From positions 128,387 through 192,386 of the forward strand of contig JBFIJM010000001.1 in NCBI GenBank assembly GCA_041600715.1: a stretch of 64,000 bases of DNA, written 5' to 3'. Source of the stretch: Candidatus Saccharimonadales bacterium. Lineage in GTDB: Bacteria; Patescibacteriota; Saccharimonadia; Saccharimonadales; 2-12-FULL-41-12. Positions 1 through 64,000 of this stretch are shown piece by piece. Below the pieces are notes generated by a model. That model was not told the DNA's origin and made no database searches. It saw only the letters and a program-made list of their open reading frames with translations. The position numbers and the translations under genes are program-made. Numbering within the stretch: position 1 is the stretch's first letter; each line of letters starts with the position of its first letter.

Positions 1-1058
1 TGGATTTGCATCCCACGGACTGTGGCTCTTTGCTGTAATGTCGCAACCGTACTGGTTAGTACCGATTGCCAGTCTTCTTCGATTAATCGTAGGTTTAATT
101 GATCTTGATCTGCTTTAGCCACACTTAGTATGTTAGCTACGAAAGCAGATAAGCTTTCGCTAGCAGTGCTCATTCGTTGCATGGATTGACGCGTTTCTGG
201 GGTTAAGCTAGTGGATAATTCTTCCTCTAATACTTCTATGTACCCGCGTAGAATTGTTAGGGGTGTCCGTATTTCGTGAACAGCGAGCGCTACCAGATTT
301 AGAGCTTCATCTTCAGCCTGGAATACATTATTTTGGTCACAGAAAACCAGTATCGTCTCTGTTCCGCTGGGGTGGTCTTTACGATATCTTGCAACTACAT
401 CAAAATAACTTCTCTGTTCTCCATTATTAGTACGTATGTCCACTTTTCTCCATATTTTTTCGTTTTTCACGCTAGTTTCGCTAACTTCAGTAACCCAGTC
501 TTCAATGGTTCCATCAATGAATTTCATGTTCAGAGCGTCTGTAATCTTACTTCCAGCGAGCGACTCAATTGCAAAAATATCTACACTTGCTTGATTAGCG
601 AAAGTGACCAGGCTGTTTTTATCCAGACCGATGACAGCTACTGGTAACGAATCAAGGGTTTCCAGCCCTGGTTGGTTCGCAGAACTAGAATCTGTTAACT
701 GACTTACGCTAGCGAAGTCATATATTTGTCTGGTAAGAGCTGTTATAAACTCTTTTCCAAAAGTTAGATTATCCATATTGGGCGCAGAAGTAAGGTGATG
801 ATTCGGTGAAATATGCATGATTGCATTAGCAAGATATTCCGTAGGTTTAACAAGTATTCTTGTAATAATGTTCGCGGTGATAACAGAGAATATTAGAGTA
901 AGTGTCAACAAGGTAGCGATAACACCTAGCTCGCTTATGGCTTGATGGTAGATTAGGTAGTATCCAGAGCCTGCAATAAGGAGTGTATTCCATAATATTC
1001 CTATAAATACATAAGACCAGAATGTTTTTTTATAGTTCTGTGAATACCCCTCCCCCAT
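1..1058 (-). CDS. Sensor histidine kinase, N-terminal ~350 aa (3' end lies beyond the left edge of the window)
   Basis: Open minus-strand frame runs from ATG at 1058 (MGEGYSQNYKKTFWSYVFIGILWNTLLIAGSGYYLIYHQAISELGVIATLLTL, two hydrophobic helices) to position 1 with no stop. The in-frame H-box HEIRTPLTILRGY starts at His codon 278-276. It is absent from the ORF track only because it is open-ended. Confidence 0.75.
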   Translation of the reverse strand, partial: MGEGYSQNYKKTFWSYVFIGILWNTLLIAGSGYYLIYHQAISELGVIATLLTLTLIFSVITANIITRILVKPTEYLANAIMHISPNHHLTSAPNMDNLTFGKEFITALTRQIYDFASVSQLTDSSSANQPGLETLDSLPVAVIGLDKNSLVTFANQASVDIFAIESLAGSKITDALNMKFIDGTIEDWVTEVSETSVKNEKIWRKVDIRTNNGEQRSYFDVVARYRKDHPSGTETILVFCDQNNVFQAEDEALNLVALAVHEIRTPLTILRGYIEVLEEELSTSLTPETRQSMQRMSTASESLSAFVANILSVAKADQDQLNLRLIEEDWQSVLTSTVATLQQRATVRGMQI

Positions 1059-1072
1059 GCCTAGATCCAGCC

Positions 1073-2335
1073 TTACGGCGTGAAGCTCACTTGATCGGGG
1101 GCTTTTATGAGTGTAATCCAGGTTTGGCCAGGGTTTAATTTGACCGGCTGACCAGTGGCATCAGTAAATGTAAATTGTTCTTTATCGCCGGCCTTAGACC
1201 ATGTAACTGGGATAGCTTGACCATCCTGAAAGATAGTTCCAGCTCCTGTTCCGATATAGTTATACACTGAATAGATTCCATTTTGAGAAAAAGCCATCGC
1301 AAGTGCAACTACAACCTTTGGCGATAGTTGTGCTCCGGACCGCTGGTCAGTGTGAGGCACACCGCCCATTACACGGTTGTAGGAGTTTGAAGTCTGTTCA
1401 TAGTCGTAATGAACATTATATAAATCGCTTGATATCGTAAGATTAATACCTCTAGCAACCACCGGTTTCCCTGGTTCTTCTTTTTTTCTCTCAAAACTTT
1501 TTACGTTGCTTGTAGTGTAGCCACGTGACGCAATGATTTGGTCTAATGCAGAGGTGCTACTGTACAGATTGTGGGGTGCGAAGCGGTCACTAACACGTTG
1601 GAATGCTCCAGCGTTAGGTCCGTGATCTAGATCCTTGATACCTAGCTCGTTAAGCTTAGCTAGTCCTTCACCACTTCCTCCTGCATGAACAAAAACCGGG
1701 TCAAATGGAGCAGCAAGTCCTGCGTAGTATGGCCTTACAGAACGTATCGGACCGATGTAATCAGGCATTGTCTCTAGGAAGCTAACGTTAAACCGTGTAA
1801 TCCCCCCTTCGGCGATAGCTTCATATATTACACCAGCATCTTTCATACCTGACTGGGGGCGTGCATCAGGGCTGTTTTCGATCTGAATAGATGTAACTGG
1901 GCGTTTGTTAAGTTCTATAGGAATTTCGACCCCAGTTAGCTTCGATGCTTCTGTAGTTGGAGGTGGTGGCGCAACTTCAGCCTTAGGCGGTTCTTTAACT
2001 ACTGGTTCAGGCTTAGACAAGTGTTTTTGTAATGCATATACGCCTGCACTTCCTGCAATAAGTAACGTAGCTAATATGATAGCGCCAATTATTTTCTGCT
2101 TTTTGGTGGCGTGCTTATAAGAAATGTTACCAAGTTTCTTAAACTTATCTTTAAGTGTCTCCTTTGTGGGATTCTCAGTAGCTTGCTCTTTGGGTATTTC
2201 CACAAAGCCAGACTCTTGATCTACTAGGTCTGGAGGCACAAAAGCTGGTTCATCTGGGATAAGTTCTGGTTCAGTTTTTTGTTTGGTCTCATCCTGTGGG
2301 AGTAAGGGTTCTTTAGGTCGAATGTCGTTTACCAT
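1073..2335 (-). CDS. DUF3048 (YerB-like) domain protein, membrane anchored
   Basis: 420-aa ORF with a single TM (IIGAIILATLLIAGSAGVYAL) and a Pro-rich linker. The block PQSGMKDAGVIYEAIAEGGITRF...IRSVRPYY is typical of DUF3048. Confidence 0.65.
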   Translation of the reverse strand: MVNDIRPKEPLLPQDETKQKTEPELIPDEPAFVPPDLVDQESGFVEIPKEQATENPTKETLKDKFKKLGNISYKHATKKQKIIGAIILATLLIAGSAGVYALQKHLSKPEPVVKEPPKAEVAPPPPTTEASKLTGVEIPIELNKRPVTSIQIENSPDARPQSGMKDAGVIYEAIAEGGITRFNVSFLETMPDYIGPIRSVRPYYAGLAAPFDPVFVHAGGSGEGLAKLNELGIKDLDHGPNAGAFQRVSDRFAPHNLYSSTSALDQIIASRGYTTSNVKSFERKKEEPGKPVVARGINLTISSDLYNVHYDYEQTSNSYNRVMGGVPHTDQRSGAQLSPKVVVALAMAFSQNGIYSVYNYIGTGAGTIFQDGQAIPVTWSKAGDKEQFTFTDATGQPVKLNPGQTWITLIKAPDQVSFTP

Positions 2336-2364
2336 AGATGATAGTGTATCAATTCTGTACTTAT

Positions 2365-3801
2365 CTAAGCAAATTCACTAAGTTGCTCATCGATACGTCG
2401 CAAACTTTTGTCTTTTCCTAATAAAGCCAAGGTATCGTTAAGTGCAGGACTTGAGGGGTTTTGAGAGATAGCTATTCGTATTAGACCGAACAAACATACC
2501 GGTTTTTCTCCTGTTGTCTCAATTAATTCATTAAGTACGTCCTGAATTTCTTGTGGTTCCCATTTTGGCTTTTCTAGAGCAGTTCGACTCACCTGCAATA
2601 AAGTTTTAAGTTGTTCTTTAGAATATTTTTTTAGTTGCTTATGCTCACTTATAAGGTTGTCATCGACAGGTAGATCTTCAAAGAAAAATTTTGTTAAGCT
2701 GGGAAGCTCAGCATAGAACTTAAGTCGTTCTTTTACGAGGATAAGTACTTCCTTTTTGTATGAGTCGCTAGCTTCCGATGCGCTTTCTGGCCAGAACTCC
2801 TCTACTCGGTTGTAAAGGTCATCTATTTCCATATTTCTGATATGAGCGCCACTCAGCCAAAGAAGTCGTCTTTCATCAAAACGCGCTCCACTTCGCTGAA
2901 CCCTCTTAAGGTCAAATTTATCTATCAATTCTTTTGGCGAGAAGATTTCCTGCTCAGTACCATCATTCCAGCCTAATGTGGCCAAGAAGTTCATTAATGC
3001 TTCTGGTGGATAGCCTTCATTTTTGTATTCTATGATCTGTTTCGCTCCATCTCGCTTGCTGAGCTTCTTGTTACCGTCGGGTCCTAAAACATTCGGAACG
3101 GTCGCAAAGACCGGGGCGTCGATTTCTAGGGCTTCATAAAGATTTAGAAAACGTGGCATTGAGGATATAAACTCTTGTGATCTAATAACATGAGTAATCT
3201 TCATTAGGTAATCGTCAATAATGTGGCAGAAATTATAAGTAGGAAAGCCGTCGGCTTTCATTATTATAAAATCATCAACCGCATCAGGTCCTGCGCTAAG
3301 GTCACCCATAACTTCATCATGCCAGGAGTATTCTCTTGGATTGCTCTTCAGTCTAAGCGCCTTCGTGCCGTCCCACTTTGGAGGATTATCTGGTCTATGA
3401 TGACGGAATAAAAACGGGCGCTTTTCATTCCTAGCCTGAGCCCGAAAAGACTCTAGTTCCTCAGGGGTGTAAGGGTCCGGGTAAGCTAGCCCTTTGTTTG
3501 CAAGTTTATCTGCCCACTCTTTGTATATATGCAAGCGTTGACTTTGTATATAAGGCCCATAATCCCCGCCTATCTCTAATCCTTCCTGCCAGTCGATGCC
3601 TAGATAGCGCAGGGATTCTACAATATTCTCTATTGCTCCATCAACCTCACGGGCTTGGTCAGTATCTTCTATGCGAAGTATAAAAGTACCTCCTGCTTGT
3701 CTGGCAGTTAGCCATGCGAACAAAGCAGTACGGACCGTACCGGCATGTAACGCTCCAGTTGGACTAGGTGCAAACCGCGTCCTTACTTTAGTTTCAGTCA
3801 T
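2365..3801 (-). CDS. gltX: Glutamyl-tRNA synthetase
   Basis: Class I aaRS signatures are present: RFAPSPTGALHAGT and the KMSKS-type KLSKRDG. Start placed at MTETKVRTRF (ATG 3801); the ORF-track start at 3861 is an upstream extension. Confidence 0.93.
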   Translation of the reverse strand: MTETKVRTRFAPSPTGALHAGTVRTALFAWLTARQAGGTFILRIEDTDQAREVDGAIENIVESLRYLGIDWQEGLEIGGDYGPYIQSQRLHIYKEWADKLANKGLAYPDPYTPEELESFRAQARNEKRPFLFRHHRPDNPPKWDGTKALRLKSNPREYSWHDEVMGDLSAGPDAVDDFIIMKADGFPTYNFCHIIDDYLMKITHVIRSQEFISSMPRFLNLYEALEIDAPVFATVPNVLGPDGNKKLSKRDGAKQIIEYKNEGYPPEALMNFLATLGWNDGTEQEIFSPKELIDKFDLKRVQRSGARFDERRLLWLSGAHIRNMEIDDLYNRVEEFWPESASEASDSYKKEVLILVKERLKFYAELPSLTKFFFEDLPVDDNLISEHKQLKKYSKEQLKTLLQVSRTALEKPKWEPQEIQDVLNELIETTGEKPVCLFGLIRIAISQNPSSPALNDTLALLGKDKSLRRIDEQLSEFA

Positions 3802-3901
3802 TAGATTATTGTAACAGATCGGATCGGATAGTTTTTGCGTATTCACTCTGTATGTTGTCATTCAACAGAACATACTTATAATTCGGTAATCTACCTAGCT
3901 A

Positions 3902-4588
3902 TTAATTTTTAGGCTTAGCTCTGTAGTCCTTCGCCACTGCCTTATATGCGGAGCTTGTAGCGCGTGCTTTAGTCTTAACTTCTTTTAAGTCTTTGTTCAT
4001 ATCTTTGCGCTGAGTAGTTCTTTCTCTGGTTAGCTTCAGGACACCATCTCTACCTGCCTTACTACTGCAGTCCATGTTCTTGGTATTTTCTTTCCATGCG
4101 CCTACAGAATCTGTAATTTTCTTTGACGCAGAATCTCTCGCATCTCGGAATTCAAGTATTCTTGCTGAGTATTTCTTGAAACTCTCTTTTTGGGCCATTC
4201 CTGCTTTTGCTTCTGCAACACCTCTTGCTCCACGATGACGCTCTAAGATCACATCGTAGTTAACTCTTTGTGCGTCGACGAGCTTACCTTTTTTATAGAT
4301 TTGTACAGTGCCTTTACCGGTGTAGGTAGGACGTTTCTGCTTATCTATTTGAGTTAGCTCTTTCGTCTCATATTTAGACATGTCTGCAGGAGGGAGATAA
4401 TAGTTCTTCTGATACAACTCTAGTTCTGAAGCAAAACCAACAAGAAGTTGCTTTCTTGTTTCGCATTTTTCTGTAGCCCTTTTAGTAGAAGCAGAGGGTT
4501 GCTTCTCGGCTGCCATAGCAGGCACAGGGACGCTAATAAGCAAAAATCCAGCAGCTAAAGCGCCGATAGTCATATTTTTTAATTTCAT
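3902..4588 (-). CDS. Hypothetical secreted Lys-rich protein
   Basis: 228-aa ORF with signal peptide MKLKNMTIGALAAGFLLISVPVPAMA. No recognisable domain. Confidence 0.5.
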   Translation of the reverse strand: MKLKNMTIGALAAGFLLISVPVPAMAAEKQPSASTKRATEKCETRKQLLVGFASELELYQKNYYLPPADMSKYETKELTQIDKQKRPTYTGKGTVQIYKKGKLVDAQRVNYDVILERHRGARGVAEAKAGMAQKESFKKYSARILEFRDARDSASKKITDSVGAWKENTKNMDCSSKAGRDGVLKLTRERTTQRKDMNKDLKEVKTKARATSSAYKAVAKDYRAKPKN

Positions 4589-4644
4589 GTTTATATCCTT
4601 ATATATTCTAATATTAGTAATACTTAAGCGTAAGTGTAATCCAT

Positions 4645-4685
4645 AAATAAATACGATGTCAATGCTGTTGACATCGTATTTATTT
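4645..4685 (-). terminator. Perfect 18-bp hairpin, probable intrinsic terminator
   Basis: AAATAAATACGATGTCAA / TTGACATCGTATTTATTT with a 5-nt loop. It lies about 16 nt downstream of the stop of the 4702..4965 gene, and the stem ends are A/T-rich. Confidence 0.55.
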
Positions 4686-4701
4686 AATTTTTAAGTATTA
4701 G

Positions 4702-4965
4702 TTATTGAGCTTCTTGTTGAAGTTCTTGTTCAACTTCTTGTTCTGCTTTCTCAAGATCAGTATCTGCTGTTTGTTCCTCACCGGTGTCAAGGTCTTCATC
4801 TTCACCTTCAACGGTGTCTTCTTGTGATGTTTCTGTCGGATCTGCAGTTTGGTTATCGCTCACTCGAGAGTAAGCGAAGGCTCCCAAAGCAACGAATGCA
4901 ACAACGAATACCAATATCATTAAAAGATGTGCAATGCCCTCTTCTTGATTGACTAATTTCTTCAT
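4702..4965 (-). CDS. Small membrane protein with acidic C-terminal tail
   Basis: Start moved to MKKLVNQ (ATG 4965), which is preceded by AAGGGTGGAAAT. It has one TM (HLLMILVFVVAFVALGAFAY) and an E/D/Q-rich tail. Confidence 0.5.
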   Translation of the reverse strand: MKKLVNQEEGIAHLLMILVFVVAFVALGAFAYSRVSDNQTADPTETSQEDTVEGEDEDLDTGEEQTADTDLEKAEQEVEQELQQEAQ

Positions 4966-5047
4966 ATTTCCACCCTTTCTTATAAGCATTTATGCTGTAT
5001 TGTTTTTCATCATATCATCGATTATGTCGTTCAGGAAGATGCTTATG

Positions 5048-6115
5048 TTAGAAACTGTTAGCAAGACGCAATAATTGATCGCTGGTTAAGCTCGCATTGC
5101 CCTCTACCTGGTACCAAATCCCACCATTTACCCAGGTAGCATTTGAGTTGTCGTATATATAAATTGTCTTGCCATTGTTCTGCCAAGTTTGGAAACATGT
5201 ACCACAGCGGGTACGTGTTACATGGTTAGCGAGCAACGACGCGCTATTCCAGTTACTGGCTTGTTGAGTGACCTTGAATTGCTTATCATCCGTTCGTGAT
5301 ACGAACTTCACACTAACACGACCAGACTGAGACTCTATTCCCCTACTCACTCCATAACCAGCTGGCTTGTAATTGGGTAGCTTGGCATCTACCCCAGATC
5401 GGGTAGATGCAACGCGCATTTCAATCGCTGGTGCGTTTTGGTATCCAAAGAATGCAACAAGCAGTAATAATGCTGTAGTTATGGTGGCAATGTTCGCAAA
5501 TCTATGCCTAAGACCAACTCTTTCAAGAAAGGGCGCTTTTCTGATCGCATCCTTTTCGAGTTGTTTCAAATGAGATGTGGCGTCATGTAGGGCGTGTTCA
5601 ATTTTTTCAAGTTCTGAGTTAGCTTTTTTCGCCAAGGCTTTGGGCTGTAACCCCTGAGCAACTACAGGTAAGTGAGCTTCTTTCTTGATGATAGTTGCGG
5701 TTGCTGAACTGCCAAATTTAGATATGTGCGGGCTTTTAGGAGAAGCATCTGCTCGTGCTTTTCGGACAGCATGCACACCTGAGTGTTTAGTAATGTATGT
5801 ATTCGGCTTCTGTATATCGTTTTTAATCTGACTAGGTTTCTTAACAGCTGGACGCATCAAGGTTGTAGATTTCTGGACTCCACGTACGCCTGGTTTTGCC
5901 TGAGTATGCGATACGGCCGGCTTAGGCTTAGGGGCTAAGGCTAGGGTGTTACCTCCGCTCCGTTTAACAAACCCATCCACAGCAACCCCATTGCTTGGGG
6001 CAGGTTTCTTGGGCTCCACTGTTGCAGTAACTGGGTTTGAACCATCAATAATTTTACCGGTACGCGCATCGTATTGCTTACCGTTTAGTTCGATTGTTGT
6101 TTTTGGAGTGCCCAA
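5048..6115 (-). CDS. Hypothetical single-pass membrane protein
   Basis: 355-aa ORF with a basic, Pro/Lys-rich N-terminal half, a TM (IATITTALLLLVAFFGY) and a ~130-aa extracytoplasmic C-terminal domain. No motif recognised. Confidence 0.5.
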   Translation of the reverse strand: MGTPKTTIELNGKQYDARTGKIIDGSNPVTATVEPKKPAPSNGVAVDGFVKRSGGNTLALAPKPKPAVSHTQAKPGVRGVQKSTTLMRPAVKKPSQIKNDIQKPNTYITKHSGVHAVRKARADASPKSPHISKFGSSATATIIKKEAHLPVVAQGLQPKALAKKANSELEKIEHALHDATSHLKQLEKDAIRKAPFLERVGLRHRFANIATITTALLLLVAFFGYQNAPAIEMRVASTRSGVDAKLPNYKPAGYGVSRGIESQSGRVSVKFVSRTDDKQFKVTQQASNWNSASLLANHVTRTRCGTCFQTWQNNGKTIYIYDNSNATWVNGGIWYQVEGNASLTSDQLLRLANSF

Positions 6116-6290
6116 ACCCTTGTACCCTCTCTTTTTTACTGCGCTATATTAAAGCGTTGCAGGTGCTTGTGAACAAGTGTAATGCAAAACATGTTTTTTT
6201 GGCAAAGGTTTTTTGGTATTTGACCTGTTAAGTCGTATCTGGGTATTCAGCATAAATAAAATACGTTAAACTATATAATGAAATATAACT

Positions 6291-7787
6291 ATGGATTTTC
6301 TCGACCCAAGATCTAAAAAACGGCGTACTATCAGGCTTCTGCTTGGTTATTTTCTTGTTAGCGTCATGATAGTTACTTCTAGTGTAATACTAGTCTTCCA
6401 AGCTTATGGATTTGATGTTGATAGAAAGACAGGAGAAGTAATACAGAACGGTTTGGTTTTTGTTGATAGCGCACCAGATGACGCAACCATCTATCTTAAT
6501 GGCAACAGGCAAAAAAGTTTAAGTAACACTCGACTTGCAATCCCTGCCGGTAGTTATGAGTTAAAAATAACAAAGGATGGGTATCGTGATTGGACTCGCA
6601 ATTTTACCCTCAGTGGGGGTAGTGTGGAGCGCTTTACATACCCAATGTTAATCCAGCAGACTCTAGTACCTGATGAGATCGTGAGTTTAGGTAATGCTGA
6701 ACCAGCTTTTGTAACCCAGAGCCCCGATAGGCGATGGGCTTTAGTGAGTAAAGCGGATTCGTTTACTGAGTTCTTTGAATATGACCTAAATAATGTAGAC
6801 AAAAACACCGATATTCCTAGACAGCGATCGATCGCTTTTTCGGGCGATATATTTACACGTAGTGACGGTCAGCGTGCTGTGGAGCTTGTTGAGTGGTCTA
6901 CAGATAACAAGCACGCACTTATAAAGCATACTTATGGTACAGGTTATGAATTTATTATCTTAAATCGAGACAATCCAACTGAATCGTTTAATATTAATCG
7001 ATTATTGGGGCGCACTCCAACTGCAGTTACGCTTCGTGATAAGAAGTTCGACCAGTGGTATTTACATACATCAGAAGGTGGTATTCTAGAAACAGCAGAT
7101 AGCAGTAAGAACATTCAGCTTATAGTAAGAAACGTTGCAAGCTATAAATCGCATGACTCTGAAACTATTCTTTATGTCCTAAATAGCACAAACTCGAAAT
7201 CTCAACAGATCTTTATTCGCCAAAATAATAACAGTTACTTACTTCGTGAAGTAGGGGCTGGTGAGGTTAAACTAGATATTGCTAGGTATGATGGAGATTG
7301 GTATGCGTTGGTAGCGAGTGATACCGATAAGGTGAACTATATATATAAAGATCCTGTATCTTTCCTTGAACAAAATGTAGACCGAAAGCCTGTGCCTGTA
7401 TCTATCTTGAGAGCATCAACCGGCACATTTGATTGGGTATCATTTTCTCAAAATACTAGGTTTATGGTGGCACAGAGCGGACAGCATTTTGAGGTTTACG
7501 ACGCTGAGTACAGCGAGACATACCGCTACAATATTAAAGCACCAATAGATACCGCCACGGAAGCTAAATGGATGGATGGTCATCGTATACTGCTTCGGAG
7601 CGATAACAACGTAACAATCTTTGATTTCGATGGATCTAACTTGCAGTCACTCATTCCTTCTTTACCTGGACAACCAGTTTATTTTGATAGAGATTACACC
7701 GTCATGTATACGGTTAATTCTTCTGGCAGACAAGCTACTAACTATGGATTTATAAGTACTAGTCTAAGATTCGAACAAGATAAATAA
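6291..7787 (+). CDS. PEGA domain-containing membrane protein
   Basis: N-terminal TM, then a PEGA-like block (DDATIYLNGNRQKSLSNTRLAIPAGSYELKITKDGYRDW), then a long beta-rich C-terminal region. Confidence 0.6.
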   Translation: MDFLDPRSKKRRTIRLLLGYFLVSVMIVTSSVILVFQAYGFDVDRKTGEVIQNGLVFVDSAPDDATIYLNGNRQKSLSNTRLAIPAGSYELKITKDGYRDWTRNFTLSGGSVERFTYPMLIQQTLVPDEIVSLGNAEPAFVTQSPDRRWALVSKADSFTEFFEYDLNNVDKNTDIPRQRSIAFSGDIFTRSDGQRAVELVEWSTDNKHALIKHTYGTGYEFIILNRDNPTESFNINRLLGRTPTAVTLRDKKFDQWYLHTSEGGILETADSSKNIQLIVRNVASYKSHDSETILYVLNSTNSKSQQIFIRQNNNSYLLREVGAGEVKLDIARYDGDWYALVASDTDKVNYIYKDPVSFLEQNVDRKPVPVSILRASTGTFDWVSFSQNTRFMVAQSGQHFEVYDAEYSETYRYNIKAPIDTATEAKWMDGHRILLRSDNNVTIFDFDGSNLQSLIPSLPGQPVYFDRDYTVMYTVNSSGRQATNYGFISTSLRFEQDK

Positions 7788-7788
7788 T

Positions 7789-8964
7789 CTAGTTTCCGAA
7801 GAGACGTTGCCAAAGGCTTATGGAGTTGCTTGGTAATTCCTGTGGTTGGCTTACTTTAGTCTGCTGTACACTGCTTTCGGCGTTATTAGCCGGGCTTGGG
7901 AATATCTGTTCTGCCTGGATTATAAGCCTATTGGTAGATGTGCCAGGTGGGTCGCAGGTTATAAGCGTCATTGTAGCTTCTCTGTCGGTTGGGTTCAGGA
8001 CTGATAAGTCGTCAGGGCTGGTCACAAATTCGTTATACACCTTGTAGACGTAGCGCTTGCCGTCCTTTTGGATAATAAAAGTATCATCTTTGTCTAGGCT
8101 TTTTAAAAGTAAAAATGCGAATTTATATTTGCCTTTATTGAGTATATTACTACTAGAGTGGCCAAATATAACTGAGTTCCCTTTTTCTCCCGGATTAGGT
8201 GTCGTTGCGTAATGAACCACACCACGTTCTAGGCCTGCCTGCACTGCTTTCTCTTCGATACTCTCGACGTCGTATACTACCGGGGCTTCAACATTGATTT
8301 TAGGGATTATAATTTTCGCTTCAGGCCCCACTTCTCCACTGCCATTCGGATCGACAATAATTGGCGTTGCGCTTACGTTATGACTTGGTCTTATAAAAGG
8401 AGTTATAAAACGTTCGTTAAAGAAACTAAATAAAAATACAAACAACACCAAAAAGCCCATACTAAACCCAAACACCAAAGATTTTAGATGATGGTTGTCT
8501 TTGGTTTGAGATTGGACATGCTGTAAAATTTGACCCTTAATATTGTCAGGGTAGGTTTTGGCAGGTTTCCCGATGACCTTCTCTGGTGTAAAGCTTTTTT
8601 TTGACTCAGGCGTGGTTTTGGGTTCTGGGGTGTCTGCTTTTTTTTGCTTTAATAACGCCTGCTCGCTATAAAACTCTTGCCAAAGTTCATGTTTTTCTAC
8701 GGTCGGTAAATTTTGGTAGTAATTATGCCATTCTGTCTGAATTTCCGCTGTGCTTTTACCTGATTTAGTAAGGTTATGCATAAAACGTTGATGCTTTGAT
8801 AGGTGTTGACCATGTTTAGCTTCAACTTCTGTAGCTTCGAGCTTTGCTTCGGGTTCACTTCCATAGAGAGCGTCCAGTTTATTGCGAATCACACCAACAG
8901 CAGCATCGCGGGAAGCATGCTCTTCATGGCGTAGATTTGGGGGTGTAATATCGTCGGGGTTCAT
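7789..8964 (-). CDS. Sortase family transpeptidase
   Basis: TM followed by a sortase core with catalytic His (SVIFGHSS), the TLITC Cys signature (MTLITCDPPGT) and a downstream Arg (NRLII). Confidence 0.75.
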   Translation of the reverse strand: MNPDDITPPNLRHEEHASRDAAVGVIRNKLDALYGSEPEAKLEATEVEAKHGQHLSKHQRFMHNLTKSGKSTAEIQTEWHNYYQNLPTVEKHELWQEFYSEQALLKQKKADTPEPKTTPESKKSFTPEKVIGKPAKTYPDNIKGQILQHVQSQTKDNHHLKSLVFGFSMGFLVLFVFLFSFFNERFITPFIRPSHNVSATPIIVDPNGSGEVGPEAKIIIPKINVEAPVVYDVESIEEKAVQAGLERGVVHYATTPNPGEKGNSVIFGHSSSNILNKGKYKFAFLLLKSLDKDDTFIIQKDGKRYVYKVYNEFVTSPDDLSVLNPTDREATMTLITCDPPGTSTNRLIIQAEQIFPSPANNAESSVQQTKVSQPQELPSNSISLWQRLFGN

Positions 8965-9038
8965 AATAGTAAAACAATAAGCACAAGTAGTGCCACAACA
9001 GATAGTATAGTATAATTACCTGGTCTATGACAGGATAA

Positions 9039-9125
9039 GCCGCGGTGGTGGAATTGGTAGACACGCCAGACTCAAAATCTTGTGTCCTTAGGGACGTGCC
9101 GGTTCAAGTCCGGCCCGCGGTACCA
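9039..9125 (+). tRNA. tRNA-Leu (anticodon CAA), CCA encoded
   Basis: Cloverleaf readable by eye: acceptor GCCGCGG/CCGCGGT, anticodon loop CTCAAAA, long variable arm, T-arm GCCGG-TTCAAGT-CCGGC, then ACCA. There is one C:U mismatch in the anticodon stem. Confidence 0.85.
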
Positions 9126-9200
9126 TTTTTTTCGCTTCACGTTAATCTAATAACTGATCGTGGCCGCGATTGTTCTGTTATACTTACACTCAAAGCGACC

Positions 9201-9545
9201 ATGATGACGAAAATTTCTATCTGGCTATCTATCCTTACCCTGACGGCTTACTTTGTAGCGGTAATAGTTAACTATGCTAACAAGGATGAATATAGGGGAG
9301 TTTTTGCAGTCGTTATTCCAGCGACGATGTTTTTAATATTGCTTCTCCTAAACTTCTTATTTATTACAGCAATAACTATAAAATTGCTTTATAAGCGAAA
9401 ATTAATCAGGCGAGCCCCATTCATATGGTTTATATCTGTAATTACGGTAATTACCCTTCACCAAATCGTATTTACAATTGTAAATGACAAGGAGCGCAAA
9501 CAGGAATTAAGCCAGCCCATCTACCGACCTGTGAACTTGGAATAA
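9201..9545 (+). CDS. Hypothetical 3-TM membrane protein
   Basis: Start moved to MMTKISIWLSILTL (9201) because the first 52 codons of the track ORF translate the tRNA-Leu gene. Hydrophobic throughout. Confidence 0.45.
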   Translation: MMTKISIWLSILTLTAYFVAVIVNYANKDEYRGVFAVVIPATMFLILLLLNFLFITAITIKLLYKRKLIRRAPFIWFISVITVITLHQIVFTIVNDKERKQELSQPIYRPVNLE

Positions 9546-9668
9546 TCAGCGAACAAAGCATTTGTACTTGACATGTAATATAAACTATGTTATTATAGAA
9601 ATATACAGTGTTGCTATTTGGTTAGCGACCAATCTCTTTGAATTACAAAATATAAAAAAGGAGGCTTC

Positions 9669-10229
9669 ATGGAAAAGCCCAATAAATTAATATTAATCAA
9701 CGGAAATCCTGGTATGGGTAAAACAACCCTGGCCCAGATGTATGTTGACGAAAACCCCCTATCATTAAATCTCGACATTGATAATATCTGGATTATGCTG
9801 GGGCAATGGCAACACACCCGTCCAGAATCTGAAGTTATCAAACTTGATTATGCATATACGCTTGCTGACATGCACTTAGCTCGAGGCTATAATGTCATCG
9901 TGCCGAACCTGATGCAGACATTTGACCAATATGAACGATTCGAGGCAATAGCCCGTTCAAATAACGCTGTTCTTAAGGAGATTGTTCTGATGAGTAGTTG
10001 TAATGACGCAATCGAGCGTTGCAAGATGAGAGCCCGAAGCCAGGGACACCCTGAAGGGTTTCGTCCTGGTGGTGTTCTAGATACAGGTGGTCGAGAAAAA
10101 ATGCTCGAACGTTTCTATGAGAATATGCTCGGTGCAGTCGCAACTAGACCCAATATAATCACTGTCCAGTCCGTATACGGCGATATCGACAGCACTTACC
10201 AGAAGCTAGTTACTGCAATTAATGACTAG
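9669..10229 (+). CDS. P-loop NTPase / small-molecule kinase-like protein (AAA_33-like)
   Basis: Walker A LINGNPGMGKTTLAQ lies at the N-terminus. The gene has the strong RBS AAAAGGAGG. Size and layout resemble zeta-toxin or gluconate-kinase-type kinases. Confidence 0.55.
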   Translation: MEKPNKLILINGNPGMGKTTLAQMYVDENPLSLNLDIDNIWIMLGQWQHTRPESEVIKLDYAYTLADMHLARGYNVIVPNLMQTFDQYERFEAIARSNNAVLKEIVLMSSCNDAIERCKMRARSQGHPEGFRPGGVLDTGGREKMLERFYENMLGAVATRPNIITVQSVYGDIDSTYQKLVTAIND

Positions 10230-11005
10230 CTAGCCAAAAGCGAAGACACCAGCGCTTCAAATGGTTTGGTAGGCTGTTGCATTCGCCATACCGACGCAAA
10301 AGAAGCAATCGTATTATCGTTTAGATGTTTGGTCGAGCTGGCACATACATTGCCGTTATGGCCGACAAATGCGTCATCGCGTGACTTCTGATATATAACA
10401 CTTCCCTTTGCGCCTTTTGTAATCTCGTTTAGTATTCCGGTAATTTGCAAACGATTAGAACCAGATGTCAGCGGAGTAGTGAGCCCGAATTCAGTTACAA
10501 TCTTTTGGAGGACTGGTGTTTGCAGTATCAGTGTAATGTCGCGCTGTAGAAGTTGTGTACGGGGCATGCCAATACTACTCAAGGCGTTGGTTGTTATGGT
10601 GACGGGTCGAGGGCATTTGAGAAGGTATCCGTCCAGGATGGTAGTTGTCTCGCTGTTCTTGCCAAGATCTCCTGCCAGCATGACATGGTCAGCCCAAGTG
10701 GACGCTTCTAAAAAGCTCGCAAGGGACGCCCGGCTAAAACTACCGCTAGGATTGCTAGGAGCATACTCGATGTTTGGTAGCATCTTGGTGTGTTTCTCTG
10801 TACTGCTGGGCATGATAACTCTAATCGTGCCAGCACCAGCTTGGCTTGCAGACATATATGCAGTGGCCACATTAGAAAATTCCTGAGCTTGTCCGCCAAT
10901 TATCAACAGCTTGCCAGCTCCTCGTTTAGTTACTGGACGGGACCACTCTATTTCAGGGAATAATAATTCACTACCTTGTTCAAATAACCACTCAGGATGT
11001 TTCAT
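10226..11005 (-). CDS. YjeF C-terminal / carbohydrate-kinase-like protein (NAD(P)HX dehydratase-like, degenerate C-terminus)
   Basis: KRGAGKLLIIGGQAQEFSNVATAYMSASQAGAGTIRVIMP and ADHVMLAGDLGKNSETT match the YjeF_C pattern. The C-terminal GxGD motif was not found. Start placed at MKHPEW. Confidence 0.45.
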   Translation of the reverse strand: MKHPEWLFEQGSELLFPEIEWSRPVTKRGAGKLLIIGGQAQEFSNVATAYMSASQAGAGTIRVIMPSSTEKHTKMLPNIEYAPSNPSGSFSRASLASFLEASTWADHVMLAGDLGKNSETTTILDGYLLKCPRPVTITTNALSSIGMPRTQLLQRDITLILQTPVLQKIVTEFGLTTPLTSGSNRLQITGILNEITKGAKGSVIYQKSRDDAFVGHNGNVCASSTKHLNDNTIASFASVWRMQQPTKPFEALVSSLLAS

Positions 11006-11615
11006 GAATAACTTCTGACTTTTCATCGTTAACAATATACATATCACTATCGTTAAGCTCCAGCGTTTTTAATGGGTCGTATAAGCTACGAGCATGGTCG
11101 ATACTGTCTTTCATCCAAGGATTGTCAGCATGAGGCAGAATGTACTTGTCTAGCATGCCTAGGCCTTCCCATATTACTTCCTCTGCGTATAGAGGGTTGT
11201 CCTCCAGCTCTAATCCTTTGAGTGATTCATTCAAGACGCAGGCACCGGCACTTTCCCCTATGTATACGCCTCCATTAGATAGAAATTGAGGTAATATTTG
11301 ATCAAAGCCACTATGCCTCATTTCATATCTCAAACAAAACGTATTACCTCCCGTAACCCAAAGGGCGTTATAGCAACTCATCTTTTGTTTAAGCACCCCG
11401 ATATCTCTAAAATTCTTTAGATCCACTACTTCAGAAGTTAGCCCTAGATTGGCCATATAATCTTTTGATTCGTTTATCTTTATGGATCGTGCACGGTCTG
11501 CGTAGTAATCGCTAGCGTTGGGTATTATGCCTAGCCTTACTTCTTTAGGATCTCCTAGAAGCTTTAATAGTTGCTCTGGCTGAGGGATCCTGTAAGAGGT
11601 TAAGAATAACTTCAT
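10992..11615 (-). CDS. Peptidase E-like (S51) / type 1 glutamine amidotransferase-like protein
   Basis: MKLFLTS..., GGNTFCL and the nucleophile elbow YIGESAGACV are typical of the S51 dipeptidase E family. Confidence 0.65.
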   Translation of the reverse strand: MKLFLTSYRIPQPEQLLKLLGDPKEVRLGIIPNASDYYADRARSIKINESKDYMANLGLTSEVVDLKNFRDIGVLKQKMSCYNALWVTGGNTFCLRYEMRHSGFDQILPQFLSNGGVYIGESAGACVLNESLKGLELEDNPLYAEEVIWEGLGMLDKYILPHADNPWMKDSIDHARSLYDPLKTLELNDSDMYIVNDEKSEVIHETS

Positions 11616-11630
11616 ACTAAACAGTATAGA

Positions 11631-12914
11631 CTAACCCACGTCTGAGTAGCGACGAGCTTTTACAGCTCCAGCCAGGATACCAAGTAATTGCTCAGTTTCT
11701 TTTATATCGATACACCCATCAGTTATACTCTTGCCATACTCAAGCGATGATTTTTGTCCATCTGCCGGCGGGCTTTGTTTACCAGAACGTAGATTACTCT
11801 CTAACATCACTCCTTTAATTGCTGTGTCTCCTAGTATAATTTGCTCTGCAACATTCTTTACGACCCAAAATTGTTTAGTATAATTTTTGTCGCTGTTGTC
11901 ATGTGATGCGTCGACAACCACTGCCTCTAAGAGCTTCCTCGAGGTAACCGCATTTCTCTCTCTAATCTGGTCAAGAGTCTTTTGGATGTACTCCTCGCTG
12001 TAGTTGGGCGAATCTCTGCTACCCCGGAGTATTACATGAGCCGTCTCGTTGCCGGTTGTTTCTATCTCGGCATTTACTCCACTCATTTCGTTACCAAGTA
12101 ACACGTGAGGACGCGAAGCAGAATCCACGGCATCAACAGCAGATGAGATATTACCGTCAGGGGTATGTTTAATACCGACGACACTAGAGGTGCCAGAAGC
12201 GTATTCGCGAGCTTTTTGGTCCAGAGCATTCCGTGCACCTATAGCGTCGTATGTAACTAATCCATTGACGTACTGAGGTGTTAATGCGTTAAGTCTCTCC
12301 ATGGCCAGAGGCACGCCTTTATGAGTTATGGCATTAGCTAACATTCTCGTGATCATGACACCTTTGTTAAAATCGTAGACAACATTATTTGGGTTTAAGA
12401 ATTCAGTTAGGTCTGGATCGTATGTTAACCCTTTCCATCCAGCGACAGAACGGGGTTTCTCGGTATAGAATCTCATGATTATTTCTAGATCATCACCGTG
12501 TAATTTTCGTTGATCGACAATGAAATCAGCGTATTCTAAAGCGGACTTAGGGTCATGTATAGAGCAAGGACCAACAATAACAACCAGGCGATCTTCTTCG
12601 CCACGGAGAATAGTTTCTGTTTTGGTTCGACTCATCCTGGTAGTATTTGCAGACTGGGATGATATAGGCAGAACCTCTGTTAGTAGTTCCGGAGATATGG
12701 CTGTTCCCGGAAGTTTGGTTCTTTGATCCATTAAATCCGATGTTTCTACTGGATTTTCTGATATATCAAAACGTTCCCTAATACTTGGATACATTCCTTG
12801 CCTATGTTGATGCGCTATGGCTTGAGCCTCTTGCTCTACTTCAATTAGAGCTGGCTTCATGATTTCCGCTTTTAGCTCAATATTCTCTGACGTACTATAC
12901 GTTTCTGGTGACAC
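11631..12914 (-). CDS. aroG: 3-deoxy-7-phosphoheptulonate (DAHP) synthase, class I (AroG/F/H-type) with ~55-aa N-terminal extension
   Basis: RLVVIVGPCSIHDPKSALEYA, KPRSVAGWKGL and the SHDNS region match class I DAHP synthases. GTG start at 12914. Confidence 0.85.
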   Translation of the reverse strand: MSPETYSTSENIELKAEIMKPALIEVEQEAQAIAHQHRQGMYPSIRERFDISENPVETSDLMDQRTKLPGTAISPELLTEVLPISSQSANTTRMSRTKTETILRGEEDRLVVIVGPCSIHDPKSALEYADFIVDQRKLHGDDLEIIMRFYTEKPRSVAGWKGLTYDPDLTEFLNPNNVVYDFNKGVMITRMLANAITHKGVPLAMERLNALTPQYVNGLVTYDAIGARNALDQKAREYASGTSSVVGIKHTPDGNISSAVDAVDSASRPHVLLGNEMSGVNAEIETTGNETAHVILRGSRDSPNYSEEYIQKTLDQIRERNAVTSRKLLEAVVVDASHDNSDKNYTKQFWVVKNVAEQIILGDTAIKGVMLESNLRSGKQSPPADGQKSSLEYGKSITDGCIDIKETEQLLGILAGAVKARRYSDVG

Positions 12915-12932
12915 TGCTTTTCTCTTTCTCTG

Positions 12933-12963
12933 TTAATTAAAAAACCGCCTGTCTCGGCGGTTT
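12933..12963 (-). terminator. Intrinsic terminator / attenuator hairpin upstream of aroG
   Basis: Minus strand reads AAACCGCC-GAGACA-GGCGGTTT followed by TTTTTTAATT. It lies between a leader ORF and the DAHP synthase start. Confidence 0.6.
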
Positions 12964-12985
12964 ATTGTCTCGTTATTTTAAGTGC

Positions 12986-13063
12986 TTATTTCTTGATACG
13001 CACAGGAGCGACCGCCATTTGGGGCTTGGTAAACCAAAATAAATTAAAATAACGTTTGCTCAT
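12986..13063 (-). promoter_or_regulatory. Candidate leader peptide ORF (25 aa, MSKRYFNLFWFTKPQMAVAPVRIKK)
   Basis: ATG 13063 lies 7 nt downstream of an extended -10 (TGGTATAGT, 13079-13071). Five of codons 5-11 are aromatic. The ORF contains GGCGGT, which is complementary to the 5' arm of the downstream terminator. Confidence 0.4.
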
Positions 13064-13101
13064 AGTATTGACTATACCACAACTAATTTGCCCAGAAAAG
13101 T

Positions 13102-13269
13102 CTAAAGAGTATTCTCGTTGACCCCACGCATAAATGCGATGGCTTTACGCGTTGCTTCGGCTGTGCGTTCTAGTGTTGCTTGTTCTGTTTCGTCTAGCGT
13201 TTTGGCTTCCTGATCAGCAAAAACCATCTCGTCCAAGCTTTGAGGTGGCTCTAATTCTTGTAGGGTCAT
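13102..13269 (-). CDS. Small acidic hypothetical protein (55 aa)
   Basis: MTLQELEPPQSLDEMVFADQEAKTLDETEQATLERTAEATRKAIAFMRGVNENTL, preceded by AAAGGAGAACAAAT. It is below the ORF-track size cut-off. Confidence 0.35.
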   Translation of the reverse strand: MTLQELEPPQSLDEMVFADQEAKTLDETEQATLERTAEATRKAIAFMRGVNENTL

Positions 13270-13287
13270 ATTTGTTCTCCTTTAAGT

Positions 13288-13321
13288 ACTAAAAACTCCC
13301 GCTTTTTAATGGCGGGAGTTT
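13288..13321 (-). terminator. Intrinsic terminator downstream of the NUDIX gene
   Basis: AACTCCCGC / GCGGGAGTT stem followed by TTTTTAG on the minus strand. Confidence 0.5.
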
Positions 13322-13424
13322 GATATTTTTATAAAATGTACAAACAGCCCGCTATTGCTTGAGCGAGATAATCACCTTGTTTGATACAGTAATGATTTTG
13401 TACATAAGCGTTATTATGCCCCTC

Positions 13425-13895
13425 TCAAGTTGGGATGTCAAATGTGCTAATTGAGTGATCTAACATTTCATCTTCATCATTTAACTCGAATCTTGCACGG
13501 AAGCCACGACCGGCGATTAGTACCGGTAGCCAGTACTTATCATCGGGCCACATTTGGTTATACGGGATATCTTTGACGTTGTACCAAGCTGGACTCATTT
13601 CATCGCTTTCTGCGGGCTTGCCACCCCACTTATACGACTTAAATACATGTGCGTGCATACTCCCAAGCTTGCCGTCAACGGGTAGTAAAAAGTCTATCTC
13701 ACCAACTTTAATTAATTTTGATGGCGTAATATTAATTTCTTCTTGGCACTCTCGAATCGTTGCTTGCTCAGGCGTTTCATTGGGTTCAATTTTTCCTCCT
13801 ACGCCGTTCCATTTCCCTTCACCAAAACCTCGCTTCTTCATTGCTAGTAAGATTTGATTTTCTTTAAGTAGAAATAGAAGCGTTACTTCCTTCAT
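13425..13895 (-). CDS. NUDIX hydrolase, MTH1/MutT-like 8-oxo-dGTP diphosphatase
   Basis: NUDIX box GVGGKIEPNETPEQATIRECQEEINI. The upstream KRGFGEGKWNGVGG resembles MTH1-type enzymes. Confidence 0.75.
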   Translation of the reverse strand: MKEVTLLFLLKENQILLAMKKRGFGEGKWNGVGGKIEPNETPEQATIRECQEEINITPSKLIKVGEIDFLLPVDGKLGSMHAHVFKSYKWGGKPAESDEMSPAWYNVKDIPYNQMWPDDKYWLPVLIAGRGFRARFELNDEDEMLDHSISTFDIPT

Positions 13896-14683
13896 GAAAG
13901 CTCAATACTTATCGGACAATGGTCAGAACCCATAACGTCTGCATGAATTTTAGCTGTTTTTACTCTTGATTTTAGTTCTTCCGAGACTAGGAAATAATCA
14001 ATTCGCCACCCGACATTACGAGCACGTGCATTAGCCCAGTGTGTCCACCAAGTGTAGTGGCCGTTTCCTTTAGTAAACATTCTAAATGTGTCTATAAAAC
14101 CCTTGCTAAGCCAGTTATCAAATCCGGTGCGCTCCTCATCCGAAAAGCCTTTTTTGCCGATGTTTTGCTTAGGGTTCGCTAGATCATCTTCGGTATGTGC
14201 CACATTCATATCGCCACAGTAAATCACAGGCTTTTTGAGTTGTAGCTCTGCACAATATGAGGAGACGGCAATATCCCACTCTTGTCGTAGTTTTATGCGT
14301 GCCAGCTTGTCCTTTGCGTTAGGTGTGTAGCAAGTAACAATATAAAAGTCGTTAAACTCAGCGGTAATTACGCGACCCTCAGTGTTGGCGTCGCCGTAAC
14401 CGTCGGCGATCAGTCCACTTTCTTTCACGAATTTTTCTGGTATGTCGTTTATAACAGCAACCGGCTTAATCTTCGTAAAAATTGCTGTGCCACTGTAGCC
14501 TTTTTTATCCGCAGAGTTCCAATATTCCTCGTATCCTGTTAAATCAACTTCGGCTTGACCCTGCGAGGCTTTGGTTTCTTGCAGGCACAGTATATCTGGC
14601 CGGTGTTTTTCGATAAACGGTGCAAACAGGCCTTTATTGTGCACAGCCCGTATCCCATTCACATTCCAACAGTATATCTTCAT
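13892..14683 (-). CDS. xth: Exodeoxyribonuclease III
   Basis: MKIYCWNVNGIRA, LCLQETK and SDHCPISIEL are the ExoIII/APE1 family signatures. There is a 4-nt overlap with the NUDIX gene. Confidence 0.9.
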   Translation of the reverse strand: MKIYCWNVNGIRAVHNKGLFAPFIEKHRPDILCLQETKASQGQAEVDLTGYEEYWNSADKKGYSGTAIFTKIKPVAVINDIPEKFVKESGLIADGYGDANTEGRVITAEFNDFYIVTCYTPNAKDKLARIKLRQEWDIAVSSYCAELQLKKPVIYCGDMNVAHTEDDLANPKQNIGKKGFSDEERTGFDNWLSKGFIDTFRMFTKGNGHYTWWTHWANARARNVGWRIDYFLVSEELKSRVKTAKIHADVMGSDHCPISIELS

Positions 14684-14724
14684 GAGGTCATTGTATCAGA
14701 ATCTGATATACTACACTTCTAGAA

Positions 14725-15432
14725 ATGGCATATAAACGAGTACTTTTGAAGCTGTCGGGCGAGCAACTCGGCGGAAAGTATGAAAACGGTATTGATCCGG
14801 AGTTAGCTTCTTGGTTTGCAAAAGAAATCAAGAAAGTCGCAGATTCTGGCACAGAAGTTTTGATAATGGTTGGTGGCGGTAACTTTGTACGAGGTGCCCA
14901 GATTGCTGGTCACGGCATACGTCGCGTTACAGGTGACCATATGGGTATGTTGGCAACTATGATTAACGCTTTGGCGCTCACCGATATCTTTGAGGCTCAA
15001 GGAGTAAAGACCAGGTGCCTTAGTAACATCTTTGCCGAGCAAGTAGCTGAGCCGTTTGTGCATCGATTGGCTAATAAGCACCTTGAAAAGGGTCGAGTAG
15101 TTATCGCTGCTGGCGGAACTGGCCGTCCTTATTTAACAACAGATACCGCTGCAGTTGTCCTGGCTTTAGAGTTAGACTGTGAGATTGTACTTAAGGCCAC
15201 AAAAGTAGATGGAGTTTACGATAAAGATCCAGCACATCACGAGGATGCTATTAGGTACCAAGAACTGACTCTGCAACAAGCAGTCGAGAACGATAATATA
15301 AAAGTTATGGATAAGGCAGCGATCGGACTAGCAATGGAGCAAGGCATGAAAGTGATTGTATTCAATCCAATGGCAGAAAATGCCATCCTTGCTGCTGTCT
15401 CCGGCAACGACATCGGCACCAAAATCAGCTAA
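14725..15432 (+). CDS. pyrH: UMP kinase
   Basis: YKRVLLKLSGEQLGG, MVGGGNFVRG and the DGVYDKDP motifs. Confidence 0.93.
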   Translation: MAYKRVLLKLSGEQLGGKYENGIDPELASWFAKEIKKVADSGTEVLIMVGGGNFVRGAQIAGHGIRRVTGDHMGMLATMINALALTDIFEAQGVKTRCLSNIFAEQVAEPFVHRLANKHLEKGRVVIAAGGTGRPYLTTDTAAVVLALELDCEIVLKATKVDGVYDKDPAHHEDAIRYQELTLQQAVENDNIKVMDKAAIGLAMEQGMKVIVFNPMAENAILAAVSGNDIGTKIS

Positions 15433-15435
15433 CAC

Positions 15436-16083
15436 CTACAGGCCGTGAAGATTGGACTGATTAAAATTCAGTTTTGCTGGCCTTATTTTTATCTGTTCGT
15501 TTTTAAAACTAACAACACCCCGAAATAAAGTGATGTGTGGTCTGAGTTCAAGGGCCCACTTAAAATTGATACTATTTTGTATGAACTCTTGAGGGTCTAC
15601 TACCCCGCAGTCGTTAAGAAACATCGTCAGATTAGCTAGTGCGTTGGTATGTACGTTCTCTATGGTTTCGCTAGGCTCAAGGTTTAATACCAGTACGTTT
15701 TCTTTTATGCCAAACAACTCTAGAGTAGAGGTCGGAAGCTTAGTAGGTGGAGGCAATGACTTTTTGGCACGCTCTATATAGCCGTCAAGGGCTTCTGCGT
15801 AAACTGTTCTGCTAATATTTGGCAGAACTCGTTGAAGATCATAAAAGACATGGTCAGCAATACCGAAATGAAGAATTGTTAAATGCCATTTGGTTGGATC
15901 GACTGGCCTGCCCTTGATGTAAGGTTTTATATAATCTACTAAGTCTCGTAAATATTCACAAGCTTTGTCATCAGGAATTAGTTCTACGTACAGTCGATCA
16001 TCTGGTTGCATAATAATACTATAAGCTATTTGGCAATGAACGGTATTCTCTTCTACTCGTCGATACTTCGTTCGTGTCGACAA
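15436..16083 (-). CDS. 2H phosphoesterase superfamily protein (LigT / cyclic phosphodiesterase-like)
   Basis: Two H-x-T-x motifs, HLTILHFG and HITLFRG, are spaced about 120 aa apart. The true start is uncertain (track start is TTG). Confidence 0.45.
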   Translation of the reverse strand: MSTRTKYRRVEENTVHCQIAYSIIMQPDDRLYVELIPDDKACEYLRDLVDYIKPYIKGRPVDPTKWHLTILHFGIADHVFYDLQRVLPNISRTVYAEALDGYIERAKKSLPPPTKLPTSTLELFGIKENVLVLNLEPSETIENVHTNALANLTMFLNDCGVVDPQEFIQNSINFKWALELRPHITLFRGVVSFKNEQIKIRPAKLNFNQSNLHGL

Positions 16084-16170
16084 ATCATGCCACTGACATA
16101 AATTGCCTTACTGGCTCGAATCCCTCGAACAACAATTAAAAATAACCAGACATCTCTGGTTACTTTTAAT

Positions 16171-16260
16171 TGGCGGAGAGAGAGGGATTCGAACCCTCGA
16201 GACCCTTGCGAGCCTACAGTCTTTCCAGGACTGCCAGTTCAACCACTCCTGCATCTCTCC
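16171..16260 (-). tRNA. tRNA-Ser (anticodon GGA), CCA encoded
   Basis: Reverse complement is GGAGAGA...CAGTC-CTGGAAA-GACTG...long variable arm...GAGGG-TTCGAAT-CCCTC-TCTCTCC-G-CCA. Confidence 0.9.
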
Positions 16261-16364
16261 ATAACGCTCTGCTTATTTATACTAAAAAGGCAGACTAACA
16301 AATTTTACCACAAAAACACCTTGCAACAGATCACCGAGCAAGCGTAAACTAGTAATAACACATT

Positions 16365-17252
16365 ATGCCTATCATTGAACTTAGAGACGTGAGTAAAATA
16401 TACGGCTTCGGTGATGCTACTACTGTAGCTCTCGAAGAGGTCAGTTTAAGTGTAGAAAAAGGTGAATTTGTTGCAATCATGGGCCCGAGCGGTTCCGGGA
16501 AGTCAACTCTCCTTAATATGACAGGGTTACTGGATAGGCCGACTCATGGGGTTTATAGGCTGGATGGCCGTTCTGTTGAAAAGTTGCGACCAAATGCTCG
16601 GGCAAAAGCCAGACGCGATAAGATAGGTTTCGTGTTTCAGTCATCAAGCTTGCTTAGTGATCTTAATGCTGTCGAGAATGTAGCACTTCCCCTTGCTTAT
16701 CGTGGCCGAAGATTGGGTCGAAGAAATAAGCTTGCACATAACATGCTAGAACGCGTTGGTCTGGCCAACAGAGCGTATTATATGCCTAGACAGTTAAGTG
16801 GGGGCCAGCTACAGCGTGTGGCCATTGCCCGTGCCCTTATCAATGATCCTAGTATTCTGATTGCCGACGAACCAACAGGTAATCTTGATAGCGCTTCATC
16901 AAGGTTGGTTATGGAGCTGATGCGCGAAGTTCATCAAATGGGAAACACAATAATGATGGTGACGCATAACCCTGAAATTACCCGTTACGCCACTCGAATT
17001 CTTTACATGTATGATGGCCAGATCGTAAGAGATGAAGCAACCAAAGTGGGAGAAATTCCTAAAAGCGTAATTCAGGCCACTATGTTCAGGCCACAGTCTC
17101 AGGAAGAGGTGGATCTTGAAGCTGTATCAGCAATGGTAGAAGGTATACCTGCTCAAGGGGATGACACTCCATATCGACGTGCTACTAAAGCAAAGGCACG
17201 AAAAAAGACCAAAAGTAAGCTTCCAAAGCGAAAAAGGACAACAAAAAAATGA
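16365..17252 (+). CDS. ABC transporter ATP-binding protein (MacB/LolD type) with Lys/Arg-rich C-terminal tail
   Basis: Walker [10 protein letters not shown], signature LSGGQLQR and Walker B ILIADEPT. The C-terminal ~70 aa extension ends [25 protein letters not shown]. Confidence 0.9.
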
Positions 17253-18478
17253 TGATCTCCGAGAATGTTCGCATGGGTCTTCACTCTGTACGTAAAAGTC
17301 GGTTTAGAAGTATGTTTACTATGCTCGGCGTTATTATTGGTGTGGTTAGCGTCATAACAATTGTTAGTCTTGGCGAAGGCGTTAAGCGTCAGGTTGCCAC
17401 ACAGGTTAATGAACTCGGAACTAACTTGCTCACGATTCGGCCCGGAAAGCTAGTAAACCGTGATGTGAATGGCTCAATTACGAGCGTAAATTTGTTTGGA
17501 GCAAGCGGAGCCGGTAACTTGACTTCACAAGACCTGGCCTCTATTCGTAAGCAAGAAGGCGTTATCGCATCAGCATCACTAAGTGTAGTCAGTGGAGTAC
17601 CGATGAATGGAAGTAAGAGTTATGAAAGTGGCACAGTTATCGCTACTCAGCCGGATCTAGTAAAGGTAATAGATCATCCTGTGGAGTTTGGCAGTTTCTT
17701 TAAGTCTGATGAAGAAGGAAAAAAAGTTGCTGTCATCGGTGCAGATGTAGCGCTAAAACTATATGGTGAAGCCGTGCCGATTGGTAAAACTATTACTATT
17801 AGGGACCAACCGTTCATTATACAAGGTATATTCGAGCCGTTTCGCAATGGTCCAATTAGCGCCGAACTTGATTATAATAATACAATCTTTATCCCTTCAA
17901 ATTACGCTAAGTCTCTTTCTGCAGACAACCTCACTACATACGAAATTATAGCCAAGTTTAGTTCCGAGTCAGCAGAAGCATCTACTGCCAAAGCTATTAC
18001 CGAAGCGCTAAAGAAAAACCATGCAGGCAAAGAAGATTTTACAGTGCTGAAAGAATCGGAGGCATCGCTTGCGACCGCTAGTGTCTTGGAGCTTTTAACA
18101 AAAATGATTGCTGGAATGGCAGGCATAACTTTGCTTGTAGGTGGGATAGGAATTATGAATGTTATGTTAGTATCTGTCAGTGAAAGAACCCGAGAAATCG
18201 GTATCCGTAAGGCTATAGGAGCTACTAACCGCCAGATTAGACAGCAGTTTATTGTAGAAGCAACTGTTTTGTCCGTATGGGGTGTTATTTTAGGCATTAT
18301 AGCGTCAGTACTTCTTAACTTTGTTCTTCGGATTGTTACAGATCTAGAGCCAGTGCTGACATGGCAACCAATAATAGTAGCTTCACTATTATCGCTTGCG
18401 GTGGGCATTTTAGCGGGAGTTATACCGGCTATTAAGGCCTCTTATAAAGACCCTATTGATGCACTTCGCCCCAATTAA
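17249..18478 (+). CDS. ABC transporter permease (FtsX/MacB family)
   Basis: Overlaps the ATPase gene by 4 nt. It has an N-terminal TM, a large extracytoplasmic domain and a C-terminal FtsX-type 3-TM bundle (ERTREIGIRKAIGAT). Confidence 0.85.
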   Translation: MMISENVRMGLHSVRKSRFRSMFTMLGVIIGVVSVITIVSLGEGVKRQVATQVNELGTNLLTIRPGKLVNRDVNGSITSVNLFGASGAGNLTSQDLASIRKQEGVIASASLSVVSGVPMNGSKSYESGTVIATQPDLVKVIDHPVEFGSFFKSDEEGKKVAVIGADVALKLYGEAVPIGKTITIRDQPFIIQGIFEPFRNGPISAELDYNNTIFIPSNYAKSLSADNLTTYEIIAKFSSESAEASTAKAITEALKKNHAGKEDFTVLKESEASLATASVLELLTKMIAGMAGITLLVGGIGIMNVMLVSVSERTREIGIRKAIGATNRQIRQQFIVEATVLSVWGVILGIIASVLLNFVLRIVTDLEPVLTWQPIIVASLLSLAVGILAGVIPAIKASYKDPIDALRPN

Positions 18479-18480
18479 TT

Positions 18481-18924
18481 ATGAAAATTGTGACTATAGC
18501 TGTTGGCAAAAAACATGACCCAAAGCTAGTTGGTGCAATCGAAGATTATGAGAAACGCTTAACGGGCTTTTGTAATTTTTCGTGGATACTAATTCCTTCC
18601 AGTGATAAAGAAACTGAATCTGGGCAAGTATTAAAGCAACTTAGCAGTGATGATGTGGTAGTCCTCTTAGATGAACGCGGAAAGCTATGGGGTAACAATT
18701 ATCTTTCTCAGGCAATAGAATATTTACAGAATTCATCAACAAAACGATTAGTGTTAATTATTGGTGGTGCATACGGTGTCAACAATGATTTAATAAGACG
18801 GAGTGACTATATAGTTGCAATCTCCCCTTTAGTATTTCCACATCAAATTGTGCGTTTAATCGTAGTAGAGCAACTCTATAGAGCTTACACAATTTTATTA
18901 GGTGGAAAATACCATCACCAGTAA
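18481..18924 (+). CDS. rlmH: 23S rRNA (pseudouridine1915-N3)-methyltransferase
   Basis: SPOUT fold pattern: LVLIIGGAYG and FPHQIVRLIVVEQLYRAYTILLGGKYH. Confidence 0.85.
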   Translation: MKIVTIAVGKKHDPKLVGAIEDYEKRLTGFCNFSWILIPSSDKETESGQVLKQLSSDDVVVLLDERGKLWGNNYLSQAIEYLQNSSTKRLVLIIGGAYGVNNDLIRRSDYIVAISPLVFPHQIVRLIVVEQLYRAYTILLGGKYHHQ

Positions 18925-18925
18925 G

Positions 18926-21775
18926 TTATCCCAGCTTTAGCGGTGTATGTGTTACTAGTCTAGACACAGTAATTCCAGATAGTATAGGTGCAAGAATAAT
19001 CAACCAAACTACTATTTGACTAAGTGTTATAGCTATTAGAATGCTTAGTGAAATCCAAAGCAAGCCTTTTCTACGGCTGACATGTCGTCTTAAAAACTCC
19101 GCTCCTAGATAGTAGTAAGGAAAGACGGTTATTACAAGAAATGTGCTGGAGAATAAGCCAAAAATTAGCACAACAGCTAGCCCTTCCCAGAAAGGACTTG
19201 TGATAGCTAAAGGTATTAGCGAAACAATGGCAGTGAAGCTTGTAGCTATAAGCGGTCGGAAACGCTCGGCCAGAGCTTCGTGGGCAGCGTCAACTGGGTG
19301 TAAGCCTGATGCCCTACCTTGATTAGCGTAGTCTGTTAGTAGAATTGTGTTTTTGATACTGAGCCCAATTAGCGCAAAGAATCCGAGCATTGCAAAGAAA
19401 CTAAACGCATTATCAGTAGTATAAAGCCCAAAAGTTATACCGAATAAGCTAAAGGGTATCGCCATAAATATGAGCAAGGGCTGGAGCAAGCTCTTAAACT
19501 GGAATGCTAGTAGAACGAATATAACCAACAGTACTGCCGGAAATGCTATGGCAAGCGTTGCAAAGCTTTCCTGATTCTCGTCTTCTTGTCCGAAATTAAA
19601 TGTAACCGCATCTTCTTTTAGGCCGTAAGACTCAATTCTTTCTTTGGTAAATTCTTTTTCGACCGCCGACTGCGCTAATGTAACGAGCGTAGTAGTGTCG
19701 GTGTCTATAAAACTGGCTCCTACCTCAATGTATGAATTATTGTTGTCACGGCTAAAAATGCTTGGGTTAGGAGGAGTGACTTTGTCTATAGTAGCTGTAG
19801 AGCCGTCTGGACGTTTTAGTGTTGCGGTTTCAAGGAATGAGCCAATATCACTTGCTAAACGTATAGCAGAGTCTCTGTTTTGACTAGAATCAACACGGGC
19901 CTCAAAGGCTGAGGCCGGAGGACCTGCATCAATCTGAGCGACACTCACCTGTGCTCCTTCAAAGTCTGCAAATCTCGTATTTAATTTATCGACGATTTCT
20001 GGTGCTTTTATATCGCGTTTTTTATAATCTACCAAATCTACATTAAGCATTGCACTGCGTGCGTCGGCCATCCCCAGATAGCTGGCTTGTACTAAGTTAT
20101 CGCCCACTACTTCTTTTACCAACCCATCTGCTCTATCACTTATTTCCTGGGCTGTATTAATGTTAGTCCCCGGTTCAAAATTTAATGTAATACTGATTTG
20201 GTTCGCATCTTTTGAAGCCGGGAATATATTAAATGTAACTTTTTGGAATAAGTACCCACCTGCACCGATAAACCCGAACCCTATGAACAACGCAGTAAGC
20301 CCGACAAGGCTTAGTTTTTTACGCGAATTTTTAGCCCATAGCATTGGTCTAGATATGAACATTGCAATTCGTGCCTCAACACCGTCCGCAATCTCATGTG
20401 CATTCTTCTTTCCCATATGTTTCTTACCTAATAATAGAAAGCGTGCAAAAAGCGGAATAAATACAAGCGCCACCAATAAACTCATTGCCAATGCGGTGAT
20501 AATCGTCACTGGAATTGCCCGGATAAAGCTTCCCAGTATTCCTCCTGCAAAAAGGAGCGGTGCAAAACTGAGTGCTGCTGTAGAAGTGGCTGCAATCATG
20601 GCGCGACTCACCTTTTTGGTGGCTACCTCTACAACCTTATTAGGATCCTTGCGTTTTTTCCGCTGGGTATCTAGTGCCTCGACCATAATAATCGTGTCGT
20701 CTACAATTAGTGCCAACCCAAGAATAAGAGCAAACAATGTAATCGTGTTAAGAGAGTATCCAAATAAATACAGCAACGCATTTGTTATCGCTATAACAGT
20801 AAACATAGAAAGCACAGTAATGATAGATGCCCTAACTGCGATCACGATTGACCCAACAACGAGTACGGCTATAAGTCCTTCAAGTAGTGCTTTTTGAAGC
20901 TCATCGATCTGCGCGTTGATCTGGGGCGCGTAGCTGGCGCTGACCACGGCGTCATAGTTATTAAAGCTTCTTTGCTTCTTTAGCTCTTGTATCGCGCCTC
21001 TTACTTGAGTATCGAGCTCTAAATTATCAGCACCTTCTTTTGCCGTAAATCCAATAATAACTGAGTCATAAACATCAGTAGAATCTGCAGTACGAACCGC
21101 ATAGCGGTCAAACGTTTTCTGCTGAACTTGTTCCTTGCCTGTACTAGGATTTATCGCAGTTTCAAAGGGATCAATTATGCTGACTTCTTCCACAAGACTC
21201 AGGTTCTTGTTGCGGATAAATGAAGCCGCTTCTTCTGCTTTGGTGGCTAGTTCTTGGGAGTTTACATTGGCCTTTGAGTAAAATGATACAGCCAGATCAT
21301 CCCCTCGTTGCGTAAAGCCAAACTTGAAAGCCTCGAGACCGCCTGTAACTTGCTCCGGAAGAATATTCTGCTTTTGAATTTCAGCCTGTATCTCACTAGA
21401 ACGTACTTCTGCCTTGACGTTGTCCTCGTACGATACTTGAGCCACATAGAAATTTGCCTGACTTTGGGTTTGGACATTCTTGACACCAGGTTGCCTTAGT
21501 AAGAACTCACTGAGAGGACGCGCTACATCTTGGTCTACTTTTTTAGCGTCATTTACAAGGTAAGCGCCTTGACTGATTGCAAACGGAGTCTCAATAGCAG
21601 GAAAGCCTTCACGCTTAAGGAGAGTAGTGTAACTTGCAATCCCTATTAAAACCAGAGACAGACACAAAAGAGCTGTTTTACGTGGTCTTTTAAAGAAATA
21701 CAGACTGAGCCGTTGCAGGGGTTTTAGCCTGTTGTCGCTTTGTCGGATTTTACGTTTCGATGATTTAATTGCCAT
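18926..21775 (-). CDS. RND-type efflux transporter permease (AcrB/HAE-like, short form)
   Basis: About 950 aa with two blocks of 5-6 TM helices and two large loops. It carries the typical LALIVDDTIIMVEAL and GLSIKNTILL motifs. Start placed at MAIKSS. Confidence 0.8.
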   Translation of the reverse strand: MAIKSSKRKIRQSDNRLKPLQRLSLYFFKRPRKTALLCLSLVLIGIASYTTLLKREGFPAIETPFAISQGAYLVNDAKKVDQDVARPLSEFLLRQPGVKNVQTQSQANFYVAQVSYEDNVKAEVRSSEIQAEIQKQNILPEQVTGGLEAFKFGFTQRGDDLAVSFYSKANVNSQELATKAEEAASFIRNKNLSLVEEVSIIDPFETAINPSTGKEQVQQKTFDRYAVRTADSTDVYDSVIIGFTAKEGADNLELDTQVRGAIQELKKQRSFNNYDAVVSASYAPQINAQIDELQKALLEGLIAVLVVGSIVIAVRASIITVLSMFTVIAITNALLYLFGYSLNTITLFALILGLALIVDDTIIMVEALDTQRKKRKDPNKVVEVATKKVSRAMIAATSTAALSFAPLLFAGGILGSFIRAIPVTIITALAMSLLVALVFIPLFARFLLLGKKHMGKKNAHEIADGVEARIAMFISRPMLWAKNSRKKLSLVGLTALFIGFGFIGAGGYLFQKVTFNIFPASKDANQISITLNFEPGTNINTAQEISDRADGLVKEVVGDNLVQASYLGMADARSAMLNVDLVDYKKRDIKAPEIVDKLNTRFADFEGAQVSVAQIDAGPPASAFEARVDSSQNRDSAIRLASDIGSFLETATLKRPDGSTATIDKVTPPNPSIFSRDNNNSYIEVGASFIDTDTTTLVTLAQSAVEKEFTKERIESYGLKEDAVTFNFGQEDENQESFATLAIAFPAVLLVIFVLLAFQFKSLLQPLLIFMAIPFSLFGITFGLYTTDNAFSFFAMLGFFALIGLSIKNTILLTDYANQGRASGLHPVDAAHEALAERFRPLIATSFTAIVSLIPLAITSPFWEGLAVVLIFGLFSSTFLVITVFPYYYLGAEFLRRHVSRRKGLLWISLSILIAITLSQIVVWLIILAPILSGITVSRLVTHTPLKLG

Positions 21776-21842
21776 TAGATACCTCACATTGGGGCTTGTC
21801 TAATATTAAGCCCTATACATGAAGTAAAGCAAACAGGTTTTC

Positions 21843-22121
21843 CTAAGCAACCTCGTCTGGAGGATTTGAATTTTCGACTAATCTAAGTAGCTTTCCCCCA
21901 TTTTCAACAGCTAAATCTGAGTCTACAACCGCCATACCTTCACTGAATTCGTCAATAATCGCCTGACGTTCTGGAGACAGGCGTGGCCGTTCATTGTATG
22001 GGTCAAGCTCGTCGCTAATTATAGGGTGAGTGCTTGTAACACTAGGTGTAAATTCTTTTGCTCGTCTTTGTCTATATGCAGAAAGATCAATAACATTATT
22101 TTTAGGTACACCACTGTTCAT
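21843..22121 (-). CDS. Hypothetical protein
   Basis: 92-aa ORF with no motif recognised. Confidence 0.3.
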   Translation of the reverse strand: MNSGVPKNNVIDLSAYRQRRAKEFTPSVTSTHPIISDELDPYNERPRLSPERQAIIDEFSEGMAVVDSDLAVENGGKLLRLVENSNPPDEVA

Positions 22122-22199
22122 AATCTTATTATATCATATAACAACGGCTATGGTCAATGTAGGATTTTACAAGCATAAGCCTGTTATACTGTTTTTAAG

Positions 22200-23546
22200 A
22201 TGGTTCATACGAAAGTAGATGTAGTGATAATTGGTGGCGGACCAGCAGGAATAACTGCTGGTCTAGGCATTAAGCGCCGTGATCCAGCAAAGTCAGTCGT
22301 GATTATTGAGAAACAAGACTTGGGTGGCGAAAACGTTTCAACTGGCAGTATTCCATCCAAAACTTTTTTGTACCTAGCAAAGAAGCATGCCGTCACTCCC
22401 TCAGCCTACTCTTCAGTAAAAATACTCCAATTTGTAAGAGACAAGATTGATGAAGTCCGTGCTGACTACGATGAAATAGAACTACAAACGGCTGGAATCG
22501 ATGTACTCAAAGGAGAACCCGAGTTTAATGGACGTCGTTCGCTGACTATAAATGACAGTAAAGTAAAGTTTAAGTATGCGGTTATCGCCACAGGATCAGA
22601 GGCCCGACAGCTCAGCATTAAAGGCCTTGATGCAAAGGACGTTATAACGGCAAATGACTTGTTCTCCATGAAGAAATTACCTAAGCACGTCATCATAGTG
22701 GGCACAGGCAGGACCGGAATTGAGTCTGCTCAAACACTCGCTTTTCTAGGTGTGAAAGTAACGGTTATTAATGAACTGGATAAGCTATTCCCCTACCTTA
22801 ATAAAGAAATCAGAACATTGCTTGAAGATGGATTGGCAGAACATGGGGTTCGAGTCTTGCACGGTGCGAGTATCAATAAAATTCATAATAAAACAGCTCA
22901 GATCTATCACTCGTCTGGTGTTCTTGAGTGTCCGTTTGATAATGTCATGTTTGCTGTTGGTCGAGATGCGGTCATCCCATCCGGGACTAAGAAAGCTCGT
23001 GTTCGTCTGAAATCAGAGGGGATACCGACTAACCTCAAGCATCTGACTAGTAATCATCGTATTTTTGCCATCGGAGACGTTGCCTCTCGTTCTCACTTCA
23101 CTCATATTGCGACTGATCAAGCATACGATGTGGTTGAGTACATTTGCTCACGAAGGTCACGATACATCCATCGCCCCGCACCGCTTATTCCGGCAACACT
23201 ATACACTTTACCCGAGGTAGCAACGGTCGGACTCTCGTACCGTGAAGCAAGAGAGGCCCACAGGAAGAGATCTTTGCAAAAAATAATAGTGCCTTACTGG
23301 AAAAATGATCGTGCCAAAACAGAGTTCGCCACTGACGGAATGTTGACTGTTGTTGTGAAGCGAAAGACAGGCAAAATAATAGGAGCTCAGATTGCTGGGG
23401 CTTGTGCAGGTGAGCTAATCGGTACTTTTTGTGTAGCTATGCAACATGGGTTAACCTTGCCTCAACTAGGGAGTACGATGTTGCCCTACCCGTCCTATCA
23501 AGAGCTAATACACTCGGCAACTCGCGAATTTTACGATCTTAATTAA
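22200..23546 (+). CDS. FAD-dependent pyridine nucleotide-disulfide oxidoreductase homologue lacking the redox-active cysteines
   Basis: FAD site VIIGGGPAG, NAD site IIVGTGRTGIESA and a dimerisation domain are present. GGENVSTGSIPSK replaces the canonical GGxCxxxGCxPSK, and YPSYQE replaces the HPTxxE His-Glu dyad. Confidence 0.75.
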   Translation: MVHTKVDVVIIGGGPAGITAGLGIKRRDPAKSVVIIEKQDLGGENVSTGSIPSKTFLYLAKKHAVTPSAYSSVKILQFVRDKIDEVRADYDEIELQTAGIDVLKGEPEFNGRRSLTINDSKVKFKYAVIATGSEARQLSIKGLDAKDVITANDLFSMKKLPKHVIIVGTGRTGIESAQTLAFLGVKVTVINELDKLFPYLNKEIRTLLEDGLAEHGVRVLHGASINKIHNKTAQIYHSSGVLECPFDNVMFAVGRDAVIPSGTKKARVRLKSEGIPTNLKHLTSNHRIFAIGDVASRSHFTHIATDQAYDVVEYICSRRSRYIHRPAPLIPATLYTLPEVATVGLSYREAREAHRKRSLQKIIVPYWKNDRAKTEFATDGMLTVVVKRKTGKIIGAQIAGACAGELIGTFCVAMQHGLTLPQLGSTMLPYPSYQELIHSATREFYDLN

Positions 23547-24262
23547 CGGTATTCAGGATTTTCAAAACCAAATCGTTCACCATTATCCCACTGGCTTCGT
23601 TGGTTGCCGTGGGCAGGAATACCGTTATTGTCCCTCAGTAATTTAGCCAGATGGAGCAGGTTCCAGGTCATAAAAGTCGTATTACGATTAGTGAAATCAT
23701 TATCAATTCCTGCTACATGTCCATCCTCTGTTTTGTCACCATAGCTTGGTCCAGGTCCGGCTTCTCCAATCCAACCCGCATCCGCTTGTGGAGGAATGGT
23801 ATAACCCAGATGTTGAAGGCTGTACAATATATTCATAGCACAATGTTTTACGCCATCCTCATTCCCAGTAATTAAGCATCCACCGACTTTGCCGTAATAT
23901 GCATATTGGCCCTGTTTATTCAGCTCACCAGAGTATCCATAGAGGCGCTCAATTACTTTTTTCATCTCACTGGAATTATCTCCTAGCCAGATCGGTCCAG
24001 CCAGTACTAATATGTCTGCGTTCATAACCTTTTCTTGAATTGTAGGCCAGGAGTCTTTTTTAAAGCCATGTTTAGTCATGTCAGGGTAGACTCCAGGAGC
24101 TATATCGTGATCCACTGCTCGGATAAGTTCTGTGCTTACTCCTTGCTTGATCATAATATTTTGACTGAGTTTAATCAGTATGTCAGTATGACTCTCATTT
24201 GGCGATGGTTTGAGGGTGGCATTAATGAATAATGCCGAAATATTACTATAATCATGTTTCAT
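23543..24262 (-). CDS. Flavodoxin-like NAD(P)H-dependent FMN reductase family protein
   Basis: FINATLKPSP, ADILVLAGPIWLGDNSSEMKKVIERL and GNEDG match the pattern of the NADPH-dependent FMN reductase fold. Confidence 0.6.
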   Translation of the reverse strand: MKHDYSNISALFINATLKPSPNESHTDILIKLSQNIMIKQGVSTELIRAVDHDIAPGVYPDMTKHGFKKDSWPTIQEKVMNADILVLAGPIWLGDNSSEMKKVIERLYGYSGELNKQGQYAYYGKVGGCLITGNEDGVKHCAMNILYSLQHLGYTIPPQADAGWIGEAGPGPSYGDKTEDGHVAGIDNDFTNRNTTFMTWNLLHLAKLLRDNNGIPAHGNQRSQWDNGERFGFENPEYR

Positions 24263-24265
24263 ATA

Positions 24266-24439
24266 TTAATCCTCTATATATTTAACTAACTTCCATCCAA
24301 CCCATAAACCAATGAGCCCTCCCGCGAAAGTAAACAGGACACTAGTTAAACCAATGTCGTTCTTCTCTCCCCAGAGAGTTGGTACATAGGCGCCGACTAC
24401 CGCACCAATGCCACTTGTTAAAATGAGTGTTTGTTTCAT
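24266..24439 (-). CDS. Small 2-TM membrane protein (57 aa)
   Basis: MKQTLILTSGIGAVVGAYVPTLWGEKNDIGLTSVLFTFAGGLIGLWVGWKLVKYIED. Its stop lies 3 nt before the FMN-reductase start. Below the track cut-off. Confidence 0.4.
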   Translation of the reverse strand: MKQTLILTSGIGAVVGAYVPTLWGEKNDIGLTSVLFTFAGGLIGLWVGWKLVKYIED

Positions 24440-24454
24440 CTATTGTAGTATAGC

Positions 24455-25672
<1,218 letters not shown>

Positions 25673-25675
25673 TTA

Positions 25676-26338
25676 TTACAGCAACTCTTTGTATAATTTT
25701 TTTTCTAATAGCTTAAGGTCTTTTATGATAATTCTACCTCTCTCTACTTCTACTGCCTCGAACTGTTTTAGTTTTCTGATTTCCCTGTTAACTGTCTCGC
25801 GAGTAAGCCCAGTACGCCCGGCAATATTGCGTTCACTCATCTCGATTACAAAGTGCTTATTCTTATTAAGAATACCGTAGCGTTTACATTCGATGAAGAT
25901 TTCATATGCCACACGGCTAAGGGCGTTACTTGCCATAAGCGAAACTGCACGTCCTAAAAACTCATCAAGCCCTCTATTTACTCTTTGAAGTAGTGCCATC
26001 ATAACTTCTGGATTCTCATACAGCATTGCTTCTACTTCCACTGTAGGCGCTTTATGGGCGCGTACATCAGTTTCTGTAGCATAATAAAACCTGTTGACTG
26101 TACGCTGATTTATAGCCTGAGATACTGGGAGAAAACTTCCTGGACGGAAAATGTTTAATATAATTTCATCGCCTTTATAATTTACACTGTATTTTTTAAT
26201 CTTACCTTCAGTGAGATAATATACATCCTTACTGTTTTCTCCTGCAAAAACCAAAATTTCACCTTTAGGATATACGCGTTCTCTATACTTTTTAAAGAAG
26301 TCGTCAGTAATTTTGCGAGCATTATCATGATTCTTCAT
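25676..26338 (-). CDS. Crp/Fnr family transcriptional regulator
   Basis: N-terminal cNMP-binding beta-roll (YYLTEGKIKKY) and C-terminal HTH (ERNIAGRTGLTRETVNREIRKL). Confidence 0.75.
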   Translation of the reverse strand: MKNHDNARKITDDFFKKYRERVYPKGEILVFAGENSKDVYYLTEGKIKKYSVNYKGDEIILNIFRPGSFLPVSQAINQRTVNRFYYATETDVRAHKAPTVEVEAMLYENPEVMMALLQRVNRGLDEFLGRAVSLMASNALSRVAYEIFIECKRYGILNKNKHFVIEMSERNIAGRTGLTRETVNREIRKLKQFEAVEVERGRIIIKDLKLLEKKLYKELL

Positions 26339-26364
26339 AATGCAAAAGTCCTGTTTGGAATAGT

Positions 26365-26397
26365 GAAAAATAAAAACAGCCCCAAAATAGGGGCTGT
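26365..26397 (-). terminator. Intrinsic terminator after the RRM protein gene
   Basis: Minus strand reads ACAGCCCC-TATTTT-GGGGCTGT followed by TTTTTATTTTTC. Confidence 0.65.
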
Positions 26398-26418
26398 AAA
26401 TTTATAGTGAGACTATTT

Positions 26419-26748
26419 CTAGTAGCGTCGGCCACCGCCACCACCATAACCGCCACCATTTCCACGATCGCCACCACCGAATGAACGGTTTTCACGTGGT
26501 TCGCGTGGTCGAGCTTCATTGACTGCAATAGCACGGCCTTCAAGCTCTTTGCCATTCAACTGATCAACAGCTGCTTTAGCCTCTTCTTCAGTTTCCATCT
26601 CAACAAAGCCGAAGCCTTTAGAGCGGTTTGTTTCACGGTCCATGATGACCTTAGCTGATACTACGTTGCCAGCTTCTTTAAAGAAAGCTTCCAACTGATC
26701 ATCAGTCACTGCATAGGCTAGACTTCCTACGAATAATTTAGTTGCCAT
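26419..26748 (-). CDS. RRM-type RNA-binding protein with Gly/Arg-rich tail
   Basis: RNP-2 KLFVGSL and RNP-1 KGFGFVEM, with a C-terminal GGGDRGNGGGYGGGGGRRY tail. Start at MATKLF (26748), preceded by GAAGGAG. Confidence 0.85.
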   Translation of the reverse strand: MATKLFVGSLAYAVTDDQLEAFFKEAGNVVSAKVIMDRETNRSKGFGFVEMETEEEAKAAVDQLNGKELEGRAIAVNEARPREPRENRSFGGGDRGNGGGYGGGGGRRY

Positions 26749-26933
26749 TAATACTTCTCCTTCTTTCAAGGTAGGTATCTGGCTGACTATTCGTCTTTTC
26801 CAGTTAGCTGCGCCTACTCGAACACTTGTTTACTTAATCTTAAATTTGTCAGAACACTTAATTTAGCAGCTTCATCTAACAGGTTTAGTATACAACATTA
26901 ATAAGGTGTTCGTACAGAAGATTATGGAATCGA

Positions 26934-27197
26934 TTATTTACGTGAGGTTTTATCAAAAATAAAGGTACTAATAAAAGTAAAAATTAGTGCTCCGCAAATT
27001 GAGACAAGTAAGCTTGCACTCGTAACACCATCAACCTCTATAGGTATAGCAATTTGTGTTATTACACCTGCCAATACCGCGCCAATGGCACCCGATATAA
27101 TAGTGGTTAACGATAGATAGCGATTATTATCGGCTACAAGTAACGCTCCGATCCACCCAATCAATGCACCGAAAAACATCCAAACAACAACATCCAT
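26934..27197 (-). CDS. GlsB/YeaQ/YmgE family (transglycosylase-associated) stress membrane protein
   Basis: MDVVVWMFFGALIGWIGALLV...GAIGAVLAGVI, a typical Gly-zipper 3-TM small protein. Confidence 0.6.
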   Translation of the reverse strand: MDVVVWMFFGALIGWIGALLVADNNRYLSLTTIISGAIGAVLAGVITQIAIPIEVDGVTSASLLVSICGALIFTFISTFIFDKTSRK

Positions 27198-27220
27198 GAT
27201 TGTAATCATTCAATCATTAA

Positions 27221-27364
27221 CTACCAGGTGCGTTCGTGATGAGAACGGTCAGCTTGGTATTCTAGGTCAAGCTCTGGATATTGTTCTGACTTGCGGTGCA
27301 TAAAATCTTTGATTTTAAGCTCTAAACTTTCATTCCTGCTAGACCATGTTTGAACTTGTTGCAT
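27221..27364 (-). CDS. Small hypothetical protein (47 aa)
   Basis: MQQVQTWSSRNESLELKIKDFMHRKSEQYPELDLEYQADRSHHERTW, preceded by a very strong RBS (GGGGAGGTAAGGAG). Below the track cut-off. Confidence 0.4.
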   Translation of the reverse strand: MQQVQTWSSRNESLELKIKDFMHRKSEQYPELDLEYQADRSHHERTW

Positions 27365-27441
27365 CTCCTTACCTCCCCTTTTACATTAACTATCTTAGAG
27401 TAAATTATGAGTGAGGGCTGTAAGCTTAATTACGCGTTGAC

Positions 27442-27457
27442 TGTAAAAAAGTTCACA
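27442..27457. promoter_or_regulatory. Crp-type operator candidate TGTAA-N6-TCACA
   Basis: TGTAAAAAAGTTCACA has one mismatch to the TGTGA-N6-TCACA consensus. It lies 45 nt upstream of the second Crp/Fnr gene, in a divergent intergenic region. Confidence 0.4.
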
Positions 27458-27501
27458 CATTAACCAGCAACCTCCAGTACAATAGTTATTAAGGAAACCA
27501 C

Positions 27502-28164
27502 ATGCAGAAACTTCTTAAATTTATTAATGAACGACCAGCACGCAGTTATAGCGCAGGATCGATTATTTTGTATCAAGGTGAAATACCAAGACACGCGTGT
27601 ATTGTGAAAAAAGGAGTAGTTAGAGCTACTACAATTTCTGTTAACGGAGATGAACAAATTATTGGCTTTCATCAAGCTGGTGATGTGTTACCACTTTCAT
27701 GGGTGTTTAAAAAAACCGCAAGCACCTTATATTTTTATCAAGCGACTTCGGATGTTGAAGTTGTAATGATCGAAAGAGACGAGCTAATATCATTTTTCGA
27801 AAAGTCCGAGAATATGCCTGAATTATTAGATTACCTTGTCACAGATCATGCAGCTACCTCGATACGGATTAGTGCGTTAGAACAACCAAAGGCTCGTGAG
27901 AAATTGATGTACACCCTATATTATTTATGCAAACGGTTTGGTAATAAGAAAACGAATGGTTTGACAGATATAACTCTAGAACTTACGCATCAAACACTTG
28001 GGGCACTTGTGGGCTTAACAAGAGAAACAACCGCTACTGAGATGAGCAAGCTCAAGAAACAAAAAGTATTAACCTATAAAAACCAGGATTACTCAGTCGA
28101 TACGGAAAAGTTGTTGAGTCTTATAGGCGAAGATAGCTTTAGAGAAATTAATATCGAAGAATAG
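27502..28164 (+). CDS. Crp/Fnr family transcriptional regulator (second copy)
   Basis: cNMP-binding fold (ILYQGEIPRHACIVKKGVVR) and HTH (HQTLGALVGLTRETTATEMSKL). Confidence 0.75.
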   Translation: MQKLLKFINERPARSYSAGSIILYQGEIPRHACIVKKGVVRATTISVNGDEQIIGFHQAGDVLPLSWVFKKTASTLYFYQATSDVEVVMIERDELISFFEKSENMPELLDYLVTDHAATSIRISALEQPKAREKLMYTLYYLCKRFGNKKTNGLTDITLELTHQTLGALVGLTRETTATEMSKLKKQKVLTYKNQDYSVDTEKLLSLIGEDSFREINIEE

Positions 28165-28172
28165 TTAATAAA

Positions 28173-28547
28173 CTATTTGTCTTCTAAGGTGTTAGCAACA
28201 AGCTGTGATAGTTCTTTTGGTGAGGCCCAGGCTTTTAGCATATATTTATGAGCGCCCAACTTGTATGCTTCGTCCACTTCACCTTGGGTATCCAAGTTGC
28301 TAAAAACTATAACTTTAACCTTGGGGTGTTCTTCTTTAAGATTGTAGTGTTTCAAAAATTCGATCCCTCCCATTTTGGGCATTCGAAGATCAAGTAGGAT
28401 GACATCAGGTTCAAAAGTTTTACACTTCTCTAACGCCTCTTTCCCGTCAAAAACGACATGTACGTCATAACCATCTTGCTCTAGTATCATTTGATATGCT
28501 TCATTGAGTGTGCGCTCATCTTCTACTACTAATATTTTTTGACTCAT
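28173..28547 (-). CDS. Single-domain response regulator (CheY-like receiver)
   Basis: ILVVEDE, the phospho-acceptor context DVILLDLRMP and the conserved K in the KYMLKAW region. No output domain. Confidence 0.85.
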   Translation of the reverse strand: MSQKILVVEDERTLNEAYQMILEQDGYDVHVVFDGKEALEKCKTFEPDVILLDLRMPKMGGIEFLKHYNLKEEHPKVKVIVFSNLDTQGEVDEAYKLGAHKYMLKAWASPKELSQLVANTLEDK

Positions 28548-28626
28548 AAGTGTTGTCCTATTCAGTTAAGTTTTCAAAGTATCATGTGAATTAAATATGT
28601 ACAATAAGGTTCCTTACATAAAATGA

Positions 28627-30348
28627 TTAAGAAGTGTTATTTGGACCTGGGCTAGAGGGGCTATTAGCGGGAAGGGTTATTATAAACTTCGTTCCTTTAT
28701 TGGGCCTAGAGCTAAAGTCGATTCTCCCATGGTGAGCAACTACAATTTGCTGTGCTAGATATAAACCAATCCCACTACCTGATACTTTACTGGTTAGCTC
28801 ATTGGGTATACGAGAAAATTTCTGAAAGAGTAAAGGATAATCCTCTGGCGCAACCCCTACCCCGCTGTCAGCAATAGTAATTTTTATAAATTCGCCATCT
28901 CGCCTCAAGCTGACTCGGATCTTTCCTTTATCTGGGGTGTACTTGATAGCGTTACTTACAATGTTCTCAATAGCCATTCTTAGGTAATTTTTATCGACTG
29001 CTAAGCTAATATGTTTATTTGGAATTTTTACTACTGTACTGAGTTGATGCTCTTTGATGGCGCTACTTTGTTCATCGAGTACACTAAGTAGCATGTCGTT
29101 TAGGCTACACTCGGTGTAGTCAAACCTCATTTCACCAGCATCTGCCCGCGCAATAAACAGTATCTGGTTAATAGTACTTAGTTGCCTCTCATTGCTTTCA
29201 TAAGCTTTCTCAATTAGCATCTGTTGTTTATCGTCAAGTTTTCCGGCGTACCCGTCCCGCAACAAGCCTATATACTGCTTCACCCCAGTTGCGGGTGTTC
29301 TGAGCTGATGTGAAGCGAGAGCTAGAAGTTCGTCCTTAGCCTCTTGTACTATTTGAGCATCACGAGAAGATAATATGCGTGTTCGATTGATAAGTAATAA
29401 GTATACAAAGCTAGCCGTTAGAATGCTGAAAGTCAGGCCAGACCAGAGCAATGCAGTTGGTCGTTCACGGTCACGTAAACTGACTATATCTGGGTGGACG
29501 TTAGTTGTCATTGTCCATGACGCGTTGCTTATCATAATATCTTCACTAATCGAAGCAGACCCCTTAGTATTACTATTCTCTGCGAAGTTAGAAGATGAGT
29601 ACTCCATAGGGGCGAGCTCATTGCTCGATGTACTAGATATTTTATGTCCAACGTTAGATTCTGTATTGTTGAATATTCCATTGAATAGTTCATTAGCACG
29701 TATTGGAGCGTAAACGTAGCCAGTTATATTAGCACGACGTGAAACTACGTCGCTTATATTAGCCTCTTTTGCGTATACTGGTGCATAAATTATAAATCCA
29801 GGCTGAGGAGCCTCTTGGTCATTTGTAAGAACTAGCATATCAGTAAAAGTGATTTCATTGTTATCTCGAGCTAGCTCCATAGCAACCCTTTTTTGAGGGT
29901 TTTCAAACATGTCTATACCAAGTAAAGCTAGGTTTTCAGGTGTTTGAGGCTCAATGTATTTTACCGACGTGTATACACTGGTACTTGTAGCATTTATTCG
30001 TTGAGCATAGCCAATGCCCTGAATGCCCGGATATCTTTGCGCTAAGTTGAACTGAGATAAGAGACGTTTCCATTCGTCTTTGTTAACATCACTAGATGCA
30101 TTAAATAAACCTACACCAGCACGTAAGATATCTTGATATTTATTAGTTTGCGATATTATCTCACGGTGAGAGATATCTGATTGTTGTTTTACTGTTTTTT
30201 CTTTTTCATCACTTATGTAATCATGTGCAGACTGCCAGCTTAATAACGTTATACCCATAAAAGCCACAAACATTATCAAGGGTGGTACCCAGTGGATAAC
30301 AATAAAATCACGTAGTTTCTTGGGTTTATTTTTCTCTATATAAAACAT
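28627..30348 (-). CDS. Sensor histidine kinase with extracytoplasmic CHASE-like domain
   Basis: TM, a ~270-aa sensor (GIQGIGYAQRI) and a second TM. Kinase motifs: H-box LASHQLRTPAT, N box VSNAIKYTP, and G boxes DSGVGV and GSGIGL. Confidence 0.8.
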   Translation of the reverse strand: MFYIEKNKPKKLRDFIVIHWVPPLIMFVAFMGITLLSWQSAHDYISDEKEKTVKQQSDISHREIISQTNKYQDILRAGVGLFNASSDVNKDEWKRLLSQFNLAQRYPGIQGIGYAQRINATSTSVYTSVKYIEPQTPENLALLGIDMFENPQKRVAMELARDNNEITFTDMLVLTNDQEAPQPGFIIYAPVYAKEANISDVVSRRANITGYVYAPIRANELFNGIFNNTESNVGHKISSTSSNELAPMEYSSSNFAENSNTKGSASISEDIMISNASWTMTTNVHPDIVSLRDRERPTALLWSGLTFSILTASFVYLLLINRTRILSSRDAQIVQEAKDELLALASHQLRTPATGVKQYIGLLRDGYAGKLDDKQQMLIEKAYESNERQLSTINQILFIARADAGEMRFDYTECSLNDMLLSVLDEQSSAIKEHQLSTVVKIPNKHISLAVDKNYLRMAIENIVSNAIKYTPDKGKIRVSLRRDGEFIKITIADSGVGVAPEDYPLLFQKFSRIPNELTSKVSGSGIGLYLAQQIVVAHHGRIDFSSRPNKGTKFIITLPANSPSSPGPNNTS

Positions 30349-30591
30349 GAAGGCCTTTTACAACTATTGTACGGCACGGAACAGAGCTTGGAGTAAGATA
30401 TTTTACAGACGTCACTTGCTCAAAATTAATATGAGATAACTCTATTGACGTGAGCAATTATTTTTTATGATCCAGGACTGTCTTATTGGTAATAACAGTG
30501 AACATTGTCTTATAAAATTTTTATTCATAATTTATCCTTTTTGTTTAGATTATTTCTGATGATCAAGGTCTTATTAGAACTAGGATGAGGA

Positions 30592-30762
30592 CTAAGAATT
30601 TTTACTCGCTCGACTTGACCCGCCTTTTTTCCCTGCTTCTCTAGCTCTTGTTGGGTTATTTTTAAAATTACCCCCGCTAGCTTTACCGCCTTTACTAGCG
30701 ATTTCTTTTTGCTGGCGCTCACTCATGCTTGCGAAGCCTTGTTTGCCCGTACCTTTAGTCAT
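30592..30762 (-). CDS. KGG-repeat general stress protein (YciG-like, 56 aa)
   Basis: MTKGTGKQGFASMSERQQKEIASKGGKASGGNFKNNPTRAREAGKKGGSSRASKNS, preceded by TAAGGAGCTAAC. GGNFKN-P-RA-EAGKKGG is the YciG/KGG repeat. It is in a different frame from track ORF 30525..30722. Confidence 0.7.
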   Translation of the reverse strand: MTKGTGKQGFASMSERQQKEIASKGGKASGGNFKNNPTRAREAGKKGGSSRASKNS

Positions 30763-30901
30763 GTTAGCTCCTTACTATTACTTACATTATCAAGTTTATT
30801 CCCATCAAAAATTAGTATCTGTAAAAGATCTCACAAGCCATAAATTCATATTTCTTCTCTAACCTATTGGACATGGTGTGAGTAATACTTAATAACTGAA
30901 A

Positions 30902-31909
30902 TTAAGGCACTTGGTTTAAGATCTCGGTGTCATATCCTAAATTTCCAGCTCGTAGAACTGTTATCCCGTCCATCATAGCCGTAAGAATATCTTCTGCACC
31001 CAGCACAACGACTACAGATATTTTCCCGTCGTAGTCATCGCCACCTATTAAATCAGCAATCATAAAACAGCGCTTTGCTTCATCCGTGTCACCGATCTTT
31101 ATCCCTATCGCACCATCGTTGTTTATGTAGGAATTATAGTTCGGTATTAGGCCTGTTCCTGGTATCTCAGCATTTTGCTTCATGGCTATTTCTTTAAGAA
31201 CCGGGTTGTCCATGTAGAGCATGCCAATGGTTGTCATTTCTCTAGCCGTGCTTACTGTAAGAGGCGAAAATCCGCTAGCATCATCAATATTTGTTTGTGT
31301 AAGCCCGTTTCTCTTCACCATACTATTGGCGTAATTTTTGTAGGTGTCCATTGACCCGAAGGCCCATATGACCAGGCTATCCGAAAGATTGTTGGCTGAT
31401 ACCATCAGCATGGCCTGAAGGGCGTCATACTGACTAATCTGTTGGCCCGCTTCTACTGGAAACACAGCGCCATTCTTGGCAAGGTATGAAGCATATAGTT
31501 CTACATCTTTTTCTGTAATAGTAATTAATGGCCCCTTGTCTCCTGGCTTCAATGGCTTTACTTCTAGGATAGCTAGAGCAGTTATAACTTTTGCCAAGCT
31601 GGCTATCGGCACTGGAGTATCTGACGTATCAGAAGTTGCAAGAACACCTTCTTTGTTCACTCCGTATGCAGAGTGCCCATATGTAGGCCAAGGCAGTGGT
31701 GTGGCAAGCGTTTTCTGTACGGGTACTAGCTTTGTGGCAACAGGTGTAGTGATCACTGGTTGTTTACTACTAGACTGATGATCAGGCTTCGATAAATTTG
31801 TAGATGCAATTAAACCGACAAATATTAAAGGGACAGCCAAGAAATAATATCGGTTATTGTTCTTTTTTTGTGCGCCTGTACGGTAATGATAATGAACGTT
31901 CATCACCAT
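30902..31909 (-). CDS. D-alanyl-D-alanine carboxypeptidase (S11, PBP5-like), membrane anchored
   Basis: SxxK (IASLAKV) and SxN (VSANN) motifs with an N-terminal TM. Confidence 0.7.
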   Translation of the reverse strand: MVMNVHYHYRTGAQKKNNNRYYFLAVPLIFVGLIASTNLSKPDHQSSSKQPVITTPVATKLVPVQKTLATPLPWPTYGHSAYGVNKEGVLATSDTSDTPVPIASLAKVITALAILEVKPLKPGDKGPLITITEKDVELYASYLAKNGAVFPVEAGQQISQYDALQAMLMVSANNLSDSLVIWAFGSMDTYKNYANSMVKRNGLTQTNIDDASGFSPLTVSTAREMTTIGMLYMDNPVLKEIAMKQNAEIPGTGLIPNYNSYINNDGAIGIKIGDTDEAKRCFMIADLIGGDDYDGKISVVVVLGAEDILTAMMDGITVLRAGNLGYDTEILNQVP

Positions 31910-31941
31910 ATAGTATAGCGTAAATATAACTGGCCTTCATA

Positions 31942-33384
31942 TTAAATTCTTCGTCGCCACCGGGTAAATACATCGTCAAGTTCAGGGTGCAACGAGTGGG
32001 GCACGTCTACCTGTATTCGATCGCCCGTTTTGATTGTCATATCATTTCTCAAGGTGATTTTCTTTGGTCCTCGCTTAATATGATCAATACTCGCATCTTT
32101 TGGTAGTCCTATTTCGTGCAAATGAGATCCGACTATTGCGTGTTGAGGCATTACGACAAACTCTATTCTATCGATTGTAATCTTACCGTTGGTTGAAATA
32201 ACTGCAGGCAATACATCAACAACACCTAACTTATTAGCTACCCACTGAATTGTAGAGCCTTGTATAAGCGCAGAAATTAAGACAACAAAGAATATTATAT
32301 TAAAAACTGTTTCACTGCCATCTATACCAGAGGAAAGCACAAATATAGCTAGAACAATAGGTACAGCTCCTCGTAATCCTGCCCAGCCCAGGAACAGACG
32401 TTCTTGTAAAGAAAATTTGTTGAACGATGTAGAGAACCAGACAGCAACTGGTCGAACAATAAACATTAGTGCCAGGGCTAATAACAGACTCGTGCCTGCT
32501 ACGGGGATTAAATTTGAAGGAAGAACCAAGAGTCCTAAAACAATAAACATAATTACTTGAGCTAGGAATGCCAGCCCCTCATGAAATGATGTGAGCTGAC
32601 TACGATATCTAAACGGTGTACTGCCAATGGCTAGCCCTACAATATATACAGCCAAGAAGCCACTTCCGCCAACTATCTCTGTTAACCCAAAAGTAACTAC
32701 ACATGTCGATACGGATGCAACTGGCGCAAATGCCCCTAACGAATGTGGTAATCTCGCAAAAATCTGTGTAGCAATCAAACCTAAAACCATACCCATAATT
32801 AGACCAAGTATTATTAGGGTGAATAGGAGTAGTGCCACGTTCCCAAACCCATAGTCTGGTATTTGTATCCAGCTGACTAGCCCAATTGTCAGTGCTATAG
32901 CCATGGGGTCGTTAACTCCAGACTCGGCTTCTAGTGTTCGGGCTAGTCGTCTTCGGATAACTGTATTACGAACAGATGCAAAAACCGCCGCCGCATCTGT
33001 TGAAGAAACAACAGCTCCAATCAACATAGCGTATATTAGTGGTACATCAAAGAGTGTATACGCCACAACACCAGTCATGATGGCAGTTAGTAAGACTCCA
33101 ACCGTGCTAAGGAGAGTCGCAGGTATGGCAACAGACCTCATTCTTCTCCATGATGTCGACATCCCCCCTTCGAACAATATTGCAATTAGTCCCACAACTG
33201 CTATATTTTCCGCTAATTGCACATTGTTAAATGATACGAGCTCTAGTCCTTCTGGTCCGATGAGCATCCCAAGACCCAAAAAAGCAACAAGTGACGGTAT
33301 TCCAACCTTTGACGCACCGAGAGCTATGAGTAGACTAGTAGCAAGGAGTACTCCTGTTGCCAACAGTATTACTTCTAATTGCAT
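31942..33384 (-). CDS. K+/H+ (cation/proton) antiporter, CPA1 NhaP2-like with C-terminal TrkA-C domain
   Basis: About 12 TM helices, ESGVNDPMAIAL and a soluble C-terminal ~90-aa domain. Confidence 0.8.
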   Translation of the reverse strand: MQLEVILLATGVLLATSLLIALGASKVGIPSLVAFLGLGMLIGPEGLELVSFNNVQLAENIAVVGLIAILFEGGMSTSWRRMRSVAIPATLLSTVGVLLTAIMTGVVAYTLFDVPLIYAMLIGAVVSSTDAAAVFASVRNTVIRRRLARTLEAESGVNDPMAIALTIGLVSWIQIPDYGFGNVALLLFTLIILGLIMGMVLGLIATQIFARLPHSLGAFAPVASVSTCVVTFGLTEIVGGSGFLAVYIVGLAIGSTPFRYRSQLTSFHEGLAFLAQVIMFIVLGLLVLPSNLIPVAGTSLLLALALMFIVRPVAVWFSTSFNKFSLQERLFLGWAGLRGAVPIVLAIFVLSSGIDGSETVFNIIFFVVLISALIQGSTIQWVANKLGVVDVLPAVISTNGKITIDRIEFVVMPQHAIVGSHLHEIGLPKDASIDHIKRGPKKITLRNDMTIKTGDRIQVDVPHSLHPELDDVFTRWRRRI

Positions 33385-33393
33385 CTAAGCGCT

Positions 33394-33855
33394 TTAAAAC
33401 TCGTCAATTACGAGTTTTTTCATTTTCATTAGTTTGGAGAATGCGTTTGGTTTTTTCATTAACTCACCCATATTAGCCGGGCATACTTGCCAGCTGAGTC
33501 CGTACTTATCTTTTAACCATCCACAGACACTTTCTGTCCCGTCGTCGGTTAACTTCTCCCAATAGTAATCTATCTCTGCTTGATCTTCGCAGGAAATTAC
33601 AAGAGACACTGATTCGTTAAATTTGAACTCCGGACCGGCATTTATTGCCGTATAACGTTGTCCGAAAAGCTCAAACTCAATTGTAAGTTCTTTGCCAGCT
33701 AATCCCTCCTGGAAGTCAGCCAGCCCTTCGTCTTTACTTTTTGGGTAGTAAGAGGTTGAGATCTTTTTACTGTTTGGGAATACGGATAGATAAAAATTAA
33801 CAGCTTCACTAGCACATCCCTCGTACCATAAATTAGGGGTGATCTTTTGGCTCAT
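33394..33855 (-). CDS. VOC superfamily protein (PhnB / 3-demethylubiquinone-9 3-methyltransferase-domain family)
   Basis: The N-terminus SQKITPNLWYEGCASEAVNFYLSVFPNSK and CGWLKDKYGLSWQV are typical of this family. Confidence 0.65.
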   Translation of the reverse strand: MSQKITPNLWYEGCASEAVNFYLSVFPNSKKISTSYYPKSKDEGLADFQEGLAGKELTIEFELFGQRYTAINAGPEFKFNESVSLVISCEDQAEIDYYWEKLTDDGTESVCGWLKDKYGLSWQVCPANMGELMKKPNAFSKLMKMKKLVIDEF

Positions 33856-33969
33856 ACAATCCTCACTTATTAAATCTGTCTATATCATATCAAAGCATTA
33901 CGGTAATCAAGTTAAAACTTAAGTATCACGCCAATTGGTCGGAAGGACTACTTGCAGTAATATAAGTTT

Positions 33970-34287
33970 ATGAACATGACATTAACACAAGGTGGTACAG
34001 CCCACAAAATCCCAAAAGACTTTAAAGAGGCTGTTTTATCCGATAAAGAAGTGAGCAAACTTTGGGAGTCGCTTACTCCCCTAGGACGTAATGAGTTCAT
34101 ATGTTGGATAGAGAATGCTAAAAAGACCGAAACCAGACAGCGCCGTATCAAGCGCGCTTGTGAGGAGCTTCTAGAGGGCAAGAGAAGGCCATGTTGCTGG
34201 ATAGGGTGTATCCATAGAACTGATAAAAAGCCGAGCAGATGGGCTCAAGTGGTTTTAGTCAATAAAAAACCGAGCCAAAACGCTTAG
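33970..34287 (+). CDS. YdeI/OmpD-associated family protein
   Basis: LWESLTPLGRNEFICWIENAKKTETRQRRIKRACEELLEGKRRPCCW. Confidence 0.6.
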   Translation: MNMTLTQGGTAHKIPKDFKEAVLSDKEVSKLWESLTPLGRNEFICWIENAKKTETRQRRIKRACEELLEGKRRPCCWIGCIHRTDKKPSRWAQVVLVNKKPSQNA

Positions 34288-34304
34288 ATATTTAACCTTA
34301 TAAT

Positions 34305-35645
34305 TTACGACTTATTCTTTGAACTATTTAGCTCTGTAATTGACTTTGATATATCGTACACACCTTTATTGTCTGCACTTGCAAGAATACTCGCACCAAT
34401 GGACGACCTGTAACCTCCAGCGCAGTGCACTGCGACGGGTTTGTCGGAGGGCACTTCATCTAAGTTTTTTCTTAGTTGATGGAGTGGTATAGATATGGAA
34501 TTCTCAAAGAATGCTTGCTCTGTTTCATTAGTGTTACGTACATCAACTATGGTGTAGTCTGCCTGATTTTTGTAAACTTCTTTTGCGCCAATAACATCTA
34601 CACCCTTTCTGGTTGATTCATTTTGATGGAGTATATAGCCTCTAACGTTTGACTCATACCCTATATTTCCGAGTCTTTTAACTGCGTTCTTTATCTCATC
34701 AAGTGTCGCGCCGTAAATTACCATAGGCTCATTAGGACGCACTATGCTTCCTGCCCATGTCTCGAACTTATCATCTGGTTTTGCAGGAATATTAATCGCT
34801 CCCTCACTGTGACCTGACCGAAAATCGTCTGCTGACCGTATGTCTACTACCACCACGCCATTAGACGCATCTGGCTTAAGGTTATTTATAGTCTCTTCGA
34901 GATTCTTTAGATCTCCTGCTTTGTTAAGCTTTACGTCATACGCAAAGTACTCTGGAATGAATGGTTGGTCATCTAATAAAAACTCGACAAATTGCTCTTC
35001 AGTCATTTCTTGTAAGGCTGGATTGTCTTTGCGCTCTTTACCAATGGTGCTAGTACGCTCGTCCCCAAGATTCTTCCCACATAAAGTGCCTGCGCCGTGC
35101 GCTGGGTATACAGCCACGTTGTCGCCTAACTTTAAAAGTTTTTCCCTTGTACTTTTGTACATGTCACGCGCCAAAGACTCTCTAGTTGTGCGTGCTGATT
35201 CTTCGCTTTCTCTTAGGTCAGGCCGTCCCACGTCTCCTACAAATAACGTATCTCCAGTGAAAATGGCGGCATCCGCCCCTTTTTCGGTAACAACTATCGA
35301 TATACTATCTGGCGAATGTCCAGGAGTGTGAAGACTGCGCACAGTAACATTACACAGTTCGATGATGTCATCTTGATCGAATGGTGTTATTTTGTACGTT
35401 GGTTTTACGGAACTATGCATGTAAATCGGCACGTCGTACTTCTTTGCGAGCTCCCGGTGTCCACTAACAAAATCTGCGTGAGGGTGAGTTAAAATAATTC
35501 CTTTAACATGAAGATTTCTCTCATCAATCTCTTCTACAATATGCTCAAAATTCCGTAGCGGGTCGATAATTAATGCTTCGCCATCGCTCGAAAGAACATA
35601 ACCAGCCTGCGACAATGGCTCATAGTAATGTTGTGTAATTTTCAT
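34305..35645 (-). CDS. MBL-fold persulfide dioxygenase-like protein fused to rhodanese domains (CstB/ETHE1-type)
   Basis: Metallo-beta-lactamase motif ILTHPHADFVSGH, and a C-terminal rhodanese with active-site loop HCAGGYRSS. Confidence 0.78.
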   Translation of the reverse strand: MKITQHYYEPLSQAGYVLSSDGEALIIDPLRNFEHIVEEIDERNLHVKGIILTHPHADFVSGHRELAKKYDVPIYMHSSVKPTYKITPFDQDDIIELCNVTVRSLHTPGHSPDSISIVVTEKGADAAIFTGDTLFVGDVGRPDLRESEESARTTRESLARDMYKSTREKLLKLGDNVAVYPAHGAGTLCGKNLGDERTSTIGKERKDNPALQEMTEEQFVEFLLDDQPFIPEYFAYDVKLNKAGDLKNLEETINNLKPDASNGVVVVDIRSADDFRSGHSEGAINIPAKPDDKFETWAGSIVRPNEPMVIYGATLDEIKNAVKRLGNIGYESNVRGYILHQNESTRKGVDVIGAKEVYKNQADYTIVDVRNTNETEQAFFENSISIPLHQLRKNLDEVPSDKPVAVHCAGGYRSSIGASILASADNKGVYDISKSITELNSSKNKS

Positions 35646-35673
35646 AATTAACCCCCCTCATGTTGAATGTTAA

Positions 35674-35688
35674 TGTAAATAGTTTACA
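35674..35688. promoter_or_regulatory. 7-1-7 palindrome TGTAAAT-A-GTTTACA, Fur/PerR-box-like operator candidate
   Basis: Lies in the 73-bp divergent region between the MBL-rhodanese gene and the rhodanese/Fur-like operon. The half sites match 6 of 7. Confidence 0.4.
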
Positions 35689-35718
35689 ATAAGACTATAA
35701 CCTAAGGCAAGGATTGTT

Positions 35719-36015
35719 ATGGATAATGCAGAAATCATCTTAAAGAAAGTTCAGGAAAACAAGGCAATTCTACTAGATGTGCGCTCCCCTCTCGAGTACA
35801 AAATGGGCCATGCGGAAGGCTCACAGAATGTGCCCCTCGACAAGGTTGGAACATTCAACACTGTGTCTAATGATTCAGAGATTTACTTATACTGTGCGTC
35901 TGGGTCCCGATCAAGTTCTGCAGAGGGCATACTGCGACAAAACGGATTCACTAACCTACACAACATAGGCGGTCTTGGCAATTGGAGTGCCTCCGGGGGC
36001 AAAGTGGTTCGATAA
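35719..36015 (+). CDS. Single-domain rhodanese sulfurtransferase
   Basis: Active-site loop YCASGSRSS, 98 aa. Confidence 0.8.
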   Translation: MDNAEIILKKVQENKAILLDVRSPLEYKMGHAEGSQNVPLDKVGTFNTVSNDSEIYLYCASGSRSSSAEGILRQNGFTNLHNIGGLGNWSASGGKVVR

Positions 36016-36410
36016 TGAGTGTGGCTCCGTTTAGAGAGACAAAATATTGCAATGCTGTACGTGAGTGCATTGGCCAGCTAGGCCATGCTTCTAATAGTGT
36101 GATTCATAAGTGGGTCACTGCAGAATATCCAGATATTAGCGCAACAACCATTCACCGCGTGACAACGCGTCTTTACAAGCGTGGTGCGATTAGTATTGCT
36201 CCTCCAGATAAAAATGGTTCGGTGCGCTACGATGCCAATATTAGGCCACACGACCACTTTATATGTGAGAAGTGCTATAGAATAAAAGATATTGATATTT
36301 ATGACGATATAAAGCCAAATATAGAAAGTTGTCTAGGTGTTACTTTATCAAATGCTCGCATAACCATCACAGCCTCTTGCGATACCTGTAAAGGGTCTAA
36401 AAACCGCTAG
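36015..36410 (+). CDS. Fur family transcriptional regulator-like protein
   Basis: Start at MSVAPF (a TAATG overlap with the rhodanese stop). It has a wHTH (ATTIHRVTTRLYKRGAI), HDHFICEKC and a C-terminal CDTC metal site. Confidence 0.6.
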   Translation: MSVAPFRETKYCNAVRECIGQLGHASNSVIHKWVTAEYPDISATTIHRVTTRLYKRGAISIAPPDKNGSVRYDANIRPHDHFICEKCYRIKDIDIYDDIKPNIESCLGVTLSNARITITASCDTCKGSKNR

Positions 36411-36473
36411 GCGCATGAGTACTTAGCCTAAAGGTGTAATAATATCTTCATGATAAGCCCCCAGCAGGCTTTG

Positions 36474-37214
36474 TCATGAAGCTAGTGCTTGGACAGTTCT
36501 TTTAATTAATTCTACAGGTAGGTCTTTGTCAAGCTCGAACCATATAGTCCCCTTGCCTTTGATATAAGGTTTTAAATCCTCTTTTAGGCCATCATCCTTA
36601 GGTACTGGATAAATTGCTACATGATCTTTCCAACCAGAGATAAAAACTCTTGGTCTCTTGTCATCGATTTTGTACCCGATAATACCGTAACTCAATACTT
36701 CACTATAACTTGGCAACAAATCCCTCACCAGCTGGCGTAGTTCATCGAATTTTGGGCGTGATGCATTGGGTATATTGGCAATGTATTCATCAACTGTTTT
36801 CGGTTTGTTTAATGACTCTGTGGCTATAAATGACTGCTCAAGCATTTTGCGTAAAATCACAACATTAATATCAGTGAGTTTGTTTATGTACAAACAGGAG
36901 ACGCTATGTTTATGTTTCCCAAGAATTTTAAGCTCTGTTGAATGGACGCTAAAACCTTCATTAAAGTAAATTGTAATACTGGCCTTACGCGGACTGAATG
37001 CTAGTTGAGGCATATCACCTTCTCTGCCTGTATCGTATTTATAATGTTTAGTCCCAAATCCAATTATACTAGGACCCCACATCACAGGTCTTGTACCTGA
37101 GATTTTACTCATCAAGTCGATTATCGTATTGGCTTCTTTGCGTCTTTCAGCGCTGACACTATTAAGAAATGTTTCAACCGCAACATCCGTAGGTATGGTT
37201 TTATTAACAGGCAT
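36474..37214 (-). CDS. Tandem DUF1801 (YdhG-like) domain protein
   Basis: Two DUF1801-like halves: VMWGPSIIGFGTKHYKYDTGREGDMPQLAFSPRKASITIYF and LSYGIIGYKIDDKRPRVFISGWKDHVAIYP. Confidence 0.55.
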   Translation of the reverse strand: MPVNKTIPTDVAVETFLNSVSAERRKEANTIIDLMSKISGTRPVMWGPSIIGFGTKHYKYDTGREGDMPQLAFSPRKASITIYFNEGFSVHSTELKILGKHKHSVSCLYINKLTDINVVILRKMLEQSFIATESLNKPKTVDEYIANIPNASRPKFDELRQLVRDLLPSYSEVLSYGIIGYKIDDKRPRVFISGWKDHVAIYPVPKDDGLKEDLKPYIKGKGTIWFELDKDLPVELIKRTVQALAS

Positions 37215-37289
37215 AATCTAGATGTATTGTATCAAATGTAGGTATAGATGATAATGGTGCATAGAGCGAACTATGGTGACTTAAAGTCA

Positions 37290-37318
37290 TTGACGTGACG
37301 TAGTAAATGTGCTATAAT
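37290..37318 (+). promoter_or_regulatory. Sigma70-type promoter TTGACG-17-TATAAT, ATG 7 nt downstream (leaderless geometry)
   Basis: Hexamers at 37290-37295 and 37313-37318. The next ATG is at 37326 and there is no SD. Confidence 0.5.
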
Positions 37319-37325
37319 GACGCAA

Positions 37326-38108
37326 ATGCCTCAAATGATAGATACCCTTTACCCTGATAGGCGACGGCGTAAAGATTCAGATTCAAATAGTTCTAGCCGA
37401 CCGATGGATCGACTCCGTAGAGTCAAGGAACACCGTAGTGCAGTGCAGTTTCTTGGTGTTTGTGCTCGGTACGGCTATAACCGCACAATGGTAATAAGGG
37501 ATGCATACCTCGCACCTGCCGAACACCATGATCCAATTCGTCAACATTCCAAGGATTTAGGCGTATCAACGATTGTTGGAATGGAAGGATTTATGAAGCC
37601 ACAACAAGCTAAGTGGTTTCGTGACTTACTTAGTAACAACCCTCAGATTAAGAATATTGCAGAAATCGGTTTTAATGGCGGACACTCTGCAACTAACTTT
37701 TTGGGTGTACGTCCAGATATAGAATTAACTTCTTTTGATATCGCTGAGCACGGCTATGTAAAAAAAGGTAAAGAAATAATAGACAAGAAGTATCCTGGTA
37801 GACACTCTTTAGTTTTAGGAGATTCAACCTCTACAATTCCTAGCTTCTCACGCATTAATACGAAGAAGTTTGATCTTGTATTTATAGACGGCGGGCATGA
37901 TCTTGATACTGCTTACAAGGATATTGTTAACTGTAGAGGGATATCCGAACAAGGTGGTCTTGTAGTTGTTGATGACTGCTCTCCAGGACTCGCATACGGA
38001 ATAGGACCGGAGCAAGCTTACAATCAAGCGGTTAGCGAGGGTTTAATCAACCACCATTCATTGAACACAGATGGCGATAGAGCCTGGGCCTTCGGTTCGT
38101 ATCAGTAG
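37326..38108 (+). CDS. Class I SAM-dependent methyltransferase (O-methyltransferase family 3-like)
   Basis: IAEIGFNGGHSATNFL (motif I-like) and FDLVFIDGGHD. The track start at 37317 overlaps the -10 box, so the start was moved to 37326. The N-terminal ~90 aa are unusual (Arg/Ser-rich). Confidence 0.55.
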   Translation: MPQMIDTLYPDRRRRKDSDSNSSSRPMDRLRRVKEHRSAVQFLGVCARYGYNRTMVIRDAYLAPAEHHDPIRQHSKDLGVSTIVGMEGFMKPQQAKWFRDLLSNNPQIKNIAEIGFNGGHSATNFLGVRPDIELTSFDIAEHGYVKKGKEIIDKKYPGRHSLVLGDSTSTIPSFSRINTKKFDLVFIDGGHDLDTAYKDIVNCRGISEQGGLVVVDDCSPGLAYGIGPEQAYNQAVSEGLINHHSLNTDGDRAWAFGSYQ

Positions 38109-38130
38109 CTAATAATTTATTTTTAGACCA

Positions 38131-38556
38131 TTACTTCTTCTTCGAAGAAATAGCGATCTTTTTTGGCTCTGGAAGTGGCGTAAGAGGAATCCCTACCTTC
38201 AACACTCCGTCATCTAAATGAGCCTCAATTTTATCAGTATCTGCTCTTTTTGGTAACGGGATACGACGATAGAAGCTACTAGAACTTTCTCTAACTACGT
38301 ATTTCTTATTCTTGTCTTCTTCTTTCTCGTGCCTTTCGGCGCTAATTACTAGTGCATTGTTCTCGACTTCGATATTAACGTCTTTTTGCTCAAAATTTGG
38401 CAAGTGTGCCTCAACAACTAGGTTGTTGTCTTTTGTAAAAACATCGGTTGTCGGGATGTTCACTCCTTTTAGCGGAGACATCCAATCATCTCCAAAGAAT
38501 TGTTTTTGTAATGCAGAAAGTTCTGCGAATGGATCCCATTTTACTAGATTGCTCAT
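38131..38556 (-). CDS. Hsp20/alpha-crystallin small heat-shock protein
   Basis: Alpha-crystallin domain (DVFTKDNNLVVEAHLPNF...ERHEKEED...F.RRIPLP...GVLKVGIP). Start at MSNLVKWDPF, preceded by AAAGGAG. Confidence 0.85.
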   Translation of the reverse strand: MSNLVKWDPFAELSALQKQFFGDDWMSPLKGVNIPTTDVFTKDNNLVVEAHLPNFEQKDVNIEVENNALVISAERHEKEEDKNKKYVVRESSSSFYRRIPLPKRADTDKIEAHLDDGVLKVGIPLTPLPEPKKIAISSKKK

Positions 38557-38631
38557 GATTGTTCTCCTTTCGTCATTATTATTAATGGTTTCCAGAAGAA
38601 GCATGAAAGCTTCTATGTCTAATATAAAAAA

Positions 38632-38658
38632 CTAGCACTCTCATGTCAAGAGTGCTAG
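38632..38658. promoter_or_regulatory. CIRCE element (HrcA operator)
   Basis: CTAGCACTC-N9-GAGTGCTAG is a perfect 9-bp inverted repeat (consensus TTAGCACTC-N9-GAGTGCTAA). It lies about 76 nt upstream of the hsp20 start. Confidence 0.8.
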
Positions 38659-38828
38659 TAATCTAGCTCTGTCTAAGTGTTTTATTGCAATAGGTAATGA
38701 ACTTGCGCTAGGTTTGTGGGCCAAACAGCATACGAATGCGGTTACCTCAAACTGACTATCAATGACGATAGATGGCAGTATGCTTAACTTAAAGCTCACA
38801 CCTCATTACTTAATAATATGTGAAAAAT

Positions 38829-38857
38829 GCTACACTTTTCGTATATTTTCGTATAAT
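38829..38857 (+). promoter_or_regulatory. Putative promoter of the LexA-methyltransferase gene with tandem 10-bp repeat
   Basis: TATAAT at 38852-38857 lies 8 nt before ATG 38866, with no SD. TTTTCGTATA occurs twice in tandem (38836-38855), overlapping the -10. The -35 (GCTACA) is weak. Confidence 0.4.
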
Positions 38858-38865
38858 ATGTAAAA

Positions 38866-40416
38866 ATGAGCAAAGCAACGAAACAGCAAATTACAAACTA
38901 TATTAGTAATTATATTGGCGAGAATGGGATGTTCCCGACACTAAATGAAGTTAAAGATGCAGTTGGTCTTAAATCTGTATCAACCGTACATCAACACATA
39001 AAAGACTTAGTAGACAACGGTATATTAGCCGTTGATGAAAATGGTGGATATAACCTAGCTTCGAAAGATGCAGAAATTACCAAGGTTCCTGTTTTAGGTT
39101 ATATTGCTGCAGGTTTTCCTATCGAGGCTATAGAAGAAGTTGCCACGCACATCGACGTTAGCAATTTACCCAAGGGCGATTTCTACGCGCTTCAAGTTAA
39201 AGGCAACAGTATGATTGATGACGGTATATTTGACGGAGATATTGTAGTTATTAAGAAACAGACTTCTGCCCAAAATGGACAAACCGTTGTGGCTGTAATT
39301 GACGACAATCAAGCCACGCTCAAAAAACTGTACAAAGAAGACGGGAAATTTAGACTACAGCCAGCAAATCAATCGATGCTTCCCCTAGTTAGGGAAGAGG
39401 TCGAAGTTCGTGGTATCGTATGGTCAATACACCGCAACTTAAACAATCCCATTAATGATTCTAATGTATTGCCCACAAAAGACTGGAAAACAGTTGATCT
39501 ATTCGCAGGTGTTGGGGGTATAAGGATTGGTTTTGAGAATGCTGGTTTTTCTACTGTGTTCGCGAATGATTTTGAGGCTAGGTGTGCCGATACATATAAT
39601 GCTAACTTTAAAACAGCAAAATTAGTGGTTGAGGATATTACAAAAATAGCTACTAAAGATATACCGGATTGTGATTTTGTGTTGGGGGGTTTTCCTTGTC
39701 AGGCGTTCTCCATCGCCGGTTACCGACACGGATTTAACGATATAAAAGGCCGTGGCAACCTATTTTTTGACATTGCAAGGATAATCAAAGACAAACAACC
39801 CACGGGGTTTTTGCTCGAGAATGTTAAAAATCTCAAAACACATGACGGTGGCAAGACTTTTGCAATTATTGAGCAAACTCTTAATGAGCTTGGCTATATT
39901 ATTAAATCCAAAGTTTTGAATTCAATGGATTATGGTAATGTGCCACAAAACCGGGAACGAATTTACATAGTTGGATTTAAAGATAAAGCTAAAATTGATA
40001 GCTTTGAATTTCCGGAACCTATAGAACTAACCAATACAATAAAAAATATTCTAGAGAAAAATGTTGATGAGAAGTATTACTATAATGGCAAGCCTTTGTA
40101 TGAGAAACTTAAGAATGATATTAACGAAGAAAACCAAGTGTACCAATGGCGCCGTAAGTATGTCCGCCAAAATAAAAAAGGTGTCTCACCTACTCTAACA
40201 GCGAATATGGGCATGGGTGGACACAACGTACCCATAATCTTCGATGGTAAAGGTATCAGGAAGTTAACACCAAGAGAATGTTTTCGTCTGCAAGGATTTC
40301 CAGATAGCTACAAGCTTCCTAAAATAGCTGACTCAGCACTTTATAAGCAAGCTGGAAACTCTGTAACAGTCACTGTTCTTGAGCAAATCGCTAGACAGAT
40401 AATAAAAGTACTATAA
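38866..40416 (+). CDS. LexA-like S24 autopeptidase repressor fused to a DNA (cytosine-5) methyltransferase
   Basis: One continuous 516-aa frame.
- Residues 1-~195 are LexA-like: a wHTH, scissile AAG in VLGYIAAGFPIEA, Ser in VKGNSM, and Lys in ATLKKL.
- Residues ~207-516 are Dcm-type: DLFAGVGG (I), GFPCQAFS (IV), ENVKNL (VI), QNRERIY (VIII) and GNSVTV (X). Confidence 0.85.
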   Translation: MSKATKQQITNYISNYIGENGMFPTLNEVKDAVGLKSVSTVHQHIKDLVDNGILAVDENGGYNLASKDAEITKVPVLGYIAAGFPIEAIEEVATHIDVSNLPKGDFYALQVKGNSMIDDGIFDGDIVVIKKQTSAQNGQTVVAVIDDNQATLKKLYKEDGKFRLQPANQSMLPLVREEVEVRGIVWSIHRNLNNPINDSNVLPTKDWKTVDLFAGVGGIRIGFENAGFSTVFANDFEARCADTYNANFKTAKLVVEDITKIATKDIPDCDFVLGGFPCQAFSIAGYRHGFNDIKGRGNLFFDIARIIKDKQPTGFLLENVKNLKTHDGGKTFAIIEQTLNELGYIIKSKVLNSMDYGNVPQNRERIYIVGFKDKAKIDSFEFPEPIELTNTIKNILEKNVDEKYYYNGKPLYEKLKNDINEENQVYQWRRKYVRQNKKGVSPTLTANMGMGGHNVPIIFDGKGIRKLTPRECFRLQGFPDSYKLPKIADSALYKQAGNSVTVTVLEQIARQIIKVL

Positions 40417-41499
40417 CTATTTTATATATTGCTCAATATCACGGAGCATCACTGTCTCTTTGTCAGGAATTTTCTCTATAATTGATTTGTTCATAAAGTA
40501 TTCTTCACCCCCGTTAGATGATCGATCAAGTAGCTGGAATTTAATAATGTAAGTTTTGTTAGCGTCCAGTAAAGTGTCATTAATTACAGCGCTTGCGGTA
40601 GTAAAGATGGTGATGGAACTTTTACTATTTTTAACAACAGTAATATGCTCGATATTCTCAACATATACATCCAGAAGTTTATGCTTGTTATTACTATCCA
40701 AAATATTTTTAACCCAGCTATATAAACCACACTTGTTTTTAGTCATAATATTTATTAGCGGGTAAACTACTGGGATAATCTTGGGTGTTCTGGTTTCGTT
40801 TATTTCTTTAACATAAAATGGGCTCTCATTACCTAAGCAAAGAGTTGAGTAGGATATAAAATCACTGGCAGAACAGACTGTTATGAGCTTAAGCGAGCCT
40901 AGATCAGAATTAACTCTTTCAATTTTGGTGATCGATGAAAGGGCTTCATTTTCGTTCGTTTTTATGAAGATGTCATCGTTCATTTTTAATTGTTTATACG
41001 TATCTTCACTGATGACCGAACTTTCAAAAAAAGGCAACAGATAATCACAGTCAAGATTTGTTTCAACCATAACTAGATACTTATTCTCGTAACCTTGGTT
41101 CCTTAGACTCACCATGTATTGTGTTTTCTTGAAAGATTTAACTTCAATTTGAGGTGCATTATCTAAGGGTAGCCACTTATTCGCATATTCTACGAACGGC
41201 TTAGCAATATTACCGACTCTTATGCCGAGAACATCCGGGGCAATACCAGATTTTTTTGGATCATACTCATAATAATCGGATATAACTGATAAATTATCTG
41301 ATAATTTAGGTAAAAAATATTTATTGAAAATTATACTTTCAGGAATAATATTTATCCAGCGGTCAAAAATACCACCTATATAATCACTTTTGCCACTAAG
41401 ACCACCGTACATCTTCCCTCTTTGCGCCATCGAGCAAACAAAGTATATATACGGGGTTATATCCTCTTTACAAATAGTTATGTCTCTGTGGCTGGGCAT
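40417..41499 (-). CDS. Putative type II restriction endonuclease (PD-(D/E)xK)
   Basis: Convergent with the MTase, and the two ORFs abut at 40416/40417. Candidate catalytic motif IAPD...QIEVK. The gene is very AT-rich and has no other recognisable domain. Confidence 0.55.
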   Translation of the reverse strand: MPSHRDITICKEDITPYIYFVCSMAQRGKMYGGLSGKSDYIGGIFDRWINIIPESIIFNKYFLPKLSDNLSVISDYYEYDPKKSGIAPDVLGIRVGNIAKPFVEYANKWLPLDNAPQIEVKSFKKTQYMVSLRNQGYENKYLVMVETNLDCDYLLPFFESSVISEDTYKQLKMNDDIFIKTNENEALSSITKIERVNSDLGSLKLITVCSASDFISYSTLCLGNESPFYVKEINETRTPKIIPVVYPLINIMTKNKCGLYSWVKNILDSNNKHKLLDVYVENIEHITVVKNSKSSITIFTTASAVINDTLLDANKTYIIKFQLLDRSSNGGEEYFMNKSIIEKIPDKETVMLRDIEQYIK

Positions 41500-41645
41500 A
41501 TTTACCTACAGTTTAGCAGTTTTAAGATGAAACAACCTTAAGAACATGCTGAAAATGCTAAGCTACAGCCATGCTTGAAGTAAACTCTTGTGCGTGGCTT
41601 TGTTGACTGAACCTGCGGTTCGAATTCATCTTCGCTGAATCTAAT

Positions 41646-41671
41646 CTAAAAAACCCAGCCATAAGGCTGAG
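41646..41671 (-). terminator. Intrinsic terminator next to the displaced tRNA-Asn 3' fragment
   Basis: Minus strand reads CTCAGCC-TTAT-GGCTGGG followed by TTTTTTAG, immediately downstream (on the minus strand) of the 19-bp tRNA fragment. Confidence 0.5.
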
Positions 41672-41680
41672 TATTTTAGT

Positions 41681-41699
41681 TTGGCTCGGGAGGCCGGAC
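41681..41699. repeat. Left att-type direct repeat (copy of the tRNA-Asn 3' end)
   Basis: TTGGCTCGGGAGGCCGGAC is identical to 49381-49399, exactly 7700 bp away. Confidence 0.8.
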
Positions 41700-41914
41700 A
41701 GCGCTACGCTTCTCCATTCCGGCGTGCTCGAAGCGAGCTTCTGCACGCGTCCTCATTTAACCGAACCAACTCTTCGAGACGGTTCGTGTTCCGATTCTTC
41801 CAGGATCGAAGAATTAAAAAGGCCAGATAAATCTGACCTTCTTAATTCTTGGCTCACAACGATAGAGGAAGTCATAACTGCGGTTAAGCACGATGCATAT
41901 ACTTTTGGTGCGCT

Positions 41915-42607
41915 TTAAACTCGTTTTTTTAGATTGTAGTCATCGACTTTCTCTTTTCGAGCTTCGGCAATATCAATATAGCTTGAGGGGTCTCTAATAA
42001 AGTCCTCCCATTTTACTTGGTGTATATAAGAGTGATGGCCGCCAACATGGTAGGTAGTGTCATGAAGCGGGTTTGGACAAGATTGCTTAGATGGCTGTTT
42101 CAAGTTGAACATGTTCTTATCCAGCATACTGAATAGATTGGCGGTCCTGTGTGTGACGACATTACAGTGCCCACAACCGTCTGGTTGGTAATAATGATCA
42201 TACGAACCGAACTCGTCTGGCAGAATCACGGCAAGCATTCCGTTACGCTTCGAGCGGCGTTCCTCGCCGGGAAAAGCTCTACGTGTGAGTGAATACTGTA
42301 TTTCCCATGGAATCCACTGCTCTGCTTCTTCTTTATCCACTTCCTTCATTCCTTTAGAAACAAGTACAATAGTGATTGAGCTACCTCTTATAAGCTGCTT
42401 TAAGTGAGTACGGATCGTTTCATCAGTAAAGGCCGATAGATCGTTATCGCCGTCCTCACCATTATAGATCTCTGTGTCAGCGACTGTCTGCATGATCAGA
42501 TCAACATAATCACGAGCCGTGCCAAGTTGGGGTACGTCATCGTTAGGGTACAATTTTGCTACTGCATTATCATAGTACTTATAGCTTACAAAAATTCTAC
42601 GTGCCAT
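41915..42607 (-). CDS. ThsB-like TIR domain protein (DUF1863-type TIR-like)
   Basis: MARRIFVSYKYYD..., SSITIVLVSKGM and EQWIPWEIQYS follow the same pattern as Thoeris ThsB (RVFFSFHYQD, VTVVLIGS, WVRYEI with the catalytic Glu). Confidence 0.65.
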   Translation of the reverse strand: MARRIFVSYKYYDNAVAKLYPNDDVPQLGTARDYVDLIMQTVADTEIYNGEDGDNDLSAFTDETIRTHLKQLIRGSSITIVLVSKGMKEVDKEEAEQWIPWEIQYSLTRRAFPGEERRSKRNGMLAVILPDEFGSYDHYYQPDGCGHCNVVTHRTANLFSMLDKNMFNLKQPSKQSCPNPLHDTTYHVGGHHSYIHQVKWEDFIRDPSSYIDIAEARKEKVDDYNLKKRV

Positions 42608-42609
42608 AT

Positions 42610-43044
42610 CTATCCTATCCGCACTGCTATCGTAATGTCACTAAGTACGCAAACAAGGATGGCCAACAATATCAAAGTAACTCCATAAAATGCACACAGG
42701 ACTGGTCGCCATAGTGTTTTGAACCACACGCTAAATGTTTTGTCTTCCTTGGCGGGTGTTATTTTGAAGTTAATCTTAGAAGGTGGTGTCGTTGCTACAG
42801 TATTGTATATATTGACGAACGCACGCTCTAGCATTAAGTAGTAAGCGTCTACTGCCCAGAAGACAAGTGTTGATGCTATTGGTATGGCGAGGAGTGCTTT
42901 GTTATTGCCTTTGGCGGCATAGACGGAAATAGCTGCTATGAGTGTGATAGACCAGCCCTTGAATAAGAACGAGTTAGAGGCCATGCGAGTAATAACCTGT
43001 TGTACCATCTCCAAATGCTTTCGCTTATCGTCGCCCGTCGTCAT
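42610..43044 (-). CDS. Small 3-TM membrane protein, operon partner of the TIR protein
   Basis: 144 aa with a short cytosolic N-terminus (KRKHLEMVQQVITRMASN) and three hydrophobic helices. Its stop lies 2 nt before the TIR gene start. Confidence 0.55.
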   Translation of the reverse strand: MTTGDDKRKHLEMVQQVITRMASNSFLFKGWSITLIAAISVYAAKGNNKALLAIPIASTLVFWAVDAYYLMLERAFVNIYNTVATTPPSKINFKITPAKEDKTFSVWFKTLWRPVLCAFYGVTLILLAILVCVLSDITIAVRIG

Positions 43045-43050
43045 GGCTCA

Positions 43051-43079
43051 ATAATAGACTGGCGGCCAAATATTTGCAA
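43051..43079 (-). promoter_or_regulatory. Putative promoter TTGCAA-17-TATTAT, ATG 6 nt downstream (leaderless geometry)
   Basis: Read on the minus strand directly upstream of ATG 43044 of the TM/TIR operon. Confidence 0.4.
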
Positions 43080-43246
43080 TACTAGCATAAACATTTCCGA
43101 GTATATAAAGCTTATGCTTCAGTCATGTCGAAAGTAATATGTGCTTTCAGCCATAACGATAGAACAGGTCATAACTGCAACCAAGGCTGACATGAGATAT
43201 AACTTTGTTAAAAATTGAAGTGATTAAAGCTGTTACAATTACTTAT

Positions 43247-43579
43247 ATGATGAAAAAAGCATACTTAATTCTTGCAGTATCTCTTCTGATTATGCCAGCC
43301 CTTGGAACTGTTGCTAGTGCTCAAGGTGGGTATTACATGTCACAGGGGGAGGCTCAGCTCGAAGAGGCTCGTCAGGATGCACGAGAGGAACAGGCCTTCA
43401 GAGAAGACCTGGAGCTTGAATCGAAAGTCTCAGCGGTTGAAGCACAAGAGGAAAAGGAACGAGCGGACGCAAATGAAGCAAACAAATATTTGATTGTGTA
43501 TGGTGCACTAGGAGTGGGCGCAATTTTTCTTATATCTCTCTTGAATCATTTGCGGCAGAAGCACAGTAGGCATCTCTAG
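43247..43579 (+). CDS. Hypothetical secreted/anchored protein
   Basis: Start at MMKKAYLILAVSLLIMPALGTVASA (signal peptide), an acidic coiled middle and a C-terminal TM. Confidence 0.45.
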   Translation: MMKKAYLILAVSLLIMPALGTVASAQGGYYMSQGEAQLEEARQDAREEQAFREDLELESKVSAVEAQEEKERADANEANKYLIVYGALGVGAIFLISLLNHLRQKHSRHL

Positions 43580-43628
43580 TCGCTGAAGTTAGCACATAAT
43601 TATTGAGAGGCTTTCCATTCCTAATCTT

Positions 43629-44204
43629 TTACGGTGTTCTACCCAGCTTCGTCTTAATGCCGTCATGCCCAGAGCACATACCCCGATAATCTGGCTTAGA
43701 CGGAGTGTCTTGGTAGCTTATTGATCCGTCATTGCATATCGCTTTTAGGGGTAAGTTGGGGTCTTCAGTAGTAGCAGGTACAGCTGTTTGGCTTGGGGTG
43801 TTCGTGCTTGCAGCTTCTTTGGCTTTTGCAGCAGCCACAGCAGCAGCTTCTTCCTCTGTTTTCTTTTGAGCCGCTTCTTCAGCAGCTTTCTTCTCAGCTT
43901 CTTCTTGAGCCGCTTCTTCAGCAGCCTTTTTAGCTTCTAATTCTTTCTGTGTCTCTGATTCAGATTGTTCTTGTGTAGTAGTAACGCTATTTTGTTGATT
44001 GTTCGTATCAGCGGGCTTCGTAGTGGCAGCAGCAATCGTGAAAGGAATCATGATGACGGCGATAATCGAGGTTAAGCCAATTTTAAGATTCTTACTCCAA
44101 TTAGATTTAGCCCATGCGTACCAGATTAAGAAGTAGGGGAAGAATAAAATCGCTACCACTAGCCCCCAACCGTGCTTGTACCATTCTTTCTTAACGTCTG
44201 CCAT
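43629..44204 (-). CDS. Membrane protein with C-terminal DUF3761-like Cys motif
   Basis: Two N-terminal TMs and a low-complexity (KAAEEAAQ)n linker. The C-terminal CNDGSISYQDTPSKPDYRGMCSGHDGI resembles DUF3761. Confidence 0.5.
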   Translation of the reverse strand: MADVKKEWYKHGWGLVVAILFFPYFLIWYAWAKSNWSKNLKIGLTSIIAVIMIPFTIAAATTKPADTNNQQNSVTTTQEQSESETQKELEAKKAAEEAAQEEAEKKAAEEAAQKKTEEEAAAVAAAKAKEAASTNTPSQTAVPATTEDPNLPLKAICNDGSISYQDTPSKPDYRGMCSGHDGIKTKLGRTP

Positions 44205-44239
44205 AAATCTCTCCTATACTACTGACTTTAACACCTTAC

Positions 44240-44734
44240 TTACTTTTTCTTATTCTTTTCCATTTCATTACGCACTATTACAGCGACGAGTGTGGTTATG
44301 ATTAACGTAACTGGTAAGGTATTCCAAAATTTATTCCACTTCTGGGTGCTTGTAGCTTCATAGCCGTCATCTGCATATTCTATACAGGTACTCCCTCGAT
44401 TATCTGTGTCTGTACTCTCGATACAAGTTGGATTACCCAGAGTTAGAGCTAAGTAAGAGCTAATTGCAATAGCTGCAATAACTCCAACAATCATGAATGG
44501 CAAAGCTTTACCTTTTTCTGCTTCCTTTTTAATCCACTCCCAACCTAACATTGGGATCGCACATACTACCAATAAGGCAGCCCCAATGCCAGCACCCCAC
44601 AATAGTCCAACAAGTGGGCTTGAGGTATCACTGAAGAAACCTATGACGCTGCCAACTATTCCAAACATAAAGACAGGTATCAGCGTTAGTAGATACAAAG
44701 CTTTCGGCATCTTCTCGTTATGTTCCTCGGTCAT
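44240..44734 (-). CDS. Hypothetical multi-TM membrane protein
   Basis: 164-aa ORF with 4 hydrophobic helices and a Cys-containing loop. Confidence 0.45.
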   Translation of the reverse strand: MTEEHNEKMPKALYLLTLIPVFMFGIVGSVIGFFSDTSSPLVGLLWGAGIGAALLVVCAIPMLGWEWIKKEAEKGKALPFMIVGVIAAIAISSYLALTLGNPTCIESTDTDNRGSTCIEYADDGYEATSTQKWNKFWNTLPVTLIITTLVAVIVRNEMEKNKKK

Positions 44735-44842
44735 CTATTTCTTCCTCGAGTATTTACTCATTTAACTAATTAAACTATACGATACTTACAAGTAAAAAGG
44801 CAGCGTACAGCTGCCCTCTTACACTCATTAACAATATATCTA

Positions 44843-45418
44843 TTACTGCAAACTAACTTTTACGCCATCACTGAATGCACTGTCGTGTAGCTGTGCCGTA
44901 GTTGGTGTCTGGTCTTTTGGAATATCAAAGACGATTACGCCCTCAACGCTGTTTCCAGGGTTAATGTTACTAAACAAAGTTGAATAGTTCTGATCCACGT
45001 AGATACCTGCTGCATCATCAGCAGCATACTGCTGATTCTGTGCGTTTAGAAGCTTCTGGTTTGAGCCAAAGAAGCCTTGTGCCTCGTTGCCGATGTTCTT
45101 AACATTCACTGTCATAAGACAGAACTGCCCTTGTGCATTCTTCTTGAGATACTCGTTTGTCCCAATAGTCGTAGTACCACACTCTACTTTTTTAACCACA
45201 AACTCAAACTTTCCGTCCCTTGCTGCTTCATTCAGCTTAACAGTGGTCGCCTTTTTGTCTTCTGATTTTGTAACACCACTACCACCGCCAGCAGAACTGT
45301 TATCTGATTTGCTCCCACCCCCAGAGGCATTCGCTATTACTCCGATAGCGATAAACGCCAGGATTACTGTTAATACTTTGTGTTTGGCAAACCAACTCTT
45401 TTTCTTGCCTTCCGCCAT
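44843..45418 (-). CDS. DUF4352 domain-containing membrane-anchored protein
   Basis: Start at MAEGKKKSWFAKHK (RBS AAAGGAG), then a TM. FEFVVKKVECG...GQFCLMTVNVKNIGNEAQ...GVIVFDIP is typical of DUF4352. Confidence 0.6.
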   Translation of the reverse strand: MAEGKKKSWFAKHKVLTVILAFIAIGVIANASGGGSKSDNSSAGGGSGVTKSEDKKATTVKLNEAARDGKFEFVVKKVECGTTTIGTNEYLKKNAQGQFCLMTVNVKNIGNEAQGFFGSNQKLLNAQNQQYAADDAAGIYVDQNYSTLFSNINPGNSVEGVIVFDIPKDQTPTTAQLHDSAFSDGVKVSLQ

Positions 45419-45524
45419 TATAGAGTCTCCTTTTAACTTATATCTGTGAACTATAAACAATAACGAGCAAAAAATAAAGTCCCACTTTATGTTTATTGTC
45501 CTCTGTTGTTCCTAACCTTAGAGT

Positions 45525-45751
45525 ATGCCAACAACAATTGAACAGAATTTTCTAAGAGCATTTGGTAAGCAAGTCGCAGCATTGCGTAAGTCTCGTAACA
45601 TTACACAGCAGCAACTAGCTAAGAAATTGGGGTAAGTGTCGTTACGATTGCATATATAGAGACTGGCAAGCAATGGGTACGCCCTAAAACTCTGGGTGCG
45701 ATAGCCAAAAGCTTAAAGGTAAATGTTAGCGATCTTTTTCGCAGCATATAA
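45525..45751 (+). pseudogene. XRE-family HTH regulator interrupted by a 1-nt frameshift in a G4 run
   Basis: MPTTIEQNFLRAFGKQVAALRKSRNITQQQLAKKLG stops at 45633. The HTH continues in the next frame as VSVVTIAYIETGKQWVRPKTLGAIAKSLKVNVSDLFRSI. The shift lies at GGGG 45629-45632. Confidence 0.65.
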
Positions 45752-46066
45752 TAATACCCGACTTTTGTCCAAAAACGCTCCACATGGCTCGAGGTGAGTC
45801 CACAGAGGGCATATTTTTTATGGGTATGTTGTTCATCTTTTTACTGCTGAAAACAATGAGCAATACTGCAGAAATTTTTTTCTGAGATTTTTGGCCCTCT
45901 AACGTCATTTATTTTGTTATTTTTGCCATGCCATAGGTCAGAAATATATTGATCGATTGCGTTCATGGCGTGTTATGCCCATTGGTTATTTATCTGCATA
46001 AATTGTTCCCTGAAAATAACGTCTGTTACTGCATTTCTACTTCACGCTATAATGTTCACCAACACT

Positions 46067-46921
46067 ATGAAAGCTACAAATAAGGCATCACAAGCTAACG
46101 ACTACGCAATAGCAAAAGCACTAAATGATTTAGTCAACGGAATAGTATTGCAACTGTGTGCAGGAAATGCATACGATTTTTATACAGACAACGACATAGA
46201 GGGGCTGAACCGTGCATATATCCTCTTAACTCATGAACTTGCAAAAATATATTCACGTAATCAAGAACTACTTGCCATACAGCCCGAGCCGATATGGAGA
46301 CGTTTTGAAATTCTTAAGGGCGGTCCTATAGAGGAGATAGCGTCATATGTAGCTGATACTGAAGATTTTGGATATGCTCATAATCTAAAGGTGGAAAAGC
46401 TATGTGTCATTGCTGGTATAGACGCACCCGTCTATACTCCCGAACAGCATGAGTTGATTAAAACCACAGATCTCATTACTAGTCAGCATGCTAAAAAAGT
46501 TAAAGCTGCAATTAAAAATGAAAAAAAACCAGAAAAAGAGTATGGCTGGGAGATAATGTGTTACTACCTGACTTACAAGCCGGACGGCACAATCTTGATT
46601 AACGATGTCTTAAAGCTTAAGAAAGTTCATGCAGGGTCTATCACTGAAAAACTATTAGAACAATCGATTAAGACCCCCGATACAAAATTTAAACCCGATC
46701 TAGGCAAGACATCCAGAAATCTCAGCACCATAATCAGCAGTGCTGGTTTTACGCCTGTTCTTAGGGATTTGTTCTTTCCAACTGTCAGTGGCGACGCAAT
46801 TGTGTTTCGCCGTTTGGTAAGTAGAGAGCAAGCTATACTAGAGCGAATAGATACTGAAGAACTAGATTTACGTCTTAAAGAAAATGGAGCTGTGGGTAGA
46901 GTTGTCTTTGAACCGAACTGA
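46067..46921 (+). CDS. Hypothetical protein (island cargo)
   Basis: Long ORF with no motif recognised. Start uncertain: track 45965, ATG 46052 overlaps a TATAAT box, ATG 46067 chosen. Confidence 0.4.
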   Translation: MKATNKASQANDYAIAKALNDLVNGIVLQLCAGNAYDFYTDNDIEGLNRAYILLTHELAKIYSRNQELLAIQPEPIWRRFEILKGGPIEEIASYVADTEDFGYAHNLKVEKLCVIAGIDAPVYTPEQHELIKTTDLITSQHAKKVKAAIKNEKKPEKEYGWEIMCYYLTYKPDGTILINDVLKLKKVHAGSITEKLLEQSIKTPDTKFKPDLGKTSRNLSTIISSAGFTPVLRDLFFPTVSGDAIVFRRLVSREQAILERIDTEELDLRLKENGAVGRVVFEPN

Positions 46922-47062
46922 ACCGAAAAGAACCATTTAAAACGACATCAAACTGATACAGCGACCTAAAGCTTAATAAGATCTTTAATGGTGAACAGGA
47001 CGAATAATCCGAGTTCACCTAACCTTAATCGTCTCGTTAGGCGGACTCCATAGGAGTCAGTA

Positions 47063-47212
47063 ATGACAACAAATAATAAGCTCGTTGAAAGGTTTCAGGA
47101 GCTACACATTAAAAAGTTCGGGATAGAAATAAGCTACGAAGTAGCTAAACATCAATTAAAAGAACTAGCTGAGCTAGTACGACTAACTTCGAAAGTTGAG
47201 GCACTGAAATGA
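47063..47212 (+). CDS. Small hypothetical protein (49 aa)
   Basis: MTTNNKLVERFQELHIKKFGIEISYEVAKHQLKELAELVRLTSKVEALK, with RBS TAGGAG and an ATGA overlap with the next ORF. Confidence 0.4.
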   Translation: MTTNNKLVERFQELHIKKFGIEISYEVAKHQLKELAELVRLTSKVEALK

Positions 47213-47583
47213 AAGCCTTCAGCGTAGAAGCCGAGTACCATATGCTACTTGAGAAAATTGGTGCACATAGAGTCAAAATTAAAATTCTTGATCCAGACTT
47301 AGCAATGTACATAAACGGTATGGTTGTATTTACGCCTGACGGCGATAAGCATCCAGAGTGGACTGTATATACGCCAAAAGCTGGTAACGCTCGCATCGTT
47401 GAGTTCGCTAAAAGCTCAACTTTGTGGAAAGAGATTCAGGAAGCATGTATCGATGTAGTCAAGCTTGAAGAATCTTACAAAGATATGGATAAGGTCGATA
47501 ACATGAAAAAATACGAAAAGATGTCTGATGATGAATTCAACGATGATTTGAAGATAGATTTAGACAAGATCTTCCCTGACTAA
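47209..47583 (+). CDS. Hypothetical protein (island cargo)
   Basis: 124-aa ORF translationally coupled to the preceding small ORF. No motif recognised. Confidence 0.45.
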   Translation: MKAFSVEAEYHMLLEKIGAHRVKIKILDPDLAMYINGMVVFTPDGDKHPEWTVYTPKAGNARIVEFAKSSTLWKEIQEACIDVVKLEESYKDMDKVDNMKKYEKMSDDEFNDDLKIDLDKIFPD

Positions 47584-47605
47584 CTAACATAAATAATTTA
47601 ACAAA

Positions 47606-47696
47606 ATCTTTACTAATACAGGAAATCTTAACTAAAGATAATATCTATTACTTATATAAAGATATTCTTAGCTAAAGGTTTCCTGTAAGTAAAGAT
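47606..47696. repeat. ~90-bp imperfect palindrome upstream of the recombinase gene
   Basis: Left arm ATCTTTACTAATACAGGAAATCTTAACTAAAGATAATATC. The reverse complement of the right arm is ATCTTTACTTACAGGAAACCTTTAGCTAAGAATATC. The centre is 15 nt. Confidence 0.6.
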
Positions 47697-47786
47697 GTAT
47701 GCCCGGAAGTAACGATATACAACCGAACAGAATCCAACTATAATTAAACAATGAAATAGGACAATTGTCCAGTAAAGGAAATTACA

Positions 47787-49423
47787 ATGTACGACAAAAA
47801 TTTACAGAACTTACGCTATCGCTTGTATGCCCGTAAGTCTACGGACACAGAAGATAGGCAGGTTCAATCACTTGAAGACCAAGTGAAGTATATGAAAGAT
47901 AGAGCCGAGGAACTTGGTCTGAAGATTATCGGTAAGCCAATTCGTGAGTCTAAGTCAGCCAAGCGCCCAAATAATCGTCCCCTATTTTCTGAAATGCTGA
48001 AAGAAATAGAGGAAGACAAAATTGATGGAATCATCTGCTGGAAGGTCGATCGACTATCCAGGAATCCTACTGATTCCGGGCATATACAACAGCTATTACA
48101 AGACGATAAAATAAAGCACATTCTAGCGATGGATAGAAGCTATTTCCCAGAGGATAATTCTATTGTATTTAGTGTTGAAGCGAGTCAGGCTAACGAGTAT
48201 GTTCGTAAGCTTGCCGTTGATACTCGACGAGGTATGCAATCAAAAGCCGAAAAAGGAGACAAGCCAGGTGTTCCGCCTGTAGGTTACTTAAACGATCGTA
48301 TAGATAAGAAAGTTATTGCTGATCCTGATCGCTTTGCCTCTATGCGAATACTTTGGGACAAGATGCTTACGGGTACATACTCAAGGCACAACTTGTACAT
48401 GTGGCTGATAAAGAACTGCACATCACTACACCAGTTAGAGGCAAAACAGGTGGAAAGCCGATTTCCTATTCAACTCTTTGCGTTCTATTCAAGAATCGAT
48501 TTTATACGGGTCAACTGCCATTTAAGGGTGAGGTGTACCCTGGAAATCACCCTGCTATGATCACAGAGGAAGAATTTGAGCGTGTGCAGCAAATCATTGA
48601 TCCGTCACATACGACACGTCCTAAAGATAAGACCTATAACTTCCAGCTACGCAACTTATTCCTATGTGGCGAATGTGGTTTTGCGATTACTGTCGAACAA
48701 AAGCAGAAGCTCATAAAGTCTACTGGCGAAACCAAGACTTATATCTACTATCACTGCACAGGCAAAAATAAGAACATTAAATGTACTCAACCAAAAACAC
48801 ACGTTACTGAAGACGAGCTACTTAAACAAATTAAAGAAAAGCTTTCTAGATTTACTATTGACCCCGATTTCTACAAGCTGGCGATTGAACGGCTGGCTCA
48901 AGAAGAAGATGAGGTCGTAGAAAAGAACAACACCAAGACGATAGCTCATGAAAGAGCTATTAAGAAAGCTGAAACATCTATAACAAACCTGCGTCGTATG
49001 AGGTACGCAGGTGAAGCAGATGATGACTCTTGGTACTTTGCTGAAATAAAGACGCTAGAAGACGAGCTAGAACGCTTACAGGAGGCTCGTAATAAAGATG
49101 AGTATAAGGCTCGCAATTGGCGTGCCGTGGCTGATGAGACATTCACTTTTGCTCGTTACGCTAAGGAAGACTTTGACAGTGATGATTTAGAGAAGAAACG
49201 TTCTGTTGTCATGAAGCTAGGGGAAAAGCTGACGATTCTGGATAGAACCATTCAATTTACTCCTAATAAATACTTCATTCCGCTTGAAAAAATGAACGAA
49301 CAGCAGAAACTTGCCCCAGAAATGGTTAGAACCGACTTCCAACAGAGGGAAATCGGTCCTAAAAACGACCTTGTTCTATCTTGGCTCGGGAGGCCGGACT
49401 CGAACCGGCAACCTCGAAGTTAA
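47787..49423 (+). pseudogene. Large serine recombinase, split by a -1 frameshift near 48383; 3' end reads into tRNA-Asn
   Basis: - Frame 1 carries the resolvase domain (YARKSTDTEDRQVQSLEDQ, WKVDRLSRN).
- Frame 2 carries the recombinase and zinc-ribbon domains (LFKNRFYTGQL, CGECGF...YYHCTG) and a coiled coil.
- Homology is continuous across ...LTGTYS/KAQLVHVADKELHITTP.
- The last 14 codons translate the tRNA. Confidence 0.8.
49381..49399. repeat. Right att-type direct repeat (inside tRNA-Asn 3' end)
   Basis: Identical to 41681-41699. Confidence 0.8.
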
Positions 49424-49456
49424 CAGCTTCTTGCTCCACCATTGAGCTACTCCCGA
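49382..49456 (-). tRNA. tRNA-Asn (anticodon GTT), CCA encoded
   Basis: Reverse complement is TCGGGAG-TA-GCTC-AATGGTG-GAGC-A-AGAAG-CTGTTAA-CTTCG-AGGTT-GCCGG-TTCGAGT-CCGGC-CTCCCGA-G-CCA. Confidence 0.9.
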
Positions 49457-49511
49457 ATATGTGCGAATGTACCAAAATATTCTAACTGCTACCGATGTAA
49501 ATGTAAATAGT

Positions 49512-49928
49512 CTAGTGTAATCTAATAACTACAATATGCTCGGTTGTTGGCACGCCATCACGGACTAGTACTTTGGTAGAAGCGTAATTAACTTGGGCAC
49601 TCTCTTGATTTAGACAGGTATTAAAATCCTGACTCTCAATAATCTCATTGATAACTTTAGAATCGAATGTGCTAGTGCGAGCTAAGAAAGTGCACTCATG
49701 AGTAGGTATATAATCTTTGTTGGCTGAAGCATCTTGAAGCACTTTTTGCACAACTATATCATCGCTGAGATTTAAACTGACAGGAAGATCCTTTAAGATA
49801 GCTTTAATGTTCTGATAAGAATCTTGAGGGCTAATATTTGGGTCGCCCTGAGCAATGACCGTAGAGCTCGGAAAAGCTAAAACGGACCCACACAATAAAA
49901 TACCTGCAACAAAACGTCTCCACGTCAT
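49512..49928 (-). CDS. Hypothetical secreted protein
   Basis: Signal peptide (FVAGILLCGSVLAFPSSTVIAQG). No motif recognised. Confidence 0.45.
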   Translation of the reverse strand: MTWRRFVAGILLCGSVLAFPSSTVIAQGDPNISPQDSYQNIKAILKDLPVSLNLSDDIVVQKVLQDASANKDYIPTHECTFLARTSTFDSKVINEIIESQDFNTCLNQESAQVNYASTKVLVRDGVPTTEHIVVIRLH

Positions 49929-49947
49929 GCACTAAGTATGACACAAA

Positions 49948-50415
49948 CTATTTAGTTAGCGCACGGATCGCTCGATCTGTAGAGCGTTTATCGTCTCTCG
50001 CCTTTAGGGTCTGGCGCTTATCAAAGTTCTTTTTACCAGTACCTATACTTATTCGTATCTTGATGTACCTGCCCTGTGTCAATATTTCTGTCGGTATGAG
50101 TGACCTGCCCTGTTTTTTAGCTTCTAATAGTGCATTTATCTCGCGCCTTTTCATAAGTATTTTACGGCTTCGAGTTTGCTCAGCTTCATCTAGCTTTACT
50201 CCTCCAAAGCCTGTAATTGTAGCATTTAGTAAGAACAGCTCGTTGTCTTTAGCTACCACGTAAGCTCCGCGCAAATGCCCATGCCCCATACGCAGAGCTT
50301 TAGTCTCTGCGCCGGTCAGGACAAGGCCCGCAACAAAACTATCGCCTAGATCATAATCAAATCTGGCGCGTTTGTTGGTAATACGCTTTGTATCTTTGGT
50401 TTGCTTTTTAGCCAT
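49948..50415 (-). CDS. smpB: SsrA-binding protein
   Basis: NKRARFDYDL, GLVLTGAETKALR and a basic C-terminal tail. Confidence 0.9.
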   Translation of the reverse strand: MAKKQTKDTKRITNKRARFDYDLGDSFVAGLVLTGAETKALRMGHGHLRGAYVVAKDNELFLLNATITGFGGVKLDEAEQTRSRKILMKRREINALLEAKKQGRSLIPTEILTQGRYIKIRISIGTGKKNFDKRQTLKARDDKRSTDRAIRALTK

Positions 50416-50439
50416 AACAGATATTAAGTATGCGCTATA

Positions 50440-50468
50440 TTGACAGATTTTACAATACGTGCTATAAT
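50440..50468 (+). promoter_or_regulatory. Consensus sigma70 promoter TTGACA-17-TATAAT, ATG 7 nt downstream (leaderless geometry)
   Basis: Perfect hexamers at 50440-50445 and 50463-50468. The track ORF start (TTG 50440) is the -35 box itself. Confidence 0.6.
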
Positions 50469-50475
50469 GTATAAC

Positions 50476-51474
50476 ATGAATACAATAGTCTCTACAAATT
50501 TTGAACAGTTACATAACAATGTCCCCCAGGAACGTATCGAGAGTGCCGTCTCTTATTGGGAAGACCGCGATCTTTCTTCTGTGACCACAGAGATGCCTAA
50601 CACTCAACGGTATGGTTACGCTGACATTGCTGTAGTAATGCCAGATACGAAGGATGTAGATGAAACTAAGTCAATATTGTTACCGCTTGAATATAACCAA
50701 GGAGTAACACCAGCACATTATATGCGTGCAAAGATGGTACAGCAGTATGTTGCTCCAGATTCGCGTGTAGTGATTGTCCCTAACAGTAGTTTTGACAGAA
50801 ACCATGTGGATATTGTTAACGGGTTATCTGACTCATCTAAAGAAAAAATGGCTGAAGGTGATTATCGACCATATGCAGAGTTGATTGCGAATACTTTGGA
50901 TATGGCTGATAAAGTACATAGCTTCGGTTCTTTAATGATCCCAGGGTCGTCTCAGGGTGCATTAACCGGGCTAGCCTTAGCTTCTAGTGAAACCTTGGAT
51001 ATTAGCGGTGTGGTTGCCTTTGAAACTCCTAGCATGTCTCATCGTGACGCAAAAGCGCTTAGTAAGGATTTCCAGAAGTCTGGTGGTGGCATGACAGGAC
51101 TACTGAATGCCATAAAAGGGTCAGAGATAAAAGCGCAAAAAGAAGCAATGAGGGTATTTGATAGATTCCCTCGTGATATTGCCAAGTTCGTAATCAGAAG
51201 CTCGTTTAATGCTGACGCAAAGCTGATTGCTAAATCTATGGCTGGCTCAGCTGAGTACCTTGCAAATCCTGCAGTAAAGGCCTTAGGTGAAGGCGCAGTT
51301 AACTTTTATTACGTAGAGGGCAGTTCTGTGTTTGACCCAGAGAGCATATCAGATGAAACGCAAGCTTTGGCGCCAGTGATTCGTCTTGAAGGCCCAGAGA
51401 TGTATGCTCATGCGAGTTCTAATAACTTGCGTTTGTTTGCTTCAGTTGCTTATAACAGCTTTAAGACTAATTAG
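50476..51474 (+). CDS. Hypothetical protein, possible alpha/beta-hydrolase fold
   Basis: Nucleophile-elbow-like IPGSSQGAL. Otherwise unrecognised. Start moved to MNTIVST. Confidence 0.35.
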   Translation: MNTIVSTNFEQLHNNVPQERIESAVSYWEDRDLSSVTTEMPNTQRYGYADIAVVMPDTKDVDETKSILLPLEYNQGVTPAHYMRAKMVQQYVAPDSRVVIVPNSSFDRNHVDIVNGLSDSSKEKMAEGDYRPYAELIANTLDMADKVHSFGSLMIPGSSQGALTGLALASSETLDISGVVAFETPSMSHRDAKALSKDFQKSGGGMTGLLNAIKGSEIKAQKEAMRVFDRFPRDIAKFVIRSSFNADAKLIAKSMAGSAEYLANPAVKALGEGAVNFYYVEGSSVFDPESISDETQALAPVIRLEGPEMYAHASSNNLRLFASVAYNSFKTN

Positions 51475-52600
51475 TTTTAAGTAAATTTTCGGATTCTATT
51501 CTTTTAATCTCTGATTTAGCAGTTTCCCAAAGGTCGGATTTTCCGGCCTTTGTTTTTTGCCAGTACCACCACTCAACTCCCCAGAGATCCATCTGTTTCA
51601 TACCTGTTGCTTCACCGTATCTTATACGTTCTCTAAGACGCTCGGCATTAAGTGACTTCTCTTGTTCTGGAATAGAGCCAATATCATTCATCATGAACTG
51701 ACCGCTATCTGGTAGCCATGCCTCAGTCTGAAGCTCGTGTATGAACAGATCTTTCCCTACTAGTATCTTGCCTCCACCTGCTAATGACGAGTAAAACCAT
51801 GCCGGGAATGGATACTCGATATAACGCTTAGTAATGGTTTTATCCCAAACTCGTTTGTATATCGATACGCCAAATTTGTCTGGTTGAGGATCCCCTATCG
51901 GGAGACCTAGGGCGTTGTTGCTACGCGTGATAATAACAGGATGATTACTGTCTATATTTTTTACATACTCATACTCCCGAATCAAGCGGTCACGGGAGTG
52001 ATCAGGGCAAATACCAAATACGTCTAGGAAGAACTCGTTTTCTAGCTGATAACTTACTAACGAAGGACTGTCTTTATAGCGTTCCATAGTTGCCTTCATA
52101 TATCGTTTTAGCTTAGGTTCCCATTCGATCATGGATGAGTTCTCTGCCCATGTGGGCATATGACACTCTGGCCACCGAGGTTGGCGAAGACCTATTGCAA
52201 GCGAAACCTTGCTATTTGTTGCTTCAGCCAGAGCAAATTGCCAATCTAGCTCGCTAAAATCATAAACACCTTCAACTGGCTCGCCCTTGCTCCAATAGCT
52301 AACCAATCTAAAATTTTTAATATCCAAGTCGTCAATCATGGCTCTCATGGTTTCTTCGGCGTCCAGGCCATAATAACGCGCATAGTCTGGTATGAATGTA
52401 GCCCCAACTGTAAGCGGTTTATCTTTCTGAGAAGAAATGTACCACTGAGCAACGCCATACATAGTACTTACCGATATAAATACTATTAAGGCAATGACTA
52501 TATTGATTTTTTGGATCAGCGAGCGCCTGCCTAACCAGAATTTAATACGATTTAACCGCCTATTATTTGTTCCCAACTTTTTTGTGCTTTTAACTTTCAA
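51467..52600 (-). CDS. Membrane-anchored glycoside hydrolase, clan GH-A (GH5-like TIM barrel)
   Basis: N-terminal TM. YQLENEFF is a candidate acid/base NE and IHELQTEAW a candidate nucleophile E. W/Y-rich barrel pattern. Confidence 0.5.
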   Translation of the reverse strand: MKVKSTKKLGTNNRRLNRIKFWLGRRSLIQKINIVIALIVFISVSTMYGVAQWYISSQKDKPLTVGATFIPDYARYYGLDAEETMRAMIDDLDIKNFRLVSYWSKGEPVEGVYDFSELDWQFALAEATNSKVSLAIGLRQPRWPECHMPTWAENSSMIEWEPKLKRYMKATMERYKDSPSLVSYQLENEFFLDVFGICPDHSRDRLIREYEYVKNIDSNHPVIITRSNNALGLPIGDPQPDKFGVSIYKRVWDKTITKRYIEYPFPAWFYSSLAGGGKILVGKDLFIHELQTEAWLPDSGQFMMNDIGSIPEQEKSLNAERLRERIRYGEATGMKQMDLWGVEWWYWQKTKAGKSDLWETAKSEIKRIESENLLKTN

Positions 52601-52785
52601 TGTTTACCCTTACCCTAGATAGTAGACATGTTCATCAATATTTTCACGGTACCAGTAATGCCTAAATTGCCCACCTTGCACGATTTACTCTGCAACATAC
52701 ATTCATGTATGCTTTATCATAAATCCTTCAATGTGAACAATTTCCATCATTCTTGGTTTCCGAAAAATATTAAGGAACATGTCTA

Positions 52786-53589
52786 ATGGATCATAGAAAA
52801 CCACTAACGCTTTCGATAATAATACCAGCATACAACGAAGAGCGCCACATAAAAGCATGTCTAGACGCTATTGCAAAACAGACTGAAATGCCTAATGAAG
52901 TAATACTGGTCGACAACAACTCGACAGACGATACGGCTCGGATCGCCGTTACATACCCTTTCGTAACGATAATTAAGGAGCCTAAGCAAGGGATTGTGTT
53001 TGCTCGTAATGCTGGCTTTGATAAGGCGTCTTCTGAAATTATCGGGAGAATCGACGCAGATACAATATTACCGAAAAACTGGGTAAGATTAGTTAAGAAA
53101 TATTATGCTCAAGGTAATAGGTATAACTATGCTTTAACCGGAGGCGGATATTTTTATAATTTAAAAATGCCACCTAAAGCAGTAGGGGGATGGATCCATA
53201 ATCAGGTAGCTATACGACTCAACCGTTTTATTATGGGACATTACATACTTTGGGGGTCCAACATGGCGCTTACTAAGGAGCAATGGAATGCAGTAAAGTC
53301 TCTGACATGTAGCCAGACGGATATCCACGAAGATTTAGATCTTGCTATACACCTGAACCGCATTGGCTACCAGATCGCCTATCGGTCTAATATCCAGGTA
53401 GGAGTCAAAATGAAGCGGATGTTTGATGATTACCCGAGTCTCTATGAAAATACTTTGTGGTGGCCAAGGACACTAAAAAGGCACAATATAAAAAAGTGGG
53501 TGCTGGGCTGGCTTGGGGCGCATATTATTATGCTTGGTAGCCCGATACTAATTCTAGTTAATTTGCCTTTTAGAATATTTAAACGCTAA
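52786..53589 (+). CDS. Glycosyltransferase family 2
   Basis: LSIIIPAYNEERHI, VDNNSTDDT and GRIDADT (DxD-like), with a C-terminal TM. Confidence 0.8.
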   Translation: MDHRKPLTLSIIIPAYNEERHIKACLDAIAKQTEMPNEVILVDNNSTDDTARIAVTYPFVTIIKEPKQGIVFARNAGFDKASSEIIGRIDADTILPKNWVRLVKKYYAQGNRYNYALTGGGYFYNLKMPPKAVGGWIHNQVAIRLNRFIMGHYILWGSNMALTKEQWNAVKSLTCSQTDIHEDLDLAIHLNRIGYQIAYRSNIQVGVKMKRMFDDYPSLYENTLWWPRTLKRHNIKKWVLGWLGAHIIMLGSPILILVNLPFRIFKR

Positions 53590-54398
53590 GATGATTTGCT
53601 ACAATCTCCATATGCCTGTTTGAGCACTTTTGCGTCAGGAAGCCTATTGTGTAGATCTGCATAGGTTGGCCTACCACTGGTCAGGGCTGATTGTCCTGGT
53701 ATGTCAAAGTTATCTATCGGTGTGAAAGCTTGTTTTCGAGTTTTTTCATCGAAAGCATAGGCCGAGAACCTAATTGGAGCAATATAGTTAATGGAATCTT
53801 GTTCGGCTCGCATTATAGAAAAATTGTCTGACTTTGAGCACAGCGCACTGGGGTTGGCCTGAAATGAGAAAATTGTGCCAGCGGGAACTCTTACGCCATT
53901 AACTAATAGGGATTTGAAGGAAAGTGCAGTTGGTTGCCCTATTTCTTTATAGGCTAACACTACCTTGCCTTCATTGTTTACCAAAAGCGTCGAAGGAATC
54001 AAATCGGGGTCATCGTCCACGCAAGTTAGTGCGTCCCAGAAGTTTAGCTCGCTGTTGGCACAGATACCTGCGTTAGGTGCAGGAGGTGACCTAAATGCGT
54101 AAGCGGCTTTAAGTGCGACATGACCAATGTTTAGAATGTTATTGGTATGACGCAGTAAAACGTCCTTTTTTTGATCTTCGTCTAGTTTTATAGGCTCCTT
54201 CAAAAGTTTTGCTTCAGGAGTTTTACGTAAAATCCCTAACGCAGAGGTTGCCAAATTAAATAGTCTTGAGCCAACAAGAGCATCTTCGTTGTGGGGAACA
54301 ATAATACCAGCCCCGTATGGGTCATCATTCAGGGCAGACTTTAACTGAGGATAGTCAGTTCGCTCCATTACTTGAAGTTCATAATTTCCGTAGGACAT
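53586..54398 (-). CDS. Hypothetical protein
   Basis: 270-aa ORF with no motif recognised. Confidence 0.4.
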   Translation of the reverse strand: MSYGNYELQVMERTDYPQLKSALNDDPYGAGIIVPHNEDALVGSRLFNLATSALGILRKTPEAKLLKEPIKLDEDQKKDVLLRHTNNILNIGHVALKAAYAFRSPPAPNAGICANSELNFWDALTCVDDDPDLIPSTLLVNNEGKVVLAYKEIGQPTALSFKSLLVNGVRVPAGTIFSFQANPSALCSKSDNFSIMRAEQDSINYIAPIRFSAYAFDEKTRKQAFTPIDNFDIPGQSALTSGRPTYADLHNRLPDAKVLKQAYGDCSKSS

Positions 54399-54443
54399 AG
54401 CCAGCTATTATAACACAAAATGTACTAAATAACTATGTTATTG

Positions 54444-55013
54444 TTAGTAATCTATCCCTGGATTTGCCAAGAACTTATCGTCAAAGTGGTGTTTTATTTT
54501 GGTCATGTTTGTAGCAATGTCAGTAATGTCTAGCAGTTCCTCAGGGAAATTACGCCCAGTTAGGCATACACTTGTTCTAGTGTGTCTTGATTCTATAACC
54601 TTACGAAGGTCCGCAGTAGTCAAAAGTCCGTCATGCACTGCGTTGTTAATCTCATCGCAGATAACTAAATCATAATCACCACTACTCACGCACTCTAAAG
54701 TCTCGTCTAAAGTTTCTTGTGCAGCCCGTTTATGTTGGTCTGGAGTTATCTCCTGATCGCTAAGTTCGCCAGCATTATAAAACCCCTTACCGCCTTTATA
54801 AAAGTGCAATTGGTCACCATATAAGGGCTGGATGTCGCGGATAAATGCGTGCTCTCCGACACCCCAAAACTTAATGAACTGTATAAAGGCTACATTCCAT
54901 CTTGTTCCGAGTGCACGGGCCATAAGACCGACGCTAGCGCTAGTCTTGCCCTTGCCTTCTCCTGTGAAGACGAGTATTACTGATTCTTTTGTATCAAAGT
55001 CTTCAAATGCCAT
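54444..55013 (-). CDS. Cob(I)yrinic acid a,c-diamide / cob(I)alamin adenosyltransferase (CobA/CobO/BtuR family)
   Basis: P-loop variant TGEGKGKTSASVGLMARALG, FIQFIK and VICDEIN. Confidence 0.72.
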   Translation of the reverse strand: MAFEDFDTKESVILVFTGEGKGKTSASVGLMARALGTRWNVAFIQFIKFWGVGEHAFIRDIQPLYGDQLHFYKGGKGFYNAGELSDQEITPDQHKRAAQETLDETLECVSSGDYDLVICDEINNAVHDGLLTTADLRKVIESRHTRTSVCLTGRNFPEELLDITDIATNMTKIKHHFDDKFLANPGIDY

Positions 55014-55039
55014 TAACTAAATTATAGCTCATTACATGC

Positions 55040-55450
55040 TTACTCAGACTGCTTTCGGCAGATAGTCAGCTGAGTGTCGAGTGCCTCGCCATTTTTTGTG
55101 GTGTCTATCTTAAGTGTTGTGATGTTGTCTATTTTCAATTCAGATGACGGCGATGTACGAACTTTAAGAGTAGGCGGAATCTTCGGATTATTTGGTACTG
55201 TTTCGATTGTGTATTTGCCCCCATCATTCCGTACGCTGACTTTTTTTATTTCATCTGTTGGTACACCAATTTCTAGACCTTCCCCACCTGGTGTAAGAGA
55301 TGAAAACATTACGCCACAGCGCTCCTCCGGGGTGTTTTTAGCTATTTGCACTAAACCCTCGGCACATCCGGCGAAGCTAACTGATGCAAGGCCTGCTATT
55401 AAAACCCCAAGATGTTTTTGGGGGATGCTTGCTTCTGGCTGTTTCTCCAT
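55040..55450 (-). CDS. Hypothetical lipoprotein
   Basis: Lipobox VSFAGC. One further Cys follows soon after it and another lies near the C-terminus. Confidence 0.4.
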   Translation of the reverse strand: MEKQPEASIPQKHLGVLIAGLASVSFAGCAEGLVQIAKNTPEERCGVMFSSLTPGGEGLEIGVPTDEIKKVSVRNDGGKYTIETVPNNPKIPPTLKVRTSPSSELKIDNITTLKIDTTKNGEALDTQLTICRKQSE

Positions 55451-55555
55451 TATTTAATAATAAATCATTCGTCAAAAGTTTCTCTGACTAAAGACTAAAA
55501 AATGTAATGATATAAATTCAGGTTGTTATTTTATATCAGGAAAGACGTGATTTAA

Positions 55556-55978
55556 CTATTTAGTTGCCGGACAAATCTTTATGAACGCATCAACTGCAGT
55601 AGTCTCGGTTTGTAACGTTGAAGCTAATAAAAATTCTCCAGTCGGAAGTTTTGCTCTGCTTGTACCAAAATCTACAACGGGGAGTTGTTTAATAGGGCCT
55701 TGCTCTTTTGTATCAATCACGACTGCAGAGTAATTGTCATTTCGTGAACCAAATACATTAACTATTTTTACTAGGGTGCCGATATCGGTTGGCCCAGGCC
55801 CAAGTTCTTGCCCGTGTTTAATAACTCCGCTGACACTTTGACACACTTCTTTACTGGCACGATCAGTACTATTTGACCCACAGCCTATTAAAGCAGTTGA
55901 TGCCAGTCCAATAGCAAGTAATTTTGAGTAAGTTCTCTTAGGTGTCTCGAATATTATCGGTGACTTTAGTGCGTCCAT
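55556..55978 (-). CDS. Hypothetical lipoprotein
   Basis: Lipobox ALIGC. Same size and Cys spacing as the neighbouring lipoprotein. Confidence 0.4.
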   Translation of the reverse strand: MDALKSPIIFETPKRTYSKLLAIGLASTALIGCGSNSTDRASKEVCQSVSGVIKHGQELGPGPTDIGTLVKIVNVFGSRNDNYSAVVIDTKEQGPIKQLPVVDFGTSRAKLPTGEFLLASTLQTETTAVDAFIKICPATK

Positions 55979-56018
55979 ATATTTATATTATAACACCTAA
56001 AGTCAACACTAGTCAATA

Positions 56019-56258
56019 CTATAGAAGTTTATGTGCTTTTAGTTTGGCCTCTATTGTAGGTTGGTGGAAGCCTACTGTTATGTCGCCGTCTATGTCTATC
56101 ACTGGTACGCCCATTTGACCAGAAAGTCTGACCATCTTCTCTGCTTCTTCTTGATTGACTGACACATCAATATCGGTAAATTCGATATCGTGGGCCCCTA
56201 GGTAAGTTTTGGCAAGGTGACAATACGCACATGTAGGTGTTGAGTAAACTGTAATCAT
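56019..56258 (-). CDS. Glutaredoxin-like protein (NrdH/Grx family)
   Basis: MITVYSTPTCAYCHLAKTYL (CxxC), GVPVI and a thioredoxin fold of the expected size. Confidence 0.7.
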   Translation of the reverse strand: MITVYSTPTCAYCHLAKTYLGAHDIEFTDIDVSVNQEEAEKMVRLSGQMGVPVIDIDGDITVGFHQPTIEAKLKAHKLL

Positions 56259-56308
56259 AATTTTAATACTATAACCCACCATGTCATGAAGTATGTAATA
56301 AATTTCGC

Positions 56309-56980
56309 ATGACTCGGCTTGATATATACTATTTATATATGACTGAACCCAATAAAGTTTCTAGCACGCTATTACAAAAGATTAAACCAGTGAATTTACT
56401 ACTCATTGGGCTTATGATCGGCTCAATATCAATAATTGCTTTACGTATGCTATTAATCAGTAATGACGCACCACATTATCATGCGAACTTTGCACTATAT
56501 ATAAACGGCGAGCAAGACAAGTTCGACAACTTTACCTTTTATGAAGAAGTAGCAGGTTGCAATGCTGATAGTCACAATGATCCCAAGCACAGGGTTCATA
56601 TGCATAATAATGTTAATGATGCAGTCCATGTTCATGCAGAGGGTGTCACCTGGGGTCACTTTTTCGCTAATCTTGGCTATGGGTTAAGTAATAATCTTGT
56701 TAAGACTGACGAGGGTGTATTTGTGGATGGTCAGAATGGCAAGAAACTGACCTTTATACTAAACGGTCAAGAAACAGGCTCTATAGCAAACAAACTGATT
56801 AATAGCGAGGATGTGTTACTGGTTGATTACGGCGAAGAGGATGATGCGCGTAAACATTACGACAAAATACCTAAAACTGCCGGTGAGCTCAACTTAAAAC
56901 CTGATCCTGCATCGTGCTCTGGATCTGAAGGTTTGAGCCTAGGCGAACGCTTTAAGCGTGCATTAGACTTCACAAGATAA
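56309..56980 (+). CDS. Membrane-anchored His-rich hypothetical protein
   Basis: One TM, then HYHANF and HNDPKHRVHMHNNVNDAVHVHAEG, a possible metal site. The start could be 56339 (MTEPNK). Confidence 0.4.
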   Translation: MTRLDIYYLYMTEPNKVSSTLLQKIKPVNLLLIGLMIGSISIIALRMLLISNDAPHYHANFALYINGEQDKFDNFTFYEEVAGCNADSHNDPKHRVHMHNNVNDAVHVHAEGVTWGHFFANLGYGLSNNLVKTDEGVFVDGQNGKKLTFILNGQETGSIANKLINSEDVLLVDYGEEDDARKHYDKIPKTAGELNLKPDPASCSGSEGLSLGERFKRALDFTR

Positions 56981-57042
56981 GCGTTACTAGAATATGCCAA
57001 TAATTTTATGGTACATTTTTATAGCATTAATGACACGGAGAT

Positions 57043-57366
57043 TTGAAAGTGCCTATAAGAGGAAGTGATTACAGAGAGAGTTATAGTAAAGAAACTCTGG
57101 ATTCTGAAAAGGATCAGTCGCTAAAATCAGGCATGATTGTAGGGACAGTTATCGGATCAGCGGTCACGGCTGGTATCGTGACTATTTTTGGCGGTCAATC
57201 GGAGCAAGATAAGGTGTCTATTATCCAGAAATGTGAAGAAGTTAGAAGTAATCAGCTCGTAAGTCCAAAACATATAGAGCTAGATGTATTACCTGAAGCA
57301 ATAGCTATGGGTGGAGTATGTAGAATAGGCGAGACTGTTGTGCCTATTGTAAAACGAACAAGCTAA
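57043..57366 (+). CDS. Hypothetical small membrane protein
   Basis: 107-aa ORF with one TM and two Cys residues. Confidence 0.3.
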   Translation: MKVPIRGSDYRESYSKETLDSEKDQSLKSGMIVGTVIGSAVTAGIVTIFGGQSEQDKVSIIQKCEEVRSNQLVSPKHIELDVLPEAIAMGGVCRIGETVVPIVKRTS

Positions 57367-57370
57367 CAGC

Positions 57371-57400
57371 TTGACTGTATTTTATCAGGGGTGGTATAGT
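57371..57400 (+). promoter_or_regulatory. Putative atp operon promoter TTGACT-18-TGGTATAGT (extended -10)
   Basis: Hexamers at 57371-57376 and 57395-57400, with ATG 57410 nine nt downstream. The track start TTG 57371 is the -35 box. Confidence 0.5.
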
Positions 57401-57409
57401 AGTATAAAG

Positions 57410-57670
57410 ATGAGTAAAAACGCCGCCATTAAGACGACGAAACCTGAGAAAGTGCGCCAAGCAAAAAATGCATTTTATAGTAATCTCTTTGATATGACAT
57501 GGAGAATGCTCCTTGCAATGGCGGTGCCGATATTGCTTGGATCGTTCTTAGACAAGAAGCTAGACACAGATGATATGTTTACTGCATTTGGATTTTTACT
57601 AAGTTTTGTCAGTGCGGGTTTTGTTATTAAAAGTACCGTTTCTAAGATCGATAAAAAGGATATAAATTAA
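57410..57670 (+). CDS. AtpZ/AtpI-like small membrane protein
   Basis: Two TMs (WRMLLAMAVPILLGSFLD, FGFLLSFVSAGFVI), positioned first in the atp operon, with a TAATG overlap with atpB. Confidence 0.5.
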   Translation: MSKNAAIKTTKPEKVRQAKNAFYSNLFDMTWRMLLAMAVPILLGSFLDKKLDTDDMFTAFGFLLSFVSAGFVIKSTVSKIDKKDIN

Positions 57671-58452
57671 TGCTAAATAGATTTGGGGCAGATGAACTGC
57701 ATATAACTATTACTCCCGATGCTTTGTTTAATGTAGGCGGTATAGTAGTTACTAATTCTATGTTCTATGGTTGGATCTGCTCCCTTTTCATTATTGGTTT
57801 ATTGATAGTTGCACGTCGTAAGTTGAGACTAGGTGGAACTAAAGGCCCTGCTGAGCTAGTTGAAGCAATCACCGAGTACATGGTCACTACTTTTGAGAAC
57901 AGCTTTGGTAATCGTCAGATGGCCATCAAATATAGTCCGATATTCATTACTATTTTCTTCTTTATTTTGCTGAGCAACTGGATGGGGTTGTTGCCTGGCG
58001 TGGGACACAGCATAACGTATAACGAGACTAGTCTGCTTAGGCCTTTCACAGCAGATCTAAACGGTACCATGGCTATGGCTGTGTTCGGGATGTTAGTGGT
58101 GCAGATCATAGCAATCAAAGAATCGGGATTACGAGGTTACGGAAAGCACTTCTTCCCTGGCAAGATGGTAAACCCAGTTACTTATTTAATTGGTGCATTC
58201 GAGATATTTTCTGAATTTACTAGACTTGCAACACTCGGATTGAGGTTATTCTTGAATATTGCCGTTGGTGAGATTTTGATCGCTGTAATTGCCGGTTTAG
58301 CTGGTCCTGCAGGTCCGATCGCTGCTTTGCCATTTTACCTTCTTGAGTTATTTGTAGGCTTACTGCAAGCTTACATATTTGTAGTACTGTGTGCAGCATA
58401 TCTTTCACTCGCCGTTTCCCACCATGACAATCATGAGGGAGAGCGAGCTTGA
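57670..58452 (+). CDS. atpB: F0F1 ATP synthase subunit a
   Basis: SNWMGLLPG and the essential Arg region LGLRLFLNIAVGE. Confidence 0.9.
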   Translation: MLNRFGADELHITITPDALFNVGGIVVTNSMFYGWICSLFIIGLLIVARRKLRLGGTKGPAELVEAITEYMVTTFENSFGNRQMAIKYSPIFITIFFFILLSNWMGLLPGVGHSITYNETSLLRPFTADLNGTMAMAVFGMLVVQIIAIKESGLRGYGKHFFPGKMVNPVTYLIGAFEIFSEFTRLATLGLRLFLNIAVGEILIAVIAGLAGPAGPIAALPFYLLELFVGLLQAYIFVVLCAAYLSLAVSHHDNHEGERA

Positions 58453-58507
58453 AACATAGTTGGATAAAAGTAATAATTAAAGACAATAAAGTATAAAGGA
58501 GTTATAA

Positions 58508-58735
58508 ATGGATTTACTTGCACAAGCAGTAGACACAACAGTGATTGCAAAAGGTATTTTGCTAGGATTTGGCGGTATTGGACCAGCGATTGCAATCGGT
58601 CTTATCGGAGCGGCGTTTATGAACGGAGTTAGCAGAAACCCGGAGTCTGCTAAGTTCTTAGGACAGTTGTTTATTTTCATTGGGTTGGCTGAGGTATTTG
58701 GGATTCTAGCGATCCTAGGATTCTTTATCGTCTAG
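58508..58735 (+). CDS. atpE: F0F1 ATP synthase subunit c
   Basis: Hairpin of two TMs with loop SRNPES and the ion-binding Glu in GLAEVFG. Confidence 0.9.
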   Translation: MDLLAQAVDTTVIAKGILLGFGGIGPAIAIGLIGAAFMNGVSRNPESAKFLGQLFIFIGLAEVFGILAILGFFIV

Positions 58736-58888
58736 GATGGAAAATATGTATATGGCACATTTTGAATCATTTTTCTGCAATTCGCACTCGCTGTATGTAA
58801 AATACGTCTCGTTTGCGAGTTTCGAAAGAATCGCCAAACTGCACTCATATACAAAATTTTCTAAGACTTTGATTAATAAAGGAAATGT

Positions 58889-59428
58889 ATGTTAGATATT
58901 TTTACTAGATTTGGTGCTGAAGAAGCAGAAGCTGAAGGAATTGCCGCTCTTGGTCTTGATGGTCAGGCATTTTTAATCCAGCTTATTAGTTTTTTGCTAG
59001 TCTTCTATGTCCTGAAGCGTTTTGTTTTTGCCAAGGTAGTCAAGCTACTTGAAGATCGCCGTGAAACAATAGAAGAAGGTATGCGCCTTACCACAGAGAT
59101 GGTGGCCGAGCGCGACAAGCTAGAGAAAGAAGTCGCTGCCTCTCATACTGCTGCTCGAAAAGAAGCAAACGAAATACTGGCACGCACTCATGAACAGGCT
59201 TCAGTCATGATTAAAGATGCAGAAGAGACAGCTCAAGCAAAAGCTGACAAGATCGTGGCAGACGCCAAAGCACGTATCCACGAAGAAACTGTAAAAGCTC
59301 GTCGTAAGCTCGAGCAAGAAATGGTAGACCTAGTGATTGACGCAACAGAGAAAGTATCTGGCGAAAAGCTTGATGCCAAGAAAGACGCAGCCCTCATCGG
59401 CCGTGCGCTGAAAGGCCAGGCGAGCTAA
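58889..59428 (+). CDS. atpF: F0F1 ATP synthase subunit b
   Basis: N-terminal TM followed by a long charged helix (KLLEDRRETIEEG...). Confidence 0.8.
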   Translation: MLDIFTRFGAEEAEAEGIAALGLDGQAFLIQLISFLLVFYVLKRFVFAKVVKLLEDRRETIEEGMRLTTEMVAERDKLEKEVAASHTAARKEANEILARTHEQASVMIKDAEETAQAKADKIVADAKARIHEETVKARRKLEQEMVDLVIDATEKVSGEKLDAKKDAALIGRALKGQAS

Positions 59429-59820
59429 TGAAGCCTAAGTTTTCCCGAAGTAAATTAGCGCATTATGTAGCTAGCTCAAATAAGCCTGAGGCAGAGCTAG
59501 CCCGCGAAGTAGCTGCGTTTTTGATTGATGCCGGGAAAACTGCTGAGCTGGACTCACTGATGCGCGATGTTAGCGATATAAGGGCTCGCGAGAATGGTGT
59601 AGTTGAGCTAACTGCTCGTAGCGCTTTCCCGCTTGACACAGACACTAAGGCGCAAATCGAGCGTGTCGCAAAAGGCCAGTATCCTGGTAGCACATCAGTG
59701 ATTATCCATGAAGTGCGCGATGAGACTGCAGTTGGTGGTGTGAGGATCGAATTATCAAATGCCGATCTTGATCTGACTATACGCAGTAAATTACATAAAT
59801 TACGAGAAGCTATAGCATGA
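59428..59820 (+). CDS. atpH: F0F1 ATP synthase subunit delta (short, 130 aa)
   Basis: Its position in the operon and the C-terminal VGGVRIELSNADLDLTIRSKL pattern. The N-terminal domain is shortened. Confidence 0.65.
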   Translation: MKPKFSRSKLAHYVASSNKPEAELAREVAAFLIDAGKTAELDSLMRDVSDIRARENGVVELTARSAFPLDTDTKAQIERVAKGQYPGSTSVIIHEVRDETAVGGVRIELSNADLDLTIRSKLHKLREAIA

Positions 59821-59826
59821 TTCAGG

Positions 59827-59889
59827 AAATAGGAATTAGCAATTGGAAATTAGCAATTCAGACTAACAAAACTCTTCAAGTTACTAGTT
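59827..59889 (+). repeat. Intergenic repeat element, copy 1 (atpH-atpA spacer)
   Basis: AAATAGGAATTAG (59827-59839), GGAAATTAG (59845-59853), AACAAA and TTACTAGTT (59881-59889), in the same motifs and order as copy 2. Confidence 0.6.
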
Positions 59890-59931
59890 ACTATTTACTA
59901 ACTTCTATTGCGACTGAAAGGAGCAAATAAT

Positions 59932-61467
59932 ATGAGTGAAATTAACGTCAAAGAACTATCAGCCGACATACGAAAGGCTATACAGGACCTGAAAGACCAG
60001 CCAAATATCGTAGATGTAGGCGTAGTTACTCGTGTAGGTGATGGTGTTGCCTGGATATATGGCTTACGTGATTGTGGTTTTAATGAAGTATTAGAGATTG
60101 AAGGTTTTGAAGGCACTACTGTTACGGCTTTTGCTCTAAACCTTGGAGAAAACGAAATCGGTGCTGTTCTCCTCGGTAGTGATCTTGTAATTAAAGCTGG
60201 TGCCAAGGTTACACTTACTGGTAAAAGTCTAGAAGTTCCGGTTGGTCCAGAAGTCTTGGGGCGTGTGATTGACCCCCTTGGTAACCCGCTGGACGGTAAA
60301 GGCCCGATCAAGGCTAAGAAGTTTGGTCCAATCGAGAACGTGGCTCCAGGTGTGCTTGCTCGTAAGAGTGTGCATGAGCCACTGATGACAGGTATTGCTG
60401 CGATTGACGCTTTGGTACCAATTGGCCGTGGACAGCGTGAGCTTATAATCGGTGACCGTCAGACTGGTAAGACCGCTGTTGCGATCGATACTATGATAAA
60501 CCAACACCGCCAAAATACTGGTGTTATCAATATATATGTTGCAATAGGTCAAAAAGCTTCTAAAGTTGCCGGACTAGTAGAACGTCTAAAACGTGAAGGC
60601 GTGATGGATCAGACTGTCGTTGTATCTACATCCGCTGCGGATCCTGCTTCATTACAGTATCTCGCACCTTATGCCGGTACCGCCATCGGCGAGAATATAC
60701 GTGATAACAAAGGTCACGCACTGATCATCCATGATGACCTTTCGAAACACGCTAACGCTTATCGTCAGATGAGCTTGCTCCTTCGTCGTCCACCAGGCAG
60801 AGAAGCCTTCCCTGGAGATGTTTTCTACCTGCATTCACGACTTCTAGAGCGATCAGCTAAACTGTCTGATGAGCTTGGCGCCGGTAGCCTTACCGCCTTG
60901 CCGATCATCGAGACCCAAGCAGGTGATATCTCTGCCTACATCCCAACCAACGTGATCTCTATTACTGACGGTCAGATATTCCTAGAGACCAACTTGTTCT
61001 ATCAGGGTATTCGTCCGGCGATTTCTGTTGGTACATCTGTGTCGCGTGTTGGTGGATCTGCGCAGACAAAGGCAGTTAAGGCAGCTTCTGGCGGTCTTAA
61101 GCTCTCTTTAGCGCAGTTCCGTGAACTTGCAGCGTTTGCACAATTCTCTACAGATATGGACGCGGATACTAAGCAACGCATCGACCGCGGTCAGCGACTG
61201 ACAGAACTCCTTAAGCAGCCACAATATTCACCGCTTTCTGTTTGGGAGCAGACTTCAATACTGCTAGCAGCTAACGAAGGCGCATTTGATGAAGTTCCTG
61301 TGCCAAAGGTCAAGGAAGCCTCTGAGGCGTTACTTGGTGATCTCAAGCGATCTCATAAAAAGGATATGGACGAACTCAACAAGGGTGGCAAACCAGAAGA
61401 TAAGACCAAAGCTCTGATCATTAAAGTTGCCAAAAAAGTAGCCAAAGACTTCGAAACTAGTAAATAG
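59932..61467 (+). CDS. atpA: F0F1 ATP synthase subunit alpha
   Basis: Walker A GDRQTGKT, plus the typical DDLSKHA and ITDGQIFLE. Start at MSEINVKE, preceded by GAAAGGAG. Confidence 0.95.
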
Positions 61468-61553
61468 GAATTAGAAAAATGGGAATTAGTAACAACAAAT
61501 CACACCACACAGTCAGCCACATAGGTCTAATTCCTAATTACATATTACTAGTT
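61462..61553 (+). repeat. Intergenic repeat element, copy 2 (atpA-atpG spacer)
   Basis: AAATAGGAATTAG (61462-61474, overlapping the atpA stop), GGGAATTAG (61481-61489), AACAACAAA, the inverted partner CTAATTCCTA (61527-61536) and TTACTAGTT (61545-61553). Confidence 0.6.
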
Positions 61554-61572
61554 TCTGCACCGGAGGTGCACC

Positions 61573-62434
61573 GTGTCTAATACTACTACGCTGAAGCGAC
61601 GGATCGGTTCTGTAAAGAATACCAAGCAAATCACCAAGGCGATGGAATTGGTGGCTGCCAGTAAGATGCGTAAAGCTCAAGCTCAAGCAGTTGATGCTCG
61701 CCCGTACCGAGTAGCTGCGCACAATCTACTAAAAGAACTCGGTAATGTCAGTGATGTCTCAAGGCATCCGCTCTTTGTCAGTCGTCCAGTAAAAAAGCGC
61801 CTTACTCTTGTTATCACCAGTGATATTGGCCTAGCAGGGGCGTACGATGCCAACACGCTAAAACAACTTACCAAAATATTAAAAGAAGATGTAGAAAATA
61901 AAGCCCAGAGCGAAGTACTGGCCATTGGTAAAAAAGGCTCACAATTTGTCAGTCGACTCGATGGTGTGACGCTAATTGGTGCCTACCCTATCTTCTCTGG
62001 TCAGCCAAAGGGCGCAGATATACGACCGATTGTCAGGACGCTACTGGAAAAGTACGAGTCAGAAGAAGTTGATGCGGTGAGTATTGTCTATACTGGTTTT
62101 GTGTCGAGCATTAAGCAGGAAGCATCAAGATTAGAGCTACTCCCCACGGCAGTATCAGAGGAAAAACGATTATCTAAATTAGAAGTAGCGATTTTTGAGC
62201 CTTCACCAGAAGAGATTGTCGAGTCAGCTGTAGCGCGTCTTATTGAGGTTCAGGTCTGGCAAGCAATACTGGAGAGCTTAGCCAGTGAGCATAGCTCGCG
62301 TATGCTGGCAATGAAAAACGCAACCGACAACGCTGGTGATATCATTGATGATCTAACACTAGAATTTAATACCGCCAGACAAGCGGCAATAACCCAAGAA
62401 ATCGCCGAAATCGTCGGCGGAGCGGAGGCAGTCA

Positions 62435-62442
<8 letters not shown>
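61573..62442 (+). CDS. atpG: F0F1 ATP synthase subunit gamma
   Basis: N-terminal RRIGSVKNTKQITKAMELVAASKMRKAQ and C-terminal ARQAAITQEIAEIVGGAEA. GTG start after GGAGG. Confidence 0.9.

Positions 62443-64000
<1,558 letters not shown>

Follow-up and report, generated by a model that had tools for sequence, protein, structure and literature searches.

Saccharibacteria are ultra-small episymbionts with genomes of ~0.8 Mb and are commonly described as incapable of amino-acid synthesis, which raises the question why such genomes keep a DAHP synthase if aromatic amino acids are beyond their reach. One such gene lies in a stretch of 64,000 nucleotides from a Candidatus Saccharimonadales bacterium (the window, 64 kb), which on its minus strand encodes a class I-alpha DAHP synthase of 427 aa (11631..12914, GTG start at 12914; PF00793, 1e-58; TIGR00034 aroFGH, 340.8 bits with a cut-off of 173.2 bits). 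The protein has an N-terminal extension of ~70 aa, shares the N-terminus MSPET with its relatives, and had no identical sequence on record in an exact look-up. It is followed on the same strand by genes assigned by family to an S51 peptidase (11615-10992) and an Nnr-like carbohydrate-kinase-fold protein (11047-10226); the first gap is 16 nt, the latter two genes overlap, the gene order is kept in relatives, and the three genes are probably co-transcribed. Profile and family searches of the 64-kb window found no other aromatic-pathway genes, and trpS was likewise not found in the window. The DNA upstream of the DAHP synthase gene very probably carries a ribosome-mediated leader-peptide transcription attenuator, by which the operon would be expressed according to how far the tRNAs for Tyr, Trp and Phe are charged. 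Attenuation by leader peptides is a textbook mechanism, documented chiefly in Proteobacteria and Actinobacteria and in a small number of further groups, and judged from its sequence the element in the window is a classical-type attenuator, a new instance of a known mechanism.

An earlier note on this DNA had placed an extended -10, a 25-codon ORF and a terminator upstream of the GTG at 12914, and we recovered all of these at the same positions of the minus strand. The extended -10 (TGGTATAGT, 13071..13079) was read from the sequence, and a TGn plus -10 hexamer lies at the same site in relatives. It is separated by 7 nt from the leader ATG, a spacing which is exactly 7 nt in 6/9 relatives, four of which have a TTGACA -35, while the -35 of the window is weak (3/6 consensus match) and the start site is predicted from consensus. 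Since the extended -10 sits only 7 nt before the ATG, the leader mRNA is predicted to be leaderless or nearly so, without a Shine-Dalgarno sequence. The ORF itself (MSKRYFNLFWFTKPQMAVAPVRIKK, 12986..13063, from the ORF listing) has 25 codons plus a stop (ATG at 13063, stop at 12988-12986), and its codons 5-11 (13031..13051) read Tyr Phe Asn Leu Phe Trp Phe, giving one Tyr, three Phe and one Trp codon at the proposed stalling site. Taken by itself such an ORF is unremarkable, with 14/1716 small ORFs of the 64-kb window being equally aromatic (at least five aromatic codons in seven), and it is the comparative evidence which is decisive. Directly upstream of the cassette, also on the minus strand, lies a gene of 55 aa (13269-13102), which is kept in the closest relative, L001.

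Downstream of the aromatic codons, the leader contains candidates for the four regions of a classical attenuator (all on the minus strand), of which the last two form the terminator. Region 3 is the terminator 5' arm (AAACCGCC(G), 12955..12963) and region 4 the 3' arm, GGCGG followed by six U (12939..12949, terminator scan); together they form the hairpin AAACCGCC-GAGACA-GGCGGTTT at 12963-12942, with the T run extending to 12939, which has eight pairs (five G-C) and an energy of -13.3 kcal/mol, and ends about 24-25 nt before the DAHP synthase GTG. Region 2, the putative antiterminator strand UGGCGGU (13011..13017, from a duplex search and family covariation), repeats the terminator 3' arm: as the earlier note had pointed out, the hexamer GGCGGT is present in leader codons 16-18 (13016-13011). 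Of all segments of the window's leader, this GGCGGU pairs best with the terminator 5' arm (p = 0.008 versus shuffles). The alternative helix put forward at 6 bp is 7 bp long, UGGCGGU:ACCGCCG with one G-U pair, and it is the ACCGCCG at 12961-12955 that would pair with region 2 in the read-through form. The 2:3 helix would enclose a hairpin which is present in the minimum free energy (MFE) fold, spans the leader stop codon (GUGC-G-UAU ... AUA-A-GCAC, 12982..13003) and contributes -4.9 kcal/mol, so that the 2:3 helix and hairpin together reach -12.8 kcal/mol; the same hairpin is predicted for L001. By eye only, an analogous GUGUU...AACAC hairpin is apparent in members of the wider family described below.

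The region 1 candidate (ACCAAGCC, 13023..13030) can pair with GGCGGU (ACC/GGU plus GCC/GGC) at -4.8 kcal/mol, and a ribosome stalled at the aromatic codons would cover it. In the window this 1:2 pairing is weak, with alternatives of -3.5 and -4.8 kcal/mol and with non-standard pairs when compared with the family consensus alignment. The pheL/trpL-type logic suggested previously is supported, to which we add region 1 and hence a full four-region design, clear in the family and weak in the window. The MFE fold of the window leader also contains a perfect 11-bp helix between CGUUAUUUUAA (codons 4-7, 13044..13054) and UUAAAAUAACG, just upstream of the terminator (12971..12981). This helix probably acts as a local anti-antiterminator; as a conserved element it was rejected, being missing from L001 and from all other relatives. 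Overall the leader folds at -34.0 kcal/mol (z = -2.67), beating 200/200 shuffles.

Competition between the two helices was a point on which the earlier note had made its proposal depend, and the outcome differs with the length of the transcript. In the window the terminator wins at full-length equilibrium (P about 1), while, as long as region 4 has yet to be transcribed, placing a ribosome on any one of the aromatic codons gives an antiterminator P of 0.89-0.98, as compared to 0.04 without a ribosome, a value which hinges on the genome-specific 11-bp helix and a pseudoknot-free folding model. A terminator that wins at full length and an antiterminator that forms before region 4 are as expected for this class of attenuators. 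Across 66 related leaders, the antiterminator is predicted before region 4 whether or not a ribosome is present (medians 0.98-0.99), and a contrast is seen only in the window. Folding the 66 leaders at equilibrium under ribosome footprints was rejected as evidence either way, as it does not discriminate stalled from unstalled, and since it fails to separate the states across the family, the switch would have to be kinetic.

The mechanism that we propose starts with transcription at the leader ATG or 1-2 nt before it, as suggested by the extended -10 located 7 nt upstream, which would give a leaderless mRNA, and the 25-codon leader would be translated by a ribosome as RNA polymerase proceeds. 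With aromatic aminoacyl-tRNA scarce, the ribosome would stall on codons 5-11, its footprint masking region 1 together with the 5' half of the 11-bp helix and stopping just before region 2, which begins 13 nt past the last Phe codon. Region 2 could then pair with region 3 once this emerges, blocking the terminator and allowing read-through into the DAHP synthase gene. With charged tRNAs the ribosome would pass region 2 to the stop codon, region 2 would be occupied, or taken back by region 1, or locked inside the 11-bp helix, and regions 3 and 4 would form the terminator, ending transcription about 25 nt before the gene. The earlier proposal that an unstalled ribosome covers the antiterminator is only partly right: the leader stop codon lies 22 nt past GGCGGU, so a terminating ribosome leaves region 2 uncovered, and sequestering it probably takes in addition either the 11-bp helix or a renewed 1:2 pairing. 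We know of no demonstration of transcription-translation coupling in Patescibacteria.

Conservation was examined at related DAHP synthase loci, which were found via the DAHP synthase protein (L001 at 75%, L002 at 55%, L086-89 at 49%, L003 at 45%, plus L090, L091, L092 and L093), and all of these have homologous leader ORFs. The cassette is present at 10/10 related loci with upstream DNA, beside differing upstream genes: the 55-aa gene in L001, an exo/endo-phosphatase gene in L002, a divergent gene in L086-89, and rpsI in L003 and L090-93. Although L092 was at one point taken as a locus lacking the leader, this was rejected when the covariance model found two copies there. The [Tyr/Phe]-Trp-Phe core is kept in 9/10 of these relatives with synonymous TAT/TAC and TTT/TTC changes, all cassettes compared measure 119-129 nt between the ATG and the last U of the terminator, and GGCGGU starts 14-17 nt past the Trp-Phe codons in relatives. 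GGCGGU is read as M-A-V or A-A-V in part of the leaders and as S-G-G, D-G-G or R-G-G elsewhere; since it is kept in two different reading frames, the constraint is on the RNA and not on the peptide. It also forms the best duplex with the terminator 5' arm in 8/8 members of the clade (p 0.002-0.018 each).

The comparison was widened with alignment A4 of the 66 related leaders, 58 of which were fetched from metagenomes with a pattern fixing TGGTTTAC, RGCGGT and RCCGCC, so that the invariance of these 58 at the three motifs is by construction and only the flanking columns are free. In this alignment pairing reaches 94.4% for the 2:3 helix, which has 12 double-change cells versus 2.7 expected, and 94.2% for the 1:2 helix, which has 16 versus 2.5 expected (0/500 shuffles for both), and 96% of cells are paired in the terminator hairpin (3:4); the leaders share kinship, and the shuffle controls overstate the significance of the covariation. 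The covarying positions are alignment columns 17, 24 and 90; column 24 changes together with both its partners (C-G-C in at least 28 leaders, G-C-G in 8 and A-U-A in 1), and this three-way covariation of region 2 with region 1 and with the terminator 5' arm means that the helices are mutually exclusive. The design which that note described, with a leader ORF, a GGCGGU antiterminator and a terminator, is also found in the relatives, where the same parts, including the aromatic run and the hairpin, are kept and the stems of helices 1:2, 2:3 and 3:4 covary.

Covariance model R2, built from 62 leaders with the window, L001, L002, L086/88 and L092 excluded, matches the element in the window with 54.5 bits (E 9e-10), its only significant match in the 64 kb (next E 0.5), and by this test the window is a member of a Saccharibacteria Tyr-Trp-Phe leader family. 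The family consensus has one codon each for Tyr, Trp and Phe, adjacent to each other, with GGLFRV as a well-conserved C-terminal peptide of the large family, while the peptide of the window past the aromatic run is unlike that of the family, with the RNA elements kept. In relatives trpS comes after the leader, and the two often flank a class I or class II DAHP synthase gene; of 47 family loci, 35 have the leader after rpsI (rplM-rpsI), and nearly all those whose sequence extends far enough have trpS downstream. The window does not share this rplM-rpsI/trpS setting, its cassette lying between the 55-aa gene and the DAHP synthase gene, and from this arrangement the window's clade appears to carry a relocated copy of the family leader. 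As the leader stands before chorismate mutase and trpS as well as before DAHP synthases that are not homologous to each other (class I subtypes and class II), its tie is with aromatic function and not with one gene lineage; at the family loci the DAHP synthase has repeatedly been replaced by different enzyme classes at the same regulated position. We put at about even the chances of a broader reading, in which Saccharibacteria would carry a lineage-wide leaderless Tyr-Trp-Phe attenuator controlling trpS and DAHP synthases that replace one another and come from two or more unrelated classes, sometimes with chorismate mutase or peptidases, and in which the window would hold a relocated variant with extra Phe codons and a DAHP synthase without trpS.

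Several other readings of the locus were weighed. The hairpin could be the terminator of the 55-aa gene, with the aromatic ORF arising by chance in AT-rich sequence and the DAHP synthase gene served by its own promoter or by leak-through, for which one may cite the commonness of aromatic small ORFs in the window and the 55-aa gene being directly upstream on the same strand and kept in L001. This is extremely unlikely, as the cassette travels with the DAHP synthase or trpS and not with the upstream gene (L086-89, L002, L003, L090-93), a conserved promoter separates the upstream gene from the ORF, the start, aromatic core and length of the ORF are conserved, and helices 1:2 and 2:3 covary. A conserved ORF with its own promoter and an aromatic hydrophobic core might also encode a functional hydrophobic micro-protein, with a terminator that merely insulates the next gene; however, outside the Tyr/Phe-Trp-Phe-Thr core the window's clade and the other leaders differ freely in peptide sequence, and the length is variable too; the conservation is better explained by RNA-level features. 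As the ORF is also always found immediately before aromatic-related genes, we give the micro-protein only the slightest probability.

The remaining readings accept that the region is regulatory. Terminator/antiterminator alternatives are common to several mechanisms, and the attenuator could be read by a T-box-like tRNA contact, a small-molecule riboswitch or a TRAP-kind protein with the ORF irrelevant; in Firmicutes the T-box is the usual means of control for aromatic and aminoacyl-tRNA synthetase genes (PMC1262725). Against this, no T-box or riboswitch family was matched even at E up to 10 (for the T-box covariance model, in 11000-15000 and in relatives), the element is only ~125 nt and mostly ORF, and the sequence has no repeated triplets of the TRAP kind. 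Conservation also extends to the ATG, to the stop and to the frame in which the aromatic codons are read, with changes in the aromatic codons being synonymous or aromatic-to-aromatic, and together these make a reader other than the ribosome very unlikely. The leader could instead sense aromatic tRNA charging but act through Rho-dependent termination, mRNA stability or nascent-peptide arrest, with the GGCGGU match incidental or secondary: equilibrium folding cannot tell stalled from unstalled, region 2 of the window has only 7 bp to set against a terminator of -13.3 kcal/mol, and the GGLFRV peptide end is well conserved in the large family. We consider this very unlikely, since regions 2 and 3 covary at positions outside the search pattern, GGCGGU is kept across reading frames, the window retains the RNA elements with a different peptide past the aromatic run, and a canonical hairpin with U run is 96% paired in the 66 members.

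With ribosome-mediated attenuation as the preferred reading, the element can be compared to known systems. The earlier note regarded attenuation of a DAHP synthase gene as unusual, which it is not: in Corynebacterium glutamicum a Phe-Tyr-Phe leader peptide (aroR) lies upstream of the aroF DAHP synthase operon, where stalling under Phe limitation raises read-through, and aroR is reported not to respond to Tyr (Neshat et al. 2014, summarised in PMC11802643 and PMC4046766). The likeness between aroR-aroF and the window is one of regulatory logic and target enzyme; C. glutamicum belongs to a different phylum, and the leader in the window adds Trp and has five aromatic codons. The pheL-pheA leader of Enterobacteria (RF01859 Phe_leader) shares with the window a short ORF with a UUU/UUC run, a region 2 repeating the terminator 3' arm, and an intrinsic terminator preceded by an A-rich stretch to which a U-rich codon run pairs; in the Rfam RF01859 alignment the GGCGGU of the window falls at the position of the pheA GGGAGGC. 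Membership of RF01859 was rejected, with scores of 32.4 bits for the window and 30.4 for L001 at a gathering score of 55, and with no match in L002, L003, L086, L090, L091 and L093. The window also differs from pheL-pheA in mixing codons for three amino acids, in its predicted leaderless mRNA, and in targeting a DAHP synthase rather than a chorismate mutase/prephenate dehydratase.

Leaderless leader peptides are found in Streptomyces, including trpL2 before trpS (PMC8079986, PMC1262725). The trpL2 ORF has no 5' UTR, as is predicted for the window, even a single regulatory codon or a few can suffice, and its target trpS is that of most Saccharibacteria relatives, whereas that of the window is a DAHP synthase; trpL2 has one Trp codon and no clear U run, while the Saccharibacteria leaders have a hairpin with U run and a Tyr-Trp-Phe triplet. 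Multivalent attenuators such as the E. coli thr and ilv leaders hold codons for several amino acids, a shortage of any one of which relieves termination, but these have many repeated codons as compared to one each in the Saccharibacteria family and one Tyr, three Phe and one Trp in the window.

No Rfam family covers the family leader and no description of it was found in the searchable literature, where our searches also returned no report of leader-peptide attenuation in the candidate phyla radiation (CPR), and nothing relevant on DAHP synthase or the shikimate pathway in Saccharibacteria. If the proposed mechanism is true, the element is direct genomic evidence for coupled transcription and translation in Saccharibacteria and for their monitoring of aromatic tRNA charging. 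The broader, lineage-wide reading would mean that ribosome-polymerase coupling works in the CPR, that these cells have a direct sense of aromatic amino-acid starvation, and that a starvation-induced entry into the shikimate pathway, or some other use of DAHP, has been retained despite reduced genomes. The models R1 and R2 provide a ready marker for annotating the aromatic-leader regulon.

Finally, a scan of a genome collection with the DAHP synthase alignment, in which the matches listed came mostly from distant phyla, located aromatic leader ORFs before DAHP synthase genes in Burkholderiales, Xanthomonas, Bradyrhizobium, Actinobacteria, Chloroflexota and Desulfobacter (among the matches listed), and thus in several phyla besides that of the window; no published description of these leaders was found in the searchable literature. 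The leaders of Burkholderiales, Xanthomonas, Bradyrhizobium and other groups resemble the window in both layout and sequence (UUUUGGUU ... GGCGG ... AAACCGCC-loop-GGCGGUUUUUU), while their aromatic runs are longer (6-7 of 8 codons) and the distance from run to region 2 is shorter (6-12 nt). This likeness may reflect either common descent or convergence. The Saccharibacteria model matches cross-phylum leaders with 43.2 bits (L078), 34.2 bits (L038) and 30.3 bits (L080), and region 2 tracks the terminator stem across phyla (CUGGCGG/CCGCCAG, CCGGCGG/CCGCCGG and AGCGGUU/AACCGCU); such cross-phylum aromatic leaders before DAHP synthase genes would justify a curated RNA family.

All elements of the cassette upstream of the DAHP synthase gene (11631..12914) are on the minus strand, and the −10, ORF, hairpin, GTG and GGCGGT positions reported in the earlier note, which had proposed a ribosome-mediated attenuator, were all correct when re-located in the sequence. 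An extended −10 TGGTATAGT (13079-13071) lies 7 nt before the ATG (13063) of a 25-codon leader ORF MSKRYFNLFWFTKPQMAVAPVRIKK (stop codon 12988-12986), of which codons 16-18 contain GGCGGT (13016-13011). A terminator hairpin AAACCGCC-GAGACA-GGCGGTTT (12963-12942), present in the sequence and detected by the terminator scan, follows 22 nt past the ORF stop, with a six-T run ending at 12939, and the DAHP synthase GTG (12914) is 24 nt past the T run. The 427-aa product matches PF00793 (1e-58) and TIGR00034 aroFGH (340.8 bits vs a cut-off of 173.2), and shares the N-terminus MSPET with its relatives.

Close relatives of this DAHP synthase are few, with one at 75% identity, two at ~55% and many near 50%, the named ~50% relatives being from Patescibacteria, Candidatus Saccharibacteria, Saccharimonadales and the actinobacterium Blastococcus. 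As the relatives were gathered by protein, the set is unbiased as to the leader; conservation of the ORF, aromatic core and hairpin, one of the checks proposed in the earlier note, was found in every relative with upstream DNA. The leader peptides are MSKRYFGFFWFSIPQMAVAPVRIKK in L001 (DAHP synthase identity 75%), MTNRKFYYGWILKPHAAVSLAQT in L002 (55%), MSSAYYSFFWFTSRKSGGMHLQSKK in L086-89 (49%), MSTQSSKQYWFTGITDGGSFCA in L003 (Ca. Saccharibacteria, 45%) and, at about 50% identity, MSSNQQNCAYWFTPYYPSGYLAVSA in L090, MSRLSANSNQYWFTDSSRGGYFAVFA in L091, MSAQRHNAFWFTGFHEAVSLGVCIN in L093 and MSRSVNQFYFFWFTNPQDVAVTS in L092, the last located one small gene farther upstream, while the terminator is still present in L083, which is truncated. 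The upstream neighbour varies between loci (55-aa gene, phosphatase, divergent gene or rpsI), and therefore the hairpin is not the terminator of any particular upstream gene. In these relatives 119-129 nt separate the leader ATG from the last U of the run, and GGCGGU starts 14-17 nt past the Trp-Phe codons, read in one frame in some leaders (ATG GCG GTC or GCG GCG GTT) and in another frame in others (AGC GGC GGT, GAT GGC GGT or CGT GGC GGT), and is thus conserved as RNA rather than as peptide. The TGn-extended −10 is exactly 7 nt before the ATG in 6/9 relatives, with a TTGACA −35 in four; since this leaves no space for a Shine-Dalgarno sequence, the leader mRNA is probably leaderless, resembling actinobacterial leader peptides (PMC8079986).

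The aromatic ORF by itself is no more than expected by chance, as 14/1716 small ORFs in the window (G+C 42%) have at least five aromatic codons in seven. The leader region folds at −34.0 kcal/mol (z = −2.67; better than 200/200 dinucleotide shuffles), the terminator scan gave 6 sites in 1.1 kb vs 0.8 expected, and no segment of the leader pairs more strongly with the terminator 5' arm than GGCGGU (p = 0.008 vs shuffles), but it is the comparative evidence, not these single-sequence statistics, which decides the case against chance. Covariation in the stems, also among the proposed checks, was computed on an alignment of 66 related leaders (A4), in which the cores TGGTTTAC, RGCGGT and RCCGCC are fixed by the search pattern, only flanking columns are free to vary, and the relatedness of the sequences makes the shuffle controls generous: the 2:3 antiterminator (columns 24-31 with 83-90) has 94.4% of cells paired and 12 double-change cells vs 2.7 in shuffles, the 1:2 hairpin (columns 10-17 with 24-31) 94.2% and 16 vs 2.5, with 0/500 shuffles reaching the observed value for either, and the 3:4 terminator (columns 81-88 with 101-108) 96.0% and 3 vs 0.9 (12/500 shuffles). 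Sliding the partner in the 2:3 helix reduced pairing to 32-65%. At columns 17/24/90, at least 28 sequences have the triplet C-G-C, eight have G-C-G and one has A-U-A, so that column 24 in region 2 covaries with both partners, as predicted for mutually exclusive helices. A covariance model (R2) built from 62 leaders, with the whole window clade left out, matched the window at 12933-13039 minus (54.5 bits, E 9e-10; next window match E 0.5), as well as L001 (49.5 bits), L086 (44.3), L092 twice (39.1 and 38.0) and L002 (24.6); covariance-model searching found only the one family copy in the window.

Folding of mutually exclusive helices, as suggested in the earlier note, gave a mixed outcome. The predicted stabilities in the window are −13.3 kcal/mol for the 3:4 terminator, −7.8 for the 2:3 antiterminator alone and −12.8 with the enclosed stop-codon hairpin, and −3.5 and −4.8 for the 1:2 candidates, this pairing being weakened relative to the family consensus. 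The window has an additional perfect 11-bp helix of CGUUAUUUUAA (13054-13044) with UUAAAAUAACG (12981-12971), of −5.7 kcal/mol alone, which is absent even from L001. In window RNA before region 4 the antiterminator is dominant with a ribosome footprint on any aromatic codon (P 0.89-0.98) and not without a ribosome (P 0.04), a contrast resting on the 11-bp helix and a pseudoknot-free folding model, whereas the terminator prevails at full-length equilibrium (P about 1), and family-wide the antiterminator is predicted with or without the ribosome. As equilibrium folding is blind to the ribosome across the family, the switch must be kinetic; in the classical trp attenuator 1:2 and 2:3 are similar in stability and the switch is likewise kinetic. 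The folding models neither prove nor refute the attenuation mechanism.

Taken by class, classical leader-peptide attenuation is supported for the window element by its parts, spacing, conservation and covariation, and the attenuator reading of the earlier note is supported with amendments. The transcription start, ribosome stalling, coupling and sign of the response we infer to be as follows: transcription would start at the leader ATG, and a ribosome stalled on Tyr, Trp or Phe codons would cover region 1 (in the window also masking the 5' strand of the 11-bp helix) and halt just short of region 2, which would be free to capture the emerging region 3, allowing polymerase to read through into the DAHP synthase gene and probably on to the S51 peptidase and Nnr-like genes. 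When the tRNAs are charged, translation would carry the ribosome across region 2 to the stop codon, and region 2, occupied or recaptured, would permit the terminator to form.

One amendment concerns the view that attenuation of a DAHP synthase gene is out of the ordinary, which does not stand: attenuation logic is established on the DAHP synthase gene in aroR-aroF of C. glutamicum, and is the same as proposed here (PMC11802643, PMC4046766), and aromatic leaders also occur in other phyla. Published Streptomyces examples include attenuators ahead of trpS and leader ORFs on leaderless mRNA (PMC1262725, PMC8079986). At least 6/8 aromatic codons were found upstream on the coding strand in 15/78 listed DAHP synthase loci, compared with 0/78 on the opposite strand, 3/75 further upstream and 0/76 downstream. 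The Saccharibacteria model matches some of the leaders from other phyla (L078 at 43.2 bits), and in proteobacterial DAHP synthase leaders region 2 tracks the terminator stem (CUGGCGG/CCGCCAG, CCGGCGG/CCGCCGG, AGCGGUU/AACCGCU, CUGCCUG/CAGGCAG). Aromatic-run leader ORFs with terminators were seen ~100-250 nt upstream of the class I DAHP synthase match in Burkholderiales (including Bordetella), Xanthomonas, Bradyrhizobium, Desulfobacter, Chloroflexota, Nocardia and Amycolatopsis (L008, L009, L017, L021, L024, L032, L033, L038, L048, L051, L055, L067, L071, L075, L076, L078-L080), the Amycolatopsis peptide MQRYFWFTKP... being similar to RYF..FWFTKP in the window. Membership of Rfam Phe_leader was rejected, as the window scores 32.4 bits against a threshold of 55 and most relatives have no match; the element is predicted to work like pheL without belonging to that family. 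Rfam contains no entry for the Saccharibacteria leaders, none of its families matched those that were scanned, and the searchable literature yielded no paper on leader peptides in CPR, so the leader family itself appears undescribed.

A DNA pattern search of the metagenome collection with the conserved cores gave 80 loci with ~63 true leaders (58 unique), of consensus M-x(6-9)-N-Q-Y-W-F-T-D-T-x-R-G-G-L-F-x-V-F-A and with the same terminator downstream; the window variant is richer in aromatic codons (1 Tyr, 3 Phe, 1 Trp) and differs in its peptide tail. The leader directly follows rplM-rpsI in 35/47 metagenome loci with enough upstream DNA, and likewise in L003 and L090-93. The first downstream gene is a DAHP synthase in 21 loci (either class I enzymes of 307-436 aa in several subtypes or class II enzymes of about 400 aa), trpS in 19 (direct or past a small unknown ORF), an Asp/Glu racemase in 5 and chorismate mutase in 1, and trpS is downstream in nearly all family loci with enough sequence. 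Judged by these downstream genes (DAHP synthases, chorismate mutase, trpS), the leader marks a predicted aromatic-starvation regulon, and the presence of non-homologous DAHP synthases in the same regulated slot speaks for a functional connection rather than hitch-hiking. In the metagenome loci (L094-L173) the leader-trpS interval holds unrelated or very divergent DAHP synthases, class II (about 400 aa) or class I of 307-313, 351, 361 and 410-436 aa (e.g. L105 4775-5713, L139 5544-6731, L145 1758-2810, L159 2030-3337), and in other loci chorismate mutase, Asp/Glu racemase or small unknown proteins, which looks like repeated gene replacement at one slot. Tandem leader pairs are found in L092 (2555-2648 and 4389-4493), L141 (550-652) and L145 (2849-2952), the second L092 leader MNSNKIQLSNYWQAHEFMWRLAFYWQ having three Trp codons ahead of an unknown 304-aa gene, a luciferase-like gene and trpS. 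In the window clade (window, L001, L002, L086-89) the leader and DAHP synthase form a relocated cassette that lacks trpS, and neither trpS nor other aromatic-pathway genes were found within the 64-kb window.

The significance comes chiefly from the phylogenetic setting and the size and coherence of the leader family. The case also poses the question why such small genomes retain a DAHP synthase predicted to be under starvation control. With regard to the surroundings, the downstream 273-aa Nnr-like protein has named homologues only in Saccharimonadales, Patescibacteria or Parcubacteria, and genes for a sortase and a PEGA protein are also present in the window; together with the DAHP synthase relatives, these point to a probable Saccharimonadales (Saccharibacteria, CPR) genome. 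The position after DAHP synthase is occupied in several loci by a peptidase or hydrolase gene, from varying families, S51 in the window (10992-11615) and L084, M20 in L090 (4287-5339) and alpha/beta hydrolase in L083 (1364-2284) and L086-89 (L086 4253-5179), which would fit a co-regulated amino-acid scavenging response. Immediately upstream of the aromatic cassette is a second leader-like cassette (13293-13441 minus), also kept in L001 (MYKFIVANKVIISLKS), with promoter TTGACA-17-CATAAT, 7 nt, a 17-codon Ile/Val-rich ORF MYKIITVSNKVIISLKQ, a structured region (MFE −33.1 kcal/mol, z = −3.65) and a terminator AAACUCCCGC...GCGGGAGUUUUU, followed by a conserved 55-aa gene (13269-13102); AGCGGGC past the ORF stop repeats the terminator 3' arm, and the cassette may be another attenuator. 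Elsewhere, a single 516-aa ORF (38866-40416 plus) is an unusual fusion of a LexA repressor domain (residues 5-192; TIGR00498, 1.9e-44) and a DNA cytosine-5 methyltransferase (residues 210-512; TIGR00675, 1.7e-103). Finally, a serine recombinase (47787-49456) is apparently split into two overlapping ORFs, one (47787-48560) with the resolvase domain and the other (48353-49423) with the recombinase and zinc-ribbon domains, the end of the second ORF overlapping an opposite-strand tRNA-Asn (49382-49456), and could be a frameshifted integrase belonging to an element that inserted at this tRNA.

Follow-up and report, generated by a model that had tools for sequence, protein, structure and literature searches.

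The locus considered here, in which a recombinase gene runs into a tRNA-Asn gene from the opposite strand, raises the question of which DNA is mobile, where it begins and ends, and how an enzyme could act on a site contained in its own coding sequence. The window, that is the whole stretch of 64,000 nucleotides of a Candidatus Saccharimonadales contig that was analysed, contains at 41856-49387 a mobile island of 7.5 kb, placed at the extreme tip of an intact tRNA-Asn(GTT) gene (49382-49456, minus strand; score 64.5 bits). It is probable, at roughly 85%, that this island is a Saccharibacteria integrative element, which a large serine recombinase put at the 3′ tip of the target tRNA-Asn. Indeed, the locus has the usual marks of a tRNA-associated element, namely a direct repeat (TGGCTC, at 41850 and at 49382), a restored tRNA and a recombinase beside one end; furthermore, all four attachment site types are supplied by the comparison with relatives, although they come from different genomes, and the relatives also include tandem arrays, an empty site and a circle in the free state.

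TGGCTC is the sole sequence common to the attP of the free circle (L081), the attB of the empty site (L096) and the attL and attR of at least 14 loci; thus, the crossover most probably lies within it. This supports the first-pass annotation, which had placed the probable crossover core in TCTTGGCTC, inside the 3′ end of the recombinase gene. The free circle is represented by two 8960-bp contigs from two samples (L081 and L082), with 141-bp end overlaps and different permutations, corresponding to an 8819-bp circle of a 66-76% identical relative; no circle was seen for the genome to which the window belongs. The empty site is found on a contig from a different, related genome (L096), where the B arm of the window is joined straight to an intact tRNA-Asn at TGGCTC. 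In the window, attL comprises this left arm (41804-41849, minus strand), which is the flank of tRNA-Asn before insertion and is identical to the one abutting the intact tRNA in L096, followed by the core at 41850-41855 (plus strand); attR (49361-49387, plus strand) is formed by the P arm (49361-49381) and the core (49382-49387). The sites are short, and an imperfect dyad, CTCTATC/GATAGAG, has the final TC of TGGCTC at its centre; from this symmetry only, the crossover dinucleotide is predicted to be that TC, at 41854-41855 and 49386-49387. A comparable attL, in which TGGCTC is followed by a conserved P′ arm and the tail, is found at a distance of 4.5-10.5 kb upstream in ten relatives (L002, L004, L007, L009, L012, L022, L026, L084, L087 and L088).

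The large serine recombinase is encoded at 47787-49423 on the plus strand, with the last 12 codons and the stop read from the complement of tRNA-Asn. In the window the gene carries a 1-nt deletion near 48385, leaving ORFs of 257 and 356 aa; homologues are intact at 545 aa. The same frameshift is present in the only other assembly of this genome (L097), which is 100% identical over 20.9 kb and may share its source data. The domain set includes Resolvase (PF00239, 2.2e-21), Recombinase (PF07508) and Zn_ribbon_recom (PF13408), and residues Y14, R16, K17 and S18 (YARKS) are invariant in 20 homologues (alignment A1) and at least 90% conserved in 40 (A5). The AF2 model of P0104 places two helices (362-407 and 414-464) between the zinc-ribbon strands, as an inserted coiled coil. 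In every close genomic relative the recombinase stop falls inside tRNA-Asn, on the opposite strand; among the best 120 of 366 homologues, 106 end with SWL followed by a tRNA-derived tail, whose length is exactly 11 aa in 85 of these 106.

The free form of the gene has another ending. Circle-encoded recombinases end 17-20 codons after SWL, and the one of L081/L082 terminates with ...SWL-PVIEEVITIIKNDLVLI before the stop (also given as SWLPVIEEVITIIKNDLVLI plus stop). The first-pass annotation had asked how intact homologues end, and the answer is the predicted one, intact homologues (P0104) finishing with ...SWL[TP][TV]IEEVIT.IK.D; the two tails of the window, at 41856-41918 and 43153-43218, match this true C-terminus of the family. 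Codons 5-10 of the tail are fixed, third positions included, a pattern that would fit a DNA binding site. Codon 12 specifies Ile through three synonymous codons and codon 13 either K or R through AAG or CGN, which indicates selection on the protein and hence that the tail is translated. When AF2 is given the recombinase together with the native tail, it models the tail as helical, but at a low confidence (pLDDT ~50) that makes the prediction uninformative.

In the mechanism that we propose, attP lies within the last ~20 codons of the recombinase gene and reads ...CTATCT-TGGCTC-ACAACGATAGAGGAAGTYATAAC..., its TGG being the complement of the tRNA CCA. The strands are predicted to be exchanged at the TC of this core, corresponding to tRNA positions A72-G71, and the tRNA-Asn stays intact after insertion. 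Since the insertion site is inside the last ~20 codons of the element's own recombinase gene, the tail of the enzyme is swapped for tRNA-encoded residues on insertion, and the real tail ends up at the far end of the island. The integrated recombinase is a fusion with 11 tRNA-encoded residues, having as its stop the complement of the anticodon-loop bases U35-U36-A37, and the true tail, starting with TTIEEVITAVKHD and extending to its own stop, is stranded in attL as tail A. In the window, tail A covers 41856-41918 (plus strand), with the P′ half-site (41856-41879) and the displaced last 20 recombinase codons, TTIEEVITAVKHDAYTFGAL plus stop. Excision would rebuild a gene end reading ...NDLVLSWLTTIEEVITAVKHDAYTFGAL followed by the stop, and the circle junction joining 49387 to 41856 would read ...TCTATCTTGGCTCACAACGATAGAGG....

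The first-pass annotation had closed the circle at a 19-bp repeat, with its boundary at 41700/49399. The repeat is exact over 41680-41699 and 49380-49399, one base beyond those 19 bp, and 18 of its bases (41682-41699, minus strand) are a fossil that reproduces the final 18 nt of tRNA-Asn, from the T-stem and acceptor to the CCA; together with 41681 they make up the 19-mer. However, this copy sits outside the island, 150 bp from attL, in a ~170-nt unit that is present also at the island-free site (L096), and the boundary is thus wrong, the island being 41856-49387; among 23 loci the 19-mer was found at this locus only. The outer host flank, at 41646-41681, contains a hairpin and T/A runs (CCCAGCCATAAGGCTGAG) and shows homology to the B arm that lies outermost in L004 (site 1616). 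The part of the unit at 41700-41803 is a GC-rich conserved non-coding stretch, as found downstream of tRNA-Asn; an Rfam scan of 41350-42000 at E <= 5 returned noise only, leaving the unit without a known RNA match, and the consensus fold obtained from three genomes has conserved hairpins, these sequences being too few for covariation. A tRNA pseudogene was also considered and rejected: outside the exact 18-mer, the resemblance to tRNA-Asn is only borderline (P = 0.05), and L096 carries a different exact tRNA 14-mer, so that these are called fossil tRNA pieces and not a pseudogene.

Taken as a whole, the earlier reading combined excision at the 19-bp repeats and a 72-codon extension of the recombinase with an older, third recombinase stump at 41829-41855. 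In addition to the exact repeat, its observations on the sequence are correct: the WLGRPD frame, followed into the left repeat from 41682, meets no stop for 79 codons, until that at 41916-41918, and 41829-41855 matches 49361-49387 at 20 of 27 nt, in frame, giving K.DL..SWL. Nevertheless, the open frame is not conserved, with 1-nt and 3-nt indels in the homologous stretch of L092 and L096 that break it (in-frame open lengths are 81, 57 and 11 codons in three genomes); the direct repeat at the other loci never exceeds TGGCTC, real circles have their stop at the distance from SWL given above, and the whole 41682-41855 unit adjoins an island-free tRNA-Asn in L096, by which the model is contradicted, and host genes in L092. 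It is accordingly very improbable. The segment 41829-41855 is not a leftover recombinase copy within the array, but the flank, with B arm and terminator, to which tRNA-Asn was joined prior to insertion, as in L096; the attL left arm forms a palindrome of 25+25 nt, which can be read as an intrinsic terminator on the strand of the tRNA, and includes the "KSDLLNS" segment. Whether this flank, although an attB arm now, is also an ancient recombinase 3′-end fossil from a decayed earlier element, retained as tRNA terminator, is a separate matter; such an origin is compatible with the integrative-element explanation and is a serious possibility, to which we give slightly less than even odds. Anchored on TGGCTC, the upstream 21 nt match at 14/21, versus 6.0 +/- 2.5 at 28 other TGGCTC sites in the window, a result of modest significance; the L022 flank resembles the end of its own recombinase (z = 4.1), translation of the flanks in L012 and L088 gives ...KVRT(14 aa)LAWL, like a recombinase C-terminus, and antisense terminators are found equally far from CCA in the 3′ ends of recombinase genes. 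On the other hand, without anchoring, the window flank aligns no better with 19 recombinase ends than shuffles do (z = 0.2), L022 alone being significant, and the shared constraints of a binding site and a terminator could give the same resemblance.

The tails themselves are a different case. ACGATAGAGGAAGTCATAACTGC (41859-41881) recurs at 43156-43178 with 3 mismatches, a match expected 0.00 times in 100 dinucleotide shuffles, and the same tail directly follows TGGCTC in more than 15 independent loci; chance similarity in AT-rich DNA is refuted for the tails and is of negligible probability as a general explanation, even if an unanchored match of at least 20/27 somewhere in the 64 kb, like that of the flank, arises on its own in 5/200 Markov simulations (2.5%). 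The third tail noticed at 43153-43218 in the first-pass annotation is therefore far above chance, and its translations are as given there. This tail B (43147-43218, plus strand) comprises a relic P′ half-site and the tail (ITIEQVITATKADMRYNFVKN plus stop), with a destroyed core (TCAGCC) and unrecognisable sequence to its left; only tail A retains an intact core and the consensus P′ arm. The tandem accretion that had been proposed is real in relatives, with recombinase-tail fusion arrays in L084 and L145 and double tails in L012, L007 and L004, and it best accounts for tail B together with the TIR/TM module. We infer that tail B (43153-43218) is the junction produced by a second element that inserted beside the tRNA behind an older one; the latter would now be reduced to its tail and the ThsB/TM cargo. 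In L012, L007 and L004 successive tails are only 0.4-1 kb apart, which shows that older units shrink in place, and 43153-49387 by itself has the complete, standard layout of an element, that is tail, minus-strand cargo, conserved three-gene core and recombinase. These findings, together with the documented fusion arrays, argue against a single element that gained the TIR/TM module and a second tail by recombination or internal duplication, which we consider unlikely. That course of events would agree with the restriction of the intact core and consensus P′ arm to tail A, and with the result obtained on the left of tail B, where comparison with 15 recombinase 3′ ends gave no similarity above shuffles; as no recombinase remnant is seen there, tail B is only a putative P|P′ junction. 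Insertion into attR or into attL gives an identical map, and hence the order of insertion in a tandem array is unreadable from structure alone. In its present state the composite island is probably no longer mobile, as its recombinase carries the frameshift and nothing intact is left of the inner core.

The cargo next to tail A consists of a ThsB-type TIR protein (41915-42607, minus strand; PF08937; PDLC00428, 5.8e-69) and a membrane protein of 144 aa belonging to PDC-M50A, a candidate defence family (42610-43044, minus strand; 2.7e-38). The pair is not a Thoeris system, the partner of ThsB being the PDC-M50A membrane protein and not a ThsA effector (SIR2 or Macro); the module was not found at any other locus in the comparison. 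Between tail B and the conserved genes there is variable cargo, with small membrane proteins and a DUF4352 protein (43247-45460). The conserved core of the element (46067-47583, plus strand) encodes proteins of 284 aa (46067-46921), 49 aa (47063-47212) and 124 aa (47209-47583), for which no Pfam, PHROGs or NCBIfam matches were found. AF2 models the 284-aa protein with confidence (pLDDT 87), but a Foldseek search with this structure against the PDB gave no match with E < 1. The 49-aa and 124-aa neighbours of the recombinase are no more than candidate directionality factors. A search of IMG/VR returned neither an exact P′ pattern nor a relative above 34% identity; thus, the element is not recognised there as viral.

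The window family shares with the serine integrases phiC31, Bxb1 and A118 the domain set, the coiled coil in the zinc ribbon, and attL and attR that are hybrids of attP and attB; the short att sites, with an imperfect dyad round the predicted crossover dinucleotide, may be a further likeness. In the model serine integrases attP generally lies outside int and attB in protein-coding genes; unlike these, the window family has attP in its own coding sequence, so that the last ~20 residues vary with the integration state, and targets the CCA end of a tRNA gene. SSV1-type integrases also have attP inside the integrase gene, which is split by integration into a tRNA gene; however, they are tyrosine recombinases, whereas the window protein has serine recombinase domains only, and their partition leaves a large N-terminal and a large C-terminal part apart from each other in an inactivated gene, instead of exchanging a tail and leaving an open 545-aa gene. 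The tRNA islands of tyrosine integrases also enter at a tRNA 3′ end and restore the gene, and they resemble the locus in tandem accretion and in fossil tRNA fragments at a hot spot, but their enzyme belongs to another family; these integrases typically share a longer tRNA stretch than the 6 bp of identity of the window element. In the integration-dependent immunity of mycobacteriophages attP is within an ORF whose C-terminus is altered by integration. Similarly, attP is within ORF13 of phiRSS0, and integration shortens the product from 156 to 130 aa (PMC3816273); in both cases the affected gene is a regulator or repressor, while in the window family it is the recombinase itself. There is a likeness in target with phiRSM, in which a small serine recombinase puts a small circle at a tRNA 3′ end, in reverse orientation, with a core that begins with TGG (attP TGGCGGAGAGGGT, tRNA-Ser), 13 nt of identity and attP located between ORF14 and ORF15, outside the gene (PMC3816273). 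The phiRSM enzyme is small and resolvase-like, as opposed to the 545-aa large serine recombinase of the window family; moreover, the core of the window element contains no recognisable phage genes (PHROG, Pfam) and is not that of a phiRSM-type inovirus. A neighbouring element in L084 carries a G2P Rep of inovirus type. In the searchable open literature no description was found of a large serine recombinase gene that contains attP and inserts at the CCA end of a tRNA, nor of this element or recombinase family.

An integration system of Saccharibacteria is thus worked out: attP, attB, attL and attR are defined, the crossover dinucleotide is predicted, and both the free circle and the empty site are represented. 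Genetic tools for these bacteria are scarce, and a natural integrase that lands in tRNA-Asn, which every genome possesses, is a candidate tool. The tRNA-Asn tip is also a recurring hot spot for defence cargo, including ThsB, restriction-modification, Gabija-like genes and others, which accounts for the high variability of this corner of small CPR genomes. The recombinase gene straddles attP, and the enzyme C-terminus thereby differs between the free and integrated states. The tail swap might even be a built-in state switch, with the circle tail ([TV][IV][ED]EV[IR]T.[IL][KR].[DE]) tuned for integration and the 11-residue tRNA-encoded tail conferring a different stability or directionality; such a widespread, undescribed coupling of activity to integration state is a speculative and rather doubtful proposal. 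The arrangement of a recombinase ORF ending in the 3′ end of an opposite-strand tRNA recurs in recombinases that are only 24-45% identical, from Proteobacteria, Planctomycetota, Dependentiae, Melainabacteria, Bacteroidota and phage contigs, with at least 10 tRNA species targeted. It also creates a pitfall for annotation, as the 545-aa proteins deposited in databases include 11 residues of tRNA sequence.

The large serine recombinase gene (47787-49423, plus strand), coding for a protein with Resolvase, Recombinase and Zn_ribbon_recom domains, runs head-on into the 3′ end of tRNA-Asn(GTT) (49382-49456, minus strand), and its product finishes with ...DLVLSWL followed by GRPDSNRQPRS. The W codon of SWL, TGG, is the complement of the tRNA CCA, and the stop codon, TAA at 49421-49423, is complementary to U35-U36-A37 of the anticodon loop, both in the window and in all integrated homologues. 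A search with the C-terminal part of the recombinase returned 366 matches, mostly of 545 aa and from Saccharimonadales, and the tails were classified in the best 120 of them: 106 end in SWL plus tRNA-derived residues (e.g., RGLDSNQRPSG, RRLDSNQQPRS, GRPDSNRQPRS), which are the translated complement of tRNA-Asn from different species. The origin of the stop codon explains why this tail is exactly 11 residues long in 85 of the 106, and thus why so many database entries measure 545 aa. A second tail type (e.g., PLVDTLRT...) is carried by nine of the 120, three are truncated at SWL and one is outside all types; one more, P0104, ends in SWLPVIEEVITIIKNDLVLI before the stop, resembling the two ghost recombinase 3′ ends of the window, tail A (41856-41918) and tail B (43153-43218). 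In all close genomic relatives the recombinase ORF stops inside an opposite-strand tRNA-Asn, with the junction exactly after TGGCTC. In the window the gene is frameshifted, as one nucleotide is missing near 48385 (the T of TCA A[T]G GCA); L097, the sole second assembly for the strain, matches the window at 100% identity across 20.9 kb and therefore gives no independent check on the frameshift.

TGGCTC is the sole sequence shared among the left and right island junctions (attL and attR), the site on the free circle (attP) and the empty host site (attB), in agreement with the proposal of the first-pass annotation that crossover occurs within the recombinase's own 3′ end. In the window and all its relatives, attR consists of the recombinase 3′ end, TGGCTC and the tRNA. 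The attL site was found 4.5-10.5 kb upstream in loci L002, L004, L007, L009, L012, L022, L026, L084, L087 and L088, and is formed by a non-coding flank, often with a terminator hairpin, by TGGCTC and by the conserved arm A(C/A)NACGATAGAGGAAGTTATAAC, with the translation WL-TTIEEVIT.IK.D... up to a stop. The attB site is represented by the island-free metagenome contig L096, where a flank like that at 41700-41849 of the window is followed by TGGCTC joined directly to an intact tRNA-Asn. The attP site (...ctctatctTGGCTCcccgtaatagaggaagttataac) lies within the recombinase gene of P0104's element. This element is represented by L081 and L082, two contigs of 8960 bp, each from another sample, whose ends overlap by 141 bp and whose start points differ, giving an 8819-bp circle. 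Another contig, L080 (1-17954), is a head-to-tail dimer of two 8.8-kb element copies that differ at 6% of positions, without a tRNA; the contig is a tandem heterodimer or else an artefact of assembling two strains together.

In the window, 41850-41855 is a canonical attL, made of pre-existing flank, core and tail A, and 49382-49387 is attR, with a predicted island extent of 41856-49387. Rejoining the island ends in silico gave ...PKNDLVLSWLTTIEEVITAVKHDAYTFGAL and a stop, i.e., a native-type tail of 20 codons in place of the 72-codon extension previously proposed. Two inverted repeats, CTCTATC toward the recombinase and GATAGAG toward the tail, are separated by 12 nt; when symmetry was scanned with position weights, the centre fell between the final T and C of TGGCTC, from which TC (41854-55 and 49386-87, tRNA positions A72-G71) is predicted as the crossover dinucleotide.

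The expectation that native recombinases end like the ghost tails was borne out by P0104 and by the conservation of the tail after TGGCTC in the attL of the relatives. Across 15 distinct tails, codons 5-10 are almost invariant, third positions included, a constancy that would fit a DNA binding site. In the same tails, codon 12 retains Ile or Val (ATC, ATA, ATT, GTT), codon 13 Lys or Arg (AAG, AAA, CGA, CGG) and codon 15 Asp, Glu or Gly; this conservation of residue class through varied codons points to probable selection on the native tail as a peptide too, besides that on the DNA. The second tail type retains D.LR[TN] with varying codons for Leu and Arg. In the AlphaFold model the native tail is a helix, with low confidence.

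The initial placement of the circle junction at a 19-bp repeat is wrong. Among 23 loci, a direct repeat longer than TGGCTC is found in the window only. This 18/19-mer is external to attL by 150 bp and forms the outer end of a ~170-nt unit (41682-41849), which recurs with about 75% identity in L092-L095, where it adjoins host genes, and in L096, the empty site. The frame from 41682 is indeed open to 41918; the three versions of the unit (window 41682-41849, L092 5612-5785, L096 78-271) differ by 1-nt and 3-nt indels and are open in frame for 81, 57 and 11 codons, thus the long open frame is not a conserved coding sequence. The unit, located downstream of tRNA-Asn, is non-coding and has two conserved hairpins in three genomes, too few sequences for covariation; no Rfam match was found. 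It contains fossil tRNA-Asn pieces, an exact copy of nt 1-18 in the window and an exact 14-mer corresponding to nt 19-33 in L096. In locus L003 (2118-2165), where ARAGORN detected no tRNA, a recombinase is fused to the tRNA-Asn 3′ half and homology ends in the anticodon loop, between GGTTA and cac; the anticodon loop of this tRNA would accordingly be the insertion point of another element family, which displaces the 3′ half. Evidently, tRNA-Asn is used by other elements too, and old fragments accumulate.

The match between 41829-41855 and 49361-49387 was confirmed at 20 of 27 positions, and it is modestly over background: anchored at TGGCTC, the upstream 21 nt agree at 14/21 positions, compared with 6.0 ± 2.5 for other TGGCTC sites, and without anchoring an equally good match arose in 5 of 200 simulations. 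The KSDLLNSWL segment, previously interpreted as a second recombinase copy, is present in the flank of the island-free L096 and is the attB left arm. This arm might in turn descend from a recombinase 3′ end, as an older fossil: the L022 flank resembles the end of its own recombinase (z = 4.1) and those of L012 and L088 translate like a recombinase C-terminus, but for the arm of the window the resemblance, tested without anchoring, does not reach significance (z = 0.2). The segment falls within a palindrome (41804-41855) which, read on the tRNA strand, gives a hairpin and then UUUUUAAUUCUU, and is a predicted terminator for tRNA-Asn. The element appears to carry a replacement tRNA terminator within its own recombinase gene. 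The last ~55 nt of the recombinase coding sequence (49327-49381 in the window, and also upstream of attR in L001, L002, L009, L022, L026 and L043) fold on the tRNA strand. Lineages with PAFQHGSLS form a canonical hairpin plus U-run terminator immediately after CCA (z about -5); those with MVRTDSQQREIG, among them the window, form a hairpin of 14 bp that lacks a U-run.

A third tail had also been proposed, and a copy of the 23-mer ACGATAGAGGAAGTCATAACTGC with 3 mismatches is indeed present at 43156 (0.00 expected by chance). This tail B retains the island-side P′ arm with 3 changes, its core is TCAGCC, and no match to any recombinase end was found to its left. The 43153-49387 region has the standard layout of the family, i.e., tail, minus-strand cargo, three conserved core genes (284, 49 and 124 aa) and recombinase; 41856-43152 retains only tail and cargo, with ThsB (5.8e-69) and a PDC-M50A membrane protein (2.7e-38). 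In the best reading, 41856-43152 would be an older element that lost its core, a newer element would have entered next to the tRNA, and both would now be fused as one composite because the inner site is dead. Tandem accretion, as suggested by the first-pass annotation, is probably right: the L084 array has its first recombinase (P0082) joined to the tail belonging to a second element, whose recombinase adjoins tRNA-Asn, L145 has the same pattern, and L012, L007 and L004 have two tails each, 0.4-1 kb apart. The order of insertion, also part of that proposal, cannot be proved by the map alone.

The arrangement extends well beyond close relatives. Among 79 genome loci fetched with the recombinase family profile, 54 have the recombinase stop inside an opposite-strand tRNA gene (Asn, Arg, Leu, Ala, Gly, His, Ile, Ser, Lys and Val among others), including recombinases only 24-45% identical from other CPR phyla, Coxiellaceae, Sphingomonas, Vicinamibacterales, Planctomycetota, Dependentiae, Gastranaerophilales and Muribaculaceae, and it is also seen on several IMG/VR phage contigs; in L019, L020, L021 and L042, tails with the same motif occur upstream, after TGG. 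Full-text literature searches returned no description of this tRNA-tipped family. Close conceptual parallels are the SSV1-type partitioned integrases and integration-dependent immunity, but they concern tyrosine recombinases and repressor genes, respectively, unlike the serine recombinase described here. The nearest documented case found is phiRSM (PMC3816273), with a small serine recombinase and a 13-nt attP that is the reverse 3′ end of tRNA-Ser; its attP lies between genes, whereas that of the window element is inside the recombinase gene. In phiRSS0, attP is inside ORF13, a regulator truncated upon integration (PMC3816273). The tRNA-adjoining element of L084 (16233-19992), which has a 513-aa recombinase with the second tail type, codes for a Phage_CRI/G2P rolling-circle replication protein (5.7e-6, above the Pfam cut-off), echoing the filamentous phages phiRSM.

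As regards cargo, the window pairs a ThsB-type TIR protein with the PDC-M50A membrane protein in place of the ThsA effector (41915-43044); this pair, absent from every other fetched locus, may represent a Thoeris-like variant in which the effector is a membrane protein. Related elements (L080-L088, L145) carry mostly defence-type genes: GmrSD-like (DUF262/HNH) with an EcoRI-type methylase; HEPN_AbiU2; TerB_N, DUF2130 and a large helicase; Peptidase_S8 with an AAA protein; OLD-TOPRIM with a UvrD helicase (Gabija-like); and ResIII with an Eco57I-type methylase. The 284-aa core protein (46067-46921) has >200 homologues, all unnamed; its confident AlphaFold model (pLDDT 87), a helical bundle with a small alpha/beta domain, gave no Foldseek match in the PDB with E < 1. 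Finally, a single 516-aa ORF (38866-40416) joins LexA_DNA_bind and Peptidase_S24 with a C5 DNA methylase and adjoins a 360-aa unannotated ORF (40417-41499) in low-GC DNA (0.32-0.36); 38866-41499 looks like a restriction-modification pair whose methylase bears a LexA-like self-cleaving regulator.
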